DNA from: Octopus vulgaris | Lineage: Eukaryota | DNA length: 64,000 nucleotides | NCBI GenBank assembly: GCA_951406725.2 | Contig: OX597824.1 | Location: 28,582,001-28,646,000, forward strand | Reading direction: 5' to 3' | Shown: positions 1-64,000 of the stretch, in pieces | How positions within the stretch are numbered: position 1 is the first letter of the stretch | Layout: each line of letters opens with the position of its first letter | The notes under the pieces: generated by a model | What the model saw: the letters and a program-made list of their open reading frames with translations, nothing else | The model's database searches: none | What the model was told of the DNA's origin: nothing | Position numbers and translations under genes: made by a program

Positions 1-638
1 TCAGGGCCCCACCCATGCCAGGTTCGTTAACTACCCTGTCTATGATGTAGCGCATCAGATGGAGGTTGTCATGGATGGTCCGGCCTGGCACGGCGCATGT
101 TTGCGCCTTGTCGACCAGTTTCTCGATGACAAGCGCCAACCTCTTGGCTAACACCTTGGCCAAAATTTTCAAGTCTGCATTAAGCAGAGTGATGGGCCTA
201 AAGTTATCTATTACATTTCCCTTGTTTAGATCTTTCTTCAGCAGTGTTACGGCTCCTCGGCTCACAAAACCAGGAATGCTCCCGTTTTGCTGCCAGTTGC
301 AGTACACCGCCGCCAAGAGATCTCCAAACAAGTCTGGCATACAATTGTAAAGCTCGTAGGGTAGACCATCCAAACCCGGTGATTTGTCCCTCGAGCATTC
401 TGCCATCGCTTCCCGCACTTCCGCCGCCGTGATGGCACCTTCGCAGCACCCTGCCTTTCTTGTCGAGAGTCGTGGTAGGCTATGTAGGTAGGCACTGAAG
501 TCCACCCTACGTTCTTGCCCTCCACTCGTTCCGAACAGTCGGGAAAAATGCTGCTGAAAGGCCTCACACATTTTACTTGGCTCGAGCAATTCGCGCCCCT
601 GTTCATCTACCAGTGACCGAATGGTGGCTTTGTTGCCC
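1..638 (-). mobile_element. 5'-truncated Tx1/L1-clade non-LTR retrotransposon, ORF2 reverse-transcriptase region, running off the window edge
   Basis: Manual translation of the minus frame 637->2 is stop-free for 212 aa and absent from the ORF track: ...ITAAEVREAMAECSRDKSPGLDGLPYELY...GAVTLLKKDLNKGNVIDNFRPITLLNADLKILAKVLAKRL...AQTCAVPGRTIHDNLHLMR. These are L1/Tx1-type RT N-terminal motifs. The fragment abuts (GATA)n at 639. Confidence 0.9.

Positions 639-728
<90 letters not shown>
639..728. repeat. (GATA)n microsatellite
   Basis: Perfect tetranucleotide run directly at the LINE truncation point. Confidence 0.97.
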
Positions 729-1623
729 TTCTGTACCTCTTCTGTTACTACCTCGTTCATATCCTCTCAATTTAGAATACCTGAAATGACAAGCATTTAC
801 ACCACACTTACACATAAGCATATACACACACACAAGTGTGTATGTACATGCTTGTACATGCGTGTGAGTGTGTGTGTGTTGTGTGTGTTTGAGTGTATGC
901 GTCCACTGGCGCGTTTGTATGGGAATAGTTCTACGTGCTTTCACTTATATTCACTCGGTTCTGTATATATTCATATCTGTAAATAACCATTCCGATTGCT
1001 ACGTGGAAGACATCCATCTTAGAATCTGTCGAAGAATTCAATATATAAGTCCGATATATATCTATAACTTTTGAGTGCCCAACTAATTTTTGCTGGCGAT
1101 ATTATTAGTGACTGATGCCAAGAGACATGGAGTAAATTTTGCAAGCTTCTTTACTCTCACCAACGCAAATCACGCCTGTGCGAGATGCGAAATTTTTCCG
1201 CTCGAAAGTCATTCTTCAATGAAAGTTTTGGGAGCTCTCATTTCCTGGAGGTAGATAAATCATCATTTCCCGCACACACACACACAAACACACACACGCA
1301 TACTACTTCTCCGAGGCGTTCTTTATTCTATATGCGGACATTAATGGTATTGCAAAGATGTTGTATTTCTCTTTCAGCGATTGCTCTATGACGTCGAAGA
1401 CTTATTACTCGAGATCCAGCGACTAAATCTCGCATCTCTAATCGGGACTTTTCATGCTTAAATGATTTATGGGAAATAACTTACGAAGCTTATTGCATTA
1501 CAACAGTCATAGTGAACTGTCAGTTTAGCTTCAACGAAATACACATAGCATCGTTTACTGATAGGTGTATTTGCCGAAAAATAATGGCAGATTTTCATAT
1601 ATGCCAACGTTTTCTGGTCTGTG

Positions 1624-1678
<55 letters not shown>

Positions 1679-1909
1679 TTTCTATACTTCTTATGTTTAT
1701 TTCTGCTATTTTTTATTTCAGTTTCTTGTTGTTATTTTTCCATTTAAGTCTTAATAGTCGGAAAGAAATTAGAAAAAGAAGGAAACATACAAGACAGACA
1801 ATAAATATTACTAAAACGAAATATACGAAATCGCACACCGTCATAGTAACTAACATATACTTATACACATACACTCATACACCACAGGCCTTACGACTTA
1901 CTACGTGCG

Positions 1910-1974
<65 letters not shown>

Positions 1975-2751
1975 GTATATATATATACACACAAATATAT
2001 ATGTATATACACACGAATATATATATATATACACATTCATAAATATACATATATATATCTTTATGCTCATATGTATGTGTATACATGTATGTAGATACTT
2101 GTGCGTATATGAATATATAATTATGTTTATATACTTAAATGTGTGCGTCTGTGTGCATGTGTGTATATAAACATACATACATATATATGTGTGTGTGTGT
2201 GTTGTAATACGCCTGCATATACATGTGTAGAAATATGTATAACTAAATATATACGCAGGAGCAACAAAGACACATATGTCTCCACATGTATTCACTGATA
2301 TGCACATAGATAACCACTGTAAAAGATTTACAAACAAGACCACGCGACAGCAAAGCAATTTCACACGAACGCATACATGCTATCATGATGACAAAATATA
2401 TTCGACATAACACATAAGATGCTACACATCGATGGCCGATAAAGGAAAACATTTTTTTTTATAACGCAAAAAAAAAAAAGCAGTACAAACAACATTACTT
2501 CGCCATCAGTGTATGTACGTATTTATATATATTATATTGTATTTGATTGCCCGTGTTCAGTGCACTGCAGGCCGAGGACCGCAGTATGTTCTCCCCACTG
2601 AGCACGGCCTGATGTGGAGGCCGTGAATTTGAACGTAAGATTGTACTGGTTTCATAATCCTACACTGTCAAATCTGACACCGCATGTAAATATGTGTTCA
2701 TGTATATGTATATATTGCACTGTCTTAAAGCGCGTATGAAACAATATATTG

Positions 2752-2942
2752 GTTCAATTTTGACACCAGGCCATTAATTTCAGACAATGGGAGAAGTCGA
2801 TTCCCTCGACTTCAGTACTCAGCTGTTGTTTATTTTATCCACCCCAAAAGTATGAAAGGCAAAGATGACCTCAGAGCTTGAACATGGACGAAATTCCGCA
2901 AAACATCTTGCCCGGCGTGCAAAAGATTCTGCCAGCTCACCG
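2752..2942 (-). mobile_element. Degenerate tRNA-derived SINE, family B (Nin/Deu-like central domain)
   Basis: Diverged match to the 51045-51448 and 52216-52815 copies (gaaaggcaaag..acctc, cccggcgtgc..gattctgccagctc). Confidence 0.7.
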
Positions 2943-3170
2943 AAGCTAAGTATTAAAACGCAAATGTAAAAATATGTATAAAATTAAGAAGGTTTATATA
3001 TGTGTGCGCATATTTGTGTATATGTATGTTTGCATCGTTCTTCGCGCGCACTTGTGTGTGTGTATGTGTGTTTGTATACACTAGCATTCATAAAGAAATC
3101 GTTTGTATAGGGGAATGCACGTAACATTTACACATAGAAATTATTAAGAGAACGGTATTCCTCTGAAAGT

Positions 3171-3215
<45 letters not shown>

Positions 3216-3552
3216 AAATATAAATAGATAGATATATATACGGGTGTGTGTGTGATTGTGTATAGAAGAATATATTAATAAAAGGAATTCCGACCTTGTC
3301 TGATTTTCACGTTTTATTTACAATCTTATAATGATATAAGATAATATAATAAAATAAAATAAAATAATAGAATGTTAAATGTTCATTCTGATTGAACATA
3401 TATATATATATATATATATATATTTCAGTGTATGTATATACGCATTTATATCTATGTATATGTATATGCGCGTGTATGTATATGTTTATGATTATGTGTA
3501 TGCGTATTTGTGCATACACTTTCATGTTGAGAAGTCATCATTTATAGCAATA

Positions 3553-3613
<61 letters not shown>

Positions 3614-3614
3614 C

Positions 3615-3652
<38 letters not shown>

Positions 3653-3654
3653 CC

Positions 3655-3714
<60 letters not shown>

Positions 3715-4032
3715 GTATATACATATACCCACAAGCCGACCAAGTTGACTACGTATAGCAGTCTAAGAGAGGCAATCCCTTGCACTTAACCCATTGTCCC
3801 AGTGGTCAACAAGTAGTTACGAGGTCTTTTCTCCCTCCACTTTCAAGAGTGGTCGTAGGCCATTAGAGCCAAAAGAAACGCCGTAAAGCTAAGAGTTTTA
3901 TGGATGTGAAATACAGGGTAAACCCATAGCTATCTATATCTAATTACTCTACTACTGTATAACTTAGATTACGCTTCTTTTCCGTATTACGATATACATG
4001 CATACATACATGCATACATACATACGTATAGG

Positions 4033-4084
<52 letters not shown>

Positions 4085-4647
4085 GAGGGAGAGAGAGAGA
4101 GAGAGAAATATGTGTATATATATTATATATTTATCGTGTGTGTGATTGTGCGTGTTTTATTACTGAGAATTTTATGAGAAAATGTTAAGATATTTTGGGA
4201 TTTGTAGAAGTACAACTAATTTAGTACTGATACTTTTTTCACAAAATCTTATATGGACCCCGTAGGTTATATGGACCGTGGATGAGAGCCACTAGTCTAA
4301 GGTATATTACCCTTTGAAATAAATGTTACGTATGTCCTCTTATCTTCATGGGTTACGTCTCTATTGAGCTTTGAACTGTCTACTCTGTGAAGTCTTTTAC
4401 TCCATAGTATAAATTTTGAGAGTATTCCTCACTGCTATTAGAGTAGCAGAAACTCAGAGAAACAGAGCAAACGATTTCCATGTTACCCATACTCAACTAA
4501 ATAATAACTGCAAATAACTTTAAATCACAAAATGTATAATTACAAAGGGATTTACCAGCAAAACATTTAAGAGTGGAAATTGTACAGGTACAAATTGCCG
4601 ATATAGAATAGTTTTAGGCGCTACACACAATTGGTATATTTAACAAT

Positions 4648-5051
4648 GTGGCTGTGTGGAAAGTAGCCTGTCTACCAACCACAGAGTTCCGGGTTCAGTC
4701 CCACTGAGTGGCACCTTGGGCAAGTGTCTTCTACTATAGCCTCGGGCCGACCAAAGCCTTGTGAGTGGATTTGGTAGACGTAAAATGAAAGAAGCCTGTC
4801 GTATATATGTATGTATATATATATGTATATGTGTGTATATGTTTGTGTGTCTGTGTTTGTCCCCCCTAGCATTGCTTGACAACAGATGCTGGCGTGTTTA
4901 CGTCCCCGTCACTTAGCGGTTCGGCAAAACAGACCGATAGAATAAGTACTGGGCTTACAAAAAATAAGTCCCGGGGTCGATTTGCTCGACTAAAGGCGGT
5001 GCTCCAGCATAGCCGCAGTCAAATGACTGAAACAATTAAAAGCGTAAAGAG
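4648..5051 (+). mobile_element. tRNA-derived SINE, family A (CORE-like motif, internal microsatellite, CR1-like tail)
   Basis: B-box-like gggttcagtccc, ccttgggcaagtgt core and ggcggtgctccagcat..gactgaaac tail. Near-identical to 43121-43528. Confidence 0.9.
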
Positions 5052-5147
5052 TAATATCTGTAGCTAAAGAAAATTAATGTTATACCTTTTTCCAGTACTT
5101 TATATATTTTAATGTTATCGCTTTGAATAGGGAGGAAACCTAAATTT

Positions 5148-5258
5148 TATTGGGTTCTCCGGGAAGTTCGTGCCGATTTTCAAGGAAAGAAAAAGGTCAA
5201 TAAATACTTGCCATTACATTTTTAATCAACCAAATATGAACCATTCTGTTGCACAATG
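5148..5258 (-). mobile_element. Mariner 3' end fragment with TIR
   Basis: TIR-like tattgggttctccgggaagttcgtgccg. The minus strand encodes IVQQNGSYLVD*, a mariner transposase C-terminus. Confidence 0.65.
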
Positions 5259-5266
5259 TGGCTCTA

Positions 5267-5920
5267 TGGTCCGGGAATTAGATGGTAAATGTTTTTATTT
5301 TTCATTCCCTTCGAGAATTTATCCCTAATTAGTGGTTTGGACTTTAACTGTTCTTTCTAGCGTAATGAATTCCTATGATGGAAGCCTCCTAATGTGTTTT
5401 AATGTACACTGTATTTTATATGAATAATATATAGTCTATTAACTAATTTTCTTGTACGCTAGGCCACTGGTAGTAAAATTTTCTATAGTTCTTATTACTC
5501 TGATATCATATATATTTCTATGCCAAAATTTCTATTTGGATACATTTGGGGTACTTAAGTGTACACATGGCTTTGCGCATAGTTGCTCTGTGTGTGCAAG
5601 TAAGTATTTTATTTATTTGTTAACGTATTTAGCGCTGATGACAAGAAAGTTCTTTATGAATTAACACAGAAATCGGGCCGATTCGGTAATAACGAAACTT
5701 TTTTGAAATTTCTGTCATCTTGCTTGGAGACGCGGGTTTTAGCGATAAAATATTTATGGTTATTGACGATTTAAAGTATATTTCTCGGCATATTTGGCAT
5801 AGAAGTGTTTTCTTTTGCCTTTATTTATAAGTTGTTTATAATTTTCTCCTTAAAAGGGGTCTTTTAATATGCTAGCCACTGATGAACTTTTTTGAAAATT
5901 TTATCCTATATTAGATGATA
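5267..5920. mobile_element. Unclassified interspersed repeat, possibly Penelope-like
   Basis: 5267-5506 is shared with 49168-49426, with one segment inverted. A ctgatga..gaaa motif lies near 5879. Confidence 0.5.
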
Positions 5921-6466
5921 TATATATATTATATGTATGTATGTATGTATGTACATACATATATATGTATATATGTAGGGATTATAAAGATAAAGAGAAG
6001 TGTACGTTATTAGTTTCTACGTACGGTTTCTTAATTTTCCCTTACGTACGTTATGTGTGTCGTAACTATCAACAGGACTATACCGGATGCTGGAGGCATA
6101 ATGACAATCTAGGCGGATCTCTGAGCCATAAAGTAGTAGTTGTACCTTTGACAATACACACAAGATATATATGTATCTGTGCGTGTGTAAGTGCGTATAT
6201 TTGTGTGCGAGCGTGTGTGTGTGCGTCTGTGCTCAAACACATTCTGTCACTCACAAGCACAACGGTGCACGCAGACACGAGTATAAACACAGACATACAC
6301 AAACGCTTGCCTGTCTGTCGTTCGAGAGCAAAGATTCTTTCCTTCGATGAGTTGATCCCTCGGCCCTTGGGATAACGAATAAATGGATGAGTATTAAACA
6401 GATGTGGAAGAATGCGCATGGCAAAACTTTACAAAAAAGTTTTACCTTTGCATTATCGATAAACGT

Positions 6467-6722
6467 GGAGGCGCGTGGCGTAGTGGTCAAGGTGTCAGCA
6501 TCATGGATGTAAGATTGTGTATTCGATTCCTGGACCGGGCGACGCGTTGTGTTCTTGAGCAAAACGCTTCATTTCACGTTGCCCCAGTCCATTCAGCTGG
6601 CAAAAATGAGTAACGCTGAAATGGACAGGCGTCCCGTCCAGCTGGGGAACACATGCGCCATAGAAACCGGGAAACCGGGCGCATGAGCCTGGCTAGGCTT
6701 TAAAAGGGCGCATTTATTATTA
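6467..6722 (+). mobile_element. tRNA-derived SINE, family C (CORE/Meta-like domains)
   Basis: A box tggcgtagtgg, B box attcgattcc, and atggacaggcgtcccgtccag..gaaaccggg. Matches 61617-61872 in reverse. Confidence 0.85.
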
Positions 6723-6992
6723 TCCTTAAACAGCACCCGACGGATTTCCGTACAATTTCTGTCTAACCAATTTATCGAGTGAGGTATTTGACGATACCAT
6801 GGTATTACCAAATTTAGAATTGCCCAAGATACCACGGAATGGATCGAAACTGGAATCATCTGGTTGCGAAGCAAACTTCTTAGCCGCTCAGCCATATTGC
6901 ACTTAATCTCTCAACTCTTTCCCTTCGTCTCTCTCCATCTCTCTCTCTTTCTCTGTGTCAGCCCTCTCACGCTTCAGTGTGAGTGCTTATAT

Positions 6993-7056
<64 letters not shown>

Positions 7057-7692
7057 ATATACATATACATATATGCGATATATTCATATGTGTGCGTATA
7101 CGCGTGTGTATGTGCATTTGTGCATAAACATATATATATATATATATATATGCGTGTGTGTGTGTGTGTGTGTGTGTTGTGTGTGAGTTGAGTGTGCGTC
7201 TGTGTGTGTCTGTTCATAATTCAATATGGCAATACTAACAACCTGGCGTAGAACTCAATATATATATATACATTTATTTTTACACACATACATACAAGTT
7301 TGTCGGTGCGTATGTGAGTGTGTGTGGGTGTATGTGTGTAAGTGCATGCGTGTACGTGTGTAAGCCTTTCGACTAATGAAAAACGCAAAAAATGAACAGA
7401 AACTGTGAAAGATTATATTTTATTTTTCGGTTGTGGAACCACTTTGGGTAAGTCATCAATAAGGATTTGAACGGGGATTATCACAGTTAGGACGGAATTC
7501 TTGTGATAACGTTTTTAATGAAAAAAAAATTGTCTTTGATGTGCGTGTATACATATATAAATATTGATATATATATTTATATATACACATACAACCATAT
7601 ACTTATATGCATGTATATATATATATATATATCTACACATTTGTTTAAATATATATATATATATGTTTATATATAGAGATATGTATATATAT

Positions 7693-7737
<45 letters not shown>

Positions 7738-7753
7738 CATATATATATATTTG

Positions 7754-7820
<67 letters not shown>

Positions 7821-8370
7821 ATAGACGTGCGTAAGTATTCTGCCGATTGGCGCTGTTGTTGGATCGTAGGGTAACCAGATTAATGGTAATCGTTATGGCT
7901 CTTTCCGCAGTAAGTTCAAATCCCACCTTGGACAACTTCCCCGTTTTTTTCATTGTCATGGTCATTGCATAAAATACAAGTTTCGAATGGAAATCGAGTC
8001 TTCCTCTCTTTCTATCATTCTCTCTTTATGTTTGTCAGACTTAACTCCCTTGTGTAAGAAATCGGTGATGTTCAGATGTGGAGAGGAATGAACATAGCCA
8101 GGCATGAAAAGGCCCTTCACACGCTTTATGTCCCGACGGTGTCTCTACAACAAGACCAGGTTTTGAATATCTACATTCATTTTCCACAAAAATAAATTAC
8201 TTAAAGACTTAGCTCTATATTTTCAGAGCATACTAAACATATCTCTTGGTTCGATAATTTATGGTGTATTTCTTTTATTTAGTTTCATGGTACCTAGCTG
8301 CAACTTGTATGTATGTATGTGTATATATATAGGCACGAACACACACATACATATATAAAGAAAGAGATAA

Positions 8371-8371
<1 letters not shown>

Positions 8372-8448
<77 letters not shown>

Positions 8449-8463
8449 GATTGATAGATAGAT

Positions 8464-8547
<84 letters not shown>

Positions 8548-8556
8548 ATAGATAGA
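8372..8556. repeat. (GATA)n microsatellite
   Basis: Long, slightly interrupted tetranucleotide run. Confidence 0.95.
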
Positions 8557-9269
8557 CACACCTACAGTTATGTGTATGTATGCGGTGTGTGTATGTGTAT
8601 CTGTGTCTGTGTGTCCGTATGTGTGTCTGTGTCTATGTTAGATAACTAGATAGACTACATACCTAAAATTTATGGTTGCTCTTTATTGAAAGAAACAGTA
8701 GACTACTTCAAAAATAAAATTTTGGTGTTAAACATTCAAACACTGGGGACCAATTCTTAACTTGCAGCCTCTCAGTAATTCATTCTTGTAAGAAGTTTGA
8801 TGCCTGACTAGAAAACTATGTCAGTTTAATAGACATCACTTCAATTTTTGAAAATGAATCTTTAGTGGTTCCAACAACAACAAAAACATTAGCAACAACA
8901 CTGGTATCTCTGGTTGGTTAAGTGGCTTGCTTCTCACTCATGAAGCTGTGCTTTCGTTTCTATACGTTGGGTCAACCAGTTCCATGTGAAGAAAATTGTG
9001 TAAAGTTAAACTATAGAATTTAGTTCGATAAACAGTGAATGCCATTAAAAGATAATGCGAGGAGTACTCAGCCTGTTCATACGCTCGTTCATCCATGAAA
9101 GTCGTCAGATCCATCGGAACGTAGATGTTCGCAACACGAAACTGTCAGGAGAGTTCTTGAATTTAACAGACTACCTAGATAATACTAATTAATTATGTCA
9201 TTATAAGTCCTTTATACACATGCAAATCAACAAGCGAATTTCTTTGCGCGTATCACATATTTATGAACA

Positions 9270-9480
9270 TATATACGAGTCAAGACTATTGAAAAGGTTG
9301 CAAGACGCAACGAAAATTTTAGGAAAATAAAAATAAGAAATAAGTGGAAATTTTACCGGTGAGTGTGTTACATTATAAGGCACAAAAAGAAAATGACTCT
9401 CCCCAGACACGACAGAGTATGCTTCAACACACGAACTCATATAAAGAATCTTGCAAACCAAATCCAAAAACGAAATATAT
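9270..9480 (+). mobile_element. Putative Penelope-like terminal fragment with hammerhead-like motif
   Basis: TTGAAAA-G-GTTGC-aagac-GCAAC-GAAAATTTT at 9289-9320, in TA-rich flanks. Confidence 0.4.
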
Positions 9481-9502
9481 TCATATATTTACATCCATAT
9501 AT

Positions 9503-9726
9503 ATATTTCTTTACGACCCACAAGGAGCTAAACACAGAGGGGACAAACAAGGACAGACAAAGGAATAAGTCGATTACATCGACCCCAGTGCGCAACTGGT
9601 ACTTAATTTATCGACCCCGAAAGGATGAAAGGCAAAGTCGACCTCGGCGGAATTTGAACTCAGAACGTAACGGCAGACGAAATACAGCTACGCATTCCGC
9701 CCGGCGTGCTAACGTTTCTGCCAGCA
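9503..9726 (-). mobile_element. Family B SINE monomer with Tx1-like tail
   Basis: Reverse complement of gctggcagaaacgttagcacgccggg..gagttcaaattccgccgaggtcgac..tttagctccttgtgggtcgtaaagaaat, ending in a TA run. Confidence 0.9.
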
Positions 9727-9921
9727 ACCATAATTTCATAAATAAGAGTGTATAAAGATATATACACAAAGAGAGTAGCCATGGCAGGAATTCTTACATG
9801 CTATAAAGGGCAGTTAACACCAACCACGAAAAAATAATTCTAAAGGTACACCGATAAAGCATAGAATGAAAGGAATTGGTATTTTTAGTTAATCCTCTCT
9901 TTCTCTTTCTCTCTCTCTCTT

Positions 9922-9961
<40 letters not shown>

Positions 9962-9963
9962 TA

Positions 9964-9999
<36 letters not shown>

Positions 10000-10661
10000 T
10001 GTATGTATGTATGTATGTATGTATGTGTGTGTATATGTGTGTAGGCGTATTAATTTAGGATATAGTCATTAAAATGATTTTATCAGTTGCTAGAGTATAA
10101 AAAGTGACTGTATCGGTAAAATTAATTTTTAAGTATATAATTATAAATTATAATTATAATTGAGGGCTCTGGAATGCCAGCGCCTATACGCTAAAAGTAG
10201 ATGTCAAATAGCTGCAATCCAGTCTAAATTAGTTCTCCATTTATAACACTAGTTCGGATGCGAGGTAATGAGATACATATTTATGTTACCACACTCACAG
10301 ATGACGCACTACAATGAAACTCGTATTGCCAAACTCTGAACTTCAGATTTAATAAATACATATATACACATACATATACATATACAAAAATACGTATACA
10401 CATATATTCAGTTATATAGGTGTGTGTGCATGTGCGTGTGCGCGTGTGTGTCTGTATCTATACGAATACATATTTATATGAATGTGTATATGTATGTAGG
10501 CGCATGTATTTATGTATGAATGTTTGTTTATGTAAATACTCAGATAAGTATCGTCACGTGTATATTTATACACACATTGTTTATATATATACGTGCATTT
10601 GTGGCGTATCTCTCTCTATCTATCTATCTATTTATTTATCTCTCTATCTTTCTCTCTTTCT

Positions 10662-10693
<32 letters not shown>

Positions 10694-10714
10694 TTATATA
10701 TATATACACACACA

Positions 10715-11616
10715 CAGCGGTTGCGATGGATAAATTGCAGCCATTTTATGTTTTTTCTTAAATTTCCCGCAAGCACGTTGTGTTGTTGATATTGTCGACT
10801 ACACAGTATAGTAGGCACAGTTGGGCACCGTCTGTGAGAAAACAGCACCATGACGCAATTCACGCTGCCAGAAATTGGGAAACAACATGCTGTACAGACT
10901 GGCATTCGCCTCGTAAGTGCCAATACGAATGTCTTACAGTGGGTGTCGATCTGAGGACAGTCCAATCTAAGAACACATACCGAGAGAAATAAAAATCAAA
11001 CATCCAGTCAACATCATGATGTTTGGAGTGATCACTAGTGATGGCGACATTATGCCTCCATTCATCTTCTCACTCGGCCTCAGACTCAACACGGAGGCCT
11101 ACATCAAGTGCCTGGAGGAGGTAGTAGTGCCCTGGGTGAAGAATGTTGCTGCTGGAAGACCCCATGTTTGGCAACGGTACTCTGCACTATGCCACACAAG
11201 CAGGAGAATCCAATCATGGCTGTAAGACAAGTTTTGCAACCATATGACTCCTAAAATCTGGCCACTTAACACCCCAAACTGCAGCACCCTCGATTATTAT
11301 GTGTGGGGCGCAGTTGAGAGAGAGAGAGAGACCAAAAAACTCTTTGTAACACCAAAGATGAGCTGAAGGCAAGGATTATGGCAACATTCACCAACTTAAA
11401 TATATGGAGGCCGTCCAAAAGTGTTGCAGGAGATTCCGAAGCTGTCTGGAGGCTGTGGTTGAAGCCACTGGCGATATTTTATTGAATAACTTTACTCGTT
11501 AGTATTTCAAGATTGTTTTTTATTCAATATTGGTAAATATATCTGTTAAAACGAGATGTCAGTGTAATCTTTATTTTTGCGTAATTTAGACGACAGTTTA
11601 TTCACCGCACCCTGTA
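10715..11616 (+). mobile_element. Internally deleted Tc1/mariner-superfamily transposon of DD37D (maT) type
   Basis: Imperfect TIRs (cagcggttgcgatggataaa / tttattcaccgcaccctg). The relic reads MMFGVITSDG..WQR(Y)SALCH..IWPLNTPNCSTLDYYVWG, with 37 residues between the second (mutated) and third catalytic positions and an in-frame stop. Confidence 0.85.
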
Positions 11617-11639
11617 GACACACACATACACATGAGTGT

Positions 11640-11698
<59 letters not shown>

Positions 11699-11913
11699 CC
11701 TGTGTCACTGGCGTATATGCAGTCGGTGATCTGGCTAGCATTCCGACGGCTACGTTTCCCTGTTGCCTAAACGGCGCTACGTCTCGTTTTAACTGCAATA
11801 TTTCAACCAAACTTAACGGCCGAGTTTATCATTTTCTCCAGATAGCTGCTTATTCTTGTAATAATTCACACAGCACGCTTAAACAAAGAATCACATTTCT
11901 TTTCCATGTGTTA

Positions 11914-11949
<36 letters not shown>

Positions 11950-12239
11950 GTTATCGATATAAGTCGTTACTTGTTGTATTTCGTTTCGGTTTTGGTATCT
12001 TTTTTTTTTCTTTCTTGTATTCGTTTCTGTTCTTTCTTTGCATTGCTCTTTTTTTTTATGTTATCGCCTTTTATTTATTTTTTTATATATATATATATAT
12101 ATTTTTGGCTCCTGAACTCCGATATAATATGAAATATGCCGTGTCTTAAACTGTTGTCTCAACATACGCCGAAACATATATATTTTTTCTTAACATTTCG
12201 CAAGATTAGTACTGTGGCCGTTTGTTGTCGCTATTTTTA

Positions 12240-12278
12240 CAATTATCATTATTATTATCATTATTATTATCATTATTA

Positions 12279-12313
<35 letters not shown>
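12240..12313. repeat. (ATT)n-like microsatellite
   Basis: Trinucleotide run. Confidence 0.9.
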
Positions 12314-12316
<3 letters not shown>

Positions 12317-13208
12317 CATAATTATAGCTATTGCTGTCTAAGACGACTTTTTTCTGAATTTATTTGCTTTTATTCCTCTATTGGTGCTGTCTTTCATTGA
12401 ATTTGTTTTTCTTCATCTTTTCTGCTTCATCTTCTTTATGCCCTCTCTTTCTCTCTTTTTTCTCTCTTTACATTTTTTGCCTTGTTTTTTTTGTTCTTGT
12501 CGATAATTTTTTTTTGTAGCACTAGGTCAGCCCTGTTCGAGTAAAGCTAAGATGGAAGGCATTCTGTCATTCATTAATCAACACGTCTTTTTTGTTTGTA
12601 TGTAGGAGAACCCGTGAGCAAAATTAGCCATCGTGTGCATCCTTTTCTAAGACAGTAGAGTATTAACTCGGTTGCTATTTCTAGCAAGCCAATGCAACCT
12701 CAAGAGGTTCCTTTGTCAATGCCGGACAAAAGTTATCGAGACACTCTATTACAGCTCTTTTTAGTCATGACGAACGATGCTGTCATTCGAGTTTATTTTC
12801 AATGCTAGTATCGTTCAGTAAAAATGTCATACTGGTACTCTTGGGTATTGTTAGTGATACACCAGTCTAATGTAGTTATTGTCGGAGTAAAAATATTAGT
12901 TGTTCGTCGGGTGGTGATAGAAATTTTAGTGGTTATCATAGCGGCGATGTAGTAGTTTAGAAAACAAAACCCTTTAAGAGATACATATAGTGGTTACACT
13001 TGTGTAATGTTAGCTGTCTACAAGTTTTCTGGTGTTGTGTCTGTACTAGATGTAGCAGTTTAGGTTACAGTAGTACTGAAGTATATTACTGTCGTGACTG
13101 TAATAGAGATGATGGCTGTTCTTTTGTGAAAGTGGAGGTTGTGTTGGTTTTGGAGCATCCTATGCTGAGGTAGTAGAAGAAATATTAGTGGTATATGTTA
13201 TAGTGTGT

Positions 13209-13530
13209 GAAGGCGCATGGCTCAGTGGTTACAGCGTCTAGCTTACAATCATAAGGTAGTGAGCTTGATTCCAGGTCGGGGGTGTGTGTTGTGTTCTTGA
13301 GCAACACACTCTCTTTCACGTTGCTCCAGTTCACTCAGCGGTGGAAATGAGTTGCGACGTCACTGGTGCCAAGCTGTATGGGCCTTTGCTTTTCCCTTGG
13401 ATGAGAGGCGAGGCTGCTATGTATGGGCGACTGTTGGTCTTCTATGAACAACCTAGCTCGGATTTGTGCCTCGGAGGGGAACTTTCTAGGTACAATCCCA
13501 CGGTCATTCATGATCGAAGGGGCATTTACC
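13209..13530 (+). mobile_element. tRNA-derived SINE related to family C, with a different 3' half
   Basis: ggcgcatggctcagtggtta head and gtgttcttgagcaa..tttcacgttgctccagt shared with 6467-6722. Confidence 0.75.
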
Positions 13531-13898
13531 CTATAACGTTTTATGGTATCGTTTAATTGCGTTTAATAGAAAGGGTGTGGTCACACCTGTGTACAGTTAG
13601 TAGCGTAGCAGTTTAACGCTACGATAAAATTATAGTTGGAGTAATAGTGTACTTTTCTAGTGATTGTTATGTTAGCAGTGTAGATTTTCACGTTAGTTAC
13701 CTTTAAGATAAACATGTTGTTGCATGTGGCTAATATTGGTTTTAAATTTTGGCACAAGGCGTACAATTCTGGAGTGGGGTAAACCGATTGCACCTATCTC
13801 AGTGCACATATGGTACATATTTTATCGACCCCAAGAGGGAAGAAATATAAAGGATCTCGGCCGGAGTGCCAAATTTTCTTGCAGCTAAACGCTTTACT

Positions 13899-14061
<163 letters not shown>

Positions 14062-14065
<4 letters not shown>

Positions 14066-14220
14066 CCTTTCTACTATAGGCACAAGGCTTTACATATTTG
14101 GTGAGAGGCTAGTCGATTATATCGGCCGCAGTCCGTATCTGGTACTTATTTCATCGACCCCGAAAGGATGAAAGGCAAAGTCGACCTCGGCAGGATTTGA
14201 AGCGTAAAAAACGGACGAAA
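14062..14220 (-). mobile_element. Family B SINE, (ATT)n-terminated tail variant
   Basis: atcctttctactataggcacaaggc..tcgaccccgaaaggatgaaaggcaaagtcgacctcggc. Confidence 0.8.
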
Positions 14221-14559
14221 GACCTATAATTCTATCTAATGCTAATTCTATCCATAGGGCATGAAGTTACATACCAAGTTCACTACGCCGGACCCCAGTT
14301 CTTACGTGATACTTATTTCATTGACACCGAAAGCTGGAATTGAAACTCAGAACATAAACACTGATGAAATGTCGCTAAGTATTTTGACCAGCGTGCTAAC
14401 GACTCTGCCAGCTATCCGCTTTATATACGCAATCAGTATTGACCGATATTAGTTTTAATATATTTTTTTCACTAATTTTGCTTAATGCTGGCCTTTAGAC
14501 AAAAAGGGAAAAAACTTGAATTTGAAACTAAAAACATTAAAGGTTAGTGTGAAAATATT

Positions 14560-14776
14560 CTCTCTTTACTTTTTTTACTCTTTTACTAGTTTCAATCATT
14601 TGACTACGGCCATGCTGGAGCACCGCCTTTAGTCGAGCAAATCTACACCAGGACTTATTCTTTGTAAGCCTAGTACTTATTCTATCGGTCTCTTTTGCCG
14701 AACCGCTAGATTACGGGGACGTAAACACACTAGCATCTGTTGTCAAGCGATACTGGTGGGGACAAAAACAGACACA

Positions 14777-14817
<41 letters not shown>

Positions 14818-15046
14818 CGAGCCACCTTGGGCAAGTGTCTTTGTTAGTGGATTTGTTAGGCGGAAAGAAGCCTGTCGTATATATATATATATACATATAT
14901 ACTTGCCCAAGATATATATATATATATATATGCGACAGGCTTCTTTCCGCCTACCAAATCCACTAACAAAGACACTTGCCCAAGGTGACTCGTAGTGGAA
15001 CTGAACCCGTAACCATGTGTTTGGTAAGGAAGCTACTTACCACACT
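14560..15046 (-). mobile_element. Family A SINE with an internal inverted duplication
   Basis: Reverse complement of the family A consensus. 14813-14997 forms a foldback. Confidence 0.88.
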
Positions 15047-15106
15047 AATTTATTTCAGTTAGAAAAGCTATCAGTTACATATTCATATATTCATCATAAA
15101 CCTAAA

Positions 15107-15505
15107 TCGGTGAGCTAACAAAATCTTTCTTACGTCGGGCAAAATGCGTATCGGTATTTCTTCTGCGCTACGTTGTGGGTTCAAATTCCGCCGAGGTCGA
15201 CTTTGCCTTTCATCCTTTCGGGGTCGATAAATTAAGTACCAGTTACGCACTGGGGTCGATGTAATCGACTTAATACCTATGTCTGTCCTTGTTTGTCCCC
15301 TCTGTGTTTAGCCCCTTGTGGGTAATAAAGAAATAGGTATTTCTTCCGTCTTAACACTTTCGGCACAAATTTTGTCGAGGTCGACTTCGCCTTACATTCT
15401 TTCTGAGTTGATAAATTAAGTACCAGTCGGACACTAGAGTCAATCTAATCGACTCGCCCCTCACCCAAAATTGCCGGCCATGAGCCAAAATTTGAAACTA
15501 TTATT
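15107..15505 (+). mobile_element. Nested family B SINEs: a young Tx1-tailed unit inside an older copy
   Basis: GGTATTTCTTC is duplicated at 15153-15163 and 15336-15346 around a near-consensus unit, while the flanking SINE halves are degenerate. Confidence 0.85.
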
Positions 15506-15958
15506 AGTGGTGCTGGTGGTAGCGACGCTGGTTGGCGTTGCTGCACTAGTAATTGAGAAATGGGAAATGGGCTGAGTTGTCATCTTGTAAATGTTAAATG
15601 TACTTCTAATCTTAAAGGTAGTTCTTCTTGAGCTGGATTTCCTTTTTGATGTCTTTCATATTTTATGGTTGTGTTGATAGTGGGCGTGTCCGTTCGTTGT
15701 TGAGGGTGTGGCTTGCGGTTACTAGCGACGGAGAATGGGTGCAGTCAGAGGTGACGAATTGGTAGTACAATGAATAATTTGATATATGCGTGAAAAATTA
15801 CCTGCCATCTCTCAATGACTATTCTCACGATGGTTTGGATATATGCTTCTATAGATAGACTGACATACATACATGTGTACATGCATACGAACGGACGCAC
15901 ACATAGACGCGAGTGCACAAACTCACACACAAACACACACATATTTATGCATGTATAA

Positions 15959-16005
<47 letters not shown>

Positions 16006-16097
16006 TGTGCATGTGTGCATGTGTGCATGTGTGTATATATATATATATATATACAAGTAGGTATATATCTGGCTAGCTAGCCATCTAGACAGATAAT

Positions 16098-16139
<42 letters not shown>

Positions 16140-16140
<1 letters not shown>

Positions 16141-16386
16141 GTTTCTTTATTGGCCACACAGGGCTGCACACAGATGGGACAAGTTACAAGGTAGAGCTTT
16201 TCTTTTGGGGGATGAAAAAAACAAAAAACAAAAAACAAAAAACAAAAGAAACAAAAAAAGGTGGCGTAGGTGTTCGATCAAAAGGGATCGTAAAAGGGAA
16301 AAAACAACAAAAAAAAAGAAAAGAGAAAAAGAAAAAAAGGAAAAGGAACAAAAGAAAAGAAAAATGAAAAAAGAAGAAAAAAAAGG
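16140..16386 (-). mobile_element. 3' end of a non-LTR retrotransposon inserted in (GATA)n
   Basis: The minus strand is a T-rich UTR ending cttgtcccatctgtgtgcagccctgtgtggccAATAAAgaaact followed by (TATC)n. GATA repeats lie on both sides (16098-16139, 16387-16544). Confidence 0.7.
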
Positions 16387-16448
<62 letters not shown>

Positions 16449-16458
16449 TTAGAAAGAC

Positions 16459-16544
<86 letters not shown>

Positions 16545-17065
16545 TTTGGTCTTACGTTTTAGACGTTTATTTGAAAATCACATAAGCCCAGATCGCATTC
16601 CAGCGTTGGGCATGATGAGAAAATGACATGTTCTATAACTTCAGTATAACTTATGAAACAGCTTTGGCAAAAAGAATGTAGAAACACGTTGGTTGGGTTG
16701 AAGTTATAATTCCAAAATCACACTCTAACTAATCTCATTCTAGTTCGCTGATCTTCGGAATCATGCTATTGGGATACATCCGTCTGCAGAAAATAAAGTC
16801 ACATACAAGTTGAGCCAGTAGTTCACTTGATCGATCAACATTATTGAAACCGGTGCAGTATACACGAATATCAATGTTTGTTTGTGTATGTGACTGTATA
16901 TCTGTGAAGTAATAGGTGTTTATATATTTAAAGTGTTCATACATAATAAGAATACTCCATTAAAGTAGTAGACAGGAATATGAAATACATTCAATGATGT
17001 ACTTCGGTAGTTATACTGCAATGTGATTCATGAACCGGAGCATCCAACTTTGATTTACATTATAC

Positions 17066-17103
<38 letters not shown>

Positions 17104-17107
17104 ATAT

Positions 17108-17309
17108 AACGTTAATCCAAACAAGAAAGCACAAAAAAACACAACGCGAGGACGTGGAACAAATATAGTATTATTGGACGCTCAGGAAAGAAGGAAAGAA
17201 GGAGGGTTTAACGTTTTGAGCGGAGCTCTTCGTCGGAAACATAGGAGAAGGAAAGATCCAGAGAAGGGAAGACAGAGGGAAAAATCGCCAACGGTACCTA
17301 CGTGGTCAC

Positions 17310-17312
<3 letters not shown>
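17108..17312 (-). mobile_element. Putative Penelope-like terminal fragment in (TA)n
   Basis: The minus strand has gttt-CCGACGA-a-GAGC-tcc-GCTC-aaaacgtt-aaac, a decayed minimal hammerhead layout. TA repeats flank both sides. Confidence 0.55.
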
Positions 17313-17363
<51 letters not shown>

Positions 17364-17386
17364 TATATATTTATATACATATATAT

Positions 17387-17443
<57 letters not shown>

Positions 17444-17689
17444 CAAATATATATACATATACATATATATATATTTATATATACATATATATACATATGT
17501 ACATATATACATATATATGTATGTATGCATGTATGTTTATATGAATGTACACGTCAAAAGATTCACAGTGTTTATCCCTATTCGTACGCCCACATGACCG
17601 GTTTACGGGGTTCTGTAGCGAATACATTCTGGATGCCGGCCCGTCACCAGAATACCCATTGCTCTCAGCTGATTACCGTTTTATGAACT

Positions 17690-17789
17690 GTTTTCCTCAA
17701 GAACACATCATATCGCCCGCTCCAGGAATCGAAACTACAATCTTACAATCATGAGCGCAACACTGAAATCACTAAACCACGCGCCTCCA
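17690..17789 (-). mobile_element. Family C SINE head fragment
   Basis: Reverse complement of ggaggcgcgtggtttagtg..gtttcgattcctggagcgggcg..gtgttcttgag. Confidence 0.75.
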
Positions 17790-17972
17790 TATACACACAC
17801 ATATTTACACACGCGCTAATATGTTCGTGTGAGTGCGTGTGTGTACGTGTGTGTGTGTGCGTATGTGTGTGTATATACATATATGCGTGTGTTTGTGTTT
17901 GCGTGTGTATGCCTGTGTATGCGTGTGTAGAGACTGAGAGATTTATTAATTATACAAATATACATACATATA

Positions 17973-18014
<42 letters not shown>

Positions 18015-18094
18015 GATATATATATATACATATATACGTATGTATATGTGTGTGTGTGTGCATTTATATACATGTATATATATATATATATACA

Positions 18095-18144
<50 letters not shown>

Positions 18145-18191
18145 CATATATATATATATATATGTATGTACATATATTTATATATGTATGC

Positions 18192-18225
<34 letters not shown>

Positions 18226-18879
18226 GCAAAAAAAACATGGCGACGCGAGGAAGCAAAGAGGAAGGGAAAGAGAAGGGACTGGAATGCCCAAACACAGAAA
18301 TAAACAGAAATAAATACATGATAGATAGTAGAATAATTATATAAACAAATAAAGATATATTGCAGATGTGCAAGAAATATGTTTTGGTATTCAAAGCAGA
18401 AATTTGCAGTGTACACAAATTTTACGCACACAAAAATATACTTTGAAGCACTCACACACGCAATTATATATACATACATACGTACGTGCGTACATACGTA
18501 CGTGCGTACATACGTACGGGCTTTACACAGACGTAGTTAAACATATAGAAGCTAAAAGACGTCTACACTAACACACACGGAAAGGAGAAGGAAGTAAATA
18601 AGCAATCGTATTTCAGATAATGATGTAAACACATACATAGAGAACAGGGCTCAGACAAACACCACGCATACACGCACGCGTACAAACACACACAGACATA
18701 TATATACACACATGAATACAAGAGCACACACACGAACGTACACAGTCCGTCAAATATTGACACAAAATATTACACACATACATATATTTACACGTGTACA
18801 GTCACTCATATGCATTCGTGTATAAATATGTGTGTGTTTTTATGTGTGAAGATATATTTATATATATACGCGGACACAA

Positions 18880-18915
<36 letters not shown>

Positions 18916-19070
18916 CTGTGTGTGTATATATATGTATAAGTATATAAATTTACATATATATATATATATATATATATATGTACTTGCATACGTCTTTATG
19001 AGATTGTGTGTATGTATGTATGTGTAGGTTTGCATAGGCGTGTGTATGTGTGCGTATCCATGTGTGTACA

Positions 19071-19103
<33 letters not shown>

Positions 19104-19638
19104 TCACTTGAATTATTGCTCTCTCACACATTTTAATCTTTCTGGAAACACACCAAATGGTTTTAGCCTTTCCAAAGTAAAGGGGAAAAAATAACACACA
19201 TAGTCGCGCCTGCACAAACCGCCTGGTGACAGTACTACGATGATGATGCTTATAGCTGCTGCTGCTGCTGCTGCTGTTGCTGCTTCGAATGGCAAAAACG
19301 ACGATGGAGACGGTGATAAAGTAAAAGGGAGAATCCTAATGTCGCTGACCATGGTCATCGTGTGTGCCATCATTATCATCATCAATGATGATTGTAATGA
19401 TGGTAGGGTTTCTGTTAGAGTTCTTTCTGGCGGTTGTAGTCATAATTCTGCACAATGACCCTCTCTAGCTCTGAAATTCCAACAATTTTGATGTTTAAGG
19501 AAGAATTTATATTTTGCCCAAACATGTCACGATTCATTGGCACACATATCTTAACTGCATGATTAACCATCGAGGGCATTTCTACAAAGCTTTTCTATGA
19601 GCTAAAAGTAGCAGTTAACTCTTTCCTTGTCCTGTATA

Positions 19639-20082
19639 TGTTATGTCGCACGTTCGGATGACCTACACTCACTTCGACTCACTACTCGGCTCCTACTTCT
19701 GGTCTGCTGTGCTCTTCCATTTCGGCACCATTCGAAACTTCGTCGCCACTGTTATGTCGCAATACTACACAGTGGCTGTGTGAGCTACGCAATCCTCGTC
19801 GCCACTGCTATATCGCACGTTCGGATGCCTGCTACTCAAATCTTCTCCGACTGCTACTCTCCTACTAATCCACTACCGAGATCTGCACCGGCGGGGCGAC
19901 TTTCCGATGCCCGGTCGTGTAGGAGGGCGCCGCGGCGTGCATGGAAGCCGCGGTTTCCATGCATGCCGCGGGCGCGAACCCGGGTGAAGCCGACCGCCGG
20001 TGCAGATCTCGGTAGTAGAGTAGTAGGAGAGTAGCAATCGGAGAAGAGTTGACTGGCAGGCATTCGAACGTGCGACATAGCA
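19639..20082 (-). mobile_element. 444-bp GC-rich non-autonomous TG..CA element with palindromic terminal unit and PBS-like motifs
   Basis: TSD GTATA at 19634-19638 and 20083-20087. Ends are TGTTATGTCGCACGTTCG / CGAACGTGCGACATAGCA. Foldback spans 19806-20082, and tRNA 3'-end matches lie at 19720-19730, 19740-19748 and 19792-19804. Confidence 0.8.
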
Positions 20083-20554
20083 GTATATCACATGTCATAC
20101 AGAGGTCACATTTCCCTCGCGTCCATGCATCATATATGATACACGTTCCCATTTATGTTTTTAAACGTACCAGAGGAAGTTGGGACCCAAATAAATAAAA
20201 CTATATTACCCAGAACGTGTGAAACAAGAGCAAACAAGTCTGAAAAACAAGCGTGGACTTTTACGTGACATTTATGAAAATGCTTTAGACAAGTAAATGA
20301 TTATACTTGCTTGCAATTTCAATCCAAGTTGTTGAAATAAAATAAAGACGGAAAACGATAGCGAGAAGAGACCTTAATATCTGAAATAATGTTATTGAAA
20401 TATGAACGATTAAAGCACGCCTGGAGCCATTCAGGAAATAGAAGCTGTTACCATATGCCGCATAATTTCATTTTATTCATCGTATTGATGATCAATGTTT
20501 TGAAAAACCCCACTTTGGAGATTTGATTCTCTAGGTTATTCACCTTATATGTGA

Positions 20555-21164
20555 GTAGATTCGTTAATATGAGGTGGAATGCTAAGGCGGTTAGCTTGAA
20601 GAACAAGAAGCTAGAGGACGTCTATCCACCCTTGATGATCAGAATTTGAAATCAATATTCGAACAAAATTCACAAGAAAGCGTCAGAGAAACGTCTCATA
20701 TGCTTGGTGTTTGTAAGCAACTGGAAGAAATGAATGTACACTTGAGACCCTTGTTTGTTAATCGATGTGGGTCAATTCTGCTCCACGACAACACTCGACC
20801 GCACTTTTCCAGGATGACACTGCAGGAACTCATAGACTTGGAATACGAAACTTTGCCACCTTCTCCATATGCTCCTGATCTTTCACCCACCGACTACCAC
20901 TTTTTAAAGCATCTACACACTTTTTAAAGAAAAAAAAAACCTTGCTGTTCCCAAACCGAGGACGAAGTTGATTTTGAAGACTTCGTGGAATCAAAACCTT
21001 TGAGATTTTATCGAAGAGACATAAATGACCTTGTCCATTGATGAAATAAATGCATAGCTGCTCAGCGACCATATCTTGAATAATTAAACCATTGTATAAG
21101 TTCAGATTTTCAAAGACTATCAGCTTATTTATGAAATCGGCCATTATTTTCCGAACAACCTAAT
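20555..21164 (+). mobile_element. Mariner (DD34D) relic with right TIR
   Basis: ILLHDNTRPH..ETLPPSPYAPDLSPTDYHFLKHL. The right end ccattattttccgaacaacctaat resembles a mariner TIR. Confidence 0.88.
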
Positions 21165-21505
21165 TTGAAGAATGAAAATTATTTGAGAACAAACTCTGAT
21201 CTTCCCTTTGTCCAAAATGTTTCATTCAAAAATTCAACACATTCACATTCCGCTGTCCTTTCTAATCAATCAGGCTCTAGCGTTTCAGTTTTGTATTACA
21301 CATATACATTAACCTGTAAATGCAAGTTGTGACTTTCTACAAGACATTATCTTACCTTTCTCTCGTCCACTCTGCCGGCAAAAATGAGTAGTATCTCTGT
21401 ATTTAAAATGACCACCCTTATCCTATTCTGTGTATCACGGTATCTCCATGAGAACTACGCTAAGAGTACGCGTATATGTGGATTGCTCAGCGACTTGCAC
21501 GTTAA

Positions 21506-22013
21506 CCTACTGCTTGGCATGAGCCCCATCTGGGGATCGGCTAAAACTGCTGGTTGTTCGTTGTATTTAAAGTGCATGGCTCATGTACATTGCATTTGCA
21601 GCGGTGTGTTTAACAATATTTAGTAGATTAAGCTCGCCATTATTATACCTGACTAATTCTAGAGGACATTTTATGTCATAAATCGCCAGTTTTGTACGAC
21701 GAACATATTTACTGTCTTCAAAAAGGGCTTTTTTTTAAACATTTCCCATCTATATCATTCATTGAATTTCATACACATTCGCATTTGGTACCATAGTTTC
21801 AAAAGAAATAAAATATGTATTTTTGCAATTGAACAGAAAAGGATAAATATGCTTTTTCCCAACGATCACCATGTGGGACTTTTCGAAGAATTTATCGTAA
21901 TTTCCAAAATAGATGACATGTGAAGAAAATTTAAATGCAATATATTATTTTTGACTCCTAAGACACCTGCCAAACACAAAATATATGAATAAAATATTTG
22001 GCAGTTAATGGGT
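21506..22013. mobile_element. piggyBac-like MITE with TTAA target duplication
   Basis: TTAA at 21502-21505 and 22014-22017, with decayed TIRs cct-actgc / gcagttaatggg. It splits a repeat that is contiguous at 62100-62145 (ttgcacattaatttcacgagc). Confidence 0.65.
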
Positions 22014-22384
22014 TTAAATTCACGAGCGGGCTGTTCCGTTGATCGAAAGTCCAGTCGTCATAACCAACGGAATGCTAGTTACAGGCTTACCTTGAATTGG
22101 TAGCATTTTCTTTCGTCAAATCACACAACTAAACACATAGTTTATCGGGAATATATAATAAGCAATATATTGATTACTTTGCAATGACAGATATAGATTC
22201 GAACTCTTCCGGTAACCTTACATTTCTTGTTATATTTTATTTTCGTATTAATAATCTTTGTAAAACACGCTTAACACTTTTTGTACATATCTACTTATTT
22301 ACACGTATGAATGCACAAGTCTGCGTGTTGTGTTTTGTCAGTCAATCTACTTGCTTATCTTTCTCTCGCTCATACCCTCACTTT

Positions 22385-22570
<186 letters not shown>

Positions 22571-23157
22571 CATATATATACGTGTGTGTAAAGAATTAAA
22601 AATTGATATAGATAACTAGGAGCGAAGGAAATTTTCTATGATCACTAATTGTGACTGGGGGCACCTATATTGCTAGAAATAAGAGTTAAACGCTCTTACT
22701 GTTATTTGAAGCAAACAGTATATATACATTGACGGGAAACATAACCTCCCTATTCGCGACTGCAGGATCACTGCTCTAAACTAGTTTTGCCTATCAGTGG
22801 CAACTCATTTGCTCTCTGGTTTAGCCAAGTTGGCCTCTTACCAAATAAATAGTCAACGATAAGAACTGTATGCCCAGTGAGAAACCATTGAAAGACAAAC
22901 GTCTTTGCAAAGTACACCAGCAGGAATTTTCTTCCACCGTTGTTGATGCTTTTACAGAAGTGCCACTGGTGCTGAATCAATGACTTTTTGTTAATGTTAG
23001 TAAACGAAGGATAGTCAAGGAAGATGTAAACGTGTTTGTATTTAATTGTTTGTGCGTTTGTGTGTTCGCTTATATTTGTTCCGTGTGCGTTCGTGTGTGT
23101 GGGATTTCCTATTTCGAACGTAAATTTGATTTCAGTCAGCGATATATATTCATACAT

Positions 23158-23204
<47 letters not shown>

Positions 23205-23277
23205 GGGGGGTGTACATATATACACGCACATTAACATATAAGTAATTATATATATAGATATATTTATAGATATATGC

Positions 23278-23338
<61 letters not shown>

Positions 23339-23411
23339 CACCTAAGTGTATGTATATATGCAAATATCTTTATGTGTGTATATGTGTGTATAAATTTGTA
23401 TACATAGATAT

Positions 23412-23482
<71 letters not shown>

Positions 23483-23834
23483 TGTGTGTTTGTATGCACG
23501 CATAAATGTTAGAGTAATTGTTGACTATTTTCCTCGCATTTCTCATACGTTATTTCATTTTATTTATTTATTTATATTTTTTTTCGCCAATTTATTACTC
23601 GATGAAATATGGTATACAAATAAAAGGATACAATCAAAATATAAATCAAAACATCCCAATGCAAACATCAATTTATATAATGGTCAAAATGAAGGATTTT
23701 TAGATTGCTGACACAGCAGTAAGCTTAAATCGCTAATAGAGGCAAATGACCTACACATGCATATAAAATTTAGTTATGAATATCATGTCCAGCTACTTGA
23801 ATTTTTATGGCCTTCAGTTCCGTCCATTATCATT

Positions 23835-24030
23835 GAAGATTTGGGTTTGTGACGCGTGTCTGGGAAGTTTGTGCCCGAACAGTTTTCTGCTGACCAGAAG
23901 GACACTCGGGTTTCCGTTGCACAAGATTTTGATTGTGTCGGAAAGGGTGAAAATGTTTTAAAAGCGGTCATAACGGGTGATGAATCGTGGGTCTATGACT
24001 ATGACACCGAAACGAAGGCTCAGTCTTTCT
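23835..24030 (+). mobile_element. Mariner transposase fragment (linker plus first catalytic D)
   Basis: KFVP..DQKDTRVSVAQD..LKAVITGDESWVYDYDTETKAQS. Confidence 0.85.
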
Positions 24031-24166
24031 TCGAGACCGAAGAAAGCACGAATGACTCGAAGACACTTCCGAACGAGACTAGTGTGAAGGAGATTAAATG
24101 CCAAATTGGTACATCTTGAAGTTTTATCTTTAAAGAATCAGTCCGATCAGAATCCGGAGACATGTG

Positions 24167-24215
<49 letters not shown>

Positions 24216-24284
24216 CATATATGTGTATACATATATATATATGTGTGCCCGTGTGTGCGCGCGTATATTTATATACACACACAT

Positions 24285-24514
24285 AATAAGAAGCAAGGGG
24301 TGAGATCTGGGCTGCACGGTGGGTATCGGACCTGGGGAATGCTGTGCCTAGCCAAAAACTGCTGCACAAGCTGCGCTGAATGGGCAGTTGCGTTCTCATG
24401 GTACAAATATCACTCACTGGACGCATAAAGTTGTGGCCTTTTCCGACGAACAGCATCATGCAATCTCCGCAAAACGTCACGATTGTACTCCTTCTTTACT
24501 GTCTGACCATGTTA

Positions 24515-24517
<3 letters not shown>
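24285..24517 (-). mobile_element. Mariner transposase fragment (second and third D region)
   Basis: The minus frame reads LYHENATAHSAQLVQQFLARHSIPQVRYPPCSPDLTPC, compared with the consensus LHHDNAPAH..HPPYSPDLAPCD. Confidence 0.8.
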
Positions 24518-24560
<43 letters not shown>

Positions 24561-24584
24561 CTCACATTTATGTGTTTACTCCGG

Positions 24585-24617
<33 letters not shown>

Positions 24618-25403
24618 ATATATATATGTGTGTGTGTATGTATGTATATACACATACAGAGAACGTGTTTCCGTGAATGTTTAGTTGATGCAGAGCATTA
24701 AGTGAAACTTAATCAACCCACTTATGATCAAACAGGATCTGAGTTAGGGAGATTTAAATGCTAATTGTAGAGATCAGAAGACTGCTTGCACAGTGCCCTC
24801 CGCTGTATCCGTTGAAAATGGCCATAGAATCATTGTGTGTTTGTGTGTATGTATGTTTGTGTGTGTGAGTGTGTGTGTTTGAGCATCTGGACATAAAATT
24901 TCATTTCTTGTGCTCTATGCGGCGTAAGTAAGAATGAGTGCTTGTATGTAGGTGTATATTTTGAGTAGAGACAAAGTCTGTTTGTGAAAGCAGAGGATGA
25001 CAAAGAGGTGGGGGGGGGCAAAAAGAGTGAGAGAGAGAGAGGGGGGGAGCTTGTGTCTGTGGGCGTGTTCTTATGTGCAGTGATTTTCCTGTATTGCCTA
25101 GTGAATATGAGAATGTGTATATTTCCAAGTGAGTACATACTCAGAATAGAGAGATAGTGAATGCGTGTTTGCGTGTGTGGAGGTAGAAGGAGAGAGAGAG
25201 AGAGACAGAGTGAGGAAGAAAGGGGAGGAAGTGGGGAGATGAGTGAGAGAGAGGGAGACAGAGATCAAAACAAAAAAATGAAAACACGAAATATTTCGCA
25301 ACACCTACAAACCTTTCTTCCATATGCACTTCAAACCGGATAAACCAAACTAAGCACTCAGTACATACCTATTGCATCAGTTGAGAAAAATTTGTTGCAT
25401 GTC

Positions 25404-25504
<101 letters not shown>

Positions 25505-25510
25505 CCTGTC

Positions 25511-26810
25511 TATCTGGTCATCCAAATAAGTTCCGTGCGATTTTACCTTTTTTTAAAAATTAAGTGAAATTTAATAGTATTTTAAAATGTCTAATGGAAT
25601 TAAAAATTATTTTTATGGATTTGTGTACATTTAACCTAATTAAATATCATTTTACAGAATAATAGAATTAAAATTTCTTCGATTAAAACCCTTTCTAACA
25701 TTAATTGATTAAAAACCTTTCTCCAAAGAGCATTTAAGGCATATAATGATTTATGAGTACAAAAAAAAGAAACTCTGCAGCCGAAGCGACTCGACACATA
25801 AACTGAGTTTATGGGAAAGAATGCTTGAATGAAATTACTTGCAAAAGATGGTTTGCAAAATTCAGAAATGGAGATTTCAGCCTTGAAGATAAAGATCGAA
25901 TAGGATGTCCAGTAGAGTTTGATGATAAGTTCCATACGGCATTACTTGAAGAAAATCCTGCATTATCAGTTGAAGAATTGGCAATAAAGCTTAGTTCAAA
26001 CCATACAACTGATCATCGTCATCTTCAACAACTTGGAAAGGTTCCTAAACTTGGAAAATGGGTGCCTCATGAATTGTCCGAAAGTACCCGCAAATCTCGA
26101 GTTGACATCTGTTCTTCTCTTCATTCTCGCGAACTCATTTCACCTTTGGGATAGTCTTGTGACTAGTGAAGAAAACTGGATCTTCTATCTAAATGTTAAA
26201 CGTCATAAACAGTGGCTTGATGAAAGGGAGAACGCTGAACCGAGAAGGAAACTTAATGGGAAAATGTTCTTCTCTCTATCTGGTGGGATTGCAAATGAGT
26301 AATTCATTTTGAATTGTTACCACCTAATGCAACAATCAATGCTCAAGTCTACTGTCAGCAATTAGAGCGTTTGAACGAAGCTTTGAAGAAAAAAAGACAC
26401 GCTTTAGTGAATCGAAAAGGAGCGATGTTTCATCAGGACAATGCGCGATCCTACACTGCAACGATCACATCACAGAAGATTGAAGAGTTTGGTTGAGGAA
26501 AAATTTCTCATCCACCTTATTTTCCCGACCTTGCTCCTTCAGACTACCATTTGTATGGTAGTTTACGGAATCATTTGGGGGACATAATTTTCGCAAGCCA
26601 GGAGGAGATCGAAACTGACATCTCAGAGTTCTTCGCTTTGAAACCAAAAGAATTTTACGTTGATGGGATTAAAAAGCTCGTAAATAGATGGAAGGAAATC
26701 ATAGATAATCAGGGAAAGTACATTGATGATTAAATTTCAGTTAAATATAACATTTGATCGCGTGTTTTCTTTATTCAAACTTTGGACAGAACTTATGTGA
26801 AGGCATAATA
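25511..26810 (+). mobile_element. Near full-length degenerate mariner (DD34D) element, transposase pseudogene
   Basis: About 1.3 kb with TA-bounded imperfect TIRs. Motifs: RWFAKFRNGDFSLED, LGKWVPHEL, FHQDNAR-34 aa-PDLAPSDYH, GIKKLVNRWKEIIDNQGKYIDD*. Several frameshifts and stops. Confidence 0.93.
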
Positions 26811-27863
26811 TTTATTTAATAAAAACCAGGATGCGTTGTGTTCTGTTACTTAATAAGTGAAAAAAATTTTTAGTAAATACACAAACAAACAAAAAACGTA
26901 AAACAAATGCTACTCTGAAAGAGTAAAGAGAGGCGTACCGAATAATGTATGTTGAGTGCATAAGCGGACGGAAATCAAAAACAGAAGGTCCTTAATTCAT
27001 CATAAGTTACCAACCAGATGGTGTTACTCAATGTTAAAACTGGGACGCTTCCCAAGCTGGCGGTACCCACGTAATTTGGCAGAGAACATTGGACTGAGAC
27101 AAAACGATGCATGGAATATATGCAATCTGTCTGTCTATCTATCTAACTATTTATCAAATTGCTTAGAGCGAGCTACATGGGAAAAATAGAGGCAAGTGAT
27201 AAATTAACAGCTTTGGAATTAAAAAAACCAAAAAGGAATTTTCCACTTTGAAATAAATACGAATTCATACACAGACAGGGGAGCACATGCGCGATGAACC
27301 ACAAACGTGTCACAAAATAATCCATGTTGATAGGACATTGATATCACTAACTCGCACTCATATACGATTGCATACATTATACATATAGATAAAGGAATAC
27401 ATGTACACATAGTCACTGAGAATGAAGAGGGCAGTCGGTTACGCACACATACACACGCACACATTCACACAGACCCACACACACACATACACACACACGT
27501 GCGTATTGGCACACTCAATACAAGACAGGCAATGTAAATGACGTGCTCCATAATACTTTCTGTGTCCTGAGATGAACAAACAAGTAGACGGACAAACGGA
27601 AGATATGAACCTAACTTCTGACAATGAATGGATGGAATGAAAAATTGCTTTCATTGGGGCTTGAACTCAGGTTGCTGGGTATCGAAGCAACGGCAACACT
27701 GTTACTTTATCCCATGCTCTGACGATTCAAGACATTTTCTGTATTATACACATAATGACACACATACTTACAAATATGAATACTGACACAGATACGTACA
27801 CACATATACACACACAAACACACGCACACACACGCACACACACGCACACACACACACACACAT

Positions 27864-27934
<71 letters not shown>

Positions 27935-28056
27935 TGCAGAAATACACGTGGACATATATATCGGCACACACGCGTGCCAAGGCAGAAAATCGAAGCAGCA
28001 TATACAAATATAGACAATTTATTGTCACGCATAAAAAACACATTTATTTCCATACA

Positions 28057-28110
<54 letters not shown>

Positions 28111-28268
28111 CAGGCAGACAGACAGACAGATAGATAGATAGACAGAGGGATAGATACATACATACATACATACGTACGTACATACATACATACATACATA
28201 CATACATGCAAGCATACATACATATATACATATTTCTTTTTCACTCAAATATATTTGTAAATATACAA

Positions 28269-28418
<150 letters not shown>

Positions 28419-28824
28419 GGTGGGTATGTATATGGTGTTGGCAGCGGAGTCAGATCTATGTGTTGAATGATAACTCTGTAAACGTCCATCAAGAGCCATT
28501 ATTAATGACGACATCCATCACTACGAACGAACGAAATGAAAATGAAAATAAAAAGAAAAAGAAAAACATTTTAAATAAGAAAAACAAAATTTTAAATAAG
28601 AAAACAAAAAGCAGCCAATATTTCCACGTTACTTTGCAACAATTTAAATAATGACGGGGGAGAAAAATAAATTTCAATACAAACACCAAGAGAAGAGACA
28701 TAACAAACGACAACAAAACGAGAAAGAATCGATAACAGCTATAAAAATTTATTACCACACAAATTTAATAAAATTGTTGCTTTCTGTTTAGTTTTTAGAT
28801 TTCAAGAAAGTTATGAAAAAAGAT

Positions 28825-28906
<82 letters not shown>

Positions 28907-28917
28907 TATATATATAT

Positions 28918-28999
<82 letters not shown>

Positions 29000-29176
29000 G
29001 TATATATGTATATATGTATGTATGGAAGTAGGTATGTGTGTATGTATGCATTTCTGAAAGAATATCGAGATATGTATTTATATATAAATATATACTTATG
29101 CACACGCTCTATCTATCTCTCTATCTCTCTATCTCTCTATCTCTCACACACACACACTCTCTCTCTCTCTCTCTCT

Positions 29177-29232
<56 letters not shown>

Positions 29233-29239
29233 TATTCTA

Positions 29240-29461
29240 GTTTTAGTTATTCCACTACGGCCATTCTGGAGCACCGCCTTTTAGTCAAGCAAAATGCCCC
29301 CACGACTTATTCGTTGTAAGCATAGTACTTATTCTATTGTTCTCTTTAGCGTAACCACTAAGTCATGGGGACGTAAACACAGTAGCACTGGTTGTCAAGC
29401 GATGGTGGGGGACAAACACAGACACACAAATGTATACACACATACACACACACACACACAA

Positions 29462-29505
<44 letters not shown>

Positions 29506-29946
29506 CAAATTAAACTAGCAACTTGCCGCACGAGTAAAAAAAGAAAAACAAAAGGAAAGAGGATTTGAAAATGCAGAGGTCTTTTAAAGACGTTTATTGA
29601 CTTGACAGGTTTCAGTTTTATAAAGAAAGGTTTTCAAAACTAAAATGCAAAGCCTTTTGTATCCTTTGTTGTGTTAAAAAATGGTCGTCATAGTTGTATT
29701 AATATACAGTTTTACAATCTTTGATAATGATAAGAAAACGTTAAGAGGGTTTTTTTGTTTAAACAGTTTACATATATATGCATACGACAGGCTTCTTTCA
29801 ACTTCCGTCTACGAAATCCACTCATAAGGCTTTGGTCGAGCCGAGGCTATAGTTGAAGACACTTGCCCAAAGTGCCACGAAGTGGGAGGGGACCCGGAAT
29901 CATGTGGTTGGTAACCAAGCTGCCAACCACAGAGCCCCTCCTGCGG
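29240..29946 (-). mobile_element. Family A SINE interrupted in its internal (TA)n by an insert of about 265 bp (29505-29770)
   Basis: The 3' half at 29240-29460 and the 5' half at 29784-29946 are collinear with the consensus. Confidence 0.8.
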
Positions 29947-29974
29947 ATATAGATGTGCGTGTGTGTGTGTATGG

Positions 29975-30050
<76 letters not shown>

Positions 30051-30062
30051 GATCAAAATAAA

Positions 30063-30114
<52 letters not shown>

Positions 30115-30118
<4 letters not shown>

Positions 30119-31469
30119 GATGGAGGGGCGAGAATTCAGGACGAGGGATAAAAAATGTATAAAAAGTGTAAGTATAGAAAAATATAAAAATGAAGAGCAT
30201 AAAGATATAAAGAGATATAAGGAGATGTAAAGGGAGTATAAAGAATATAAAGAAATATAAAGAAATATAAATAAATGTAAAGGCATAAGGTTATAAAGTA
30301 AAAATAGAAATAGAAATAAAAGTAAAAAGTAAAAAAATAAAGATAGGAATAAACATGATAAAAATGTAAAAAAATATAAAAAAATATAAAGATAAGGGAT
30401 GTATAGAGGTTACGGACCAAACATGGTGGTCAGGAGATTGATAAAATTTAGTTGTAGAAGTTTTAGGTGTCAATAAATCAACAGTTTCGTCTGGGGACCT
30501 AATGTGTTGTAAATCAGAGCTGTTGAGCGTTTAATCTGGTTCTTTGAATTAATTGGTCATCTAGTACATACATACCATCATGGATACATACACCCATATA
30601 CACGCGTACATATACGCCTCCAAGCCTATAAGTATACACACGCACTCGCGTGTAAACATGTACATGAACACACACACACCCACACGCACGCGCGTACATA
30701 TACATACATACAACAGAATATCCGCATGTATACACGGACACTACACGTGTACACACCCATATGTACATACCTACATACACATACGCATATGCCCACGCTT
30801 CCAGGTTTAGATATAAGAAATTAAAGGATGTATATAAGAACGTATGTAAAGAATCACGCACTCACGTCTGCACGTGCACGCACACACGGCTGTGTGTCCA
30901 TATGTGCGTGCACATATACACTTACATACACACACAAAGACATACGCGCATATGGGTATATCTATAAGATATTAAAAGATGTATACAAATAGGTGTAAAC
31001 ATATGAATATAAGAAAACATGTAAAAAAAGAAATACGGGGTATGTACATCCAGACGTAGATGTTTACTCGTACATATGTACATATATGTATACGTATACA
31101 TACGTACACGGACGCTCGTATAATCATAAAGTGGATCCATATGTAAGTAAATAAGGGATAAGCAAAAAAAATAGACATATATAGATATGTAAAGCGATAA
31201 GTTAGGGGTAAGAATGAGGGTAAGGGTAAAAATTAGAAATAAAAGTAAGAAATACAGTATAAAATAAGAAATACAATGTAATAGTTAGAAATGAAATATA
31301 AAAATTATAAAAATTATAAGAGTTAAGGTAAGGGATGAAAATAAAAATGAGAATAAATGGAAGTAAAATAAAAGTAAAAATAAAAGTAAAAATAAAAATA
31401 AAATAAAATAAGATAAAAATATAATTTTGGTAAAGTTTAACATGAGAAGAAGGTGGTTGAAAGTTAGAG

Positions 31470-31470
<1 letters not shown>
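30115..31470. other. Purine-skewed low-complexity block with cryptic AC/AT core, possible Penelope-like relic
   Basis: Two A/G-rich segments (30115-30400, 31200-31470) around degenerate microsatellite, bounded by (TA)n. Confidence 0.35.
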
Positions 31471-31527
<57 letters not shown>

Positions 31528-31570
31528 CTCTCTGCGTGTACGTGTGATATGACGAATATGTTATACACAT

Positions 31571-32025
31571 TTGTATCTGAATATTGCTTTACGTGCCAAG
31601 TATTATAAAATAGGAAACGAAACTTGTTTAAATTTTCCGAGTTAATTCATTTAAAAAGCAATTCCCGTATTCATTTGCCGTTACACATTTCTATTAACAA
31701 TTTAAAATATTTACTTAAACGGGAGCGACTGTGCCAATTTCGTAGTTGACGAAGAGGAGTAACAGAAATGCATGCGTACTTAACGTAATGACGTCACTTA
31801 CTATGCACTTACTATTCATCCATTGATACGTTTTCTGACTTTAGCTCCTTTTGATATTTTGATGTCACACAAGTTTCAAGGCTGATTCGTCAGACTTTAT
31901 TTTTCAAAACACATTTTTTAATTATCTTTTATTTATTTCAGTCAGTAGACTACGGCCATGTTGGGGCTCTGCCTCGAAAAATTTTAGTCGAATTGATCCC
32001 AGAGATTTTTAATGGCTGGAACTTG
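31571..32025 (+). repeat. Direct duplication, copy 1 (about 455 bp)
   Basis: Nearly identical to 32706-33168. Confidence 0.95.
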
Positions 32026-32628
32026 CTGTTTATATGAAGGACATTTGTCCTCAGCCGTCTGGCTTACTACGTTCAACTGTGGTCTCCTCACAATGTCAAA
32101 TTAATAGCAAAATTTGAAGCAGTGCAGCGGTGAAACACCAGGAAAATTGTATAAATGGAACAGCTGAGCTACTGGAAGGGAAAACGAGTCTACTCACTCG
32201 AGTGAAAAGATATGCAGTGATATAGGCATAAAAGATCCTGGAGGGTTTGGCACCAAACTTTGGCATCAAGAACTATACCAATGCCCGAACAGGATGTCAC
32301 TGCACTGTTTAAGGGCTTTTAGATTGAGTAACATGTTTCGCAATAGCTTGTGACTGAAAGCTCCGCAGCTATTTAATACCTTGCCAAAATATGAGGGATC
32401 TACATAGCGTAGTGGTAGGTATTTTCATGAAACATCTTGACCCACTGCTGTCCAAGCCTAAGATGAACCTACATCACAGCAAGATACTCGATAGACGACA
32501 GCAATATCGAGCTACCGTCTACACCAAAAGCTAATCACAGAGGAATGACCATTGAAAAGTTGATAACAGTGGTGACACCACAGCATGGCTTCAGCCTTTG
32601 GGCTGAAATGCATAAAAGAATAATAGAA
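32026..32628 (+). mobile_element. Decayed CR1-type LINE 3' fragment
   Basis: TFVLSRL..VQLWSPHNVKLIAKFEAVQR..MEQLSYW..YSLE..KILEGLAPNFGI. Ends with cagcatggcttcagcctttgggctgaaa plus an A-rich tail. Confidence 0.8.
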
Positions 32629-32705
32629 TGTATTATAATAAATTTTAATTGACATTATATTATTCACTCACTTTCGTATATTATTTAAATGATAATTATT
32701 TTTTA

Positions 32706-33168
32706 TTGTATCTGAATATTGCTTTACGTGCCAAGTATTATAAAATAGGAAACGAAACTTGTTTAAATTTTCCGAGTTAATTCATTTAATAAGCAATTCC
32801 CGTATTCATTTGCCGTTACACATTTCTATTAACAATTTAAAATATTTACTTAAACGGGAGCGACTGTGCCAATTTCGTAGTTGACGAAGAGGAGTAACAG
32901 AAATGCATGCGTACTTAACGTAATGACGTCACTTACTATGCACTTACTATTCATCCATTGATACGTTTTATGATAGATAACACCCGAACGTGTTAAACAT
33001 GATGTCACACAATTATATTCAAGGCTGATTCGTCAGACTTTATTTTTCAAAACACATTTTTTAATTATCTTTTATTTATTTCAGTCAGTAGACTACGGCC
33101 ATGTTGGGGCTCTGCCTCGAAAAATTTTAGTCGAATTGATCCCAGAGATTTTTAATGGCTGGAACTTG
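32706..33168 (+). repeat. Direct duplication, copy 2
   Basis: Nearly identical to 31571-32025 and continues into an intact SINE. Confidence 0.95.
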
Positions 33169-33401
33169 TTCTATCGGTTTCTTTCGCTGAACCGCTAAGT
33201 TATGAGGGTATTCACATACCAACACCGGTTGTCATACGGTGACAGGGCAACAAAAAGACACACACACATATTCATATTTACATATATAAATACATACATA
33301 TATACATATATAAATACATATATATATTCCACCTGCCTTCGTCTTTTGTTTATTTCCGTAAACCTGCCTTCGTCTTTTGTCTATTTTCATAAAGCTTCCC
33401 T

Positions 33402-33432
<31 letters not shown>

Positions 33433-33625
33433 TTATTTAAATATATATCTATACACACACGCGCGCGATTGGCTTCTTTCAGTTCCCGTCTACCAAATCC
33501 ACTGACAAGGCTTTGGTGAGCCCAAGGCTATAATAGCAATCGGATCCCCAAAGTGATACGCACTGGAACTGAACCTGGAATCATGTGCTGGGGACGCAAA
33601 ATTCTTACCGCACAGCCTCACTTAT
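33075..33625 (-). mobile_element. Degenerate family A SINE
   Basis: tttcagtcagtagactacggccatg..gaaccgctaagtta..ctaccaaatccact..ggaactgaacctggaa. Confidence 0.75.
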
Positions 33626-33724
33626 ACCTAGAGCATATCTAATACTGTAAATCTTTTCCTTATTGACTTTCAAACTATGAAAGGAAATTCTTCAAATTTG
33701 TAAAACTTTATCCACTATACCTTA

Positions 33725-33866
33725 TTAAATTATTTCATGGTTCTTATTTATATTTACATATCCGCCACATGTTTCATTTTAGATCTAATGAATTCATGAT
33801 CTCATCATAAGAACTACACATTTCCATCCGCTGTTTCTTCAAGTCCATAGCATTTTCCCCCGGAAC
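33725..33866 (+). repeat. Direct repeat of about 140 bp; second copy at 34290-34428
   Basis: tatttcatg.ttcttatttatatttacatatcc..catcataagaactacacatttccatcc..cccggaac occurs twice. Confidence 0.9.
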
Positions 33867-35401
33867 GGCTACTCATTATGTTTTCATTGTTATCCTTTTT
33901 TCCTTTATTGTTACTTCTTGTTGATAATTGAAATATCGTTTCTTCGAAGTATATCTGCGCTTACTAATTTCTAATGTTTATTTTGTTGAAATTACTCATT
34001 ATTTCAAGGTCATTCATTTAAAACATAGCAAAAACTTTAGAATCAGAGGCGGAATTGGGAGGAACTCTTCCTAAGCGTGTAAAATTAAAATATAAAAAGA
34101 CAGCAATTTGCATTAGTCCCACCTTTATTCTTTCAAACATGCAGAGAGGAGGCAACAAGAAACAAAAACACAAAAGTTACGCTGAGTGCAGTGTTGAGAT
34201 CTCCAAAGTATTTGCAGCTAAATATTCTCAATTCCACCAGCAGAGTTTCCAGCCACTTTAAGAAACGAAAGCTTTGTTGATAATATTAATATAATATTTC
34301 ATGTTTCTTATTTATATTTACATATCCTCCAGGTGTTTCATCTTAGATCTAATGTATTCACGATCCCATCATAAGAACTACACATTTCCATCCACTGTTC
34401 CTTCAAGTTTTAGCACTTTCCCCGGAACTATGACTATGGATGACTAAATTACAATAGGTGTATAGCCCATTGAATGTATTATATTACATTGTTGTACCAT
34501 TCAAAACTTTTAATTCTTTACAAACAATACACAATGCTTCAACCGAGCTACAATACTCTCCTATTAATATAATAATTTCTTATGTATTTTAGACTGTTGT
34601 CCATATTACTGCACACTTACACTATATCTAACATATCTGTCTGAACATTTCAAGTACTAAACTCAAGTAAATAATATCAATGTAACTATTAACCTCAGTG
34701 AAAGCTTTTTCAACTTTACTCTTATTAACATTGAGAAGAACGTTTTGTAAAGTATATAAAAAGTAGCTGAAATTGTTTGGCTTTACCAAAGTTAAACGGA
34801 ATCAAGGCGACAAATTTCGCTCCCACGTTTTACAGAAAACTATTTTAAGATCAGTGCTCTTCTCTAAACTACATGTAATGACCCCAAAATGATATACAAT
34901 TATAATAAGTTGCTACATACTAGAAAAGGAATCTCAATCTGCAATCAACACCAGATTTCCAATTCATAGATGTGGACTAGTTTTTTCTAGAACCTGAAAG
35001 ATCTAATAAATGCATTTGTCGCTTATTTGTTGCAGAACTTCATCAAAACCAGAAACTTTTACCTGCATTTGATACAGTCTGGAGAGAAAATATCGCGTGC
35101 AACGTTCAGTTCTCTGTTTCAAATTAGCGACAGATGGAAATGCTAAATGCAATATCAATAATTGAACTAGAATTGCAGTAGTTTCGTCAAGAAAAAATGT
35201 ATATTTGTTATGAATATCCTGATTTCAATCACAAGATAGTTTACTGAAAAATATTCATAGATTTTGTCTAGAGATATCAAGCAAACATTGCGTATTATTT
35301 TAAAGGGGAATATAAACAGAAGCAGTTGAGGTTTAGGTTTTCGTTTATTTGAGGATATGTAACAGAATTGCACTCATCTGTCTGTTCAAGTTTCCGTCAA
35401 C

Positions 35402-35640
35402 TCTCTATTACTCTTTCATTCTTTTACCTGTTTCAGTCATTTGACTGCGGCCATGCTGGAGCACCGCCTTTAGTTGAGCAAATCGACCCCAGGACTTATT
35501 ATTTGTACTTATTCTATCGATCTGTTTTGCCGAATCGCTAAGTTACGGGGACGTAAACACACCACCATCGGTTGTCAAGCGATGTTGGTGGGACAAACAC
35601 AGACACACAAACATATACACGCATACATATATACATATAT

Positions 35641-35710
<70 letters not shown>

Positions 35711-35866
35711 GACGGGCTTCTTTCAGTTTCCATCTACCAAACCCACTCAGAAGGCTTTGGTTGGCCCGAGGCTATAGTAGAAAACACTTGCCCAATGTGC
35801 TACGCAGTGGGAGTGAACCCAGAATCATGTAGTTGGTAAGCAAGCTACTTACCACACAGCCACTCC
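35402..35866 (-). mobile_element. Family A SINE, full length
   Basis: Reverse complement of 43121-43528. Confidence 0.9.
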
Positions 35867-36427
35867 AACTTTTAGAATAACTTCCTGAGTAATTTACAAA
35901 TTCGTCACTGTAACTAGCCTATGGCTAAACCAGACAAGAATCGCTAGAATCTATATGAGGACAAAGCATAAAAGACACTGCTGACGAACTAAAAGCAAAT
36001 GACCTTTCAAAAATTTCTGAAAGCAACCAGAACCACAAGTGATAGTATGGAAGGGATATATACGCTCCATACAACCAAGGCCACAAACAACCCACTAGAG
36101 AAGGCCACTGTTATAGGTAACTGGCAGATTTTCTGTTCGCAATCAAGATATTCTCAATAAATCAAAATTTCTATTTATTTGAACCTAAATGAATCCCATA
36201 ACATTGTCACAGTTTCAAAATAAAATAAGGTAACTACAGCGACTTTTTGGAAGCTGGATGCTTTCTATGAGTAGTATCATATGACTATCGATTAAGAATT
36301 TCATACTACAAACTGTTGAAGGTGCAATGCATTCCACATGTATTCCAACTATCCATTCATCTTTCCATGATCTCCTCCCACTATTCCCAAGTGTGATCAC
36401 CTGAGACTATGAAAGATATTAACCAAC

Positions 36428-36695
36428 AATCTCATTTGTAGTCTACCGCTAAGTCTTCTGCGGTTGGCTCGGTTTGAAATTTCCATTTTGGAATTATTTC
36501 TTGCAACGCTCTAATCACTTGCCCAGGGCGGTAGAAGCTTGACCTCTCAATGCAAAGAAGAAGTGGCATGATCTGCAGAGATTCCCAGATTTCCCAGTTA
36601 AGCACCCTATCGAGTAACGTTACCCAAGTAATCCTTCGTAGGAATCCCATTTAGGCCGCTTGTATTCGCGATTGTACTCTTTCGGTCATTACACA
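36428..36695 (-). mobile_element. RTE-type LINE C-terminal fragment
   Basis: VMTERVQSRIQAA*MGFLRRITWVTLLDRVLNWEIWESLQIMPLLLCIERS, compared with the RTE consensus EMxFLRRIxGxxxxDRVRNxxIRxxL. Confidence 0.75.
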
Positions 36696-38110
36696 ACATT
36701 AAGAAGTATTAATTCTAAAAGTTCCTATTATTCTTATAATACGCCTTCGCATTTCAAGATATTCCAAATTCCTATGAGACGAAGATCTGCGATTACCATC
36801 AATAAAACATAGGGTCCGATACCGAAGGAAGTAGAACTGTATTTGGAAAGCCTTGCTTCACTCAAAGAATCCTATATTCGGGAGATTCATGTGTTGAAAT
36901 CAGCGAAATTCTCTTAGGTCGATGCTTAATGCAAAAAATTCTAAAATCCTGTTTATCTTGACGGTCTTGGCTAAAGACTCTTTGTTTATTGTCTGTTTGC
37001 AGTAATACATCTTTTTACTGTTAAACTATGATTCTAGATTATAAACTATTAAAATTTGCATCAAATAATACATTTATGCAGATATTCCGTTATTGCTTTT
37101 TCGACGAATTGTTCATCGATTGTGTCGTCTGGTTTACAGAGGAATTCAAGGTGGTCTACTACTATACGGGCATGTATGTATGCGTGTATCTATTTATCAG
37201 TCTCTCTATTCTTCTGTTCATCTATGTATGTGTCCCACTCGCTATCTGTGTGTGTGTATATATACATACACACGCACACACATATGTATATATATATACT
37301 AATATATATAGATATATATACACATACACATGTATATGTATGAATATTCCTATTTATATGTATAAATATATATACATATGTATACATAATATTTATATAT
37401 ATACTTATATATATATATATAAGTATATATATATAAATAATATATATATATATTTACATATATATTTTTCTTTATATACATATACAGATATGTATCTATA
37501 TGTGTGAGTGTGCGTGCGTGTGTGGGTGTGTGTATGCATACATGCACACCCTTATATGTGTATGTGCGAAATTTGTGTGTATATTTATGTAAATTTATAA
37601 TGGAACAAATATAGATGTTAAGCAATATTTCAAAATTTCATATGAATATTCATACGATGCTTCGTGTGCTTTATTTCAATTACAGAAATTTTAACAGCAG
37701 ATACAACAGGCGTATGTACACACACACACACACAATCATTCTTACGTATGTGTGTGTATGTATGTGTCTGTAAAAGAGAGAGAGACATATGTGATTGTAC
37801 AAGTGTTCTTATGCATATATATGCTCGAATGTATCGACATATGTCTTTGTATGCAACTGTGTAATGGCTGCGTGCGTACAAGATATATATCATATGCTAA
37901 GAATGAATAAAATGAATGATAAAGAAGGGGAAAAATTGCGGAGGATAATGTGAAATGATTTCATGTTTGGCTATATATTTTTAGGATTAAGGGGATTTTC
38001 TTATATTGGAAATAACAACGTCATCAAAAGTTTACAGGACAGAAAATTATTCCATACGTGTATACAAGACAACAAGTGTATATAAATACTTGCTCACAAT
38101 ATATACATGC

Positions 38111-38204
<94 letters not shown>

Positions 38205-38287
38205 TACACACACATGTATAGACATCTTCAAAGTTTTCCATCTCTCTCTTCAACCCCTTGTCTCTACTTGTCCTTCTTATTCAATCC

Positions 38288-38343
<56 letters not shown>

Positions 38344-39094
38344 GTATGTATGTATGTATATATACGCATACATCCATAAGCACATGTCTGTGTCTTAAAA
38401 TGTGTGTGTGTGTATATGTGAATCTATATCTATAAATATTATGTACTTATATATATATGTGGAGAGAGAGAGCGAGAGAGATAGACAGATAGATAGATAG
38501 ATAGATATGCATATAAATACTTGTGTTTGTATGAGTGTGTGCGTATGTATGTATCTATGTGTGTATGTATATATGTATGTATGTGTGTATATGCATATGT
38601 GCCTATACATAGATAGATAGTTAAATGTAATTATATAAGTGTTGGAGCTTAGGCTATATGTATGTGCGTGTCTGTGTGTGTATGTGTGTGCATGTGTGTT
38701 TTAAATATACAGAAAAGTAGAAAGAGAAATATACAAAAAGAAATAGAAAAAAATTTGTGGAAGGAAAATAATAAGCGCATGTCTGTGTGTGTTTATGTTC
38801 GTAGCACTATAAGTTACGAAGCTATATTTTCGATAGAGCATTCATGTGCAATAATATAAAATATAGGAATCTGTGTCCGTTGTAGACTATGTTCAACTGT
38901 GAATCAAATAACATATGAATATAAACAGGTACTTATTAATATTTCCGTTAATCTTACATTTAATTCCTGTCCGATCTCATTGTCCACGAGCAAATTTAAG
39001 TATTTTTACATGTGTGTGTGTGTATGAGTGTGTGTGCGTTGTGTGTTTGTACGTATACAAATATATGGGTGTGTGTGTGTGTGTGTACGTATTC

Positions 39095-39312
39095 TCTTAG
39101 TTGTTTCTGTCATCTGACTGCAGCCATACTGAAGCACCGCCTTGGATGGTTTTAGTCGAACAAATCGACTCCAGGAATTTCTTTTTAAGTGTGGTAAATT
39201 TTTTATCGGTTTCTTTTGCCAAACCGCTAGTTAACGAGTATGTAAATACGCCAAACCAGCTGTGAAACAATAATAAGGGCGGGTGACAAACACAGACACA
39301 AAGACATACACA
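39095..39312 (-). mobile_element. Family A SINE, 3' half
   Basis: tgactgcagccatactgaagcaccgcctt..ttagtcgaacaaatcgac..gacaaacacagacaca. Confidence 0.75.
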
Positions 39313-39515
39313 TTTTCCGTCGAGGGCTTACATGCCCCAATATTAGACATTTTCTTTTTTACTCAATGCACGGTGACCGCTTATAAGCTTTAAGCTCGTA
39401 AAAATATTATTTATAGCATTGTGAAACTCGGCACTACTTATCAAGTCATGCTTGTTTGTTTATAAAAATAACACTATGAAATAATAGTTCTTAAATTCGA
39501 CAGGAAGAATTGAAT

Positions 39516-39587
39516 GGGTACGTTGGTATAACGGTAGCGCACTTGTCTCGAAAACATAGTGTTGAGGGTTCATGTCCTACGCGTACA
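39516..39587 (+). pseudogene. tRNA-like sequence (pseudo-tRNA or repeat-borne)
   Basis: Acceptor GTACG/CGTAC, A-box-like tggtataacgg, anticodon arm tgt-CTCGAAA-aca and T arm gagggTTCATGTcct. Stems are imperfect and there is no oligo-T terminator. Confidence 0.55.
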
Positions 39588-40131
39588 AAAAAGCCACTTC
39601 CCCCCGCCCGTCGAGGAGGGGAGGCTTATATGCTCGAGTATTAGACTATTTTCTTTAGTTAATACACGGTGATCGCTTATAAGCTTTAAGCTTATGAAAT
39701 ATTATTATTGTTATTTAGAGAATTGTAAAATACAGTACCGCTTAACAAGTCATCGCAGAAAACCCACATTATTGTTGTTCCTATCGTTGTTACTGTAACG
39801 AGAGCAGTGATTTTTCGAGAAAAAAGCCTTGCATTAATTTCAGTTCCGTATCTCTCAAACATACTTCAAACAAAGTTAGAAAGTCCAACACCAGGCACCT
39901 AGCACCTGAAATGTCGCTTAGATACTTAACAGCATCTATGGATCGAGCAATGCAATCTTCAGAGTATTCACGGTATCAATATATGCGAGACTTGTAGTTA
40001 GAAAGAACTACGAGATCCTCAGAGAAGTTCTGCACGTTGACAAGCTGAACTGGCTGGCGTTTTTGAGGAGAATTTCAAGCCGAAAGGTGCTATAATAAAC
40101 CATCAGGAAACATTCGACCGGTAATGTTGCT

Positions 40132-40270
40132 GAGATGATTAAATTTTGATTTTAGAGTGAAAGGAGATGTAATCAAGCAGCTCAAGGCAATGAATGCATT
40201 TTGAAGAAACCAATGAAATCACAATTTCTATCTATTTACATCCCCAAGTATGCATGGAATTTCAACTCTA
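40132..40270 (+). repeat. Direct repeat of about 138 bp; second copy at 42231-42369
   Basis: gagatgatt..gtaatcaagca.ctcaaggc..gaagaaaccaatgaaatcacaatttctatctattt..gcatggaatttcaactcta occurs twice. Confidence 0.9.
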
Positions 40271-40649
40271 AAATCACTGCCCCCTCGTTACAGCGTTTTT
40301 GAAGGGAATTTCAAGCTGAAAGATGCTATAGTTAACATTAGACTGGTAGTGTTACTGAGGAATATTACCGAGTCGAAAAAAATTCTACAGAATCAGAAAT
40401 CCCTTCAAATCTGCGCGAACGAGATACGAGCAACGCGACAAAATCTCTTCTTCACACACTTGTTCAATTTTCAGATATTACTGGCTTATAGAGTTATGTC
40501 AAACATCCTTGTCGTACATACTACGACTCACGTGTATCGGGAGTTCAATATCATCTACATACTTGTGTACACAAGTTTACATTATTTAATCTATCTTTGT
40601 AATATTTCCTTCATCCGGCGACCCTGTGGCAGATAAAAGAAATCAACTA

Positions 40650-40706
<57 letters not shown>

Positions 40707-41002
40707 AGATTCGGTAGACACGCAAGGTTTTTCTTTAGAGATAATTGAAATCGCTCAAAGCAAGCGTCAAACACCTATAGATCTCTGATAATATGAAAAT
40801 AACGATTTTCCTATAACACACTGTTACAGATATTCCTGCTGAAAACTAGATATTAAGCTGCTTATATTTTCACCTGATATTATTCTGTGAATGAGAAGTA
40901 AAATCGTTCTTATATTCTATACTTACCGATACTTAATTCCGTTCAATAATTTTGTCAAGTCGCGAACACAAATACAGCACAAACACACAATTGCATAAAC
41001 AA

Positions 41003-41048
<46 letters not shown>

Positions 41049-41179
41049 ACACACACACTGATACACACACTCTTACAGAACCACACATCACAAAAGCATA
41101 TATGTGAATCTTTATGTATATCCATATGTATATACATATATACACTCACACACATATCAATACATGTATAAGAATATAA

Positions 41180-41182
41180 GAT

Positions 41183-41232
<50 letters not shown>

Positions 41233-41269
41233 CAGACAGACAGACAGATAGACATACATACAGACAGAC

Positions 41270-41309
<40 letters not shown>

Positions 41310-41318
41310 GGATAGATG

Positions 41319-41402
<84 letters not shown>

Positions 41403-41412
41403 TAGATATAGA
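41180..41412. repeat. Compound (TA)(GA)(GACA)(GATA) microsatellite
   Basis: Direct inspection. Confidence 0.95.
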
Positions 41413-43120
41413 TATGTATATACGTATATGTGTATTTATGTACGTATATCTTGGTAACAATGAATGGTATACTTTTCTTTTCTTTCCTCAAACACATACA
41501 CTCAAGTCGATACATACATATTACATATATACATGTGTATGCACCCTATCGCAAACATCCGCGCAGACGCACACACAAGCATACACACATGGGGTCGCAC
41601 ACGTATATGCAACATGATGATACTTCTCAGAAATATACAGTATCTCCCAATGTAAAAGGACAAAACACCTTAGACGTAAACCAATGTGGACATAATCGCC
41701 GTAGCCGTCGTGATAACCAAGACAGATGACAATGACAAGTGTGAAAAATCAGAGGACTTACCTAGACATATCGTTTTGGTTCTCTTGGAGCAACTGTGAA
41801 ATTTAAAAATAAGACTTCACACTTTGAAACTGATTCGGTTTATACCACTTACATTCATCCGTTCCCGTTCCAATCATTTATTCTCTTCCATGCTTCGTTC
41901 GGTACAACTCCTAAAGCGCCCTAATCGTTATGCCTAATTTTCTTACATGAATCATCTACCCCCTGGAATACCCTCTGTGCTAGTGTCTTTCTTGTAATAT
42001 CTTTACTTACAAAGGTTCCGAAAGAAAGATATTGATATTAACCACATCGATCTTGCACGGCAGTAAAAGCGAATAGGCACTCTTTCTTCTTTATCCCAAA
42101 CGTTAAAAAATAAATCCAAGTAGAATCAAGTCACAAATTTCAAGATTAGTATAAAACATTTAATGACCGGGATTCTTGACTAATTTTTAATTATATCGAT
42201 TCTGAATGTATCATGAACTTTGGTTATCGGGAGATGATTTAATTTCGATTTTAGATTGTAAGGAGACGTAATCAAGCATCTCAAGGCGATGAATTCATTT
42301 TGAAGAAACCAATGAAATCACAATTTCTATCTATTTGCATCCCTAAGTATGCATGGAATTTCAACTCTAGATAAATATTTCCTTATACGTTTAGACTTTC
42401 TAATTATCCTTTAATTCCTAAGAATGTGGGAATTTGGTTTAGACCAGAGGTTTTCTTTTCATTATGTCAGAAAATTACAAATATCTACAAAGTAGTTTTG
42501 AATGTAAAATAAATTATTTTTCATTCCCTGCATTTGTTGTTTTAGACAATGTTATTAGAATTCCATTAGCATCATTACAAGTTTATTAGCATACACCTAC
42601 AAACATACGCACATAGACATACATGCATGCACGTACATACAAGCACACGCACGCACCCATATTTTTAAAGGATTTTACCGTTGACTTAGCCAAGGATTAA
42701 ACGGCAATTTATGTTTCATTTTCAAGCAATACCTGTTCTGCTCTTATTAAGAGACCACATGAAATCGAATAAAAATGTGTGAAGTCGCTGCCTGTTGAAA
42801 TGTTGAAGGTAGATTCCGTTGGAAACATCTAGTATGGCTTCAATAAATAGACATTGCGTTTCAGTAGCATCGAACTTTATCTTTTCCTTATCTAATATTT
42901 ACTGTTCATGCCTGAAGCAAATATGTGTTGGACAATGTCATAGCTGAAGGTTTTGATTTGCTTAACAATTGAATATGTGTCCAGCCATCAGTCGTCGGTT
43001 TCGCCACAAATAAGTTTAGAGAAATCTTTAATATTTCGGATAGCAAAATTAAATATTAATAATAATTTGTCCAGCATGCAAACGATTTTACCAGCGGGTG
43101 AACTTCAGAATCATTAACAT

Positions 43121-43528
43121 AGGCGCAGGAGTGGCTGTGTGGTAAGTAGCTTGCTAAACAACCACATGGTTCCGGGTTCAGTCCCACTGCGTGGCATCTT
43201 GGGCAAGTGTCTTCTGCTATAGCCCCGGGCCGACCAATGCCTTGTGATTGGATTTGGTAGACGGAAACTGAAAGAAGCCTGTCGTATATATGTATATATA
43301 TATGTATGTGTGTGTGTGTTTGTGTGTCTGTGTTTGTCCCCCTAGCATTGCTTGACAACCGATGCTGGTGTGTTTATGTCCCCGTCACTTAGCGGTTCGG
43401 CAAAAGAGACTGATAGAATAAGTACTGGGCTTACAAAGAATAAGTGCCGGGGTCGATTTGCTCGACTAAAGGCGGTGCTCCAGCATGGCCGCAGTCAAAT
43501 GACTGAAACAAGTAAAAGAGTAAAGAGT
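43121..43528 (+). mobile_element. Family A SINE, full length and young
   Basis: aggcgcaggagtggctgtgtggtaag head, gggttcagtccc B box, CORE-like motif and CR1-like tail ending aaagagtaaagag. Confidence 0.93.
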
Positions 43529-43534
43529 ATACCA

Positions 43535-44132
43535 GACAAATTGCTTGGTGGCATTAAGTCCGTCTTAGTTCTGAGTTAAAATTTCGTCGAGGTTGTCATT
43601 GCTTATCATCCTTTCGGGACGATAAAATAGGTTAAAAGTTGAGCACTGGGGTGGATTTAATCGATTTAACCCTTTCCCCGAAATTGCTGACGTTGTGCCA
43701 AATTTGAAACCAATATTTTAGATAGTGACATTCATCGAAAAAGCTTGTTGCCACTTATTGTCTTCAAGGCGAAATAACTTACTCTAGAGGCGTTTTCTAG
43801 GTATGTATCTTTGATTTCGGTCGCAGAGAACAGCGGAAAAGCGGGTGTTTCTAGTTTCAAAGCTTGCATGGAATATAGTGTTTAATTAATGATCAGTGAA
43901 AGGCGTAAACATATGAATATGATATTAGTTTCTAATTTTGGAGCAAGGCCAGCAAGTCTGCGGAAGCGGGAAAGTCGATTACATGAACACCAATGCTCAA
44001 ATGGTACTTATGTTATCGATCCGACAGAAAGTAAAGTCAAACTCAGATGGAATTTAAACTCAGAACATAAAAATGGATGAAATATCACTAAGCAATTTGC
44101 CCGACGTCTTAACGATTCTACCAGCTAGCCTG
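43535..44132. mobile_element. Two degenerate family B SINEs in tail-to-tail orientation (43535-43716 +, 43925-44132 -)
   Basis: ttctgagttaaaattt..catcctttcggg..gtgccaaatttgaaaccaat, plus a reverse-complement copy. Confidence 0.7.
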
Positions 44133-44134
44133 CT

Positions 44135-44940
44135 TCAGACGGAGGTAGTGAGACGGCTGTGATTTTTATGAGTGGATTTTAAAAGGAAACAAATGGTCAA
44201 TTTCCGTGAGATTTGAACGATGGAGTTTGTGACTGTGTTGAATTTGAGAAACGTAGATGAGCAGATATACGATGCTAGAGAAATAATTTTGATAGAAGAG
44301 TGTGTAGCCATCAGGTATTCGTAACGGAACGGACGATTGTTCAGTTGATGGAGCACCTTGCCACGGCACTTTTAACGCAATACCGCGACAACACTGTGGT
44401 TAAGTTATTATGCCAATGAGGGAAGCGACAGACGCCAACAAGTTCCAGTGGAGAGATGTTAAATTCTCTTAGTTGTTTAGGGAAATCAAATTAGTTTTAA
44501 ATCGTGCTGGCAGAATTGAACTGGCTGTGGTGTGTCGTTCAATAAGATTGGCGTTGCCGTAAATAAAGTCCCAAAAACTTTGGCCCTTGAATGAAGCAGT
44601 CAGTGTACTATCGTGTGAGGAAAAGGGGAGAGAAGTCTCTACTGAGAATCGAACGATCAGTGTGAGAGAGGAGTAAAAATGTGCGCACTCCTCTTGAGAA
44701 CTACGGGGAGTCCTACTCTATACGAGTAAGTTAAATGAGATGTAGTTGATGCGGTTGATTTATTGCCCTGTCAAAGATTTGGAGGAAACTGATGATATTG
44801 ATGTGAGAGAGAAAGATGTACAATCGTCCGATGAAGAGATGTGTGTTGAGAGAAAATGGATGAAAGACGTGGAGAGGTTTACAGCAGCTACGAGAAAGAT
44901 AAGCAAATAGGTTGGTGTTACAATATGAGGAGGAAGAGCA
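44135..44940 (-). mobile_element. Possible highly decayed CR1/L2/Jockey-group LINE fragment
   Basis: Purine-rich plus strand. Only weak RT-like remnants on the minus strand. Confidence 0.3.
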
Positions 44941-45092
44941 AATCAGAGATATGTATTCCAGTTTTAGTATTGTTTGGGTTTCATATTTCTCCTTAGCTCC
45001 TTCGGGCTCAACTATTTTACACTGATGGAATATAAATACAATATATATACATACATGCAGATAGAAAGACAGACAGACAAACAGACAGACAA

Positions 45093-45123
<31 letters not shown>

Positions 45124-45404
45124 CACACACACACACGCACACACACATATATATATATATGTATATATAAACATACATATATATATATGTGTATATATAT
45201 GTATATATACATATGTATATATGTATATATACATATGTATATATGTATGTATTTTGGTAGGCAGGTAGGTAGTTTGGTAAGTAGGTAGGTAGGTACGTAG
45301 GTACGTACGTACGTAGGTACTTACGTGCGTAGTTACATACGGACGTACCTAGCTATATTACACCAATGGGAGAAGAAATATATATACATATATATGTGTG
45401 TGAG

Positions 45405-45466
<62 letters not shown>

Positions 45467-45908
45467 GCATATGTATGTATTTTGGTAGGTAGGTTGGTAG
45501 GTAGGTAGGTAGGTAGGGAGGGAGGTAAGTAGCTATGTAGGTAGGTATATTACACCACTGGGAGCTGAACCTTCACACACTAGTAAATGGAGTTTCATAT
45601 TTCCCGTCTAGTCTTAATGAAAAGTATATAAAGATTGTTAAGAAAAGGGAAAATCATTTAATCTATTAGAGAACGCTGGTCATTTGACATGGATTAACAA
45701 AGGATATTATTGGCTCAAAGGAAATTGTTGTTTCAAAAATACTCCCATATCGGGGTTAAGATAAAAAGAACTACATATATAGCAACAGTGAAGGTCTAAG
45801 GACATGTAATAGGATACAAAAAAAAATGTGTGCATGTAAGCTGAAGTTAAAAATTATCTTTTGTCGAAAAAAGGCTCTATTCATATGAATAGACTGGCAT
45901 ACATACAC

Positions 45909-46006
<98 letters not shown>

Positions 46007-46218
46007 AAGAGATACTTATATATAAATGTGTATGCACACGCAGATGCAATATATATGTGTATGTATGTATAAATGTATGTGCATATCCACATATATGCAT
46101 ACACATATATATACATATATGCATACAGACATACCTACATATATATACATGTATATTTTATATATATATATATATGTATATATCTATGTATGTGTATATA
46201 TATATATATATATGTATG

Positions 46219-46287
<69 letters not shown>

Positions 46288-47034
46288 GTATTATGTATGT
46301 ATGTATGTATGTATGTATGTATGTATGTATGTATGCATGTATGTATGTATGTATGTATGTATATCCTTACCACATGAGGATATCGTGTGCGTGAAAAGAA
46401 CAGCCAATTTGAAGAGAAATAGTTGCTTCACAAAAGTCGAAATCTATTAACTTTCCTCCTTTGAATAACAAATAGCGAAAACCCAGTAATATCCACTGGC
46501 ATAATGAAATGAATAATATTGAGTTAGAGTCTTGTTATTGCAAGTATAAGAATGAAATGGCATGACGACTGCGGGGCAAAACATATCAATTCTATAATTG
46601 TCTGACTCTTTGTTTTCGACCTAAATGCATTTACATCCATCACAATCCAGGCGGGAGGTCTTAGAGTAATGTCGGCAAGAAATTAATGAAAATATTGAAA
46701 AACCGAAGAATTAGTACGTGGAAATGAGTTATTCATTACAAGCATGTGAGGAAATATCCGGTGCAGGTGTCTAACTATGAAAAGGATAAAAGACATGGCC
46801 CCCTTTCACACAATAAGCGTTGATCACGAGCGCTTCGATTGATTCCCAAGATAAGCAATGTTACAGTCACGAATCAGAATCGGGAACGCTATATGTCCGA
46901 AAGCGAGGTTCGATTAATTATATCGAAAATTTAATAAACGCTGGTTAACGTAACGCTTCATTACATTTATATGTCTGTGTATAACTGTATAAATATCTGT
47001 ATACATTAGCCTTTCTCTCCCTCCTATCTCACTC

Positions 47035-47086
<52 letters not shown>

Positions 47087-47203
47087 TATTTGAGTCAGAA
47101 AGCGTGAGCGTGCGAGAAAGTGAAAGAGAAAGTAATATATATATATATCTACCTATTTATTTGTTTATCTGTCTATATATCTATATATCTATCTATCTAT
47201 CTA

Positions 47204-47283
<80 letters not shown>

Positions 47284-47315
47284 ATAGTATTTAAGAAGTG
47301 TGTTTATATATATTT

Positions 47316-47357
<42 letters not shown>

Positions 47358-47965
47358 GTATATATATACATATATATATAGAATTAGCAGTATCATCAGA
47401 GCAGAGGGCAAAAATGATCTTGTGGTATTTATTGCACGACTCATTGCGCTCTGGCCTCCTGTCTTACCCACTGAACATCGATCTTAATATTTGTGAAAGA
47501 AAGATAAAATATAATAACTGTCAAGCTCAAGGAGCTGGTGAACGAAGTTCATGGCGTATTTGTTCCTAATCATCACGTTCCGTGTTCTTGTACGTTACAC
47601 TTCCTCGGCGTTTTGTTCCCAGCACCTATTTTGAGATACCTTCGGAGATACCATTTTCTTACAAAGATTCAGACCAATTTCTATCTGAATATACCTTTCT
47701 TTTATCGTTCTCTTGACAGCCATGATCAGAAAATGGGCCATATGCCCTCCTCTGTTCGTTCCGGAAGAATTGGTAAAGCAACTGTATTTCTGTTAAATTT
47801 TCTCAATAAAGTGTGGCATAACTTAATGTTGATTTCCACTATGTTGTTAATTAGGTCCCTCACAGAAAGTTGATGGTTCGTGGATGGATGGATGGTAAGG
47901 AACCTGCTTCCCAACCAGATGCTTCCGAGTTCTACAATGCGTGGCATCTTGGTAAAGTTTCTTTA

Positions 47966-48107
<142 letters not shown>

Positions 48108-48327
48108 GAGGCGCAATGGCCTAGTGGTTAGGGCAGCGGACTCGCGGTCGCAGGATCGCGGTTTCGATTCTCAGACCGGGCGTTGTGTGTGTTTATTGAG
48201 CGAAAACACCTAAAAGCTCTACGAGGCTCCGGCAGGGGGTGGTGATCCCTGCTGTACTCTTTCACCACAATGGCCGTGCCCCAGCATGGCCACAGCTTAA
48301 GAGCTGAAACTGGAAAAACAAAACAAA

Positions 48328-48332
<5 letters not shown>
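48108..48332 (+). mobile_element. tRNA-derived SINE with CR1-like tail (chimeric)
   Basis: Head gcgcaatggcctagtggttagggcagcggactcgcggtcg..gtttcgattctc shared with 56275-56574. Tail is gtgccccagcatggccacagc..gctgaaac. Confidence 0.85.
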
Positions 48333-48390
<58 letters not shown>

Positions 48391-48598
48391 TGCGTGTGTG
48401 TGTATTTGTGTGCATGTGTGTGTGTGCGTGCCGCTTGACAACTGGTTGGTATGTTTACGTCCCCGTAAGTTAATGGTTCGGCAAAACTAGCCGACAGAAT
48501 AAGTATCAGGATTTAAAGAAAAGTGATGGGGCCGATTTGACTAAATTTCCTCATGGCTCTACGTCAGCATGCCCTCAGTGTAATGTTTTAAACGTGAA

Positions 48599-48647
<49 letters not shown>

Positions 48648-48702
48648 CATATATATGCATGTATGTAGATATATATATATTCACATATATATGCATGTAT
48701 AT

Positions 48703-48744
<42 letters not shown>

Positions 48745-49012
48745 ACAATTGAGGGTAAAATTAATTAATTAATCAATTTCTCCAAGTGTTCAGTATGTAA
48801 AAGGACCATTTAAGGCGAATTCAAAATATATTACATTATATAATTAGGGCTTAGTAAAATAAATTACTTTGCCACATACTGAACTTAGTAGAAATAGCAG
48901 CCCCAAAAAAAATTTTCTTAGCATTTCTACTACTTAAAGAAAATTTCTCTCAGATAATGTTTACCTCCAGACAGCTCACGAAGGTTTCGTGAGCTGCCTG
49001 GAGTAAACATTT
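48745..49012. mobile_element. Insert in (TA)n ending in a 56-bp hairpin, possibly Penelope-like
   Basis: aatgtttac(c)tccagacagctcacgaa-ggt-ttcgtgagctgcctggagtaaacatt at 48956-49011. Confidence 0.45.
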
Positions 49013-49034
49013 TATATATATATATATATATATG

Positions 49035-49083
<49 letters not shown>

Positions 49084-49614
49084 ATATATATGTATATATT
49101 AGATATATATACATATAGATAAATAGATAGATAGGTAGATAGATAGACAGCTAAATAGATATATAGCTATAAAATACAGTGTACATTTAAACACATTAAG
49201 AGGTTTCCATCATAGGAATCCTTTACGCTAGAAAGAACACCTAAAGTCCAAACCACTAACGAAGGGAATGAAAAATAAAAACATTGACCATCTCTTTCCT
49301 GGACCAAGTTTTCTGATTTATTTTAGTAAATAATCTTATATGAATAATATATAGTCTATCGACTAATTTTTCTATACGCTAGGCCACTAGTAGTAAAAAT
49401 TTCTATACTCTTTATTACCTTGATATTATTAATTATATATAATGATTTCTGGTAGATGCGTTCGAAGAATTTGCCGGCATCTTTTTGCTGCCGACAAAAA
49501 AGACTGTCGTTCGGAGCAGCTGTTGTAATTTTAGTCATTTATATGCCATGGAACCGGCCTTTCTAGTCCTAGGGCTCGAGAAAAAGTGAGGTTTACTTTA
49601 ATATTGTATGAGTT

Positions 49615-49922
49615 TAAGGCGCCGAGCTGGCAGAGTCGTTAGCACTCCACGCAAAATATTTAGCGACATTTTGCCCGTCTTTAAGTTCTAAGCCCAAATT
49701 CCGCCGTGGTCTAATGATATCAACCCACGAGGTGGCTGAAAAAACCAGTACCAGTTGAATTCTGATGTCGATGTAATTTACTAGCTCCATTCACCAACCT
49801 GCTGGCCCTGTCCCAAAATATGATATCAATATTGTGAGCCTTAATGTGCATGGGCCTGCGGTTTGTCTTAGAATTGTGTTTGTGTATATTTTATTGTTTT
49901 TTAAGTGCGTGCGTAGGCGTGC

Positions 49923-49991
<69 letters not shown>

Positions 49992-50272
49992 TGTGTGTGT
50001 GTGAAAAGCTTTTTTGCGCGTGAATAATAGGCTTTTGGGATTGTTATGAGTGTGTGTAAGGCGGCCGAATCGTAAGCACGGTGGACAAAATCGCAAACGT
50101 AAAGACGGGTTAAAAGACCCGTCTTTACGTTGGAATTCAAATTCCGCCGAAGCGAAATTTACCTTTTATGCTTTACAAGGTCCACAAAATATGGACTAGT
50201 TGTGCACTAGTATTGATGTAATCAACGCCTTCCCCCAAATTTCAGACCATTGTGCTTATAATGCAAAGGAAC
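49615..50272 (+). mobile_element. Two degenerate family B SINEs (49615-49832, 50058-50272) around a (GT)n run
   Basis: aaggcgccgagctggcagagtcgttagc..caaattccgccg..ggccctgtcccaaaat. Confidence 0.7.
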
Positions 50273-50906
50273 ATTATGCGCATGAGTGTGCCTGTGTATA
50301 TTACTATGCTTTCTATGAATTAGTGTCTGCATGCTATATATGCTTGTATAGCCAATGATACGCTGGGTTGCTTTGATGGCAACCGTGAATACAGGATATC
50401 TCTAGGTGGCTTCTAAATAGTTTCTCTGTCTGCGAGAGTTCCTAGTCTTCTTTCGGGCGATACTTCTGATAAAAAATTAGACATTTCATATACACTAATT
50501 GTATACTACGTAACCCATCGAGCGTATCTTGGTCATCAATTATAGAGCAGCAGGTTTGAAGTGCTCACCGACTTGCTGTCTATTTGTCATTCTCCAGACA
50601 GAAGCCTCCTCGGGGAGGGGCCAGAATGCTGAAGTGTTATATTAGAAAGTGTTTCAGAAGCATTTTGCTTATATTATATTGTTGTGATAATTATTATTTT
50701 GAAACCAAAAATGTTTCATGTATCAGGGGCGTTCTCTTCTATCTATTCAATCTAATCCATGTTTTAAAATTTTTGTTTCCCTATGTTGACTCATACACCA
50801 GTCACATAGGTACATAACATGATATACCTATATACGTGTGTGTGTGTATGTATATATGTATGTATGTATATATGTATGTATGCATATATATATATATATA
50901 TGCATC

Positions 50907-50937
<31 letters not shown>

Positions 50938-51044
50938 CTATATATATATATGCACCTATATATATATATATATATATATACATACAAACACACACACTCA
51001 CGTACACACGCATATACAAATGAATATGTACCTATGCATATTAT

Positions 51045-51448
51045 ATATATTCTTTGCCACTCTATGCACAAGGTCCGAAATTTTGGGAGAGGAGACCAGT
51101 CGATTAGACCGATCCCAGTACGCAACTGGTATTTCATTTATAGACCCCGAACGGATGAAAGTCAAAGTCGACCTCGGTGGAATTTGAACTCAGAACGTAG
51201 AGGCAGACGAAATACCTATTTCTTTACTACCCACAAGAGGCTAAACACAGAGAAGACAAACAAGGACAGACAAACGGATTAAGTCGATTATATCGAACCC
51301 AGCGCGTAACTGGTACTTAATTTATCGACCCCGAAAGGATGAAAGGCAAAGTCGACCTCGGCGGAATTTGAACTCAGAATGTAATGGCAGAAGAAATACC
51401 ACTAAGCATTTCGCCAGGCGTGCTAACGTTTCTGCAAGCTCGCCGCTT
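51045..51448 (-). mobile_element. Family B SINE dimer or nest
   Basis: Head, Tx1-tailed unit, junction aaagaaata|ggtatttcgtc, then a second body with the alternative tail. Confidence 0.9.
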
Positions 51449-51532
51449 TATATATTATATATATGTTGTGTATACATTATGTGTGTATGTAGATATTGAT
51501 ATACATATATATATATATATATATATTTACAT

Positions 51533-51570
<38 letters not shown>

Positions 51571-52215
51571 GGCTATATAGATTTAGATATAGATATATAA
51601 TGTATATAATTATGTGTGTGAGTGTGTTTGCATATATATCTATTTAAATAAATACTTAGTCGTTTTTGACACGCTTCTGCATAATCGTGTTATTATTTTA
51701 CAAGTCTAATTTACCAAAGTGCGTGGATACACTTTGCTTGATAATACGCGTGTCACATGATAAAACACGGCATGACACCAGCAAGGCCCTGAATCCCTTA
51801 ACTACAAGAACAACGACTATGTAAAGTACGTATCTTATTACACTGTACAGCAACAACAACACAGGATAGAAAGGAAACTACGAGTAGGGCAAAGCCAATA
51901 TAATTAATAGTGAAAAATAAAACTAGGACATGAAGAAGCCAAATAGCACACATTTTAAGAGGAAATGAATTAATCTGAACACAAGCGTAACAAAAGAAAC
52001 TTGACTAAAACCCAGCAGGAACGGGTTCTGTTATATGAATAAAAAAAATATTATTTAAAGAAGTGATGATGGTGTGATGATGGTGTGAGAGCCTTTAAAC
52101 TAATTAAATTATGTTTGCATTCCAGATACATTGTAGAAGAGATTTAATTAAATTGTAATGGAAAGATATTAATAAAATGATCCATGCATTTCTTTAAGTA
52201 TTGTCGCACACTTAT

Positions 52216-53478
52216 TAAGGCGGCGAGCTGGCAGAAACGTTAGCACGCCGGGCCGAGTGAAATGGTTAGCAGTATTTCGTCTGTCGCTACGTTCTGAGTT
52301 CAAATTCCGCCGAGGTAGACTTTGCCTTTCATCGATTAAATAAGTACCAGTTATGCACTGGTGTCGATGTAATCGACTTAATCTGTTTGTTTCTTCCCTC
52401 TGTGTTTATCCCCTTGTGGATGGTAAAGAAATAGGTATTTTGTCTGCCGTTACGTTCTGAGTTCAAATTTCGCCGTGGTCGACTTTGCCTTTCACCCTTT
52501 CGGCGTCCTTCAATTAAGTACCAGTTACGCACTGAGGTCGATGTAATCGACTTAATCCGTTTGTCTGTCCTTGTTTGTCTTCTCTTTGTTTGACCCACAA
52601 GGGGTCAAACAAAGAGAGGACAAACAGAAAAAGGTATTTCGTCAGCCGCTACGTTCTGAGTTCAAATTCTGCCGAGGTCGCCGTTGCCTTTCATCCTTTC
52701 GGGGTCGATAAATTAAGTACCAGTTACGCACTGAGGTCGATCTAATTGACTTAATCCCTTTGTCTGTCCTTGTTTGTCCTCTCTATTTTTAGCCCCTTGT
52801 GGGCACTAAAGAAATAAGAACTCTTATCGTGCCGGACAAAATTATTAGCGACATTTCGTCCGTCTTTACGTTCCGTGTTCAAATTTACTCAAGGTCGATT
52901 TTGTTTTTTAGCTTTTCGGGTTTGATATAAGTTCCAGTTGAACATTGCGTCTTATGTAATCGACTTACTCCCTCTGCTGAACTTGCTGGCCTTGTGCCAA
53001 ATTTTGAAACGAATATTTGATACATAAATAACGCGACGTTCTGACAAAATTGCTAGCGCGCCGGACAAAATTCTTAGCGTCATTTCGTCCGTCTTTACGT
53101 TCCGAGTTCAAATTCAGTCGAGGTCAACTTTGCCATTTATCCTTTTGGGTTTGATAAAATCAGTTCCAGTTGAACATTGCGTCTTATGTAATCGACTTAC
53201 TGCCTCTCCCGTACTTGCTGGCCTTGTGCCAAATTTTGAAACCAATATTTTATTCATAAGTAAGGCGACGTGCTGACAAAACTACTAGCACGCGGGACAA
53301 AATATTTAGTGGTGTTTCGTCCATCCTTACGTCCCGAGTTCAAATTCAGCCGAGGCTGACTTTGTTCTCCATCATTTCGAGGTCGATAAAATATATACCA
53401 GTTGAACAAATGAGTTGATGTAATCGATTCATGCCTCACCCAAATTTGCTGCCCTTGTGCCAAAAATTGAAATCAATG
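52216..53478 (+). mobile_element. Head-to-tail array of six family B SINE units
   Basis: Three young Tx1-tailed units (52216-52815), then three older units (about 52816-53020, 53030-53252, 53262-53478). Confidence 0.9.
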
Positions 53479-53965
53479 TAAGATATAATCCCAAACAGAC
53501 ACTCACTTCTCTCTTATTCTGTCTTCCTACCCCTTTCTCTTTCTCAATCCCTCTGTCTTAAACACTCTCACTGCTCGCTTCTCCATATACCAACAGGAAT
53601 AGCGGAAGGATTAAGAAGTCCGTTGCTTGGCGTCTTAGGCAAGTATCTTCTACTGTTAAGTCGAATGGACCCAAGACTTGAAATTGAAATTCGATAAGTA
53701 AAAACTACATGGACATCCATGGAATGAGTTGTACTTGTAAGTCAAAACCACATTTTTGCCGTAGTAAGGGAGACACTATTTGAAATTTATCTATGTGCAC
53801 AACTGTCAATGGAATACTCAGCCAGTTATACGGGAATTCAATCTGAAGGTAATTCACTTGATCGGGTGACCATATCCTTATCGTCGAAACCAACGGAACC
53901 CCATTACATTCATACACGCTCACACATGCATACGCACACACACATACATAGACGCTCACACACAC

Positions 53966-54022
<57 letters not shown>

Positions 54023-54115
54023 ATATATATATATGTATGTATATATTTATATACATTTATATATATATATATATATACACACACATATATATATTTATAT
54101 ACATGTATATATATA

Positions 54116-54151
<36 letters not shown>

Positions 54152-54323
54152 CATACATATATATATATGTATATATATGTATATATGTATGTATATATAT
54201 ATACATATGAACATATATATGTATATATGTATATATATACATATATATGTAAATATGTATATATATATAAACGTATACATACATATATATATATACATAT
54301 GTATATATATATATATATATACA

Positions 54324-54707
54324 CTAGCAGTATCGCCTGGCGTTGCTCAGGTTTGTAAGGGAAATAAGTATAAAGCATTTTTAGAGAGTTATAGCCAAAA
54401 AATAACAAAAAAATGGAAAAAAATGATGGTAAATTTTTTTTTGAGAGTTAAAAAAGGATGGAGCTGCGTCCCCTAGACAGTTTGTGGTTCGTGTTTCTGA
54501 TTCTCGACCCCATGTCGAATTTATCGATTTTTTTCAGAACTGGGGGAACTTTTCAAAATTTTGGCTGCGTTAGTTTTGAATTATGATATTGGGCTATGTA
54601 TGTGTCAAGTTTCATCAGAATCGGTTGAAAGCCGTGGTCAGGGTGAGGGTACAAGCAAACAGACACACAGAAACACGCACAGACAAACTGCCGTTTATAT
54701 AGAGAGA
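54324..54707 (-). mobile_element. Non-autonomous Helitron
   Basis: The minus strand starts A|TCTCTCTATATAAAC and ends with the hairpin cctg-agcaacgc-cagg then CTAG|T. Inserted at AT within (TA)n with no TSD. Confidence 0.85.
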
Positions 54708-54718
54708 TATATATATAC

Positions 54719-54772
<54 letters not shown>

Positions 54773-54984
54773 ATGTATGCCCTTATGAACAAGTGACGGC
54801 ATCTCTACGTCTATACATTCACGCAATGACCTCTAATAAACCACATTATTACACACAATCGCACATGCCCCTGCTCGTATGCATACGCACATTTTGATAT
54901 TGTAATTAAGATTTCGCAATTGTTATTTTCTTTTCTTTTTGCTCTGTTATTTCTGTTTCGTTCATATTTCTTGTTCCCTGCTGT

Positions 54985-54988
54985 CTCC

Positions 54989-55022
<34 letters not shown>

Positions 55023-55215
55023 CAAGAAGGCCAACAACACCAACGGTACCACCGGCGCCACCAGCTCCAAAATGGCAACTCTACTAACGATAATATTGAC
55101 ACCGAACAAATACTTCCCAACAGTAACCCAGACCTGATCATCATCATCATCATTACCATACAGCATACTAACAAGAACAACAACAGACAAGACCATCACC
55201 AACAACTTCAGTACC
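54985..55215. repeat. Cryptic CAC/CAA/CAT triplet low-complexity tract
   Basis: Degenerate trinucleotide repeats. Confidence 0.75.
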
Positions 55216-56274
55216 AATAAAAACTAGTGCAACGCTAAACATTATATTTACACTTTAGAGTCCTGAAGGGAAAACGTGTACTTGATACGAGCACATTTAA
55301 TTATATCTCTCTCCTTTAGCGAAAATCATTTTCATTTAATAAGGAAATATCATAAATAGAGATGTGAGAATTAAAAAAAAAAAGCTATGAGTTTAAAAGT
55401 CGTGAGGTAACTATAATATAGTCAATTGAAATGGCCTCAAACACACGCCTTGCTAATTGACTGTATGTCTTGGAATTTAAACCCGCTATGTTAAATATAG
55501 CAATGTTTTTCCATGAAGAATCGGATAGAAATTCGTAGATATTAAAATTATACGTGTCGTTTATAGTTTTGTTTACATGTTTATATGCTTGTGTGTGACT
55601 GTGTACGTATGTAGAAATCTTAATACGCGTCTGTGGATACTTTAGATTATTAATATGAGAGTACATGTGTGTGTGTGTATGTATGTGTGTGTCTGTGTGT
55701 GTCTGTGTGTGGCTGTGCTATTTGTTAATCGAGAGGAATTCAGGTAACGGATTTGGTTTCGATTCATGCTGAAAACGTGTGTAATTATATTGAAAATAGC
55801 CTGGAGAGTGTAATAAATATTCCGTGTGCACTTGTAACCATTTCCTTTAATCTACAAATCTATTATCCAATCAAAGAGAAAACACTAATGTGTTAGTCTT
55901 AGGGGAGCAGCATATTTTGTTTTCCATTATTTCTTTTATAATTTACATTTGACGAACTGCGGCCATGCTGGAGCATCGCCTTCAAACAATGTATAATTGA
56001 CTATATAGCCCCCAGATTTACTCATCGTAGTTAGATACGAAATGCATGCTATTATTATGTGTAAGGAGAGGCCATTCAGTTTGCACATTGATACTACATC
56101 GTAGTTGATTTTGAATATACTGGTTCAAAATCTGCGTCGATATTAGTGCGTCCACAAGTATCTTTGTGTCGTTATATTTATATATCTATCTATCTATCTA
56201 TATATATATATATATATATATATCTGTATATTTGTATATTTTATCCTCCTGTGATATCATTAGTTAATATATTG

Positions 56275-56574
56275 TTTATTGTTTGATCCTTCTCGAGCCA
56301 TGCCTGGCTCATAACGGCCGGTTTCCCGGTTTCCTTGGCGTATAGGTTCCCCACCTGGACGGGTCGCCGGTCCGTCGTAGGTGAGCTGCAAAATGGAGGA
56401 GGAAAGAGTGAGAGAAAGTTGTGGCGAAAGAGTCAGCAGATGTTCGCCATTATCTTCTGCTGGAGCCGCGTGGAGCTTAGATGTTTCGCTCAGAAACACA
56501 CACATCGCCCGGTCTGAGATTCGAACCCGCGATCTCGAGTCCGCTGCTCTAACCACTAGGTCATGTGCCGCCAC
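56275..56574 (-). mobile_element. tRNA-derived SINE with Meta-like 3' half
   Basis: Minus strand: tgacctagtggttagagcagcggactcg..ggttcgaatctc..gacggaccggcgacccgtccagg..gaaaccgggaaaccgg. Confidence 0.88.
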
Positions 56575-56809
56575 AGTTAATATATAACTAAGAAGATAAA
56601 TCTAAACAAACAATTTCGTATTATTGACTACAAACACGCACAGAAACTTCGTTATAAACAAAACAACTATTAGTTCGTTCATGTTGTTAGGTATTACAAA
56701 TGCCTCTCACTACAATAACAATCAGAATAACAAAAACAAATTGCCCCGTTTATCATATTCGTGATCCTGAAATTGCATCAATATATGCTACTCATTCATA
56801 TACCTAATA

Positions 56810-57397
56810 TTGGTCCCAATTTGCGGGAAGAACATAAATCGATTACATCGACCCCAGTGTTCTACTACTACTTATTTTACCGACGCGAAAAGGGATGAAG
56901 GGTAAAGTCTACCTCAGTGACATTTCAACTCGGAACATAAAGACTGATGAATTGCCGTCCAACATTTAGCCCGGCGTGGTAATGATTCCGCCAGATCGCT
57001 GCCTTTCTACTACAGGTACAAGGCCCGAAATTTGGGGGAGGGGACTAGTCGATTAAATCAACCCGTGTTTGAAGGTACTTAATTTATCGACCCTGAAAGG
57101 ATGAAAGGCAAAGTTGACCTCGGCGGAATTTGAACTCAGAACGTAGCGGTAGAAGAAATACCTATTTCTTTACTACGCACAAGAAGCTAAACACAGAGAC
57201 GACAAACAAAGACAGACAAACGTATTAAGTCGATTATATCGACACCAGTGCGTAACTGGTACTTATTTAATCGACACCGAGAGGATGAAAGGCAAAGCCG
57301 ACGACGGCGGAATTTGAACTCAGAACGTAACGGCAGACGAAATACCGCTAAGCATTTCGCCCGGCTTGCTAACGTTTCTGCCAGCTCGACGCCTTAA
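56810..57397 (-). mobile_element. Family B SINE cluster: old monomer 56810-57003 plus dimer 57004-57397
   Basis: Same aaagaaata|ggtatttc junction near 57162. Confidence 0.88.
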
Positions 57398-58089
57398 TGA
57401 CATTCTTATTATTGTTTATCATTAACAAACTGAAAGAGAATATTTACAAAATAACGGAACTATTATTAGCAAAATAAATACGTGCCAAAACGTCTTCATT
57501 AATTTCGAATATAAAATCCTTTCTGCTATAGGCACAAGGCCTGAAATTGTGGGAGAGGTGGTTAATCAATTACATTGAATAACCACTTTTCCCACAATAA
57601 GTAGCTGGTATTAATTTCATCGATCACGAATTGAAAGATAAAATATATATTTACATATACACGCCCGCGTGCGTGTGAGAGAGAGAGAGTGTTTGTGTGT
57701 ATGTGTTAGATTCATCCGTATCGTTGAAGAAGTTTTACAGAGAATTGGAGGAAAGAAAGGACATGCAAAGTGAAAGGAAGAGCTCTGAAATCGAACTAGT
57801 TACCTGAGAAACGCAAACATAAGACCGCCCCGTCTGACAAAGCTGAACCAACAGTGGTGCCACTTGCTACGAACAGAACAGGATAGCAACGGCCTAAAGA
57901 AAATGTGGACTATGCAAGCCTAGAGACAAGTTGCCTTCAATTTTAAGAAATCACAAAGGACCGCTCTGTAGTAGAGCCTTCCGATGAGGAGTCGGATTGA
58001 TTGGCCACGGCCGGACACACTTCTCCAATGTTATGTCCTTGGTCATTGTCGACTATACAGACGAATTATGAATAATAGTAATAATAATT

Positions 58090-58440
58090 ACGGAGATGTA
58101 CTCGCATAGCAAGTGATTTGATCTGAGATCGTGTGCTGGAACAAAAGTAATTGCAGCGTGGAAGGTGTTTGTAAGCCATTTAAGAAACACACAAAAGCCA
58201 TTCGATTCACTTCAACATTTAAGTTTAATTTGTCAAAATATTTTCGTCGCTAAAATCCGCGACCTGTTCACTGACAAAAATCCGTGCTGCAGAGATGCAC
58301 CACGGATTTTTGTCAGTGAACAGGTCGCGGATTTTAGCGACGAAAATATTTTGACAAATTAAACTTAAATGTTGAAGTGAATCGAACGGCTTTTGTGTGT
58401 TTCTTAAATGGCTTACAAACACCTTCCACGCTGCAATTGT
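58090..58440. mobile_element. Foldback element, probably Penelope-like inverted terminal repeat, in an AAT-rich site
   Basis: 138-bp arms at 58149-58286 and 58301-58438 with one mismatch, a 14-nt loop and a one-sided extension at 58090-58148. Confidence 0.75.
58309..58358 (+). ncRNA. Candidate minimal type I hammerhead ribozyme with G3:C8 core variant (mirror copy on the minus strand at 58229-58278)
   Basis: Stem I TTTGTCA/TGACAAA, core GTGAACA plus an extra G, stem II GTCGC/GCGAC, GAA, and palindromic stem III AATATT. Confidence 0.55.
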
Positions 58441-58449
58441 TTTAGTAAT

Positions 58450-58667
58450 AATAATCTTTTCTAGTTAAGGCAGGAGGCCTGAATTTTGGTGGGAGGGGGA
58501 AAATCGATTACATCGACCCTAGTACTCGACCGGTGTCTATTTTATCGAACACAGAAGGATGAAAAGCAAGGTCAATCTTAGCAGCATTTGAACACAGAAT
58601 ATCAAGAGGGACGAAATACTGGTAGGCATTTTGCGAGGCGTGTTAACGATTCTGGCAGCACGCCATC
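58450..58667 (-). mobile_element. Degenerate family B SINE
   Basis: aatcgattacatcgaccc..gaaggatgaaaagcaaggtcaa..ttaacgattctggcagc. Confidence 0.75.
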
Positions 58668-58705
58668 TTGATGATGAGGATGATGCTAATAATAATAATA
58701 ATAAT

Positions 58706-59972
58706 GTGCAGAGGTACCAAAGATCAACTCCTAGTAGACAAAACTGTACTTATAGACTGCAAGAGGAGGGAGACTAATGCCTCCAAGTCATGGATCGATT
58801 ATCGTAAGGCGTACGATATTATGGAATGCATGAACGTATTTGGTATTGCATCGAATGTTGAGCGATTGCTTGGAAAATGTATGGCGAAATGGTGGATGGA
58901 ACTGACTGATTCTGAGGAAAGCAAAGGCTGGGTATGTATTCAAGAGCCGCCAACGCGAAGACAAGCACTTTTTATTCATGGATGACGTCCAAATTTATGA
59001 TAAAGATGAATCCTAAGTCAATTTCCTCGTTGATACGGTGTATACTTTCAGCGCTGATATCAGAATGGAGTTCGGACTGAAAAAGAGAGACGTGTTAGCC
59101 TTGAAGAGAGGTAAAATCAAATGTATGGACGGGCTAGCGATACCGTCGGGGAAAGTTATAAAGTAGATAGAAGAGACAGTCTATAAGCACGTGGGGATAT
59201 TGTACAGATTGATGGAAAAAGAAATAGCCAAAAAATTTAAAGTGGAATACTTGTGCAAACTGAGACTGATACTTAAGACGAAATCAAACGGACGGAATAA
59301 GATTGAAGCTATCAACACCTGGGTGGTTTTACTCCTTAGATATGAATCAGAGGTATCGCATGGAGAGTAGACAAACTAAACAGCTTAGACAGAAAGACAA
59401 GGAAGTTGCTGACAAGATATGGTATACTCCACCTAAAAAGTGACACAAACATACTGTTTGTACCACGAAAAAGCGGGGGAAGAGGACTGATTGGATATGA
59501 ACACAGCATTAGAGCAGAATAAAACAATATAGCATGGTATGTAAAGATACCACGGAACCGCTATTATTGGACGTAAGAAGGTCAGGCTTGCGTAACATGA
59601 AAGATGGCAAAGATAAAGCATTGTACAAGTACTTGGAGATGAATGAAACTGGAAATAGGTGGGTAAAGAAAAGAATGCACTGACAATTTCAAAGGGATGT
59701 TGAAGATAAGACAGACAGAGAAAAAAGATGATTATGGATGACTAAAAGTCATTTAAAACTGGAAGGTCTAATCTCTGCTGCTCAAGAGCAAGCATTAAGA
59801 ACCAGTTACATCTAATACAGAATAGATAAAACATCAGAATGTGATAAGTACAGTATTTGTAGACAAAATAGAGAAACCGTATGACATATTACCAGTAAAT
59901 GTACGCCAATAACCCAGAAAGAATATAATAGATGTCATGATAACATTAAGGGTTGTCCATTGTACACTTTGC
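58706..59972 (+). mobile_element. Decayed R4/Dong-type (RLE) non-LTR retrotransposon fragment flanked by (AAT)n
   Basis: [67 protein letters not shown], a decayed CCHC and an RHD-like motif. Many stops and deletions. Confidence 0.85.
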
Positions 59973-60027
<55 letters not shown>

Positions 60028-60059
60028 GTAATAATAATAATAATAAATTTAATAATAAT
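59973..60059. repeat. (AAT)n microsatellite
   Basis: Direct inspection. Confidence 0.95.
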
Positions 60060-61262
60060 GTGTGTAATATATATATATATGTATGTGTGTGTGTGTGTGT
60101 ATAGATATACAGATATATATGTGCGTGTACGTGTGTGTATGTGTACGGCTTTGTGTTCATATTTGACCCCCTCAGAGGTCGAGAACCGAGTTGGTTTGTT
60201 TACTTCCACGTAACTTAGTGATTCGTCAAAAGTACCAATAGATGTACCAGGCTTTAAAAGACCGTGAAAAGTATCGGTGTCAATTTTTTTTCTACTAAAA
60301 TCTTCAAGGCAGTGCTCCAACAAGGCCGCATTGAAATATATAGAACAAAAAAATAAATGCGTCACATATGTAAGTAAATATGACCCAACACACACATACA
60401 TACACACACACACATTCACACACACGATGATTGATGATTCAACAGCACAGATAAATATATCGTACAATTTTTTTTTCAGGAATTATTCCGAGAAAATCAT
60501 GACGAATCGCAATGTCACAAAAGTATCATTTAAGAAACAAACATTCATGGACGACATTCTGTTCTGCTGAAAACCATTTCGTTGAACGTACATCATTGAT
60601 GGTTTGTGTGAAATATCTTCGAAAGGTAATGACGGAAAACGTTTTGCTACAGGAAATGATCCGCTAAATTAAAACAAAGTATAATACGCTTGGCTATGAG
60701 TGCATGGCCATCTGCTGGGGACACTATAAACTGTGTACAATTCATTTGTCGTGAACGTTAAACAAATCAAAACATAGTGCCGTATATGATCGTATTAGAG
60801 AACAGTAAATCCGTTGAGATAATAACTAGCATTTTGATATTACAAAACCTTCCCAACCTTCTATTTCTTCTTCTTCTCTGTAAATCGAAGATAAACTTTC
60901 CTTAATTTTCACCACGCATTACTGCCTGTCTTGGAGAAAATTGAAAGAAAATATTCGTTTGGAATCTCTTGTGAAATAGAAACTGTCTTTGCGGTAATTA
61001 GTTATTGCATTCACATCTTTATTAATATTCATTTCTCACCTGCGCAATTTTCGTCCATTTTCTTCCAATATATTCTGCTCTCATCTTCTTGTTTTCCTTC
61101 TTACTCTTAGTCTTTCTCGCTTCTATCTTCAACTTCCTCGCATTCCATTTCCCTCAGTTAACCAAGCACAACAAGTAATCATCGTTTAAGGAGAAGTTAT
61201 TGAACATCATCACGAGGCGTACCAACATACACATTCTTGATTGAATGAGTATGTATGTCAAC

Positions 61263-61299
<37 letters not shown>

Positions 61300-61331
61300 A
61301 GATGATTCCGTTCCTCCGAGCACACATACAG

Positions 61332-61422
<91 letters not shown>

Positions 61423-61616
61423 GTGAATGATGAACGATTAAGTACACCGGTACTTACCTCCGGCAGGACTCATAGGAACGGAGAGTATCTGAAAGTGCAA
61501 AAATGGAGATTTCTATCGTGGAAACCTAGGTTTTAACAAACAGCAAACCCGCAGGGTTTACTCCCCTACTTCCCTTATACATATATAACATATTATAATA
61601 TGATATAATATAATAA

Positions 61617-61872
61617 AATAAATGCGCCCTTTTAAAGCCTAGCCATGATTATGGGCTCGGTTTCCCAGTTTCTAGGGCGTATGTATTCCCCAGATTTACG
61701 GGACGCCAGTCCATCGCAGCGTTACTCATTTTTGCCAGTTGAGTGGACTGGAGCAACGTGAAATGAAGTGTTTTGCTCAAGAACACAATGCGTCGCCCGG
61801 TTCAGGAATCGAAACCACAATCTCACGATCATGATGCTAACACCCACCCTAACCACAAATCACGAGCCTCCA
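61617..61872 (-). mobile_element. Family C SINE
   Basis: Reverse complement of 6467-6722, flanked by (AATAT)n. Confidence 0.88.
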
Positions 61873-61873
61873 C

Positions 61874-61970
61874 ATAATATAATATAATTTATTATATTAT
61901 AATATAATATAATATAATATAATATAATATAATATAATATAATATAATATAATATAATACAATACAATAT
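61874..61970. repeat. (AATAT)n pentanucleotide microsatellite
   Basis: Direct inspection. Confidence 0.92.
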
Positions 61971-62574
61971 TAGTTTTACGTTGCCCAAGTTCACTCAATT
62001 ACGAAAAATGTAATTCAAAGAGTCAGCCTTGATGCATTCTGTGCATCGGGCTGAATTTTCCTGAGAACTATGTAAGGGTGCGCTTGACTCTAGAGGGCTC
62101 AGTCATTTGCACATTAATTTCACGAGCAAGCTGCTGCGTTGATCGGCGGGAATAGATATTCTAATAGAGACTTACGTTTATATTTTCTGTATTGCCTTTA
62201 ACATTCTACAACAAAAACTTCTATAACTTACCTATGTGCGTTCCTCTAACGCAAAACACGTTGCAGATAGATTTGTGCTACGAATTAAACTCATAGATTT
62301 AAAGTACTTTTGTTTTACGAATGATCGCATATGTATCACATGAAACTTTGAGATTTTAAACTTTTAAATTTCACACAAATAATTATTTCGACATCAGTAT
62401 ATACATTATGATATTTTCACAATATTTTGACATACATATATCAAGAAGACATTGAATTGCATATATTGTAATGCTTAATTTCATATTTAATCCCTTCTTA
62501 ATTAATTTACAATAGTAAATCATTAACATTTTATGCCTCGGAGAGTTATTTGCTTCTGATTATATGTATGTATG

Positions 62575-62635
<61 letters not shown>

Positions 62636-63025
62636 TGCTCTTATTTTTTCTCATTCATCTTTTTTCCATTCATTTTAATTACGTTTATGAAAACACACGA
62701 TACTGCCCTAATATAAGTTAGATATGTGACATTATAAGAAATTCCCTCGCCCACTGATAATTAATTATATATAACACATTGATATCACAATGTCTGATAA
62801 ATTGCACGTTTATTTTCTATAAAATCTCTCTATTTATATTTCTCTTTCTAATTATCTTTATATAATTCACACATATTTTAATTAGGTCTGTCTCCAGATA
62901 ACAAGACTTCTCGTGACATTATTATCCAAATTCCAGTGCGGTGATCATACTACATGTTGCAAAAATTTGAAATACGAACACACATGTCTATGTGTGTGTT
63001 TGTGTGTATGAGTATGTATGTATGT

Positions 63026-63069
<44 letters not shown>

Positions 63070-63282
63070 GATTGTGTGTGTGTGTGTGTATGTGTGTGTG
63101 TGTGTGTGTGTGTATAGCGATTACTACTACACTCAAATTCACATGCCCATGGAGGATTTTAATCCAATAGATAATATATGAAGCGAAGATTAACATTAGT
63201 GCATTGCAATCCGACGATGGCTTAAATGGCCAACACTTCGAAGTTACTGTCAATAATGTTCTCGGTTAAAAATAACAAGATC

Positions 63283-63325
<43 letters not shown>

Positions 63326-63420
63326 AGTAGTTGAATGAATTATCTTATTAAGGATAATTCGAAAGATAACCGATACCTGGGTAGCAAATTCACATCAGAA
63401 AAATTACATTTTTTCATAAA

Positions 63421-63470
<50 letters not shown>

Positions 63471-63472
<2 letters not shown>

Positions 63473-64000
63473 GGGGTTGGACAAAATAACGAAAACACCA
63501 AGTATCATAGCATCATAATTTTGAAATAACTATAAAACCGCCAAAAGCCTGTTTATTTTTATGTATTTTTATTTATTATTAGTGTTGCTTAATACGTTTT
63601 GCTAAAATTGCTGTTTCTATTCAGATATCATCAGAAAAATGTAATTAAAAATTCATTAAAATGACTGACCTATTTGACTTTCAAAGAGGTCAAATTGTTG
63701 ATGCTCGTATGGTAGGCGCAAGTGTAACGAAAAGAGCCGAAATGTTTGGTGTATCAAAAAGTACTGACTCGAAAGTAATGACGGCCTTTGAAAAAGAGGG
63801 AAAAAAACTCCTCGTCGAAACAAAACTCCGGAAGAAAGCCAAAAGTTTCTGATAGGGACCGTCGAATTCTTACGCGAATTGTTAGAAAGGATCACAAAAG
63901 TACAGCTTCCAAAACTACTGCAGAGCTTAATGACAACCTCGAGAACCCAGTTTCCACAAGAACTGTTCGCGGGGAGTTGCACAAAGCCGGATTTCACGGG
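63471..64000 (+). mobile_element. Tc1-family transposon, 5' part with frameshifted transposase N-terminus
   Basis: Left TIR CAGGGGTTGGACAAAATAA after (TA)n. MTDLFDFQRGQIVDARMVGASVTK.. then, after a frameshift, NSGRKPKVSDRDRRILTRIVRKDHKSTA..VSTRTVRGELHKAGF (paired-type HTH and GRPR-like motif). Confidence 0.9.

What the first reader, a model, noticed from the sequence alone, without database searches (positions are those of the whole stretch)
1..728. Young Tx1-type LINE truncated exactly at a (GATA)n microsatellite
Seen: a stop-free 212-aa RT frame on the minus strand begins immediately after (TATC)n, and it is the only uncorrupted TE coding sequence in the window. Known: Tx1-clade elements are often sequence-specific; Kibi and Koshi target TC and TTC microsatellites. 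Inference: this is a recently active family that targets GATA repeats, a target I do not know to be described in cephalopods.
Basis: partly seen in the sequence, partly recalled or inferred. Interest (0 to 1): 0.7.

Follow-up and report, generated by a model that had tools for sequence, protein, structure and literature searches.

The report
Cephalopod LINE likely targeting GATA repeats
A young, front-truncated jumping-gene copy of the L1/Tx1 type starts right at a GATA repeat, and a second retroelement stub sits inside another GATA repeat, so this cephalopod family likely inserts into GATA repeats, a new target for an already known habit.

Summary
Observation confirmed. Window 2-637 (minus) is a stop-free 212-codon piece of a LINE ORF2 (linker plus start of RT). 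It begins one base after a perfect (TATC)22.5 tract, about 370 codons into ORF2, and no upstream part lies in the window. Its closest relatives (57-71% identity, including Argonauta) have the endonuclease-RT-zinc-finger layout of the L1/Tx1 group. It is young: 41 of 41 invariant residues are kept, implying under about 2-3% decay.

One junction alone is weak evidence (chance 1.5-9%). That it belongs to the same family is not shown. A sister lineage inserts at a fixed site but has no GATA flanks.

GATA targeting is likely (about 0.7), not proven: the RT copy's 3' end lies outside the window, no eukaryote genome was searchable, and no named Tx1/Kibi/Koshi sequence entered the tree. Microsatellite-targeting Tx1 elements are known; the motif and lineage appear new.

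The parts
2..637 (-). 5'-truncated LINE ORF2 fragment (EN-RT linker and N-terminal RT), 212 codons, continuing off the window edge
   Evidence: aligns to residues 373-584 of 1096 in Argonauta P0427 and 143-356 of 912 in P0121
638..638 (-). Junction base (G on minus strand); likely third base of the preceding codon (Arg in 4 of 5 full relatives), otherwise untemplated
   Evidence: inference
639..728 (-). Perfect (TATC)n/(GATA)n tract, 22.5 units, 5' flank of the RT copy; inferred left half of the target
   Evidence: 100% matches
16140..16385 (-). T-rich 246-bp stub ending in AATAAA plus five bases, no poly(A); inferred 3'-UTR-only, 5'-truncated LINE copy; family link to 2-637 not shown
   Evidence: negative links
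16142..16191 (-). Terminal 50 nt of the stub, homologous to the 3' tail of a SINE monomer in the window
   Evidence: 80% over 50 nt, 44.6 bits, E 1.5e-7; best of 300 shuffles 31.0 bits
16387..16544 (-). (TATC)n tract, 39.5 units, 5' flank of the stub
16086..16139 (-). (TATC)n tract, 13.5 units, 3' flank of the stub
15287..15333 (+). Best SINE tail copy matching the stub's 3' end (supporting feature; others at 9506-9552, 51219-51265, 52768-52814, 57165-57223, 52374-52431)

Best explanation
This is a young, 5'-truncated copy of a cephalopod L1/Tx1-group LINE that likely inserted into an existing (GATA)n repeat, and its family likely prefers such repeats. Shown: the frame, the junction, the lineage, the missing front part, low decay, and a second retroelement 3' stub inside a (TATC)n tract in the same orientation. 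Inferred from established target-primed reverse transcription: the endonuclease of an intact parent would nick the GATA strand, reverse transcription would start at the RNA 3' end from that nick and stop early (about 370 codons into ORF2 here; within the 3' UTR at 16385), and the cDNA would be joined to the other half of the tract, leaving (TATC)n on the sense strand at both ends. The copy itself lacks ORF1 and the endonuclease and cannot move on its own. Prediction: a 3' end like 16140-16191 followed by (TATC)n lies about 1.9 kb or more before window base 1.
For: Lineage: 69% identity to P0121, 57-71% to Argonauta hians proteins, 46% to a cuttlefish protein; full relatives carry Exo_endo_phos + RVT_1 + zf-RVT; best solved structure is L1 ORF2p, E 1e-50, against R2 at 4e-22. 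Tree: the window groups with 6 relatives (group A, SH-aLRT 100), sister to group B (100) (quick tree). Truncation: no EN or ORF1 match elsewhere in the window. Youth: 41 of 41 invariant columns kept; joint chance of that and an open frame falls to 0.05 at 2% (with indels) to 3% (without) divergence. Second insertion. Sister lineage is site-specific: head-to-tail arrays, and both distinct 5'-truncated junctions found start 17 nt behind the previous copy's AATAAA, as full-length units do; no poly(A). Precedent: Kibi (TC)n, Koshi (TTC)n, crocodilian Tx1 (TTCC)n/(TTTC)n (PMC4494074, passages and section 15).
Against: Only one junction belongs certainly to this family, and chance adjacency is 1.5% for AGAT-class and 8.7% for any microsatellite. 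The stub was not linked to Tx1: profiles of group B 3' ends miss it, a profile of the stub/SINE tail misses group B ends (best E 8.5), and it lacks their two hairpins (z +1.56 against -1.9 to -2.6); only a post-hoc 16/19 match to one of four subfamilies supports a link. Neither of the 2 SINE monomers that end in the shared tail is followed by (TATC)n. 0 of 41 fetched loci of relatives hold three or more TATC/GATA units. No homologous protein among 273 carried a (TATC)n-derived peptide tract, and a search with the stub's junction peptide gave 1 hit at E 7.6; both tests are insensitive.
Confidence: 0.68

Rival explanations
1. Chance: an unspecific or weakly AT-preferring L1/Tx1 element landed in one of the many GATA tracts, or survived there, and the stub at 16140-16385 comes from another family.
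For: AGAT-class repeats are the second commonest microsatellite here (969 of 5555 bases). No test linked the stub to Tx1. SINEs with the stub's tail are not in (TATC)n. Other active octopus LINE groups exist, Dong-R4 being the commonest (PMC13282606 Table 1), and Dong elements target microsatellites (PMC3812793 passage).
Against: Two retroelement pieces at the same motif in the same orientation in 64 kb; the tract at 639-728 is pure and the only one of 13 running into complex sequence; the sister lineage is site-specific.
Confidence: 0.2
2. Same outcome by another mechanism: the endonuclease is not sequence-specific; transcripts read through into flanking (TATC)n and pair with nicked (GATA)n, steering insertions to these tracts. 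This is a variant inside the best explanation, not exclusive of it.
For: The stub has no poly(A) and runs directly into (TATC)n. PMC1950540 (abstract, passages) reports that endonuclease nicking is less specific than integration and that other factors contribute.
Against: Established view that the endonuclease mainly sets the target in Tx1-type elements (PMC4494074 introduction passage). The specificity loop differs between groups A (8 residues in 4 of 4) and B (8-11 in 7), in line with different targets.
Confidence: 0.25
3. The junction is secondary: a longer copy lost its front by a deletion or recombination ending in the microsatellite, or another element with a (TATC)n tail inserted into ORF2, or the assembly joined two loci at the repeat.
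For: Target-site duplications cannot be read in a perfect repeat; the far end is not visible.
Against: No EN or ORF1 remnant in the remaining 63 kb; the DNA beyond the tract (729-1000) matches nothing but simple repeats and has no AATAAA end; the copy is young, leaving little time; a misjoin inside the repeat would still need an RT-(TATC)n junction.
Confidence: 0.1

Closest known systems
Kibi and Koshi (fish Tx1 clade; (TC)n and (TTC)n) and crocodilian Tx1 families in (TTCC)n/(TTTC)n
   Same: APE-type L1/Tx1-group LINE found in a short T/C-containing microsatellite (targets from PMC4494074 passages and section 15; PMC3812793 passage).
   Different: Motif is (TATC)n, contains A; host is a cephalopod-like genome; the lineage sits on a long branch of its own, so targeting may be independent. 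Relationship to Kibi/Koshi untested.
Group A cephalopod ORF2s (Argonauta GAB1606090.1, GAB1597330.1, GAB1601854.1; unnamed P0121, P0122, P0423)
   Same: Same lineage, 57-71% identity, SH-aLRT 100.
   Different: Annotated only as hypothetical proteins; no flanks available; none above about 71% over 100 or more residues, so the window copy is a distinct family.
Group B elements (P0125, P0182; arrays in contigs of record CAXXMW01, loci L001-L037, L040, L041)
   Same: Sister lineage, 42-48% identity; ORF1 with CCHC knuckle, ORF2 EN-RT-zf; ends at AATAAA without poly(A); fixed insertion point.
   Different: Head-to-tail arrays behind their own 3' end, two 3' hairpins, no GATA/TATC flanks.
Octopus L1-Tx1 annotation class
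   Same: O. vulgaris has 80 L1-Tx1 families, 13 recently active with 421 insertions (PMC13282606 Table 1 and supplement row), so a young copy is ordinary.
   Different: The part read (first third of the text) gives no targets, and the supplement has no occurrence of 'target' or 'microsatellite'.

Membership tests
L1 group (L1/Tx1) non-LTR retrotransposon | ORF2 with APE endonuclease, RT and C-terminal zinc finger | tested here: met
   In close relatives P0423 and P0427; the window copy holds only linker and RT start
L1 group (L1/Tx1) non-LTR retrotransposon | RT and endonuclease closer to L1 than to other clades | tested here: met
   L1 ORF2p E 1e-50 vs R2 4e-22; EN hits only L1-EN and its chimeras at E under 0.001. 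PDB holds few clades, so the comparison is coarse
Tx1 clade | RT phylogeny grouping with named Tx1 elements (Tx1L, Kibi, Koshi, Keno, Dewa) | not testable with these tools
   No named reference was retrieved; the tree has unnamed outgroups only
Tx1 clade | ORF1 with CCHC zinc knuckle rather than Transposase_22 | tested here: inconclusive
   Met in the sister group (L005 ORF1, zf-CCHC E 1e-5; criterion from PMC5203782 passages); no group A ORF1 available
Tx1 clade | Target preference (over 20% of flanks of one type) | tested here: inconclusive
   1 certain junction and 1 unlinked stub; sister group site-specific
Kibi / Koshi | Insertion into (TC)n or (TTC)n | tested here: not met
   Flank is (TATC)n; not filed as Kibi or Koshi, though it likely works like them
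Target-specific TPRT insertion | Target sequence at both ends of the same copy | not testable with these tools
   3' end of the RT copy is outside the window; met only for the stub 16140-16385
Recently active family | Copies within about 2% of a consensus and intact full-length members | tested here: inconclusive
   Decay bound of 2-3% for one copy; no sibling above about 76% identity

The most novel reading that the evidence does not exclude
Octopods carry a recently active, independently evolved Tx1 lineage whose endonuclease targets (GATA)n, whose 3' end was captured as the tail of an abundant host SINE, and whose sister lineage targets its own 3' end to build head-to-tail arrays; together they would be a natural switch of target inside one cephalopod clade and a driver of GATA-repeat turnover.
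Probability: 0.35. Interest if true: 0.55.

Novelty: new variant of a known kind. Interest (0 to 1): 0.4.

Why it matters
If true it adds (GATA)n to the short list of microsatellites targeted by APE-type retrotransposons and extends the habit to cephalopods. Groups A and B would give a pair of related endonucleases with different targets, useful for asking how target choice evolves and as raw material for site-specific integration tools. In practice, GATA microsatellite markers in these animals could be interrupted or flanked by polymorphic insertions. It does not change the known mechanism of retrotransposition.

Tried and rejected
Linking the stub to Tx1: nhmmer and covariance model of 11 group B 3' ends gave no hit at 16140; reverse profile gave none on 11 units; folding showed no shared hairpins; the modelled hairpin showed no covariation beyond shuffles (78 of 500). 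Exact search of the stub end in bacterial/archaeal genome contigs: 0. Reading flanks of other copies through spurious (TATC)n-derived peptides: no tract among 273 homologues (one isolated 4-residue match inside an ORF2); junction-peptide search 1 hit at E 7.6, judged chance; Atlas uninformative. Names for a tree: 30 look-ups gave only 'hypothetical' or 'unnamed' labels. The careful tree did not finish; the quick tree is used. Rfam 0 hits, ARAGORN 0. A weak tblastn signal near 39900-40500 (E 0.005-0.03) was not accepted as family sequence. Nested insertion with the front half nearby was rejected. No structure or complex was predicted, as the window copy lacks the endonuclease. Literature: 10 searches showed no GATA/TATC-targeting Tx1; Repbase and Dfam were not searchable, Kojima and Fujiwara 2004 was not read, and figure 3 and the supplements of PMC4494074 (which list targets) could not be seen. 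Metagenome and viral contig collections stayed unchecked.

Full report
Observation. The minus strand holds a stop-free frame from 637 to the window edge, 212 codons. A perfect (TAGA)22.5 array spans 639-728. One base, 638, lies between them. Pfam RVT_1 matches only residues 136-197, so the frame is mostly the linker between endonuclease and RT. Among frames of 110 codons or more, the four other transposon remnants I recognised all carry stops or frameshifts.

Identity. The best relatives are unnamed P0121 (69%) and P0122 (67%) and Argonauta hians hypothetical proteins (57-71%); a cuttlefish protein gives 46%. The host is therefore likely an octopod (inference). Near-complete relatives P0423 and P0427 carry endonuclease, RT and zf-RVT domains. 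Against solved structures P0423 hits L1 ORF2p at E 1e-50 and R2 at 4e-22. A quick tree of the window plus 64 selected proteins, out of about 440 fetched by then, puts the window in a 7-member group A (SH-aLRT 100), sister to a 12-member group B (100 for the pair), on a long branch (the careful search did not finish). No named Tx1, Kibi, Koshi, Keno or Dewa sequence could be retrieved. 'Tx1' therefore rests on the L1-group result and on the CCHC-knuckle ORF1 of group B (criterion from PMC5203782, passages), not on a direct test.

Truncation and age. The fragment starts at residue 373 of 1096 of P0427, and no endonuclease or ORF1 match exists elsewhere in the window. All 41 columns invariant among 17 relatives are kept; 3 of 92 group A invariant columns differ, against 0-17 in leave-one-out controls. 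In simulation, an open frame with 41 of 41 kept has probability 0.05 at 2% divergence with indels, or 3% without. The copy is young, with the caveat that it was picked for being intact. No near-identical sibling was found, so current activity is not shown. Young L1-Tx1 copies are ordinary in octopus: 13 families, 421 recent insertions (PMC13282606, first third of the text and one supplement row).

Chance. Perfect AGAT-class runs cover 1.5% of the window and all perfect microsatellites 8.7%, so one junction is only suggestive. Of 13 (TATC)n loci, this is the only one whose 3' side is complex sequence.

A second insertion. At 16140-16385 the minus strand reads (TATC)n, a 246-bp T-rich stretch ending in AATAAA plus five bases with no poly(A), then (TATC)n again. 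Its last 50 nt match the 3' tail of an abundant SINE monomer at 80% (44.6 bits, E 1.5e-7; best of 300 shuffles 31.0), and the match stops where both end. SINE tails derive from LINE 3' ends (PMC5786205 and PMC5804259, passages), and the stub has a T-rich region in place of the SINE body. I read it as a LINE copy truncated within its 3' UTR, inside a (TATC)n tract, in the same orientation to the repeat as the RT copy. Its family is not established. Group B 3'-end profiles miss it, the reverse profile misses group B, and it lacks their hairpins. Only a post-hoc 16/19 match, first of 144 AATAAA sites and present in 1 of 4 subfamilies, points to Tx1. Neither of the 2 SINE monomers ending in this tail is followed by (TATC)n.

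Sister lineage. A scan of prokaryotic genome contigs returned 41 loci, 39 from one assembly that evidently contains host DNA; many overlap. They are same-strand, head-to-tail arrays of roughly 6.4-6.9 kb two-ORF elements. Units end at AATAAA without poly(A) (51 ends matched). Both distinct 5'-truncated junctions begin 17 nt behind the previous copy's AATAAA, where full-length units also begin, so group B inserts at a fixed site. None of the 41 loci has three TATC or GATA units. Site specificity thus exists in the clade, but the GATA target is not shared. The endonuclease loop that influences specificity (PMC1950540, abstract and passages) has 8 residues in 4 of 4 group A proteins and 8-11 in 7 group B proteins.

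Mechanism. By established target-primed reverse transcription, an intact parent's endonuclease would nick the GATA strand; cDNA synthesis would start at the RNA 3' end, stop early, and be joined to the other half of the tract. This predicts (TATC)n on the sense strand at both ends, as seen for the stub, and a 3' end about 1.9 kb or more before base 1 for the RT copy (556 codons remain in P0121, plus UTR). The nick phase cannot be fixed from one 3' junction. My estimate that the family prefers (GATA)n is about 0.7; chance is about 0.2 and a secondary junction about 0.1. Pairing of read-through (TATC)n RNA with the target is an alternative route to the same preference.

Known work. Tx1-clade elements in microsatellites are described: Kibi (TC)n, Koshi (TTC)n, crocodilian families in (TTCC)n/(TTTC)n (PMC4494074, passages and section 15; PMC3812793, passages; PMC4640811 and PMC3747384, passages). 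PMC8967140 and PMC10294476 (passages) list L1-Tx1 in cephalopods and molluscs without targets. Ten searches showed no GATA-targeting Tx1. Repbase, Dfam, the 2004 source paper (not read) and the figure and supplements of PMC4494074 were not visible and could already hold one. The label Nin/Deu for the SINE body is recalled, not from a call.

Verdict. A real, young, truncated L1/Tx1-group LINE; GATA targeting likely but unproven; a new variant of a known kind; interest 0.4.

Noticed in passing
   Followed up: yes
window 57495-57573, 58447-58511, 57009-57044, 14072-14107, 51058-51094, 52977-53008, 53213-53240 and others: The second tail type of the window's abundant SINE resembles the 3' end of group B elements (nhmmer E 3e-4 and 5e-4, covariance model E 2e-4 and 5e-3; most of the top hits fall at the same SINE position). 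Either a LINE-SINE partnership or a captured SINE end.
   Followed up: partly
window 15084-15485, 51068-51450, 57018-57396, 52214-52816: The SINE occurs as dimers or tandem runs of monomers with two different tails; body recalled as Nin/Deu-like.
   Followed up: partly
L001-L037, L040, L041 (record CAXXMW01, contigs of 13-94 kb): A bacterial genome record labelled Arenicella holds at least 17 contigs with head-to-tail arrays of intact eukaryotic LINEs of several subfamilies, same strand within each locus: host contamination of the record, and an array form reminiscent of telomeric retrotransposon arrays. One related protein cluster has 732 members.
   Followed up: partly
L038 97-2475 and L039 5668-8403: Two further prokaryotic records contain eukaryotic LINE ORF2 sequence with microsatellite-rich flanks, likely contamination; P0031, labelled Escherichia coli, is a group A-like fragment.
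   Followed up: no
window 25600-26700, 20300-21100, 63560-64000, 58650-59300: Decayed Mariner-like, Mariner-like, Tc1-like and RT-like coding remnants with stops or frameshifts.
   Followed up: partly
window 31571-32025 and 32706-33168: A 463-bp direct duplication at 95% identity, about 1.1 kb apart.
   Followed up: no
window 4648-5053, 43131-43529, 35406-35863, 14574-14796, 29237-29504: A second abundant interspersed repeat with an internal (TA)n/(CA)n tract.
   Followed up: no
window 52584-52626: An inverted partial copy of the SINE tail next to a forward copy, forming a local fold-back inside the SINE cluster.
   Followed up: no

Follow-up and report, generated by a model that had tools for sequence, protein, structure and literature searches.

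A young SINE unit nested in an older copy of its own family, and a recurrent junction in the family head, in octopus DNA

The window, the whole 64-kb stretch of DNA that was analysed, has the character of AT-rich, microsatellite-rich eukaryotic DNA. It carries a short, dispersed SINE of high copy number: a profile of the head and core gave 26 matches covering 3468 bases (5.4% of the window), and comparison of positions 14945–15880 with contig sets from three other organisms matched 140,564, 178,188 and 275,443 records, counts that also take in a neighbouring second repeat. A (TA)n-rich stretch with inverted arms (GAAGCCTGTCG and CGACAGGCTTC) lies inside a second repeat family at positions 14866–14945.

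Alignment of 19 segments defined one common head and core, and three tail types: tail A, which is young and ends TAAAGAAATA, B1 (middle) and B2 (old). In a tree built from the cores of the family copies, 1 of 16 inner branches was supported. Young heads contain an A-box-like motif (TGGCAGAAACG) and a B-box-like motif (GTTCAAATTCC), called against the A- and B-box consensus; the strict B-box pattern matches in the 15107 copy only. ARAGORN found no tRNA, and an Rfam tRNA search of positions 57000–57420 gave no match up to an E-value of 10; the SINEBase article defines a tRNA-derived SINE by at least 60% identity to a tRNA (PMC3531059). The tail pattern had 0 matches in viral, metagenome and GTDB contigs, and the core pattern had 0 in GTDB and viral contigs and 2 in metagenomes. 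Neither of the latter was retained as a family member, the first (L001) looking like a chance bacterial match and the second (L002) having only the core in common. Residing at positions 1001–1050 of L002 is a different SINE-like element that shares the central core alone, which hints at a conserved central domain.

At positions 15107–15505, a young SINE unit is nested in an older copy of its own family, joined to it in register at the 5′ side (Table 1). Measured against the leave-one-out consensus of the tail-A units, divergence is 3% in the inner core and 8% in the inner tail, compared with 29% in the 5′ head and 26% in the right core of the enclosing copy (Fisher p = 1e-5 and 9e-7, respectively, each against the inner core). 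Eight alignment columns are diagnostic of young and old copies; the inner unit is young at 5 of 6 (with one gap), and the flanking parts carry the old alleles given in Table 1. The switch from young to old falls on the edge of the 11-bp duplication. Both copies of the duplication have T instead of the majority G, and the same variant occurs in the left unit of the dimer at 51050–51447 and in the right half of that at 57005–57393, so that it is weaker as a marker for the duplication at 15107. The original prediction of a near-consensus unit between degenerate halves with an 11-bp duplication, inserted in register between the A-box-like and B-box-like motifs, is borne out by these measurements and the alignment.

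It had further been proposed that the new copy inherits the A box of the old one and that Pol III promoter sites are reused in this way. The old head is indeed kept at 15107, but the inherited box has decayed, with 5 of 11 letters differing between TAACAAAATCT in the old head and TGGCAGAAACG in three young heads. As this is the sole demonstrably inherited A box, and full-length tail-A units carry a head of their own (9504–9726), promoter reuse is unsupported.

Table 1. Features of the nested locus, the dimers, the chain, the monomer and the LINE-like end
Feature	Position	Strand	Basis
5′ head part of old target copy	15107..15152	+	13/45 differ relative to young heads; both head-diagnostic columns old
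Decayed A-box-like motif in old head	15116-15126	+	Motif comparison
11-bp duplication GGTATTTCTTC, first copy	15153..15163	+	Next base = young allele
Core of young inserted unit, in-register join	15164..15269	+	3/106 differ from tail-A consensus
B-box-like motif in young unit core	15178-15188	+	Motif
Tail A of young unit, ending AAAGAAATA; last 41 nt resemble LINE-like 3′ end	15270..15335	+	5/66 differ
11-bp duplication GGTATTTCTTC, second copy	15336..15346	+	Next base = old allele
Remainder of old target copy, B2-type old tail	15347..15505	+	Core 28/107 differ; old alleles at 4/6 diagnostic columns
Dimer: young head and tail-A unit, GGTATTT, B1-tailed half; flanked on each outer side by a 13-nt TA-rich word	51050..51447	-	Alignment, divergence
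Dimer: young head and tail-A unit, GGTATTT, B1-tailed half	57005..57393	-	Alignment, divergence
Three tail-A units chained (two GGTATTT junctions, second rearranged by inverted piece), ending on old B2 copy	52219..53015	+	Alignment
Stand-alone tail-A monomer, own head, then TA-rich non-SINE DNA; counter-example	9504..9726	-	Alignment
T-rich LINE-like 3′ end within (TATC)n; candidate relative of tail-A donor	16141..16386 (ends approximate, ~245 bp)	-	34/41 terminal nt match tail A

The junction between tail A and the following head recurs in the window. Its 16-mer, AAAGAAATAGGTATTT, is found exactly at 15327 (+), 51210 (-), 52425 (+) and 57156 (-), which confirms the four junctions predicted at about 15335, 51216, 52434 and 57162. 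Allowing up to 2 mismatches raises the number of matches to 7, where 0.15 would be expected and 0 of 100 shuffled sequences attain that number; the shuffle null ignores repeats, so this excess shows only homology of copies. One of the 2-mismatch matches, at 52624, adds a fifth junction (52633), in which the tail is rearranged by an inverted piece. The claim that tail A always ends at this site holds for 5 of the 7 tail-A units in the window, which stop at GGTATTT (15335, 51216, 52434, 57162 and 52633); the unit at 52816 is joined to an old B2 family head at a point 33 nt upstream of GGTATTT, a likely independent insertion, and the unit at 9504 runs into TA-rich non-SINE DNA. Random 3′ flanks had been named as a sign against targeting: within the window, six of the seven units end on a family head, five of them at one base, and one ends in non-SINE DNA, where family cores make up 5.4% of the sequence. 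Kojima's account of target-specific SINEs, in the section concerned, sets the threshold for specificity at more than 20% of flanks in one target class (PMC4494074), a share exceeded here by 6/7 (n = 7, window only). The targeting is a preference and not a rule.

The partners to the right of the junction are of type B2 (15336 and 52817), B1 (51215 and 57161) and A (52435 and 52633), and right halves drawn from three subfamilies argue against one single dimeric master. A survey of the insertion site in the 26 profile matches (4 without site coverage, 9 young, 13 old and readable) found GGTATTT intact in 1 of the 13 old copies, the nested one, a suggestive result (p approximately 0.08). These observations, together with the nested locus, make it fairly probable that a partner LINE, postulated from the tail, prefers the GGTATTT site in the family head and that the 5′ end is joined in register by homology.

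Of the 5 same-site junctions, 15107 alone has old halves on both sides; at the remaining junction loci the heads are young (2–7% diverged). In the two A–B1 dimers, which are 389–399 bp long, the heads are 7% (51050–51447) and 4% (57005–57393) diverged, with no second head remnant upstream. Left and right cores diverge by 6% and 12% in the former (p = 0.15) and by 8% and 11% in the latter (p = 0.64; pooled p = 0.13). The unequal age of inner and outer parts that the original prediction called for is thus observed at 15107, with no significant difference in the two A–B1 dimers, and, given their young heads, these dimers may be copies of a dimeric master. The predicted targeted retrotransposition accordingly stands for the young unit set into an old copy at the recurrent site, and is weakened for the dimers and by the incomplete site preference.

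The explanation thereby raised, which appears unlikely as a general account, is that one or a few dimeric masters (head–core–tail A–half head–core–tail B1; the OK family) made most of the junctions, that the chains arose by unequal crossing over and that 15107 goes back to a broken old monomer which, in a rare case of repair or conversion, used a dimer as its template. The length of the dimers, their young heads and the insignificant age gap between left and right agree with it, as does column 77, where the right half of both A–B1 dimers reads C against T in the left. The 13-nt word on both sides of 51050–51447 also favours it. Such outer duplications had been put forward as a refuting sign for targeting, yet this sign does not discriminate: the target copy brings a duplication of its own, so both models predict one on the outside, and the word would suit a dimer that was retroposed as well as a duplication belonging to the original target. 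Against dimeric masters stand the three subfamilies among the right halves, the join at another site at 52816 and the existence of stand-alone tail-A monomers. The two B1 halves, moreover, differ by 18%, compared with 11% for the left halves, and have no non-majority variant in common, a difference that is not significant. For conversion at 15107, strand invasion would have to proceed between sequences about 26% diverged, and the break would have to fall inside 11 of about 120 homologous bases.

At 14060–14417 (-), an old head and core are followed by a 67-nt spacer ending AGAATTATA and then, at 14230, by a B1 half that begins at the corresponding position (GGTCTTT). The spacer may represent a further tail that uses this site, or be due to chance. 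It shows no relation to tail A or to the 16141–16386 end, shuffled sequences reaching the alignment score in 1808 and 497 of 2000 cases, respectively, and the arrangement was left out of the junction count.

The chain at 52219–53015 bears on the origin of the dimers in another way. Its first unit has three variants (columns 140, 143 and 165) in common with the left unit of 57005–57393, the two being joined to partners of different types, and its three units differ from one another by 12–13%, as much as unlinked copies do; both points favour targeting. Independent hits would not readily place as many as three units at one locus, which speaks against it. At the junctions themselves, GAAATA at the end of the tail is reverse-complementary to TATTTC in the target, and each junction thus forms a small palindrome (15330–15343 and others). 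Both this complementarity and the origin of the chain units from different sub-subfamilies would suit template jumping within one round of reverse transcription, in which the enzyme would leave a SINE RNA at GGUAUUU and resume at the 3′ end of a tail-A RNA, so that A–B1 and A–A joins would arise with no DNA target. The folding energy of the junction hairpin is not significant, however (z = -0.66 and -0.82), and jumping could not place an old 5′ and an old 3′ half in register around a young unit; it is a highly improbable source of the junctions. Folds of the tail are inconsistent.

Several further rearrangements lie in this region. Positions 52593–52626 are an inverted duplicate of part of tail A, with variants otherwise private to the immediately preceding tail; the duplicate begins at an ACCC...GGGT inverted repeat and looks like a replication template switch. 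Three old family copies form a tandem array at 52831–53477 (period 232, 2.8 copies), and the cores of the copies at 52817 and 53030 are only 12% different.

The window also holds a candidate relative of the tail-A donor. The last 41 nt of tail A match the end of the T-rich element at 16141–16386 (Table 1) with an E-value of 4e-7, a score reached by 0 of 2000 shuffles. The element, which from its sequence appears to be a 5′-truncated LINE end, lies in a microsatellite rather than a SINE head, a point against the preferred-site reading. The LINEs Kibi and Koshi, of the Tx1 clade, and Dong target microsatellites, according to the passages on these elements in PMC3812793 and PMC4494074, and L1-Tx1 and Dong-R4 families are listed with recently active copies in O. 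vulgaris in Table 1 of PMC13282606. Because the tail-A end is common to the (TATC)n element and such a habit occurs in Tx1 and Dong LINEs, tail A likely derives from a lineage of sequence-preferring LINEs. No LINE with the same target as the SINE, and no ORF linked to tail A, was found in the 64-kb window.

Other mobile-element remains in the window comprise a second T-rich LINE-like end at 17105–17200 (-), running into (TA)n; a mariner transposase remnant at 25807–26151 (+), with a Pfam HTH_48 match (E = 1.2e-6); and a decayed reverse-transcriptase-like fragment at 58704–59970 (+) between two (TAA)n runs, which we take to be Dong/R4-like. The last was considered as the tail-A partner and rejected: it is without a 3′ end, and the one ORF scanned had no Pfam match.

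For the site-preferring partner LINE, we infer an enzyme, its nicks and an order of events as follows. A nick just before GGTATTT would allow target-primed reverse transcription to start at the tail end. A second nick about 11 bp downstream would leave an overhang matching the cDNA of the incoming head, which would give the in-register 5′ join, and the left copy of the resulting duplication would restore the insertion site, so that chains could grow. The site preference would not be absolute. T4 runs are absent from 3 of the 5 units scanned (the dimers at 51050–51447 and 57005–57393 and the monomer at 9504–9726), and in the remaining 2 they occur only within or past diverged parts. Pol III read-through is therefore possible, and some products of targeted insertion could become dimeric masters in turn. 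The competing models are not mutually exclusive, and the dimers are probably of mixed origin. Self-targeting is likely on the strength of one clean nested case and varied partners, within a sample of only seven units.

Read-through would also open a route to self-targeting guided by RNA, which we regard as distinctly improbable. A read-through RNA of a dimer would carry GGUAUUUC right after tail A, could pair with the nicked target strand and would in this way select family heads, the endonuclease itself being only loosely specific. Such guidance would account for both the fixed junction and the off-target monomers, and in R2-type elements target specificity is increased when target RNA is co-transcribed (work cited in the relevant part of PMC4494074). 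The join 33 nt upstream at 52816 would be left unexplained, and the data of the window do not separate guidance from endonuclease specificity. A broader form of the idea, which is doubtful, holds that this abundant SINE breeds inside itself, the 'fixed' dimer being mostly the product of many independent insertions at one head base, to which dimer read-through RNA would guide new copies. If true, it would amount to a self-reinforcing, RNA-guided homing loop with no host gene as target, leaving a datable stack of nested copies.

The comparison with other genomes covered 4 of 24 listed sequence sets, three of contigs and one of raw reads. Tail-to-head joints, which are in keeping with the preferred-site reading, are present in all three contig sets from other organisms (15335 to 15179 in 1, 4 and 19 contigs). 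Contig set X10 also has a 15343 to 15166 joint, the best supported of its joints among those listed, with a young-type bridge and a young-type second half (GTCTGCC, depth 448), which favours dimeric masters. In contig set X18, 1744 loose ends fall at 15335, with an agreement of 0.39. Six of the 24 listed pieces come up to the tail end and have at least 40 letters beyond it; 5 of them stop at 15332–15335 and 1 goes on to 15341. Many tail-A copies in the related genomes end in unrelated DNA. From these contigs, the monomer emerges as a mobile unit whose 3′ end is precise, and its targeting as non-exclusive. Contig counts are biased toward unique flanks and give no share of targeted insertions; per-bin depth likewise gives no share of tails entering GGTATTT, since clipping and unitig collapse confound it, and a raw-read set (X21) with 37 matching reads says nothing on junction shares. 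The orthologous 3′ flank of the nested locus is seen in X10 and X17, no piece spanning the locus, and no empty-site joint occurs among the 15 joints listed (1348 others). In X18, 1631 loose ends and 17 joints at 15280 place the distal part of tail A immediately after a B1-type body, suggesting an additional tail-swapped subfamily.

The dimer of the window is probably the octopus OK SINE, an assignment made by layout. OK is said to have been described by Ohshima and Okada in 1994 as one fixed composite family of about 410 bp with the layout X1-Y1-X2-Y2-Z. The window dimers, at 389–399 bp and with the order head–core–tail–half head–core–tail, likewise have the X and Y units twice, and this layout favours a dimeric master. 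They differ from the fixed composite reported for OK in occurring beside monomers, chains and partners from three subfamilies. The literature searched contains no account of self-targeting by this SINE family; an earlier description is possible, the 1994 OK work and supplements lying outside the search. The text and supplement of PMC13282606, as searched, make no mention of nesting, dimers or targeting.

If self-targeting operates as proposed, it would provide a running mechanism for the origin of dimeric SINEs and of tail swaps, which the MetaSINE work, in its discussion of the matter, left open and ascribed to template switching (PMC4824008). It would also account in part for the rise of SINEs, at low cost, to about 12% of an octopus genome (PMC13282606). 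A warning attaches to consensus-based annotation and age curves, which mix young and old halves.

Among known systems, complex dimeric SINEs such as B1-dID and Alu resemble the present dimers in having two SINE units head to tail, but, as described in the SINEBase article, they spread from a fixed dimeric master, whereas the halves at 15107 differ sharply in age (PMC3531059). The habit of Kibi, Koshi and Dong, as presented in the parts of PMC3812793 and PMC4494074 devoted to them, is matched by the 16141–16386 element, which carries the tail-A end inside (TATC)n; that element has no ORF attached, and the preferred site of the SINE itself is not a microsatellite. The closest precedent is SINEU-3 of crocodilians with its partner Tx1-Mar, although the octopus SINE does not belong to SINEU. 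Target specificity is rare among SINEs, and this documented case, in the sections of Kojima (2015) that treat it, lands in another element: SINEU-3 has a preferred insertion site in a repeat, ascribed to a Tx1 partner, and forms tandem copies around a duplication that were originally classed as a dimeric subfamily, SINEU-3B, and later reread as sequential insertions (PMC4494074). A preferred site in a repeat and tandem copies around a duplication are what the two systems have in common. The SINEU-3 head derives from an snRNA, in contrast to a head with A- and B-box-like motifs here, and its Tx1 LINE partner is named, whereas that of the octopus SINE is deduced from the tail. The target of SINEU-3 is an unrelated Mariner transposon; that of the octopus SINE is the head of its own family, and the 5′ join is for this reason homologous and in register.

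What the first reader, a model, noticed from the sequence alone, without database searches (positions are those of the whole stretch)
16140..16386. LINE 3' end in (GATA)n is homologous to the SINE tail: candidate Tx1 LINE/SINE partnership
Seen: the minus strand ends cttgtaacttgtcccatctgtgtgcagccctgtgtggccaataaagaaa, and the family B SINE tail (15288-15333) reads cttgt---ttgtcccctctgtgtttagccccttgtgggtaataaagaaa. The fragment lies in GATA repeats in the same orientation as the RT at 1-638. Known: SINEs borrow the 3' end of their mobilising LINE, usually CR1, L2 or RTE. Inference: this is the 3' UTR of the Tx1 family, and the SINE is driven by a sequence-specific Tx1-type enzyme, which would explain its targeting.
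Basis: partly seen in the sequence, partly recalled or inferred. Interest (0 to 1): 0.8.

Follow-up and report, generated by a model that had tools for sequence, protein, structure and literature searches.

The report
Octopus SINE with likely Tx1-derived tail
In an octopus-type genome, a short jumping repeat (SINE) ends in nearly the same ~50 letters as a truncated element lodged in GATA repeats and keeps landing at one exact spot inside its own relatives; it likely borrows the machinery of a site-specific Tx1-type retrotransposon, but the link between that tail and a Tx1 gene is inferred, not shown.

Summary
The fragment is T-rich, has AATAAA near its end and lies inside (CTAT)n in the same sense as the intact RT at 2-637, whose near-twin is classed L1-Tx1 in a published octopus set. 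SINE B is site-specific: 4 of 7 tails abut GGTATTTC inside another SINE head (0 of 15 non-B), and at 15153 a young body (95%) sits in an old host (70-75%) with an 11-nt duplication. Not shown: that the fragment is physically a Tx1 3' UTR (no genome; every linking search was empty or could not run), and the GATA family and the SINE use different targets, so the driver would be a sister family. Precedent: crocodilian SINEU/Tx1-Mar (shared target, no shared tail). Verdict: partly supported; new variant of a known kind.

The parts
16140..16386 (-). 5'-truncated 3' end of a probable non-LTR retrotransposon (T-rich stretch, then 75-nt tail); probable Tx1-clade 3' UTR
   Evidence: single copy in window; 60% T over 16216-16300; no ORF link shown
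16142..16191 (-). 50-nt terminal segment homologous to the SINE B tail
16146..16151 (-). AATAAA signal 4 nt before the end of the homology; no poly(A) follows
16086..16139 (.). GATA array on the 3' side of the fragment, (CTAT)n on the element strand
16387..16544 (.). GATA array on the 5' side of the fragment
2..637 (-). 5'-truncated L1-Tx1 ORF2 piece (linker and start of RT), 212 codons without stop, runs off the window
639..728 (.). GATA array at the 5' junction of the RT piece, (CTAT)n on the element strand
15153..15335 (+). SINE B body and tail, 95% like the other B copies, inserted in an older SINE copy
15105..15152 (+). Head of the older recipient SINE (70% like B heads)
15336..15500 (+). 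Headless remainder of the recipient (C-type tail, 75% like B core); its first 11 nt repeat 15153-15163 (target-site duplication)
51217..51447 (-). SINE B copy; tail abuts GGTATTTC of an A-type copy
57163..57393 (-). SINE B copy; tail abuts GGTATTTC of an A-type copy
52220..52816 (+). Three nested B units: tail abuts the site at 52441; fold-back tail then the site at 52633; last tail abuts a C-type head at another position
9505..9735 (-). SINE B copy ending in (AT)n, not at the site

Best explanation
16140-16386 is likely the 5'-truncated 3' UTR of a Tx1-clade LINE that inserts into (CTAT)n; its last 50 nt are homologous to the tail of SINE subfamily B, and B is likely copied in trans by a sister Tx1 family predicted to cut at GGTATTTC inside SINE heads. 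Shown: tail homology ending at the same 3' point; both LINE-like pieces in (CTAT)n in the same sense; B tails at one site in three kinds of recipient with an 8-11 nt duplication; a young B body inside an old host. Inferred: B arose when a SINE of the shared head+core family acquired a Tx1 3' end by template switch; Tx1 ORF2 recognises that end, nicks the SINE head between the presumed A and B boxes and primes reverse transcription; the cDNA 5' part pairs with the homologous upstream head, so the product has one head, and the recipient's A box plus B's B box would give a new transcribable B unit.
For: Homology: 39/50 columns, 0 of 500 shuffles, best non-B hit of 4262 windows; no match to A, C, D tails. 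RT 2-637 is 70/75 aa identical to an O. sinensis cluster classed L1-Tx1, 69% to a zf-RVT-bearing ORF2, best PDB match human L1 ORF2 for that homologue. Perfect GATA arrays cover 904 of 64000 bases, so a random insertion lands in one in the RT's sense about 0.7% of the time (post hoc, n=2). T-rich UTR with terminal AATAAA is seen in distant L1/Tx1-type loci L003, L006, L007, L040. Targeting: 4 of 7 B tails vs 0 of 15 non-B tails abut the site, Fisher p 0.005; locus 15105: head 33/47, body 174/183, remainder 89/119 identical to B majority, p 8e-6 and 7e-7; duplicated run 11, 8, 8 nt at three loci. Tx1 families target microsatellites, RNA genes and transposons, and mobilise SINEU (PMC4494074). 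Sister families exist: 36 L1-Tx1 clusters in O. sinensis, 80 families in O. vulgaris, 13 recently active.
Against: No sequence links the fragment to an ORF (empty; laid nothing; no genome). Targets differ: 0 of 7 B copies in GATA, and no LINE piece at GGTATTTC in the window. Identity is only ~80%, and 3 of 7 single B copies are not significant. No poly(A), whereas the distant L1/Tx1-type loci have one. The terminal hairpin that both can form is no more stable than shuffles (z +0.66 and -1.35). The left part of the B tail also matches a segment of a second SINE family (21/24, 0 of 500 shuffles), so the tail may be a mosaic. Other site-specific clades are abundant: 27 Dong-R4 and 13 CRE clusters in O. 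sinensis. 2 of 7 B tails end elsewhere and 1 ends in a fold-back.
Confidence: 0.6

Rival explanations
1. The fragment is the 3' UTR of another site-specific LINE clade (Dong-R4 or CRE) that also uses GATA arrays, and that clade drives SINE B.
For: Dong-R4 is the most numerous recently active LINE group in O. vulgaris (1129 insertions; PMC13282606 Table 1); 27 Dong-R4 and 13 CRE clusters in O. sinensis; R4-clade/SINE-like pairs exist in Entamoeba (PMC3747384 Table 1); no ORF link was obtained.
Against: Dong elements, including the snail one, are reported to target (TAA)n (PMC3812793 passage); the only coding LINE piece found in GATA here is Tx1; T-rich UTR with AATAAA fits L1/Tx1.
Confidence: 0.15
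2. The GATA-targeting Tx1 family itself mobilises B, and the site preference comes from read-through SINE RNA ending in the site sequence that pairs with nicked SINE heads, not from a dedicated endonuclease.
For: B has no run of 4 T in its majority sequence, so transcripts of nested copies could carry the site at their 3' end; co-transcription with target strengthens targeting in other LINEs (PMC4494074 discussion). Both targets are pyrimidine-rich downstream of the junction.
Against: 0 of 7 B copies in GATA arrays; ~20% tail divergence against 4-9% among B copies.
Confidence: 0.1
3. The fragment is not a LINE UTR but a non-autonomous chimera or an old, headless B-type tail joined to T-rich DNA; B's partner is unknown.
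For: Single copy in the window, no coding sequence; direction of borrowing cannot be read from one copy.
Against: No SINE core upstream; 3-nt insertion and ~20% divergence exceed all B copies; sits in the same repeat and sense as a young Tx1 piece.
Confidence: 0.1
4. B is not site-specific: B-A/B-C units are a dimeric SINE family amplified as a block, or the tail likeness is chance.
For: Only 7 B copies seen; at two loci B and recipient are of similar divergence (89-94%).
Against: Recipients are of three types (C, A, B); at 15105 the B body is much younger than both host halves with an 11-nt duplication; shuffles 0 of 500 and 0 of 2000.
Confidence: 0.05

Closest known systems
SINEU / Tx1-Mar of crocodilians (Kojima 2015, PMC4494074; parts 1-4 of 5 read, supplement not available)
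   Same: SINE with target preference for another repeat, tandem insertions around a duplication, mobilisation by a Tx1 lineage inferred
   Different: SINEU heads are U1/U2, end in poly(A), target Mariner-N4, and no LINE sharing the SINEU-1 3' end was found; here a tRNA-like SINE shares ~50 nt of 3' end with the candidate LINE, has no poly(A) and targets its own relatives
Kibi, Koshi and crocodilian microsatellite-targeting Tx1 families (PMC4494074; PMC3812793 passages)
   Same: Tx1-clade LINE in a pyrimidine-rich microsatellite on its sense strand
   Different: Reported targets are (TC)n, (TTC)n, (TTCC)n, (TTTC)n; here (CTAT)n/(GATA)n, from two junction loci only; no paper on a GATA-targeting Tx1 turned up
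Stringent SINE/LINE pairs sharing a 3' tail (Ohshima 2013, PMC3747384; part 1, tables and passages read)
   Same: Shared terminal ~50 nt ending at the same point
   Different: The 58 pairs are mostly CR1/L2/RTE; only 3 SINEs have L1-clade tails (maize, sorghum, Chlamydomonas) and no Tx1 row was seen in Table 1; no solid shared stem-loop here
Octopus tRNA-derived SINEs OK, OR1, OR2 (Ohshima and Okada 1994; paper not seen, only cited in PMC4758252, PMC4824008, PMC3531059)
   Same: Abundant octopus SINEs with tRNA-like heads
   Different: Whether family A/B/C is OK or an OR family is recalled, not tested; no statement on their partner LINE or targeting was found

Membership tests
Tx1 clade (RT piece 2-637) | RT domain of non-LTR type | tested here: met
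   RVT_1 E 2.4e-6, 27.8 bits, just under the 29.6 cut-off because only the start of the domain is present; homologue P0001 passes
Tx1 clade (RT piece 2-637) | Placement in L1-Tx1 on an RT tree | tested here: met
   Indirect: 70/75 aa identical to O.sinensis_120_LINE, labelled L1-Tx1 in PMC10294476 Table S7; no tree with named Tx1 references built here
Tx1 clade (RT piece 2-637) | N-terminal APE endonuclease and ORF1 | not testable with these tools
   Truncated copy; more distant homologues P0005, P0122 carry Exo_endo_phos
Tx1 clade (RT piece 2-637) | Sequence-specific target | tested here: inconclusive
   One 5' junction in (CTAT)n
Tx1 3' UTR (fragment 16140-16386) | Contiguous with a Tx1 ORF2 | tested here: inconclusive
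   Searches found no linking sequence; these collections hold almost no octopus DNA; laid nothing
Tx1 3' UTR (fragment 16140-16386) | T-rich UTR with terminal AATAAA | tested here: met
   comparators
Tx1 3' UTR (fragment 16140-16386) | 3' poly(A), as in the distant L1/Tx1-type loci | tested here: not met
   Tail runs into (CTAT)n with no A tract; whether octopus Tx1 families have poly(A) is unknown
SINE (subfamily B) | Short, interspersed, multicopy, non-coding | tested here: met
   22 cores, 7 with B tail, in 64 kb
SINE (subfamily B) | tRNA-derived head with A and B boxes | tested here: inconclusive
   Box-like motifs by eye; ARAGORN 0 genes; no tRNA hit in Rfam over 51000-57500
Stringent SINE/LINE pair | Shared 3'-terminal sequence | tested here: met
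   39/50 columns, 0 of 500 shuffles, with the fragment, whose LINE identity is inferred
Stringent SINE/LINE pair | Conserved 3' stem-loop | tested here: inconclusive
   Same hairpin outline in fragment and B15335 but z +0.66 and -1.35; not kept in other copies
Stringent SINE/LINE pair | Same insertion signature for SINE and LINE | tested here: not met
   Fragment in (CTAT)n; 0 of 7 B copies there, 4 of 7 at GGTATTTC
Stringent SINE/LINE pair | Trans-mobilisation shown by assay | not testable with these tools
   Needs an experiment

The most novel reading that the evidence does not exclude
A self-homing SINE: subfamily B captured a Tx1 3' end, is delivered by a Tx1 endonuclease whose target is the SINE head itself, and joins its 5' end by pairing with the resident head, so every insertion takes over a relative's Pol III promoter and beheads it. 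It would be the first Tx1/SINE pair with a shared tail, with octopus Tx1 families sharing one 3' end but split between (GATA)n and SINE-head targets.
Probability: 0.4. Interest if true: 0.7.

Novelty: new variant of a known kind. Interest (0 to 1): 0.5.

Why it matters
If true it gives a Tx1-clade LINE with sequence-based (stringent) 3' recognition and no poly(A), unlike the relaxed poly(A) mode of most L1-clade elements, and names a partner for one of the SINE families that make up about 12% of the O. vulgaris genome (PMC13282606). It would also be a case of a SINE parasitising its own relatives' promoters, and a natural pair of related endonucleases with different short targets, useful for studying how Tx1 specificity changes. 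For marker work, GATA microsatellites in octopus would often have repetitive flanks.

Tried and rejected
No genome is held. Tail patterns found 0 matches in viral, metagenome and genome (56) contigs; the SINE core 0 in viral contigs. RT or ORF2 queries found no relatives in viral (19, 80) or genome contigs; the metagenome scan gave 80 loci of only ~30% identity with no tail match. Translations of the fragment in one antisense and one sense frame found 0 of 15 and 0 of 36 candidates. None of the 8 stored homologues with a recognisable C-terminus reads through into a tail-like sequence. The read-laying run laid nothing, so the runs (19 of 24 rows hold half or more of the RT's 59 words; 13 studies, one a possible source) were never laid. 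Bivalve repeat libraries in PMC10294476 files 24 and 25 gave no terminal match (65, 66; long lines are cut in that copy). Rejected: homology of B tail to A/C tails as the source of the match (23-272 of 500 shuffles); D tail related to fragment (35 of 500). Folding gave no significant structure. Rfam and ARAGORN gave no tRNA call. ESM Atlas only said RT (81). Earlier-findings look-ups returned nothing. Literature searches found no report of an octopus Tx1/SINE pair or of a Tx1/SINE shared tail; Repbase Reports, Dfam, the Zenodo library of PMC13282606, the SINEU supplement and Ohshima and Okada 1994 could not be seen and may hold it.

Full report
Setting. The window is microsatellite- and SINE-rich animal DNA; the closest named homologues of its only RT are from Argonauta hians and near-identical RTs are listed for Octopus sinensis and O. 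bimaculoides, so it is octopus-type. No whole genome is held.

Observation. blastn finds the tail of the fragment in four SINE B copies, best 80% over 50 columns, E 3.5e-7. Against the majority of six B copies the match is 39/50 columns, the best non-B hit among 4262 windows (45 against 34), 0 of 500 shuffles; the distal 33 nt alone give 26/33, 0 of 2000. It does not match the A, C or D tails of the same SINE group. Both matches end at AAAGAAA, the last bases of each element. The homology is real and specific.

What the fragment is. It is single-copy in the window, non-coding, 60% T over 16216-16300, has AATAAA at 16151-16146 and no poly(A), and has GATA arrays on both sides. On its own strand the array reads (CTAT)n, as at the 5' junction of the RT piece. 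Perfect arrays cover 904 of 64000 bases against 2840 for (TA)n; a random insertion would do this about 0.7% of the time (post hoc, two loci). Distant L1/Tx1-type loci L003, L006, L007 and L040 have 42-49% T UTRs closed by AATAAA and poly(A) (38 of the 80 loci examined, most without a readable end). The RT piece is 212 codons without a stop, 69% identical to P0001 and 70/75 aa identical, by eye, to O.sinensis_120_LINE, which PMC10294476 places in L1-Tx1. The simplest reading is that both pieces are truncated copies of one GATA-targeting Tx1 family or of close sisters. This is inference: no call produced DNA or protein spanning ORF2 and the tail, and laid nothing.

What the SINE does. There are 22 cores of one head+core SINE group with several tails. 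Of 7 B-tailed units, 4 are followed directly by the motif GGTATTT at head position ~48 of another copy (15336, 51216, 52441, 57162), one reaches it after a fold-back of its tail (52633), one abuts a C-type head elsewhere (52817) and one ends in (AT)n (9504); 0 of 15 non-B cores are followed by the site (p 0.005; if the 14224 D-tail case is counted as non-B, 1 of 15, p 0.02). Recipients are C, A and B types. At 15105-15500 the upstream head is 33/47, the B body 174/183 and the downstream remainder 89/119 identical to the B majority (p 8e-6 and 7e-7), with 11 identical bases at the site on both sides; the other two loci tested have 8. A young B therefore entered an old copy at this site and its 5' end joined at the homologous position. 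This argues for repeated targeted insertion rather than one dimer.

Mechanism. Shown: tail homology, shared repeat context of the two LINE-like pieces, site preference and duplication of B. Inferred: B got its tail from a Tx1 RNA by template switch; a Tx1 ORF2 binds the tail, nicks the SINE head and primes reverse transcription; the cDNA pairs with the upstream head, which explains why only one head is seen; the resident A box and the incoming B box (both recognised by eye only; searches gave no tRNA call) would form a new promoter. Because 0 of 7 B copies are in GATA and the tails differ by ~20% while B copies are 91-96% like their majority, the driver is more likely a sister family than the GATA family. 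There is room for one: 36 L1-Tx1 clusters in O. sinensis, 80 families in O. vulgaris with 13 recently active. Confidence 0.6.

Against. The hairpin both tails can form is not more stable than shuffles. The left part of the B tail also matches a second SINE family (21/24, 0 of 500), so the LINE-derived part may be only the last ~35-40 nt. No poly(A). Dong-R4 (27 clusters) and CRE (13) are other site-specific candidates, though Dong is reported on (TAA)n (PMC3812793 passage).

Comparison with what is known. Kojima 2015 (PMC4494074, parts 1-4 of 5 read) inferred that Tx1-Mar mobilises SINEU from shared targets and found no LINE sharing the SINEU-1 3' end; it also lists Tx1 families on (TC)n, (TTC)n, (TTCC)n and (TTTC)n. 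Ohshima 2013 (PMC3747384; part 1, tables, passages) counts 58 pairs, only 3 with L1-clade tails, and I saw no Tx1 row. Passages of PMC5381603, PMC5786205, PMC4758252, PMC4824008, PMC9115989, PMC8967140 and PMC3531059 and parts 1-2 of PMC13282606 name no octopus Tx1/SINE pair. Nine searches found none; Repbase Reports, Dfam and the 1994 octopus SINE paper were not visible, so prior description cannot be excluded. It works like a stringent SINE/LINE pair combined with SINEU-style targeting; membership of this exact LINE family as the partner fails the shared-target test.

Verdict. Observation confirmed; interpretation partly supported; new variant of a known kind; interest 0.5, rising to about 0.7 if a Tx1 family is found at the SINE-head site with a closer tail.

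Noticed in passing
window 14224-14290 (minus): A different ~60-nt tail ('D') also sits directly before the same head site of an A-type copy; could be another SINE tail or the 3' end of a LINE that uses the site. Not significantly like the fragment (35 of 500 shuffles).
   Followed up: partly
window 52565-52633: A B tail folds back on itself as a near-perfect inverted repeat and is then followed by the head site; looks like a template switch during insertion.
   Followed up: no
window 13959-14110 (minus): An A-type SINE tail runs into a 36-unit (ATT)n array; Dong elements target (TAA)n, so A-type copies may have a different (Dong-R4 or RTE) partner.
   Followed up: no
window 52820-53485: Three older C-type SINE copies in head-to-tail tandem.
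   Followed up: no
window 43124-43720: A copy of the second SINE family (internal microsatellite) is inserted into a C-type head at another position; SINE heads may be generally favoured targets.
   Followed up: no
window 4831-4870, 43291-43345, 29408-29435: A TG-rich segment of the second SINE family matches the left half of the B tail (21/24); B may be a mosaic.
   Followed up: partly
A, B and C tails (e.g. 14075, 15312, 53220): All three tail types can form a small hairpin with a CTTGT loop and different stems, although B is not significantly like A or C in sequence.
   Followed up: partly
window 9690-9735 (minus): The head of this B copy is more diverged (83%) than its core (97.5%), as if it too joined an older head, though its 3' end is in (AT)n.
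   Followed up: no
window 31571-33234, 33722-34428, 40057-42369: Local duplications of 45-500 bp not related to the SINEs.
   Followed up: no
L040, about 300-450 bases after the ORF2 stop: A distant L1/Tx1-type element is followed after its poly(A) by degenerate TTAGGG-like repeats.
   Followed up: no

Follow-up and report, generated by a model that had tools for sequence, protein, structure and literature searches.

The window analyzed here is a 64,000-nucleotide stretch of the Octopus vulgaris genome (assembly GCA_951406725.2, contig OX597824.1, positions 28,582,001 to 28,646,000, forward strand). At 19639-20082 it carries a 444-bp element with TG..CA ends and a 5-bp duplication (TSD), GTATA, on both sides, in agreement with the boundaries drawn earlier by a model from the letters alone (the sequence-only reading). 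GTATA is found 12 times among 5,202 bases of flanking sequence. In a related organism (organism B), we found the empty site, in which position 19633 is joined to 20083 and 449 nucleotides (444 + 5) are skipped; it was seen in one contig in each of two runs of one sample (X5 and X6). Hence, both the insertion and the 5-bp duplication are genuine. Nor is the insertion an assembly artefact, since contigs from organism A (run X1; 19300-19666 and 19984-20397) span both junctions. A further run of organism A (X2) covers the right junction, and the left one by only 5 nt. No meaningful ORF was found near the element. A short high-copy repeat of very high contig depth lies beside it at 20110-20151 and is unrelated to the LTR family described below. 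The parts of the element are as follows.

19634..19638, plus strand: left TSD GTATA, from the sequence and from the empty site skipping 449
19639..19711, minus strand: U5 end of a family LTR, GGT subtype, outer integrase end (inner boundary approximate)
19712..19720, minus strand: first three gag codons (ATG GAA GAG), joined to U5; DUF7083 gag in full copies
19720..19730, plus strand: private leader variant (1/32 copies), not a primer site (PBS); formerly read as a tRNA-Phe-like motif
19738..19748, minus strand: PBS2, tRNA-Ser GCU; 9 nt paired here, 11 in most copies
19750..19805, minus strand: 56-bp family unit, made up of a 1-nt spacer, PBS1, a 30-nt spacer and a 12-nt LTR-end copy
19750-19761, minus strand: 12-nt LTR-end copy in the 56-bp unit
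19792-19804, minus strand: PBS1 in the 56-bp unit, 13 nt paired with tRNA-Ser(GCU)+CCA
19806..19870, minus strand: U5 of an LTR, AGG subtype, left arm, likely copied from the right arm
19871..19894, minus strand: short inverted copy of the 3' end of the 28S fragment, with snap-back junction CCGCCGG/CCGGCGG
19888..20018, plus strand: 28S rRNA fragment, ~113 nt, 94-97% identity to host rDNA
19954..19971, plus strand: 18-nt local inverted duplication between CCGCGG palindromes, within the 28S piece
20019..20082, plus strand: U5 of an LTR, right arm, second integrase end, joined to 28S at GTAGTAG/GTGGTAG
20083..20087, plus strand: right TSD GTATA, from the sequence and from the empty site

As first described, the end motif lies forward at 19639, 19750, and 19806 and inverted in a copy ending at 20082, and both internal copies sit behind TCGTCGCCA plus 1 nt. 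The outer U5 (19639..19711) matches the 3' LTR ends of two family copies (L074 and L076) at 26/26 positions, and the LTR ends nearest to it are of the GGT type in 8 out of 10 cases. The 30-nt spacer of the 56-bp unit contains an ACACAG-CCA-CTGTGT stem. On the minus strand, the element reads antisense U5 from the exact LTR terminus, antisense 28S, a short sense 28S copy, and sense U5, then a G, PBS1, the unit, PBS2, ATG GAA GAG, and the U5 end. The two arms (19804-19894 and 19994-20084) are 91% complementary, with 8 differences in 89 nt, and the hairpin fold scores z = -15 against 100 shuffles. Both arms have TGCTAT, where reads of the family mostly show TGTTAT. A 277-bp foldback had been proposed here; the fold is real, but perfect pairing is confined to the ~89-bp arms, and the core (19888-20018) is 28S rRNA.

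This 28S core had been missed in the sequence-only reading. Its identity came from a genome search, with LSU confirmed by Rfam on the rDNA loci; Rfam on 19000-20700 itself gave 13 weak matches and no rRNA or tRNA match. The end motif of the family is absent from 28 rDNA-like loci, one chance-like match apart. Polinton or CACTA termini, suggested by the AGTAG/CACTA text, were dropped after the core proved to be 28S. Elsewhere, dispersed 124-195-nt 28S fragments that overlap the captured piece occur in L046, L047, L050, and L051 (locus ~1440-1640), which were selected by the query and are without this family's ends. An rDNA array with a period of about 18.3 kb lies at G000:C20:23.95-24.07 Mb (L060-L063), where SSU and LSU are long (2.6 and 4.9 kb by Rfam span).

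A genome search gave 765 candidates, and nearly all of the 40 best, which were scored, match 19712-19850 only. This segment is an LTR-retrotransposon 5' leader and, on the window minus strand, runs in the order LTR (about 110-150 bp), one G, PBS1, spacer, 12-nt LTR-end copy, one G, PBS2, and ATG. Twenty longer stretches were read, and copies among them possess a PPT and a second LTR and are flanked by 5-bp TSDs; the parent layout is LTR-PBS-unit-PBS-gag..PPT-LTR over 4-5 kb. Two direct LTRs, PBS, PPT, and TSD are all present in L072, L074, L075, L076, and others. The natural ORFs of L075, L076, and L072 encode (Pfam) a DUF7083 gag, zinc knuckle, protease, RT, RNase H, and integrase, a domain order (PR-RT-RH-INT) that identifies the parent as a Gypsy LTR retrotransposon. 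Its protein relatives are single ~1,350-aa Gag-Pol ORFs, many labelled K02A2.6-like; the family is presumably of Mag type. The retroelement origin proposed earlier is supported by this autonomous parent (gag-PR-RT-RH-INT), which shares both leader and U5 ends with the window copy.

The PBS-end module of the window copy is inherited from this parent. The short-LTR subfamily carries the 56-bp (PBS + LTR-end) duplicate. In a long-LTR sister subfamily (L271, L273, and L274), a single PBS stands directly before gag, so the 56-bp unit is probably the derived state. Four candidate single-PBS sites, three of them the sister subfamily, were seen among 100 matches listed of 113. The number of repeated modules had been expected to vary, and in relatives it ranges from 0 to about 106. 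Sister LTR families (L250, L255, L259, and L268) share this PPT and LTR start but differ in their LTR bodies. Several LTRs (L006, L007, L024, L026, L028, L158, L172, L275, and L305) carry a recurrent insertion of ~200 bp in their CTACT-rich U5, possibly a small element that targets this microsatellite.

The tRNA-Ser(GCU) primer site postulated earlier is real, as both PBS1 and PBS2 pair with the host tRNA plus CCA over the lengths given above. Host tRNA-Ser(GCU) genes gave 33 pattern matches, and 8/8 tested loci were called Ser-GCT; gene clusters lie at G000:C3:70.85-70.90 Mb and C7:103.87-103.89 Mb. The companion claim of a tRNA-Phe site does not stand: the motif is a double substitution private to this copy, it overlaps the start of gag, and no LTR end adjoins it. 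Another motif with a tRNA-Ser-like ending, GGTTCAACYGGAACCCTCGTCG, belongs to a different repeat (132 matches; L084-L103 and others), and among the 100 matches listed the pattern is mostly one unrelated repeat.

The chimera itself is single-copy, since a U5-28S junction query matched the window locus alone (1/28 candidates, all 28 scored). A query with the 277-bp unit returned rDNA matches only (40 best of 191 candidates scored). The sequence-only reading had taken the 444-bp palindrome for a self-propagating, non-autonomous family. The element does retain two PBSs and two integrase ends, but it has neither a U3 promoter nor a PPT, and with the results of both queries we consider such a family extremely improbable. 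Like a TRIM, the element has a PBS after the 5' repeat, a TSD, and a length below 1 kb. Its ends are inverted U5 copies rather than two direct terminal repeats, the family PPT expected before the 3' repeat is missing from the 444 bp, and a single copy does not make a multicopy family. Instead of one complete LTR between TSDs, as in a solo LTR, only U5 parts match. A single-copy, rearranged solo LTR of an ordinary Gypsy family had been named as the finding that would speak against the earlier proposal. The single copy and the ordinary Gypsy parent were found, but the element is not a rearranged solo LTR, since the U3/R head of the LTR is missing and leader, gag start, and rRNA are present. A MITE or Ginger DNA transposon was rejected because the termini are LTR ends of an RT-encoding element. 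An rRNA-derived SINE, which we take to be the SINE28-like kind with a multicopy rRNA head and a LINE-type tail, was also rejected: the window element is single-copy and tailless, and the dispersed 28S pieces have varied boundaries. Hence, the window element is a single-copy, TSD-flanked chimera of Gypsy leader, U5 ends, and a 28S rRNA fragment; this 444-bp copy is an accident with no sign of function.

Exact patterns located 97 unit ends and 170 LTR ends followed by a non-G base in the genome. We examined 92 of the 97 unit-end matches, representing 90 loci, and an LTR start lies upstream of the unit end in 81 of them. These LTR+unit copies (minis) have a TSD with at most one mismatch in 74/81 cases (exact in 47), compared to a mean of 4.8 and a maximum of 14 in a shuffled control; an upstream PPT was found in 0/81. 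The TSDs indicate that the internal unit end is used by integrase. Meanwhile, 90 of the 170 LTR-end loci comprised 60 plain solos, 3 solos with inserts, 3 3' LTRs, 13 loci without a TSD, and 11 of other classes, and minis make up an estimated 40% or so of solo-like copies. Minis are as diverged as solo LTRs and full copies. They are scattered over the LTR tree in both subtypes (34 state changes versus 32-48 shuffled), on a weak tree with 121 columns, 1 starred branch, and one GGT group rich in minis. One 72-bp mini (L193/L194), in which a GACGA match joins an LTR head to the unit, has been duplicated together with its flanks, 410 kb apart.

One might regard minis as ordinary solo LTRs of PBS2-primed elements in which both LTRs include the unit. 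Standard reverse transcription from PBS2, an established pathway, would be predicted to give such extended LTRs, and about 40% of 3' LTRs should then be extended. We read all 30 exact PPT+LTR matches (16 short-LTR with the end, 3 short without the end, and 11 other) and found 0/16 extended 3' LTRs in the short-LTR subfamily (P about 3e-4, on extrapolated counts) and 0/23 with the end found across all subfamilies. Together with the missing upstream PPTs, this makes the idea very unlikely. Alternatively, integrase might cleave the internal end in full-length cDNA and LTR+unit pieces might integrate, with the window foldback of separate origin. Retroviral integrase cleaves LTR-LTR junctions internally, and such cleavage would account for the TSD, the missing PPT, and the short 3' LTRs in full copies. 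It would, however, call for a second mechanism to explain foldback and gag-U5 minis, and we judge it decidedly unlikely.

The best reading of the minis is that short tRNA-primed cDNAs were integrated directly, by a mechanism that we infer as follows. With tRNAs on both sites, priming at PBS1 would remove the upstream RNA, so that PBS2-primed DNA would stop at the PBS1 complement. Plus strong-stop DNA (U3-R-U5-PBS) would then anneal to this short PBS2-primed minus DNA, and finishing it would yield LTR+unit with two valid ends. Further transfer to a long minus strand would restore a full double-PBS element with a short 3' LTR, while direct transfer would lose the unit (L272) and slippage would add units. 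Idle short minus DNA would fold back into minis with two unit ends. If cDNAs integrate in this way, some "solo LTRs" would not come from recombination.

Foldback minis with two unit ends are found. Eleven unit-end matches are without an LTR start; six of these lie in four foldback loci (4/90 unit-end loci), each with an inverted unit end at its start and a unit end at its finish.

L126, 1108-1521: foldback mini, 1 TSD mismatch, switch at ACAGTGGC
L200, 221-319: foldback mini, 1 TSD mismatch, fold at the unit's own stem
L204, 457-534: foldback mini, 2 TSD mismatches, switch at ACAGTGGC
L219, 495-654: foldback mini, 0 TSD mismatches, switch at GCTACGA

They have three different junctions and no rRNA. 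The mechanism in the sequence-only reading, that tRNA-primed cDNA folds back or re-primes, fits best at the family level, where two-ended foldback minis recur independently, but it does not describe a 444-bp family. The unit also occurs in an array at G000:C3:44313386-44319452 (L276 and L277), where one LTR is followed by about 106 tandem 56-bp PBS-end units and CTTAC repeats flank the array. In the two array ends that were read, the units are only 2-3% diverged, so the array expanded or was homogenised after insertion; we read it as a satellite born from the leader unit. Taken as a package, it is about an even bet that the module routinely integrates PPT-less single-LTR and hairpin-primed cDNAs, that ~40% of solo-like copies were never full-length, that the module seeds satellites, and that the window copy is a fossil of rRNA capture and self-priming within the particle.

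Judging from genomic fossils, the window chimera likely arose in one aberrant round of reverse transcription and was likely integrated by two U5 ends. We give the explanation as a whole, i.e., this origin together with the family-level cDNA model, a probability of roughly two in three (0.68); the parts, polarity, TSD, empty site, single copy, and parent family of the window element are direct observations. First, tRNA-Ser would prime at PBS1, and the minus strong-stop cDNA would stall in the AGTAG-rich U5 and jump to GUGGUAG in 28S rRNA, a 7-nt match with one G-T pair. Second, after ~113 nt the cDNA would snap back at CCGCCGG and copy its own U5 and the attached tRNA, which would replace the PPT-primed plus strong-stop. 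Third, the PBS copy would anneal to another minus strand, donated by a copy with the other LTR subtype, which would bring in the unit, PBS2, gag start, and U5 end. Finally, fill-in would open the hairpin into an inverted repeat, and integrase would insert it with a 5-bp TSD.

Several observations are consistent with this origin. The unpaired loop reads as antisense 28S on the strand whose start is antisense U5, which fits cDNA made on an rRNA template. The inverted arm runs precisely to the LTR terminus and abuts the TSD. The GGT subtype of the outer U5 contrasts with the AGG subtype of both arms, and two LTR subtypes in one element point to two donor RNAs; the full elements checked have the same LTR type at both ends in 8/8 cases, single substitutions apart. 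Arm divergence (8/89) resembles LTR-pair divergence in five full copies (7-11%), and the 18-nt inverted insert within the 28S piece runs in the direction expected of second-strand synthesis. Five or six PPT-less minis have a gag-to-U5 join like that of the window element, in which the first 9-70 nt of gag are retained; PPT-less gag-start-to-U5 copies with TSDs are L008, L013, L018, L272, and L289, the first three of which came from a query that favours gag-U5 copies. The join in the window could be a deletion after insertion. The earlier proposals of a 5-bp TSD made by integrase and of a cDNA foldback that gave two equivalent ends, here of U5 type, are supported.

Other observations count against it. 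Two snap-back bases differ from host rDNA toward perfect pairing and need later hairpin-templated correction. By ungapped identity over the final 42 nt, the window element (31/42) cannot be told apart from two normal elements (31 and 33/42). The arms are more diverged (9%) than the flanks are from organism B (39/649, 6%), a difference within error for 89 nt. A second foldback with two LTR ends and a TSD was found at none of the 90 LTR-end loci. One inverted LTR case among these loci, L328 (G000:C6:107184450-107186150), is a solo LTR with a TSD; across a palindromic spacer, 360 bp away, lies an inverted LTR copy that ends at the LTR terminus beside a PBS-like remnant, and no TSD surrounds the pair.

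Could the structures have arisen after integration instead? DNA repair might have swapped the U3/R head for inverted U5 and rDNA, and minis might be deletions from the 12-bp internal end to that of the 3' LTR. The family contains many internally deleted elements (0.45-2.7 kb), dispersed 28S fragments occur without this family's ends, and deletion between two 12-bp ends would remove the PPT but leave the TSD intact. Yet the inverted arm extends precisely to the LTR terminus and borders an exact TSD, and foldback minis with two unit ends are left unexplained. A share of ~40% minis would be too high for 12-bp homology against LTRs of 110-150 bp. In a weak test, the terminal C/T state of minis does not track their own LTR end (C in 6/39 with T; T in 21/33 with C). 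We therefore consider rearrangement unlikely and favor an aberrant round of reverse transcription.

Solo LTRs are routinely taken as scars of LTR-LTR recombination and are used to infer DNA loss. The duplicated PBS and end in this family provide a built-in marker that separates two origins of one-LTR copies, and recombination of the full elements sampled does not account for dozens of one-LTR copies that have TSDs. If our reading is true, solo-LTR counts are not a pure measure of recombinational DNA loss. The duplicated primer site and end likely let half-finished products of reverse transcription insert directly as dozens of tiny elements. Two identical right ends would suffice for germ-line integration, and self-primed strong-stop DNA can likely be completed. 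In addition, the family allows the origin of a 6-kb satellite to be traced back to a retrotransposon leader.

The parent family resembles Ty3/Gypsy elements of the K02A2.6-like kind in its TG..CA LTRs, PBS, PPT, 5-bp TSD, and gag-PR-RT-RH-INT order. It differs in its leader, where a duplicated PBS and LTR end serve as an integration end, and the window copy differs further by having no U3/R, PPT, or coding region. Minis share one LTR and a 5-bp TSD with solo LTRs made by LTR-LTR recombination, but they extend past the LTR by PBS+end units that were found on no sampled 3' LTR. Dual initiation at two primer sites has an artificial counterpart in engineered retroviral vectors with two PBSs, reportedly described by Voronin and Pathak (2004). 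A search of openly accessible literature found no natural LTR family that uses a duplicated PBS and end in this way; the parent family may already be catalogued in Repbase or Dfam. In PMC3212995, "two PBSs" means different tRNAs in different copies. TRIM/SMART elements and Cassandra, Helenus, and Ajax, as covered in PMC10886601 and PMC6934838, are like the window element in being below 1 kb and non-coding, with a PBS, a TSD, and dependence on Gypsy. Unlike them, the window element has no direct LTR pair and no PPT, and the tandem arrays here repeat the 56-bp PBS-end unit rather than LTR plus internal region. The rRNA-derived sequence in Cassandra and Ajax is 5S, whereas here it is 28S, captured once and not a promoter. 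LTR-mediated retroposition involves a template switch to cellular RNA at short matches and, as in the window, joins that RNA to a retrotransposon at a 6-7-nt match; there, RT returns between direct LTRs, whereas the window element has a snap-back and inverted U5 ends (PMC5131818). In HIV-1, a hairpin at the cDNA 3' end likewise primes U5 copying, and the self-primed minus strong-stop DNAs are dead-end products in vitro, which counts against the proposed origin; here, such products appear to have been completed and integrated in the germ line (PMC6088434). Every ingredient is known, and the interest rests on the family-level pattern.
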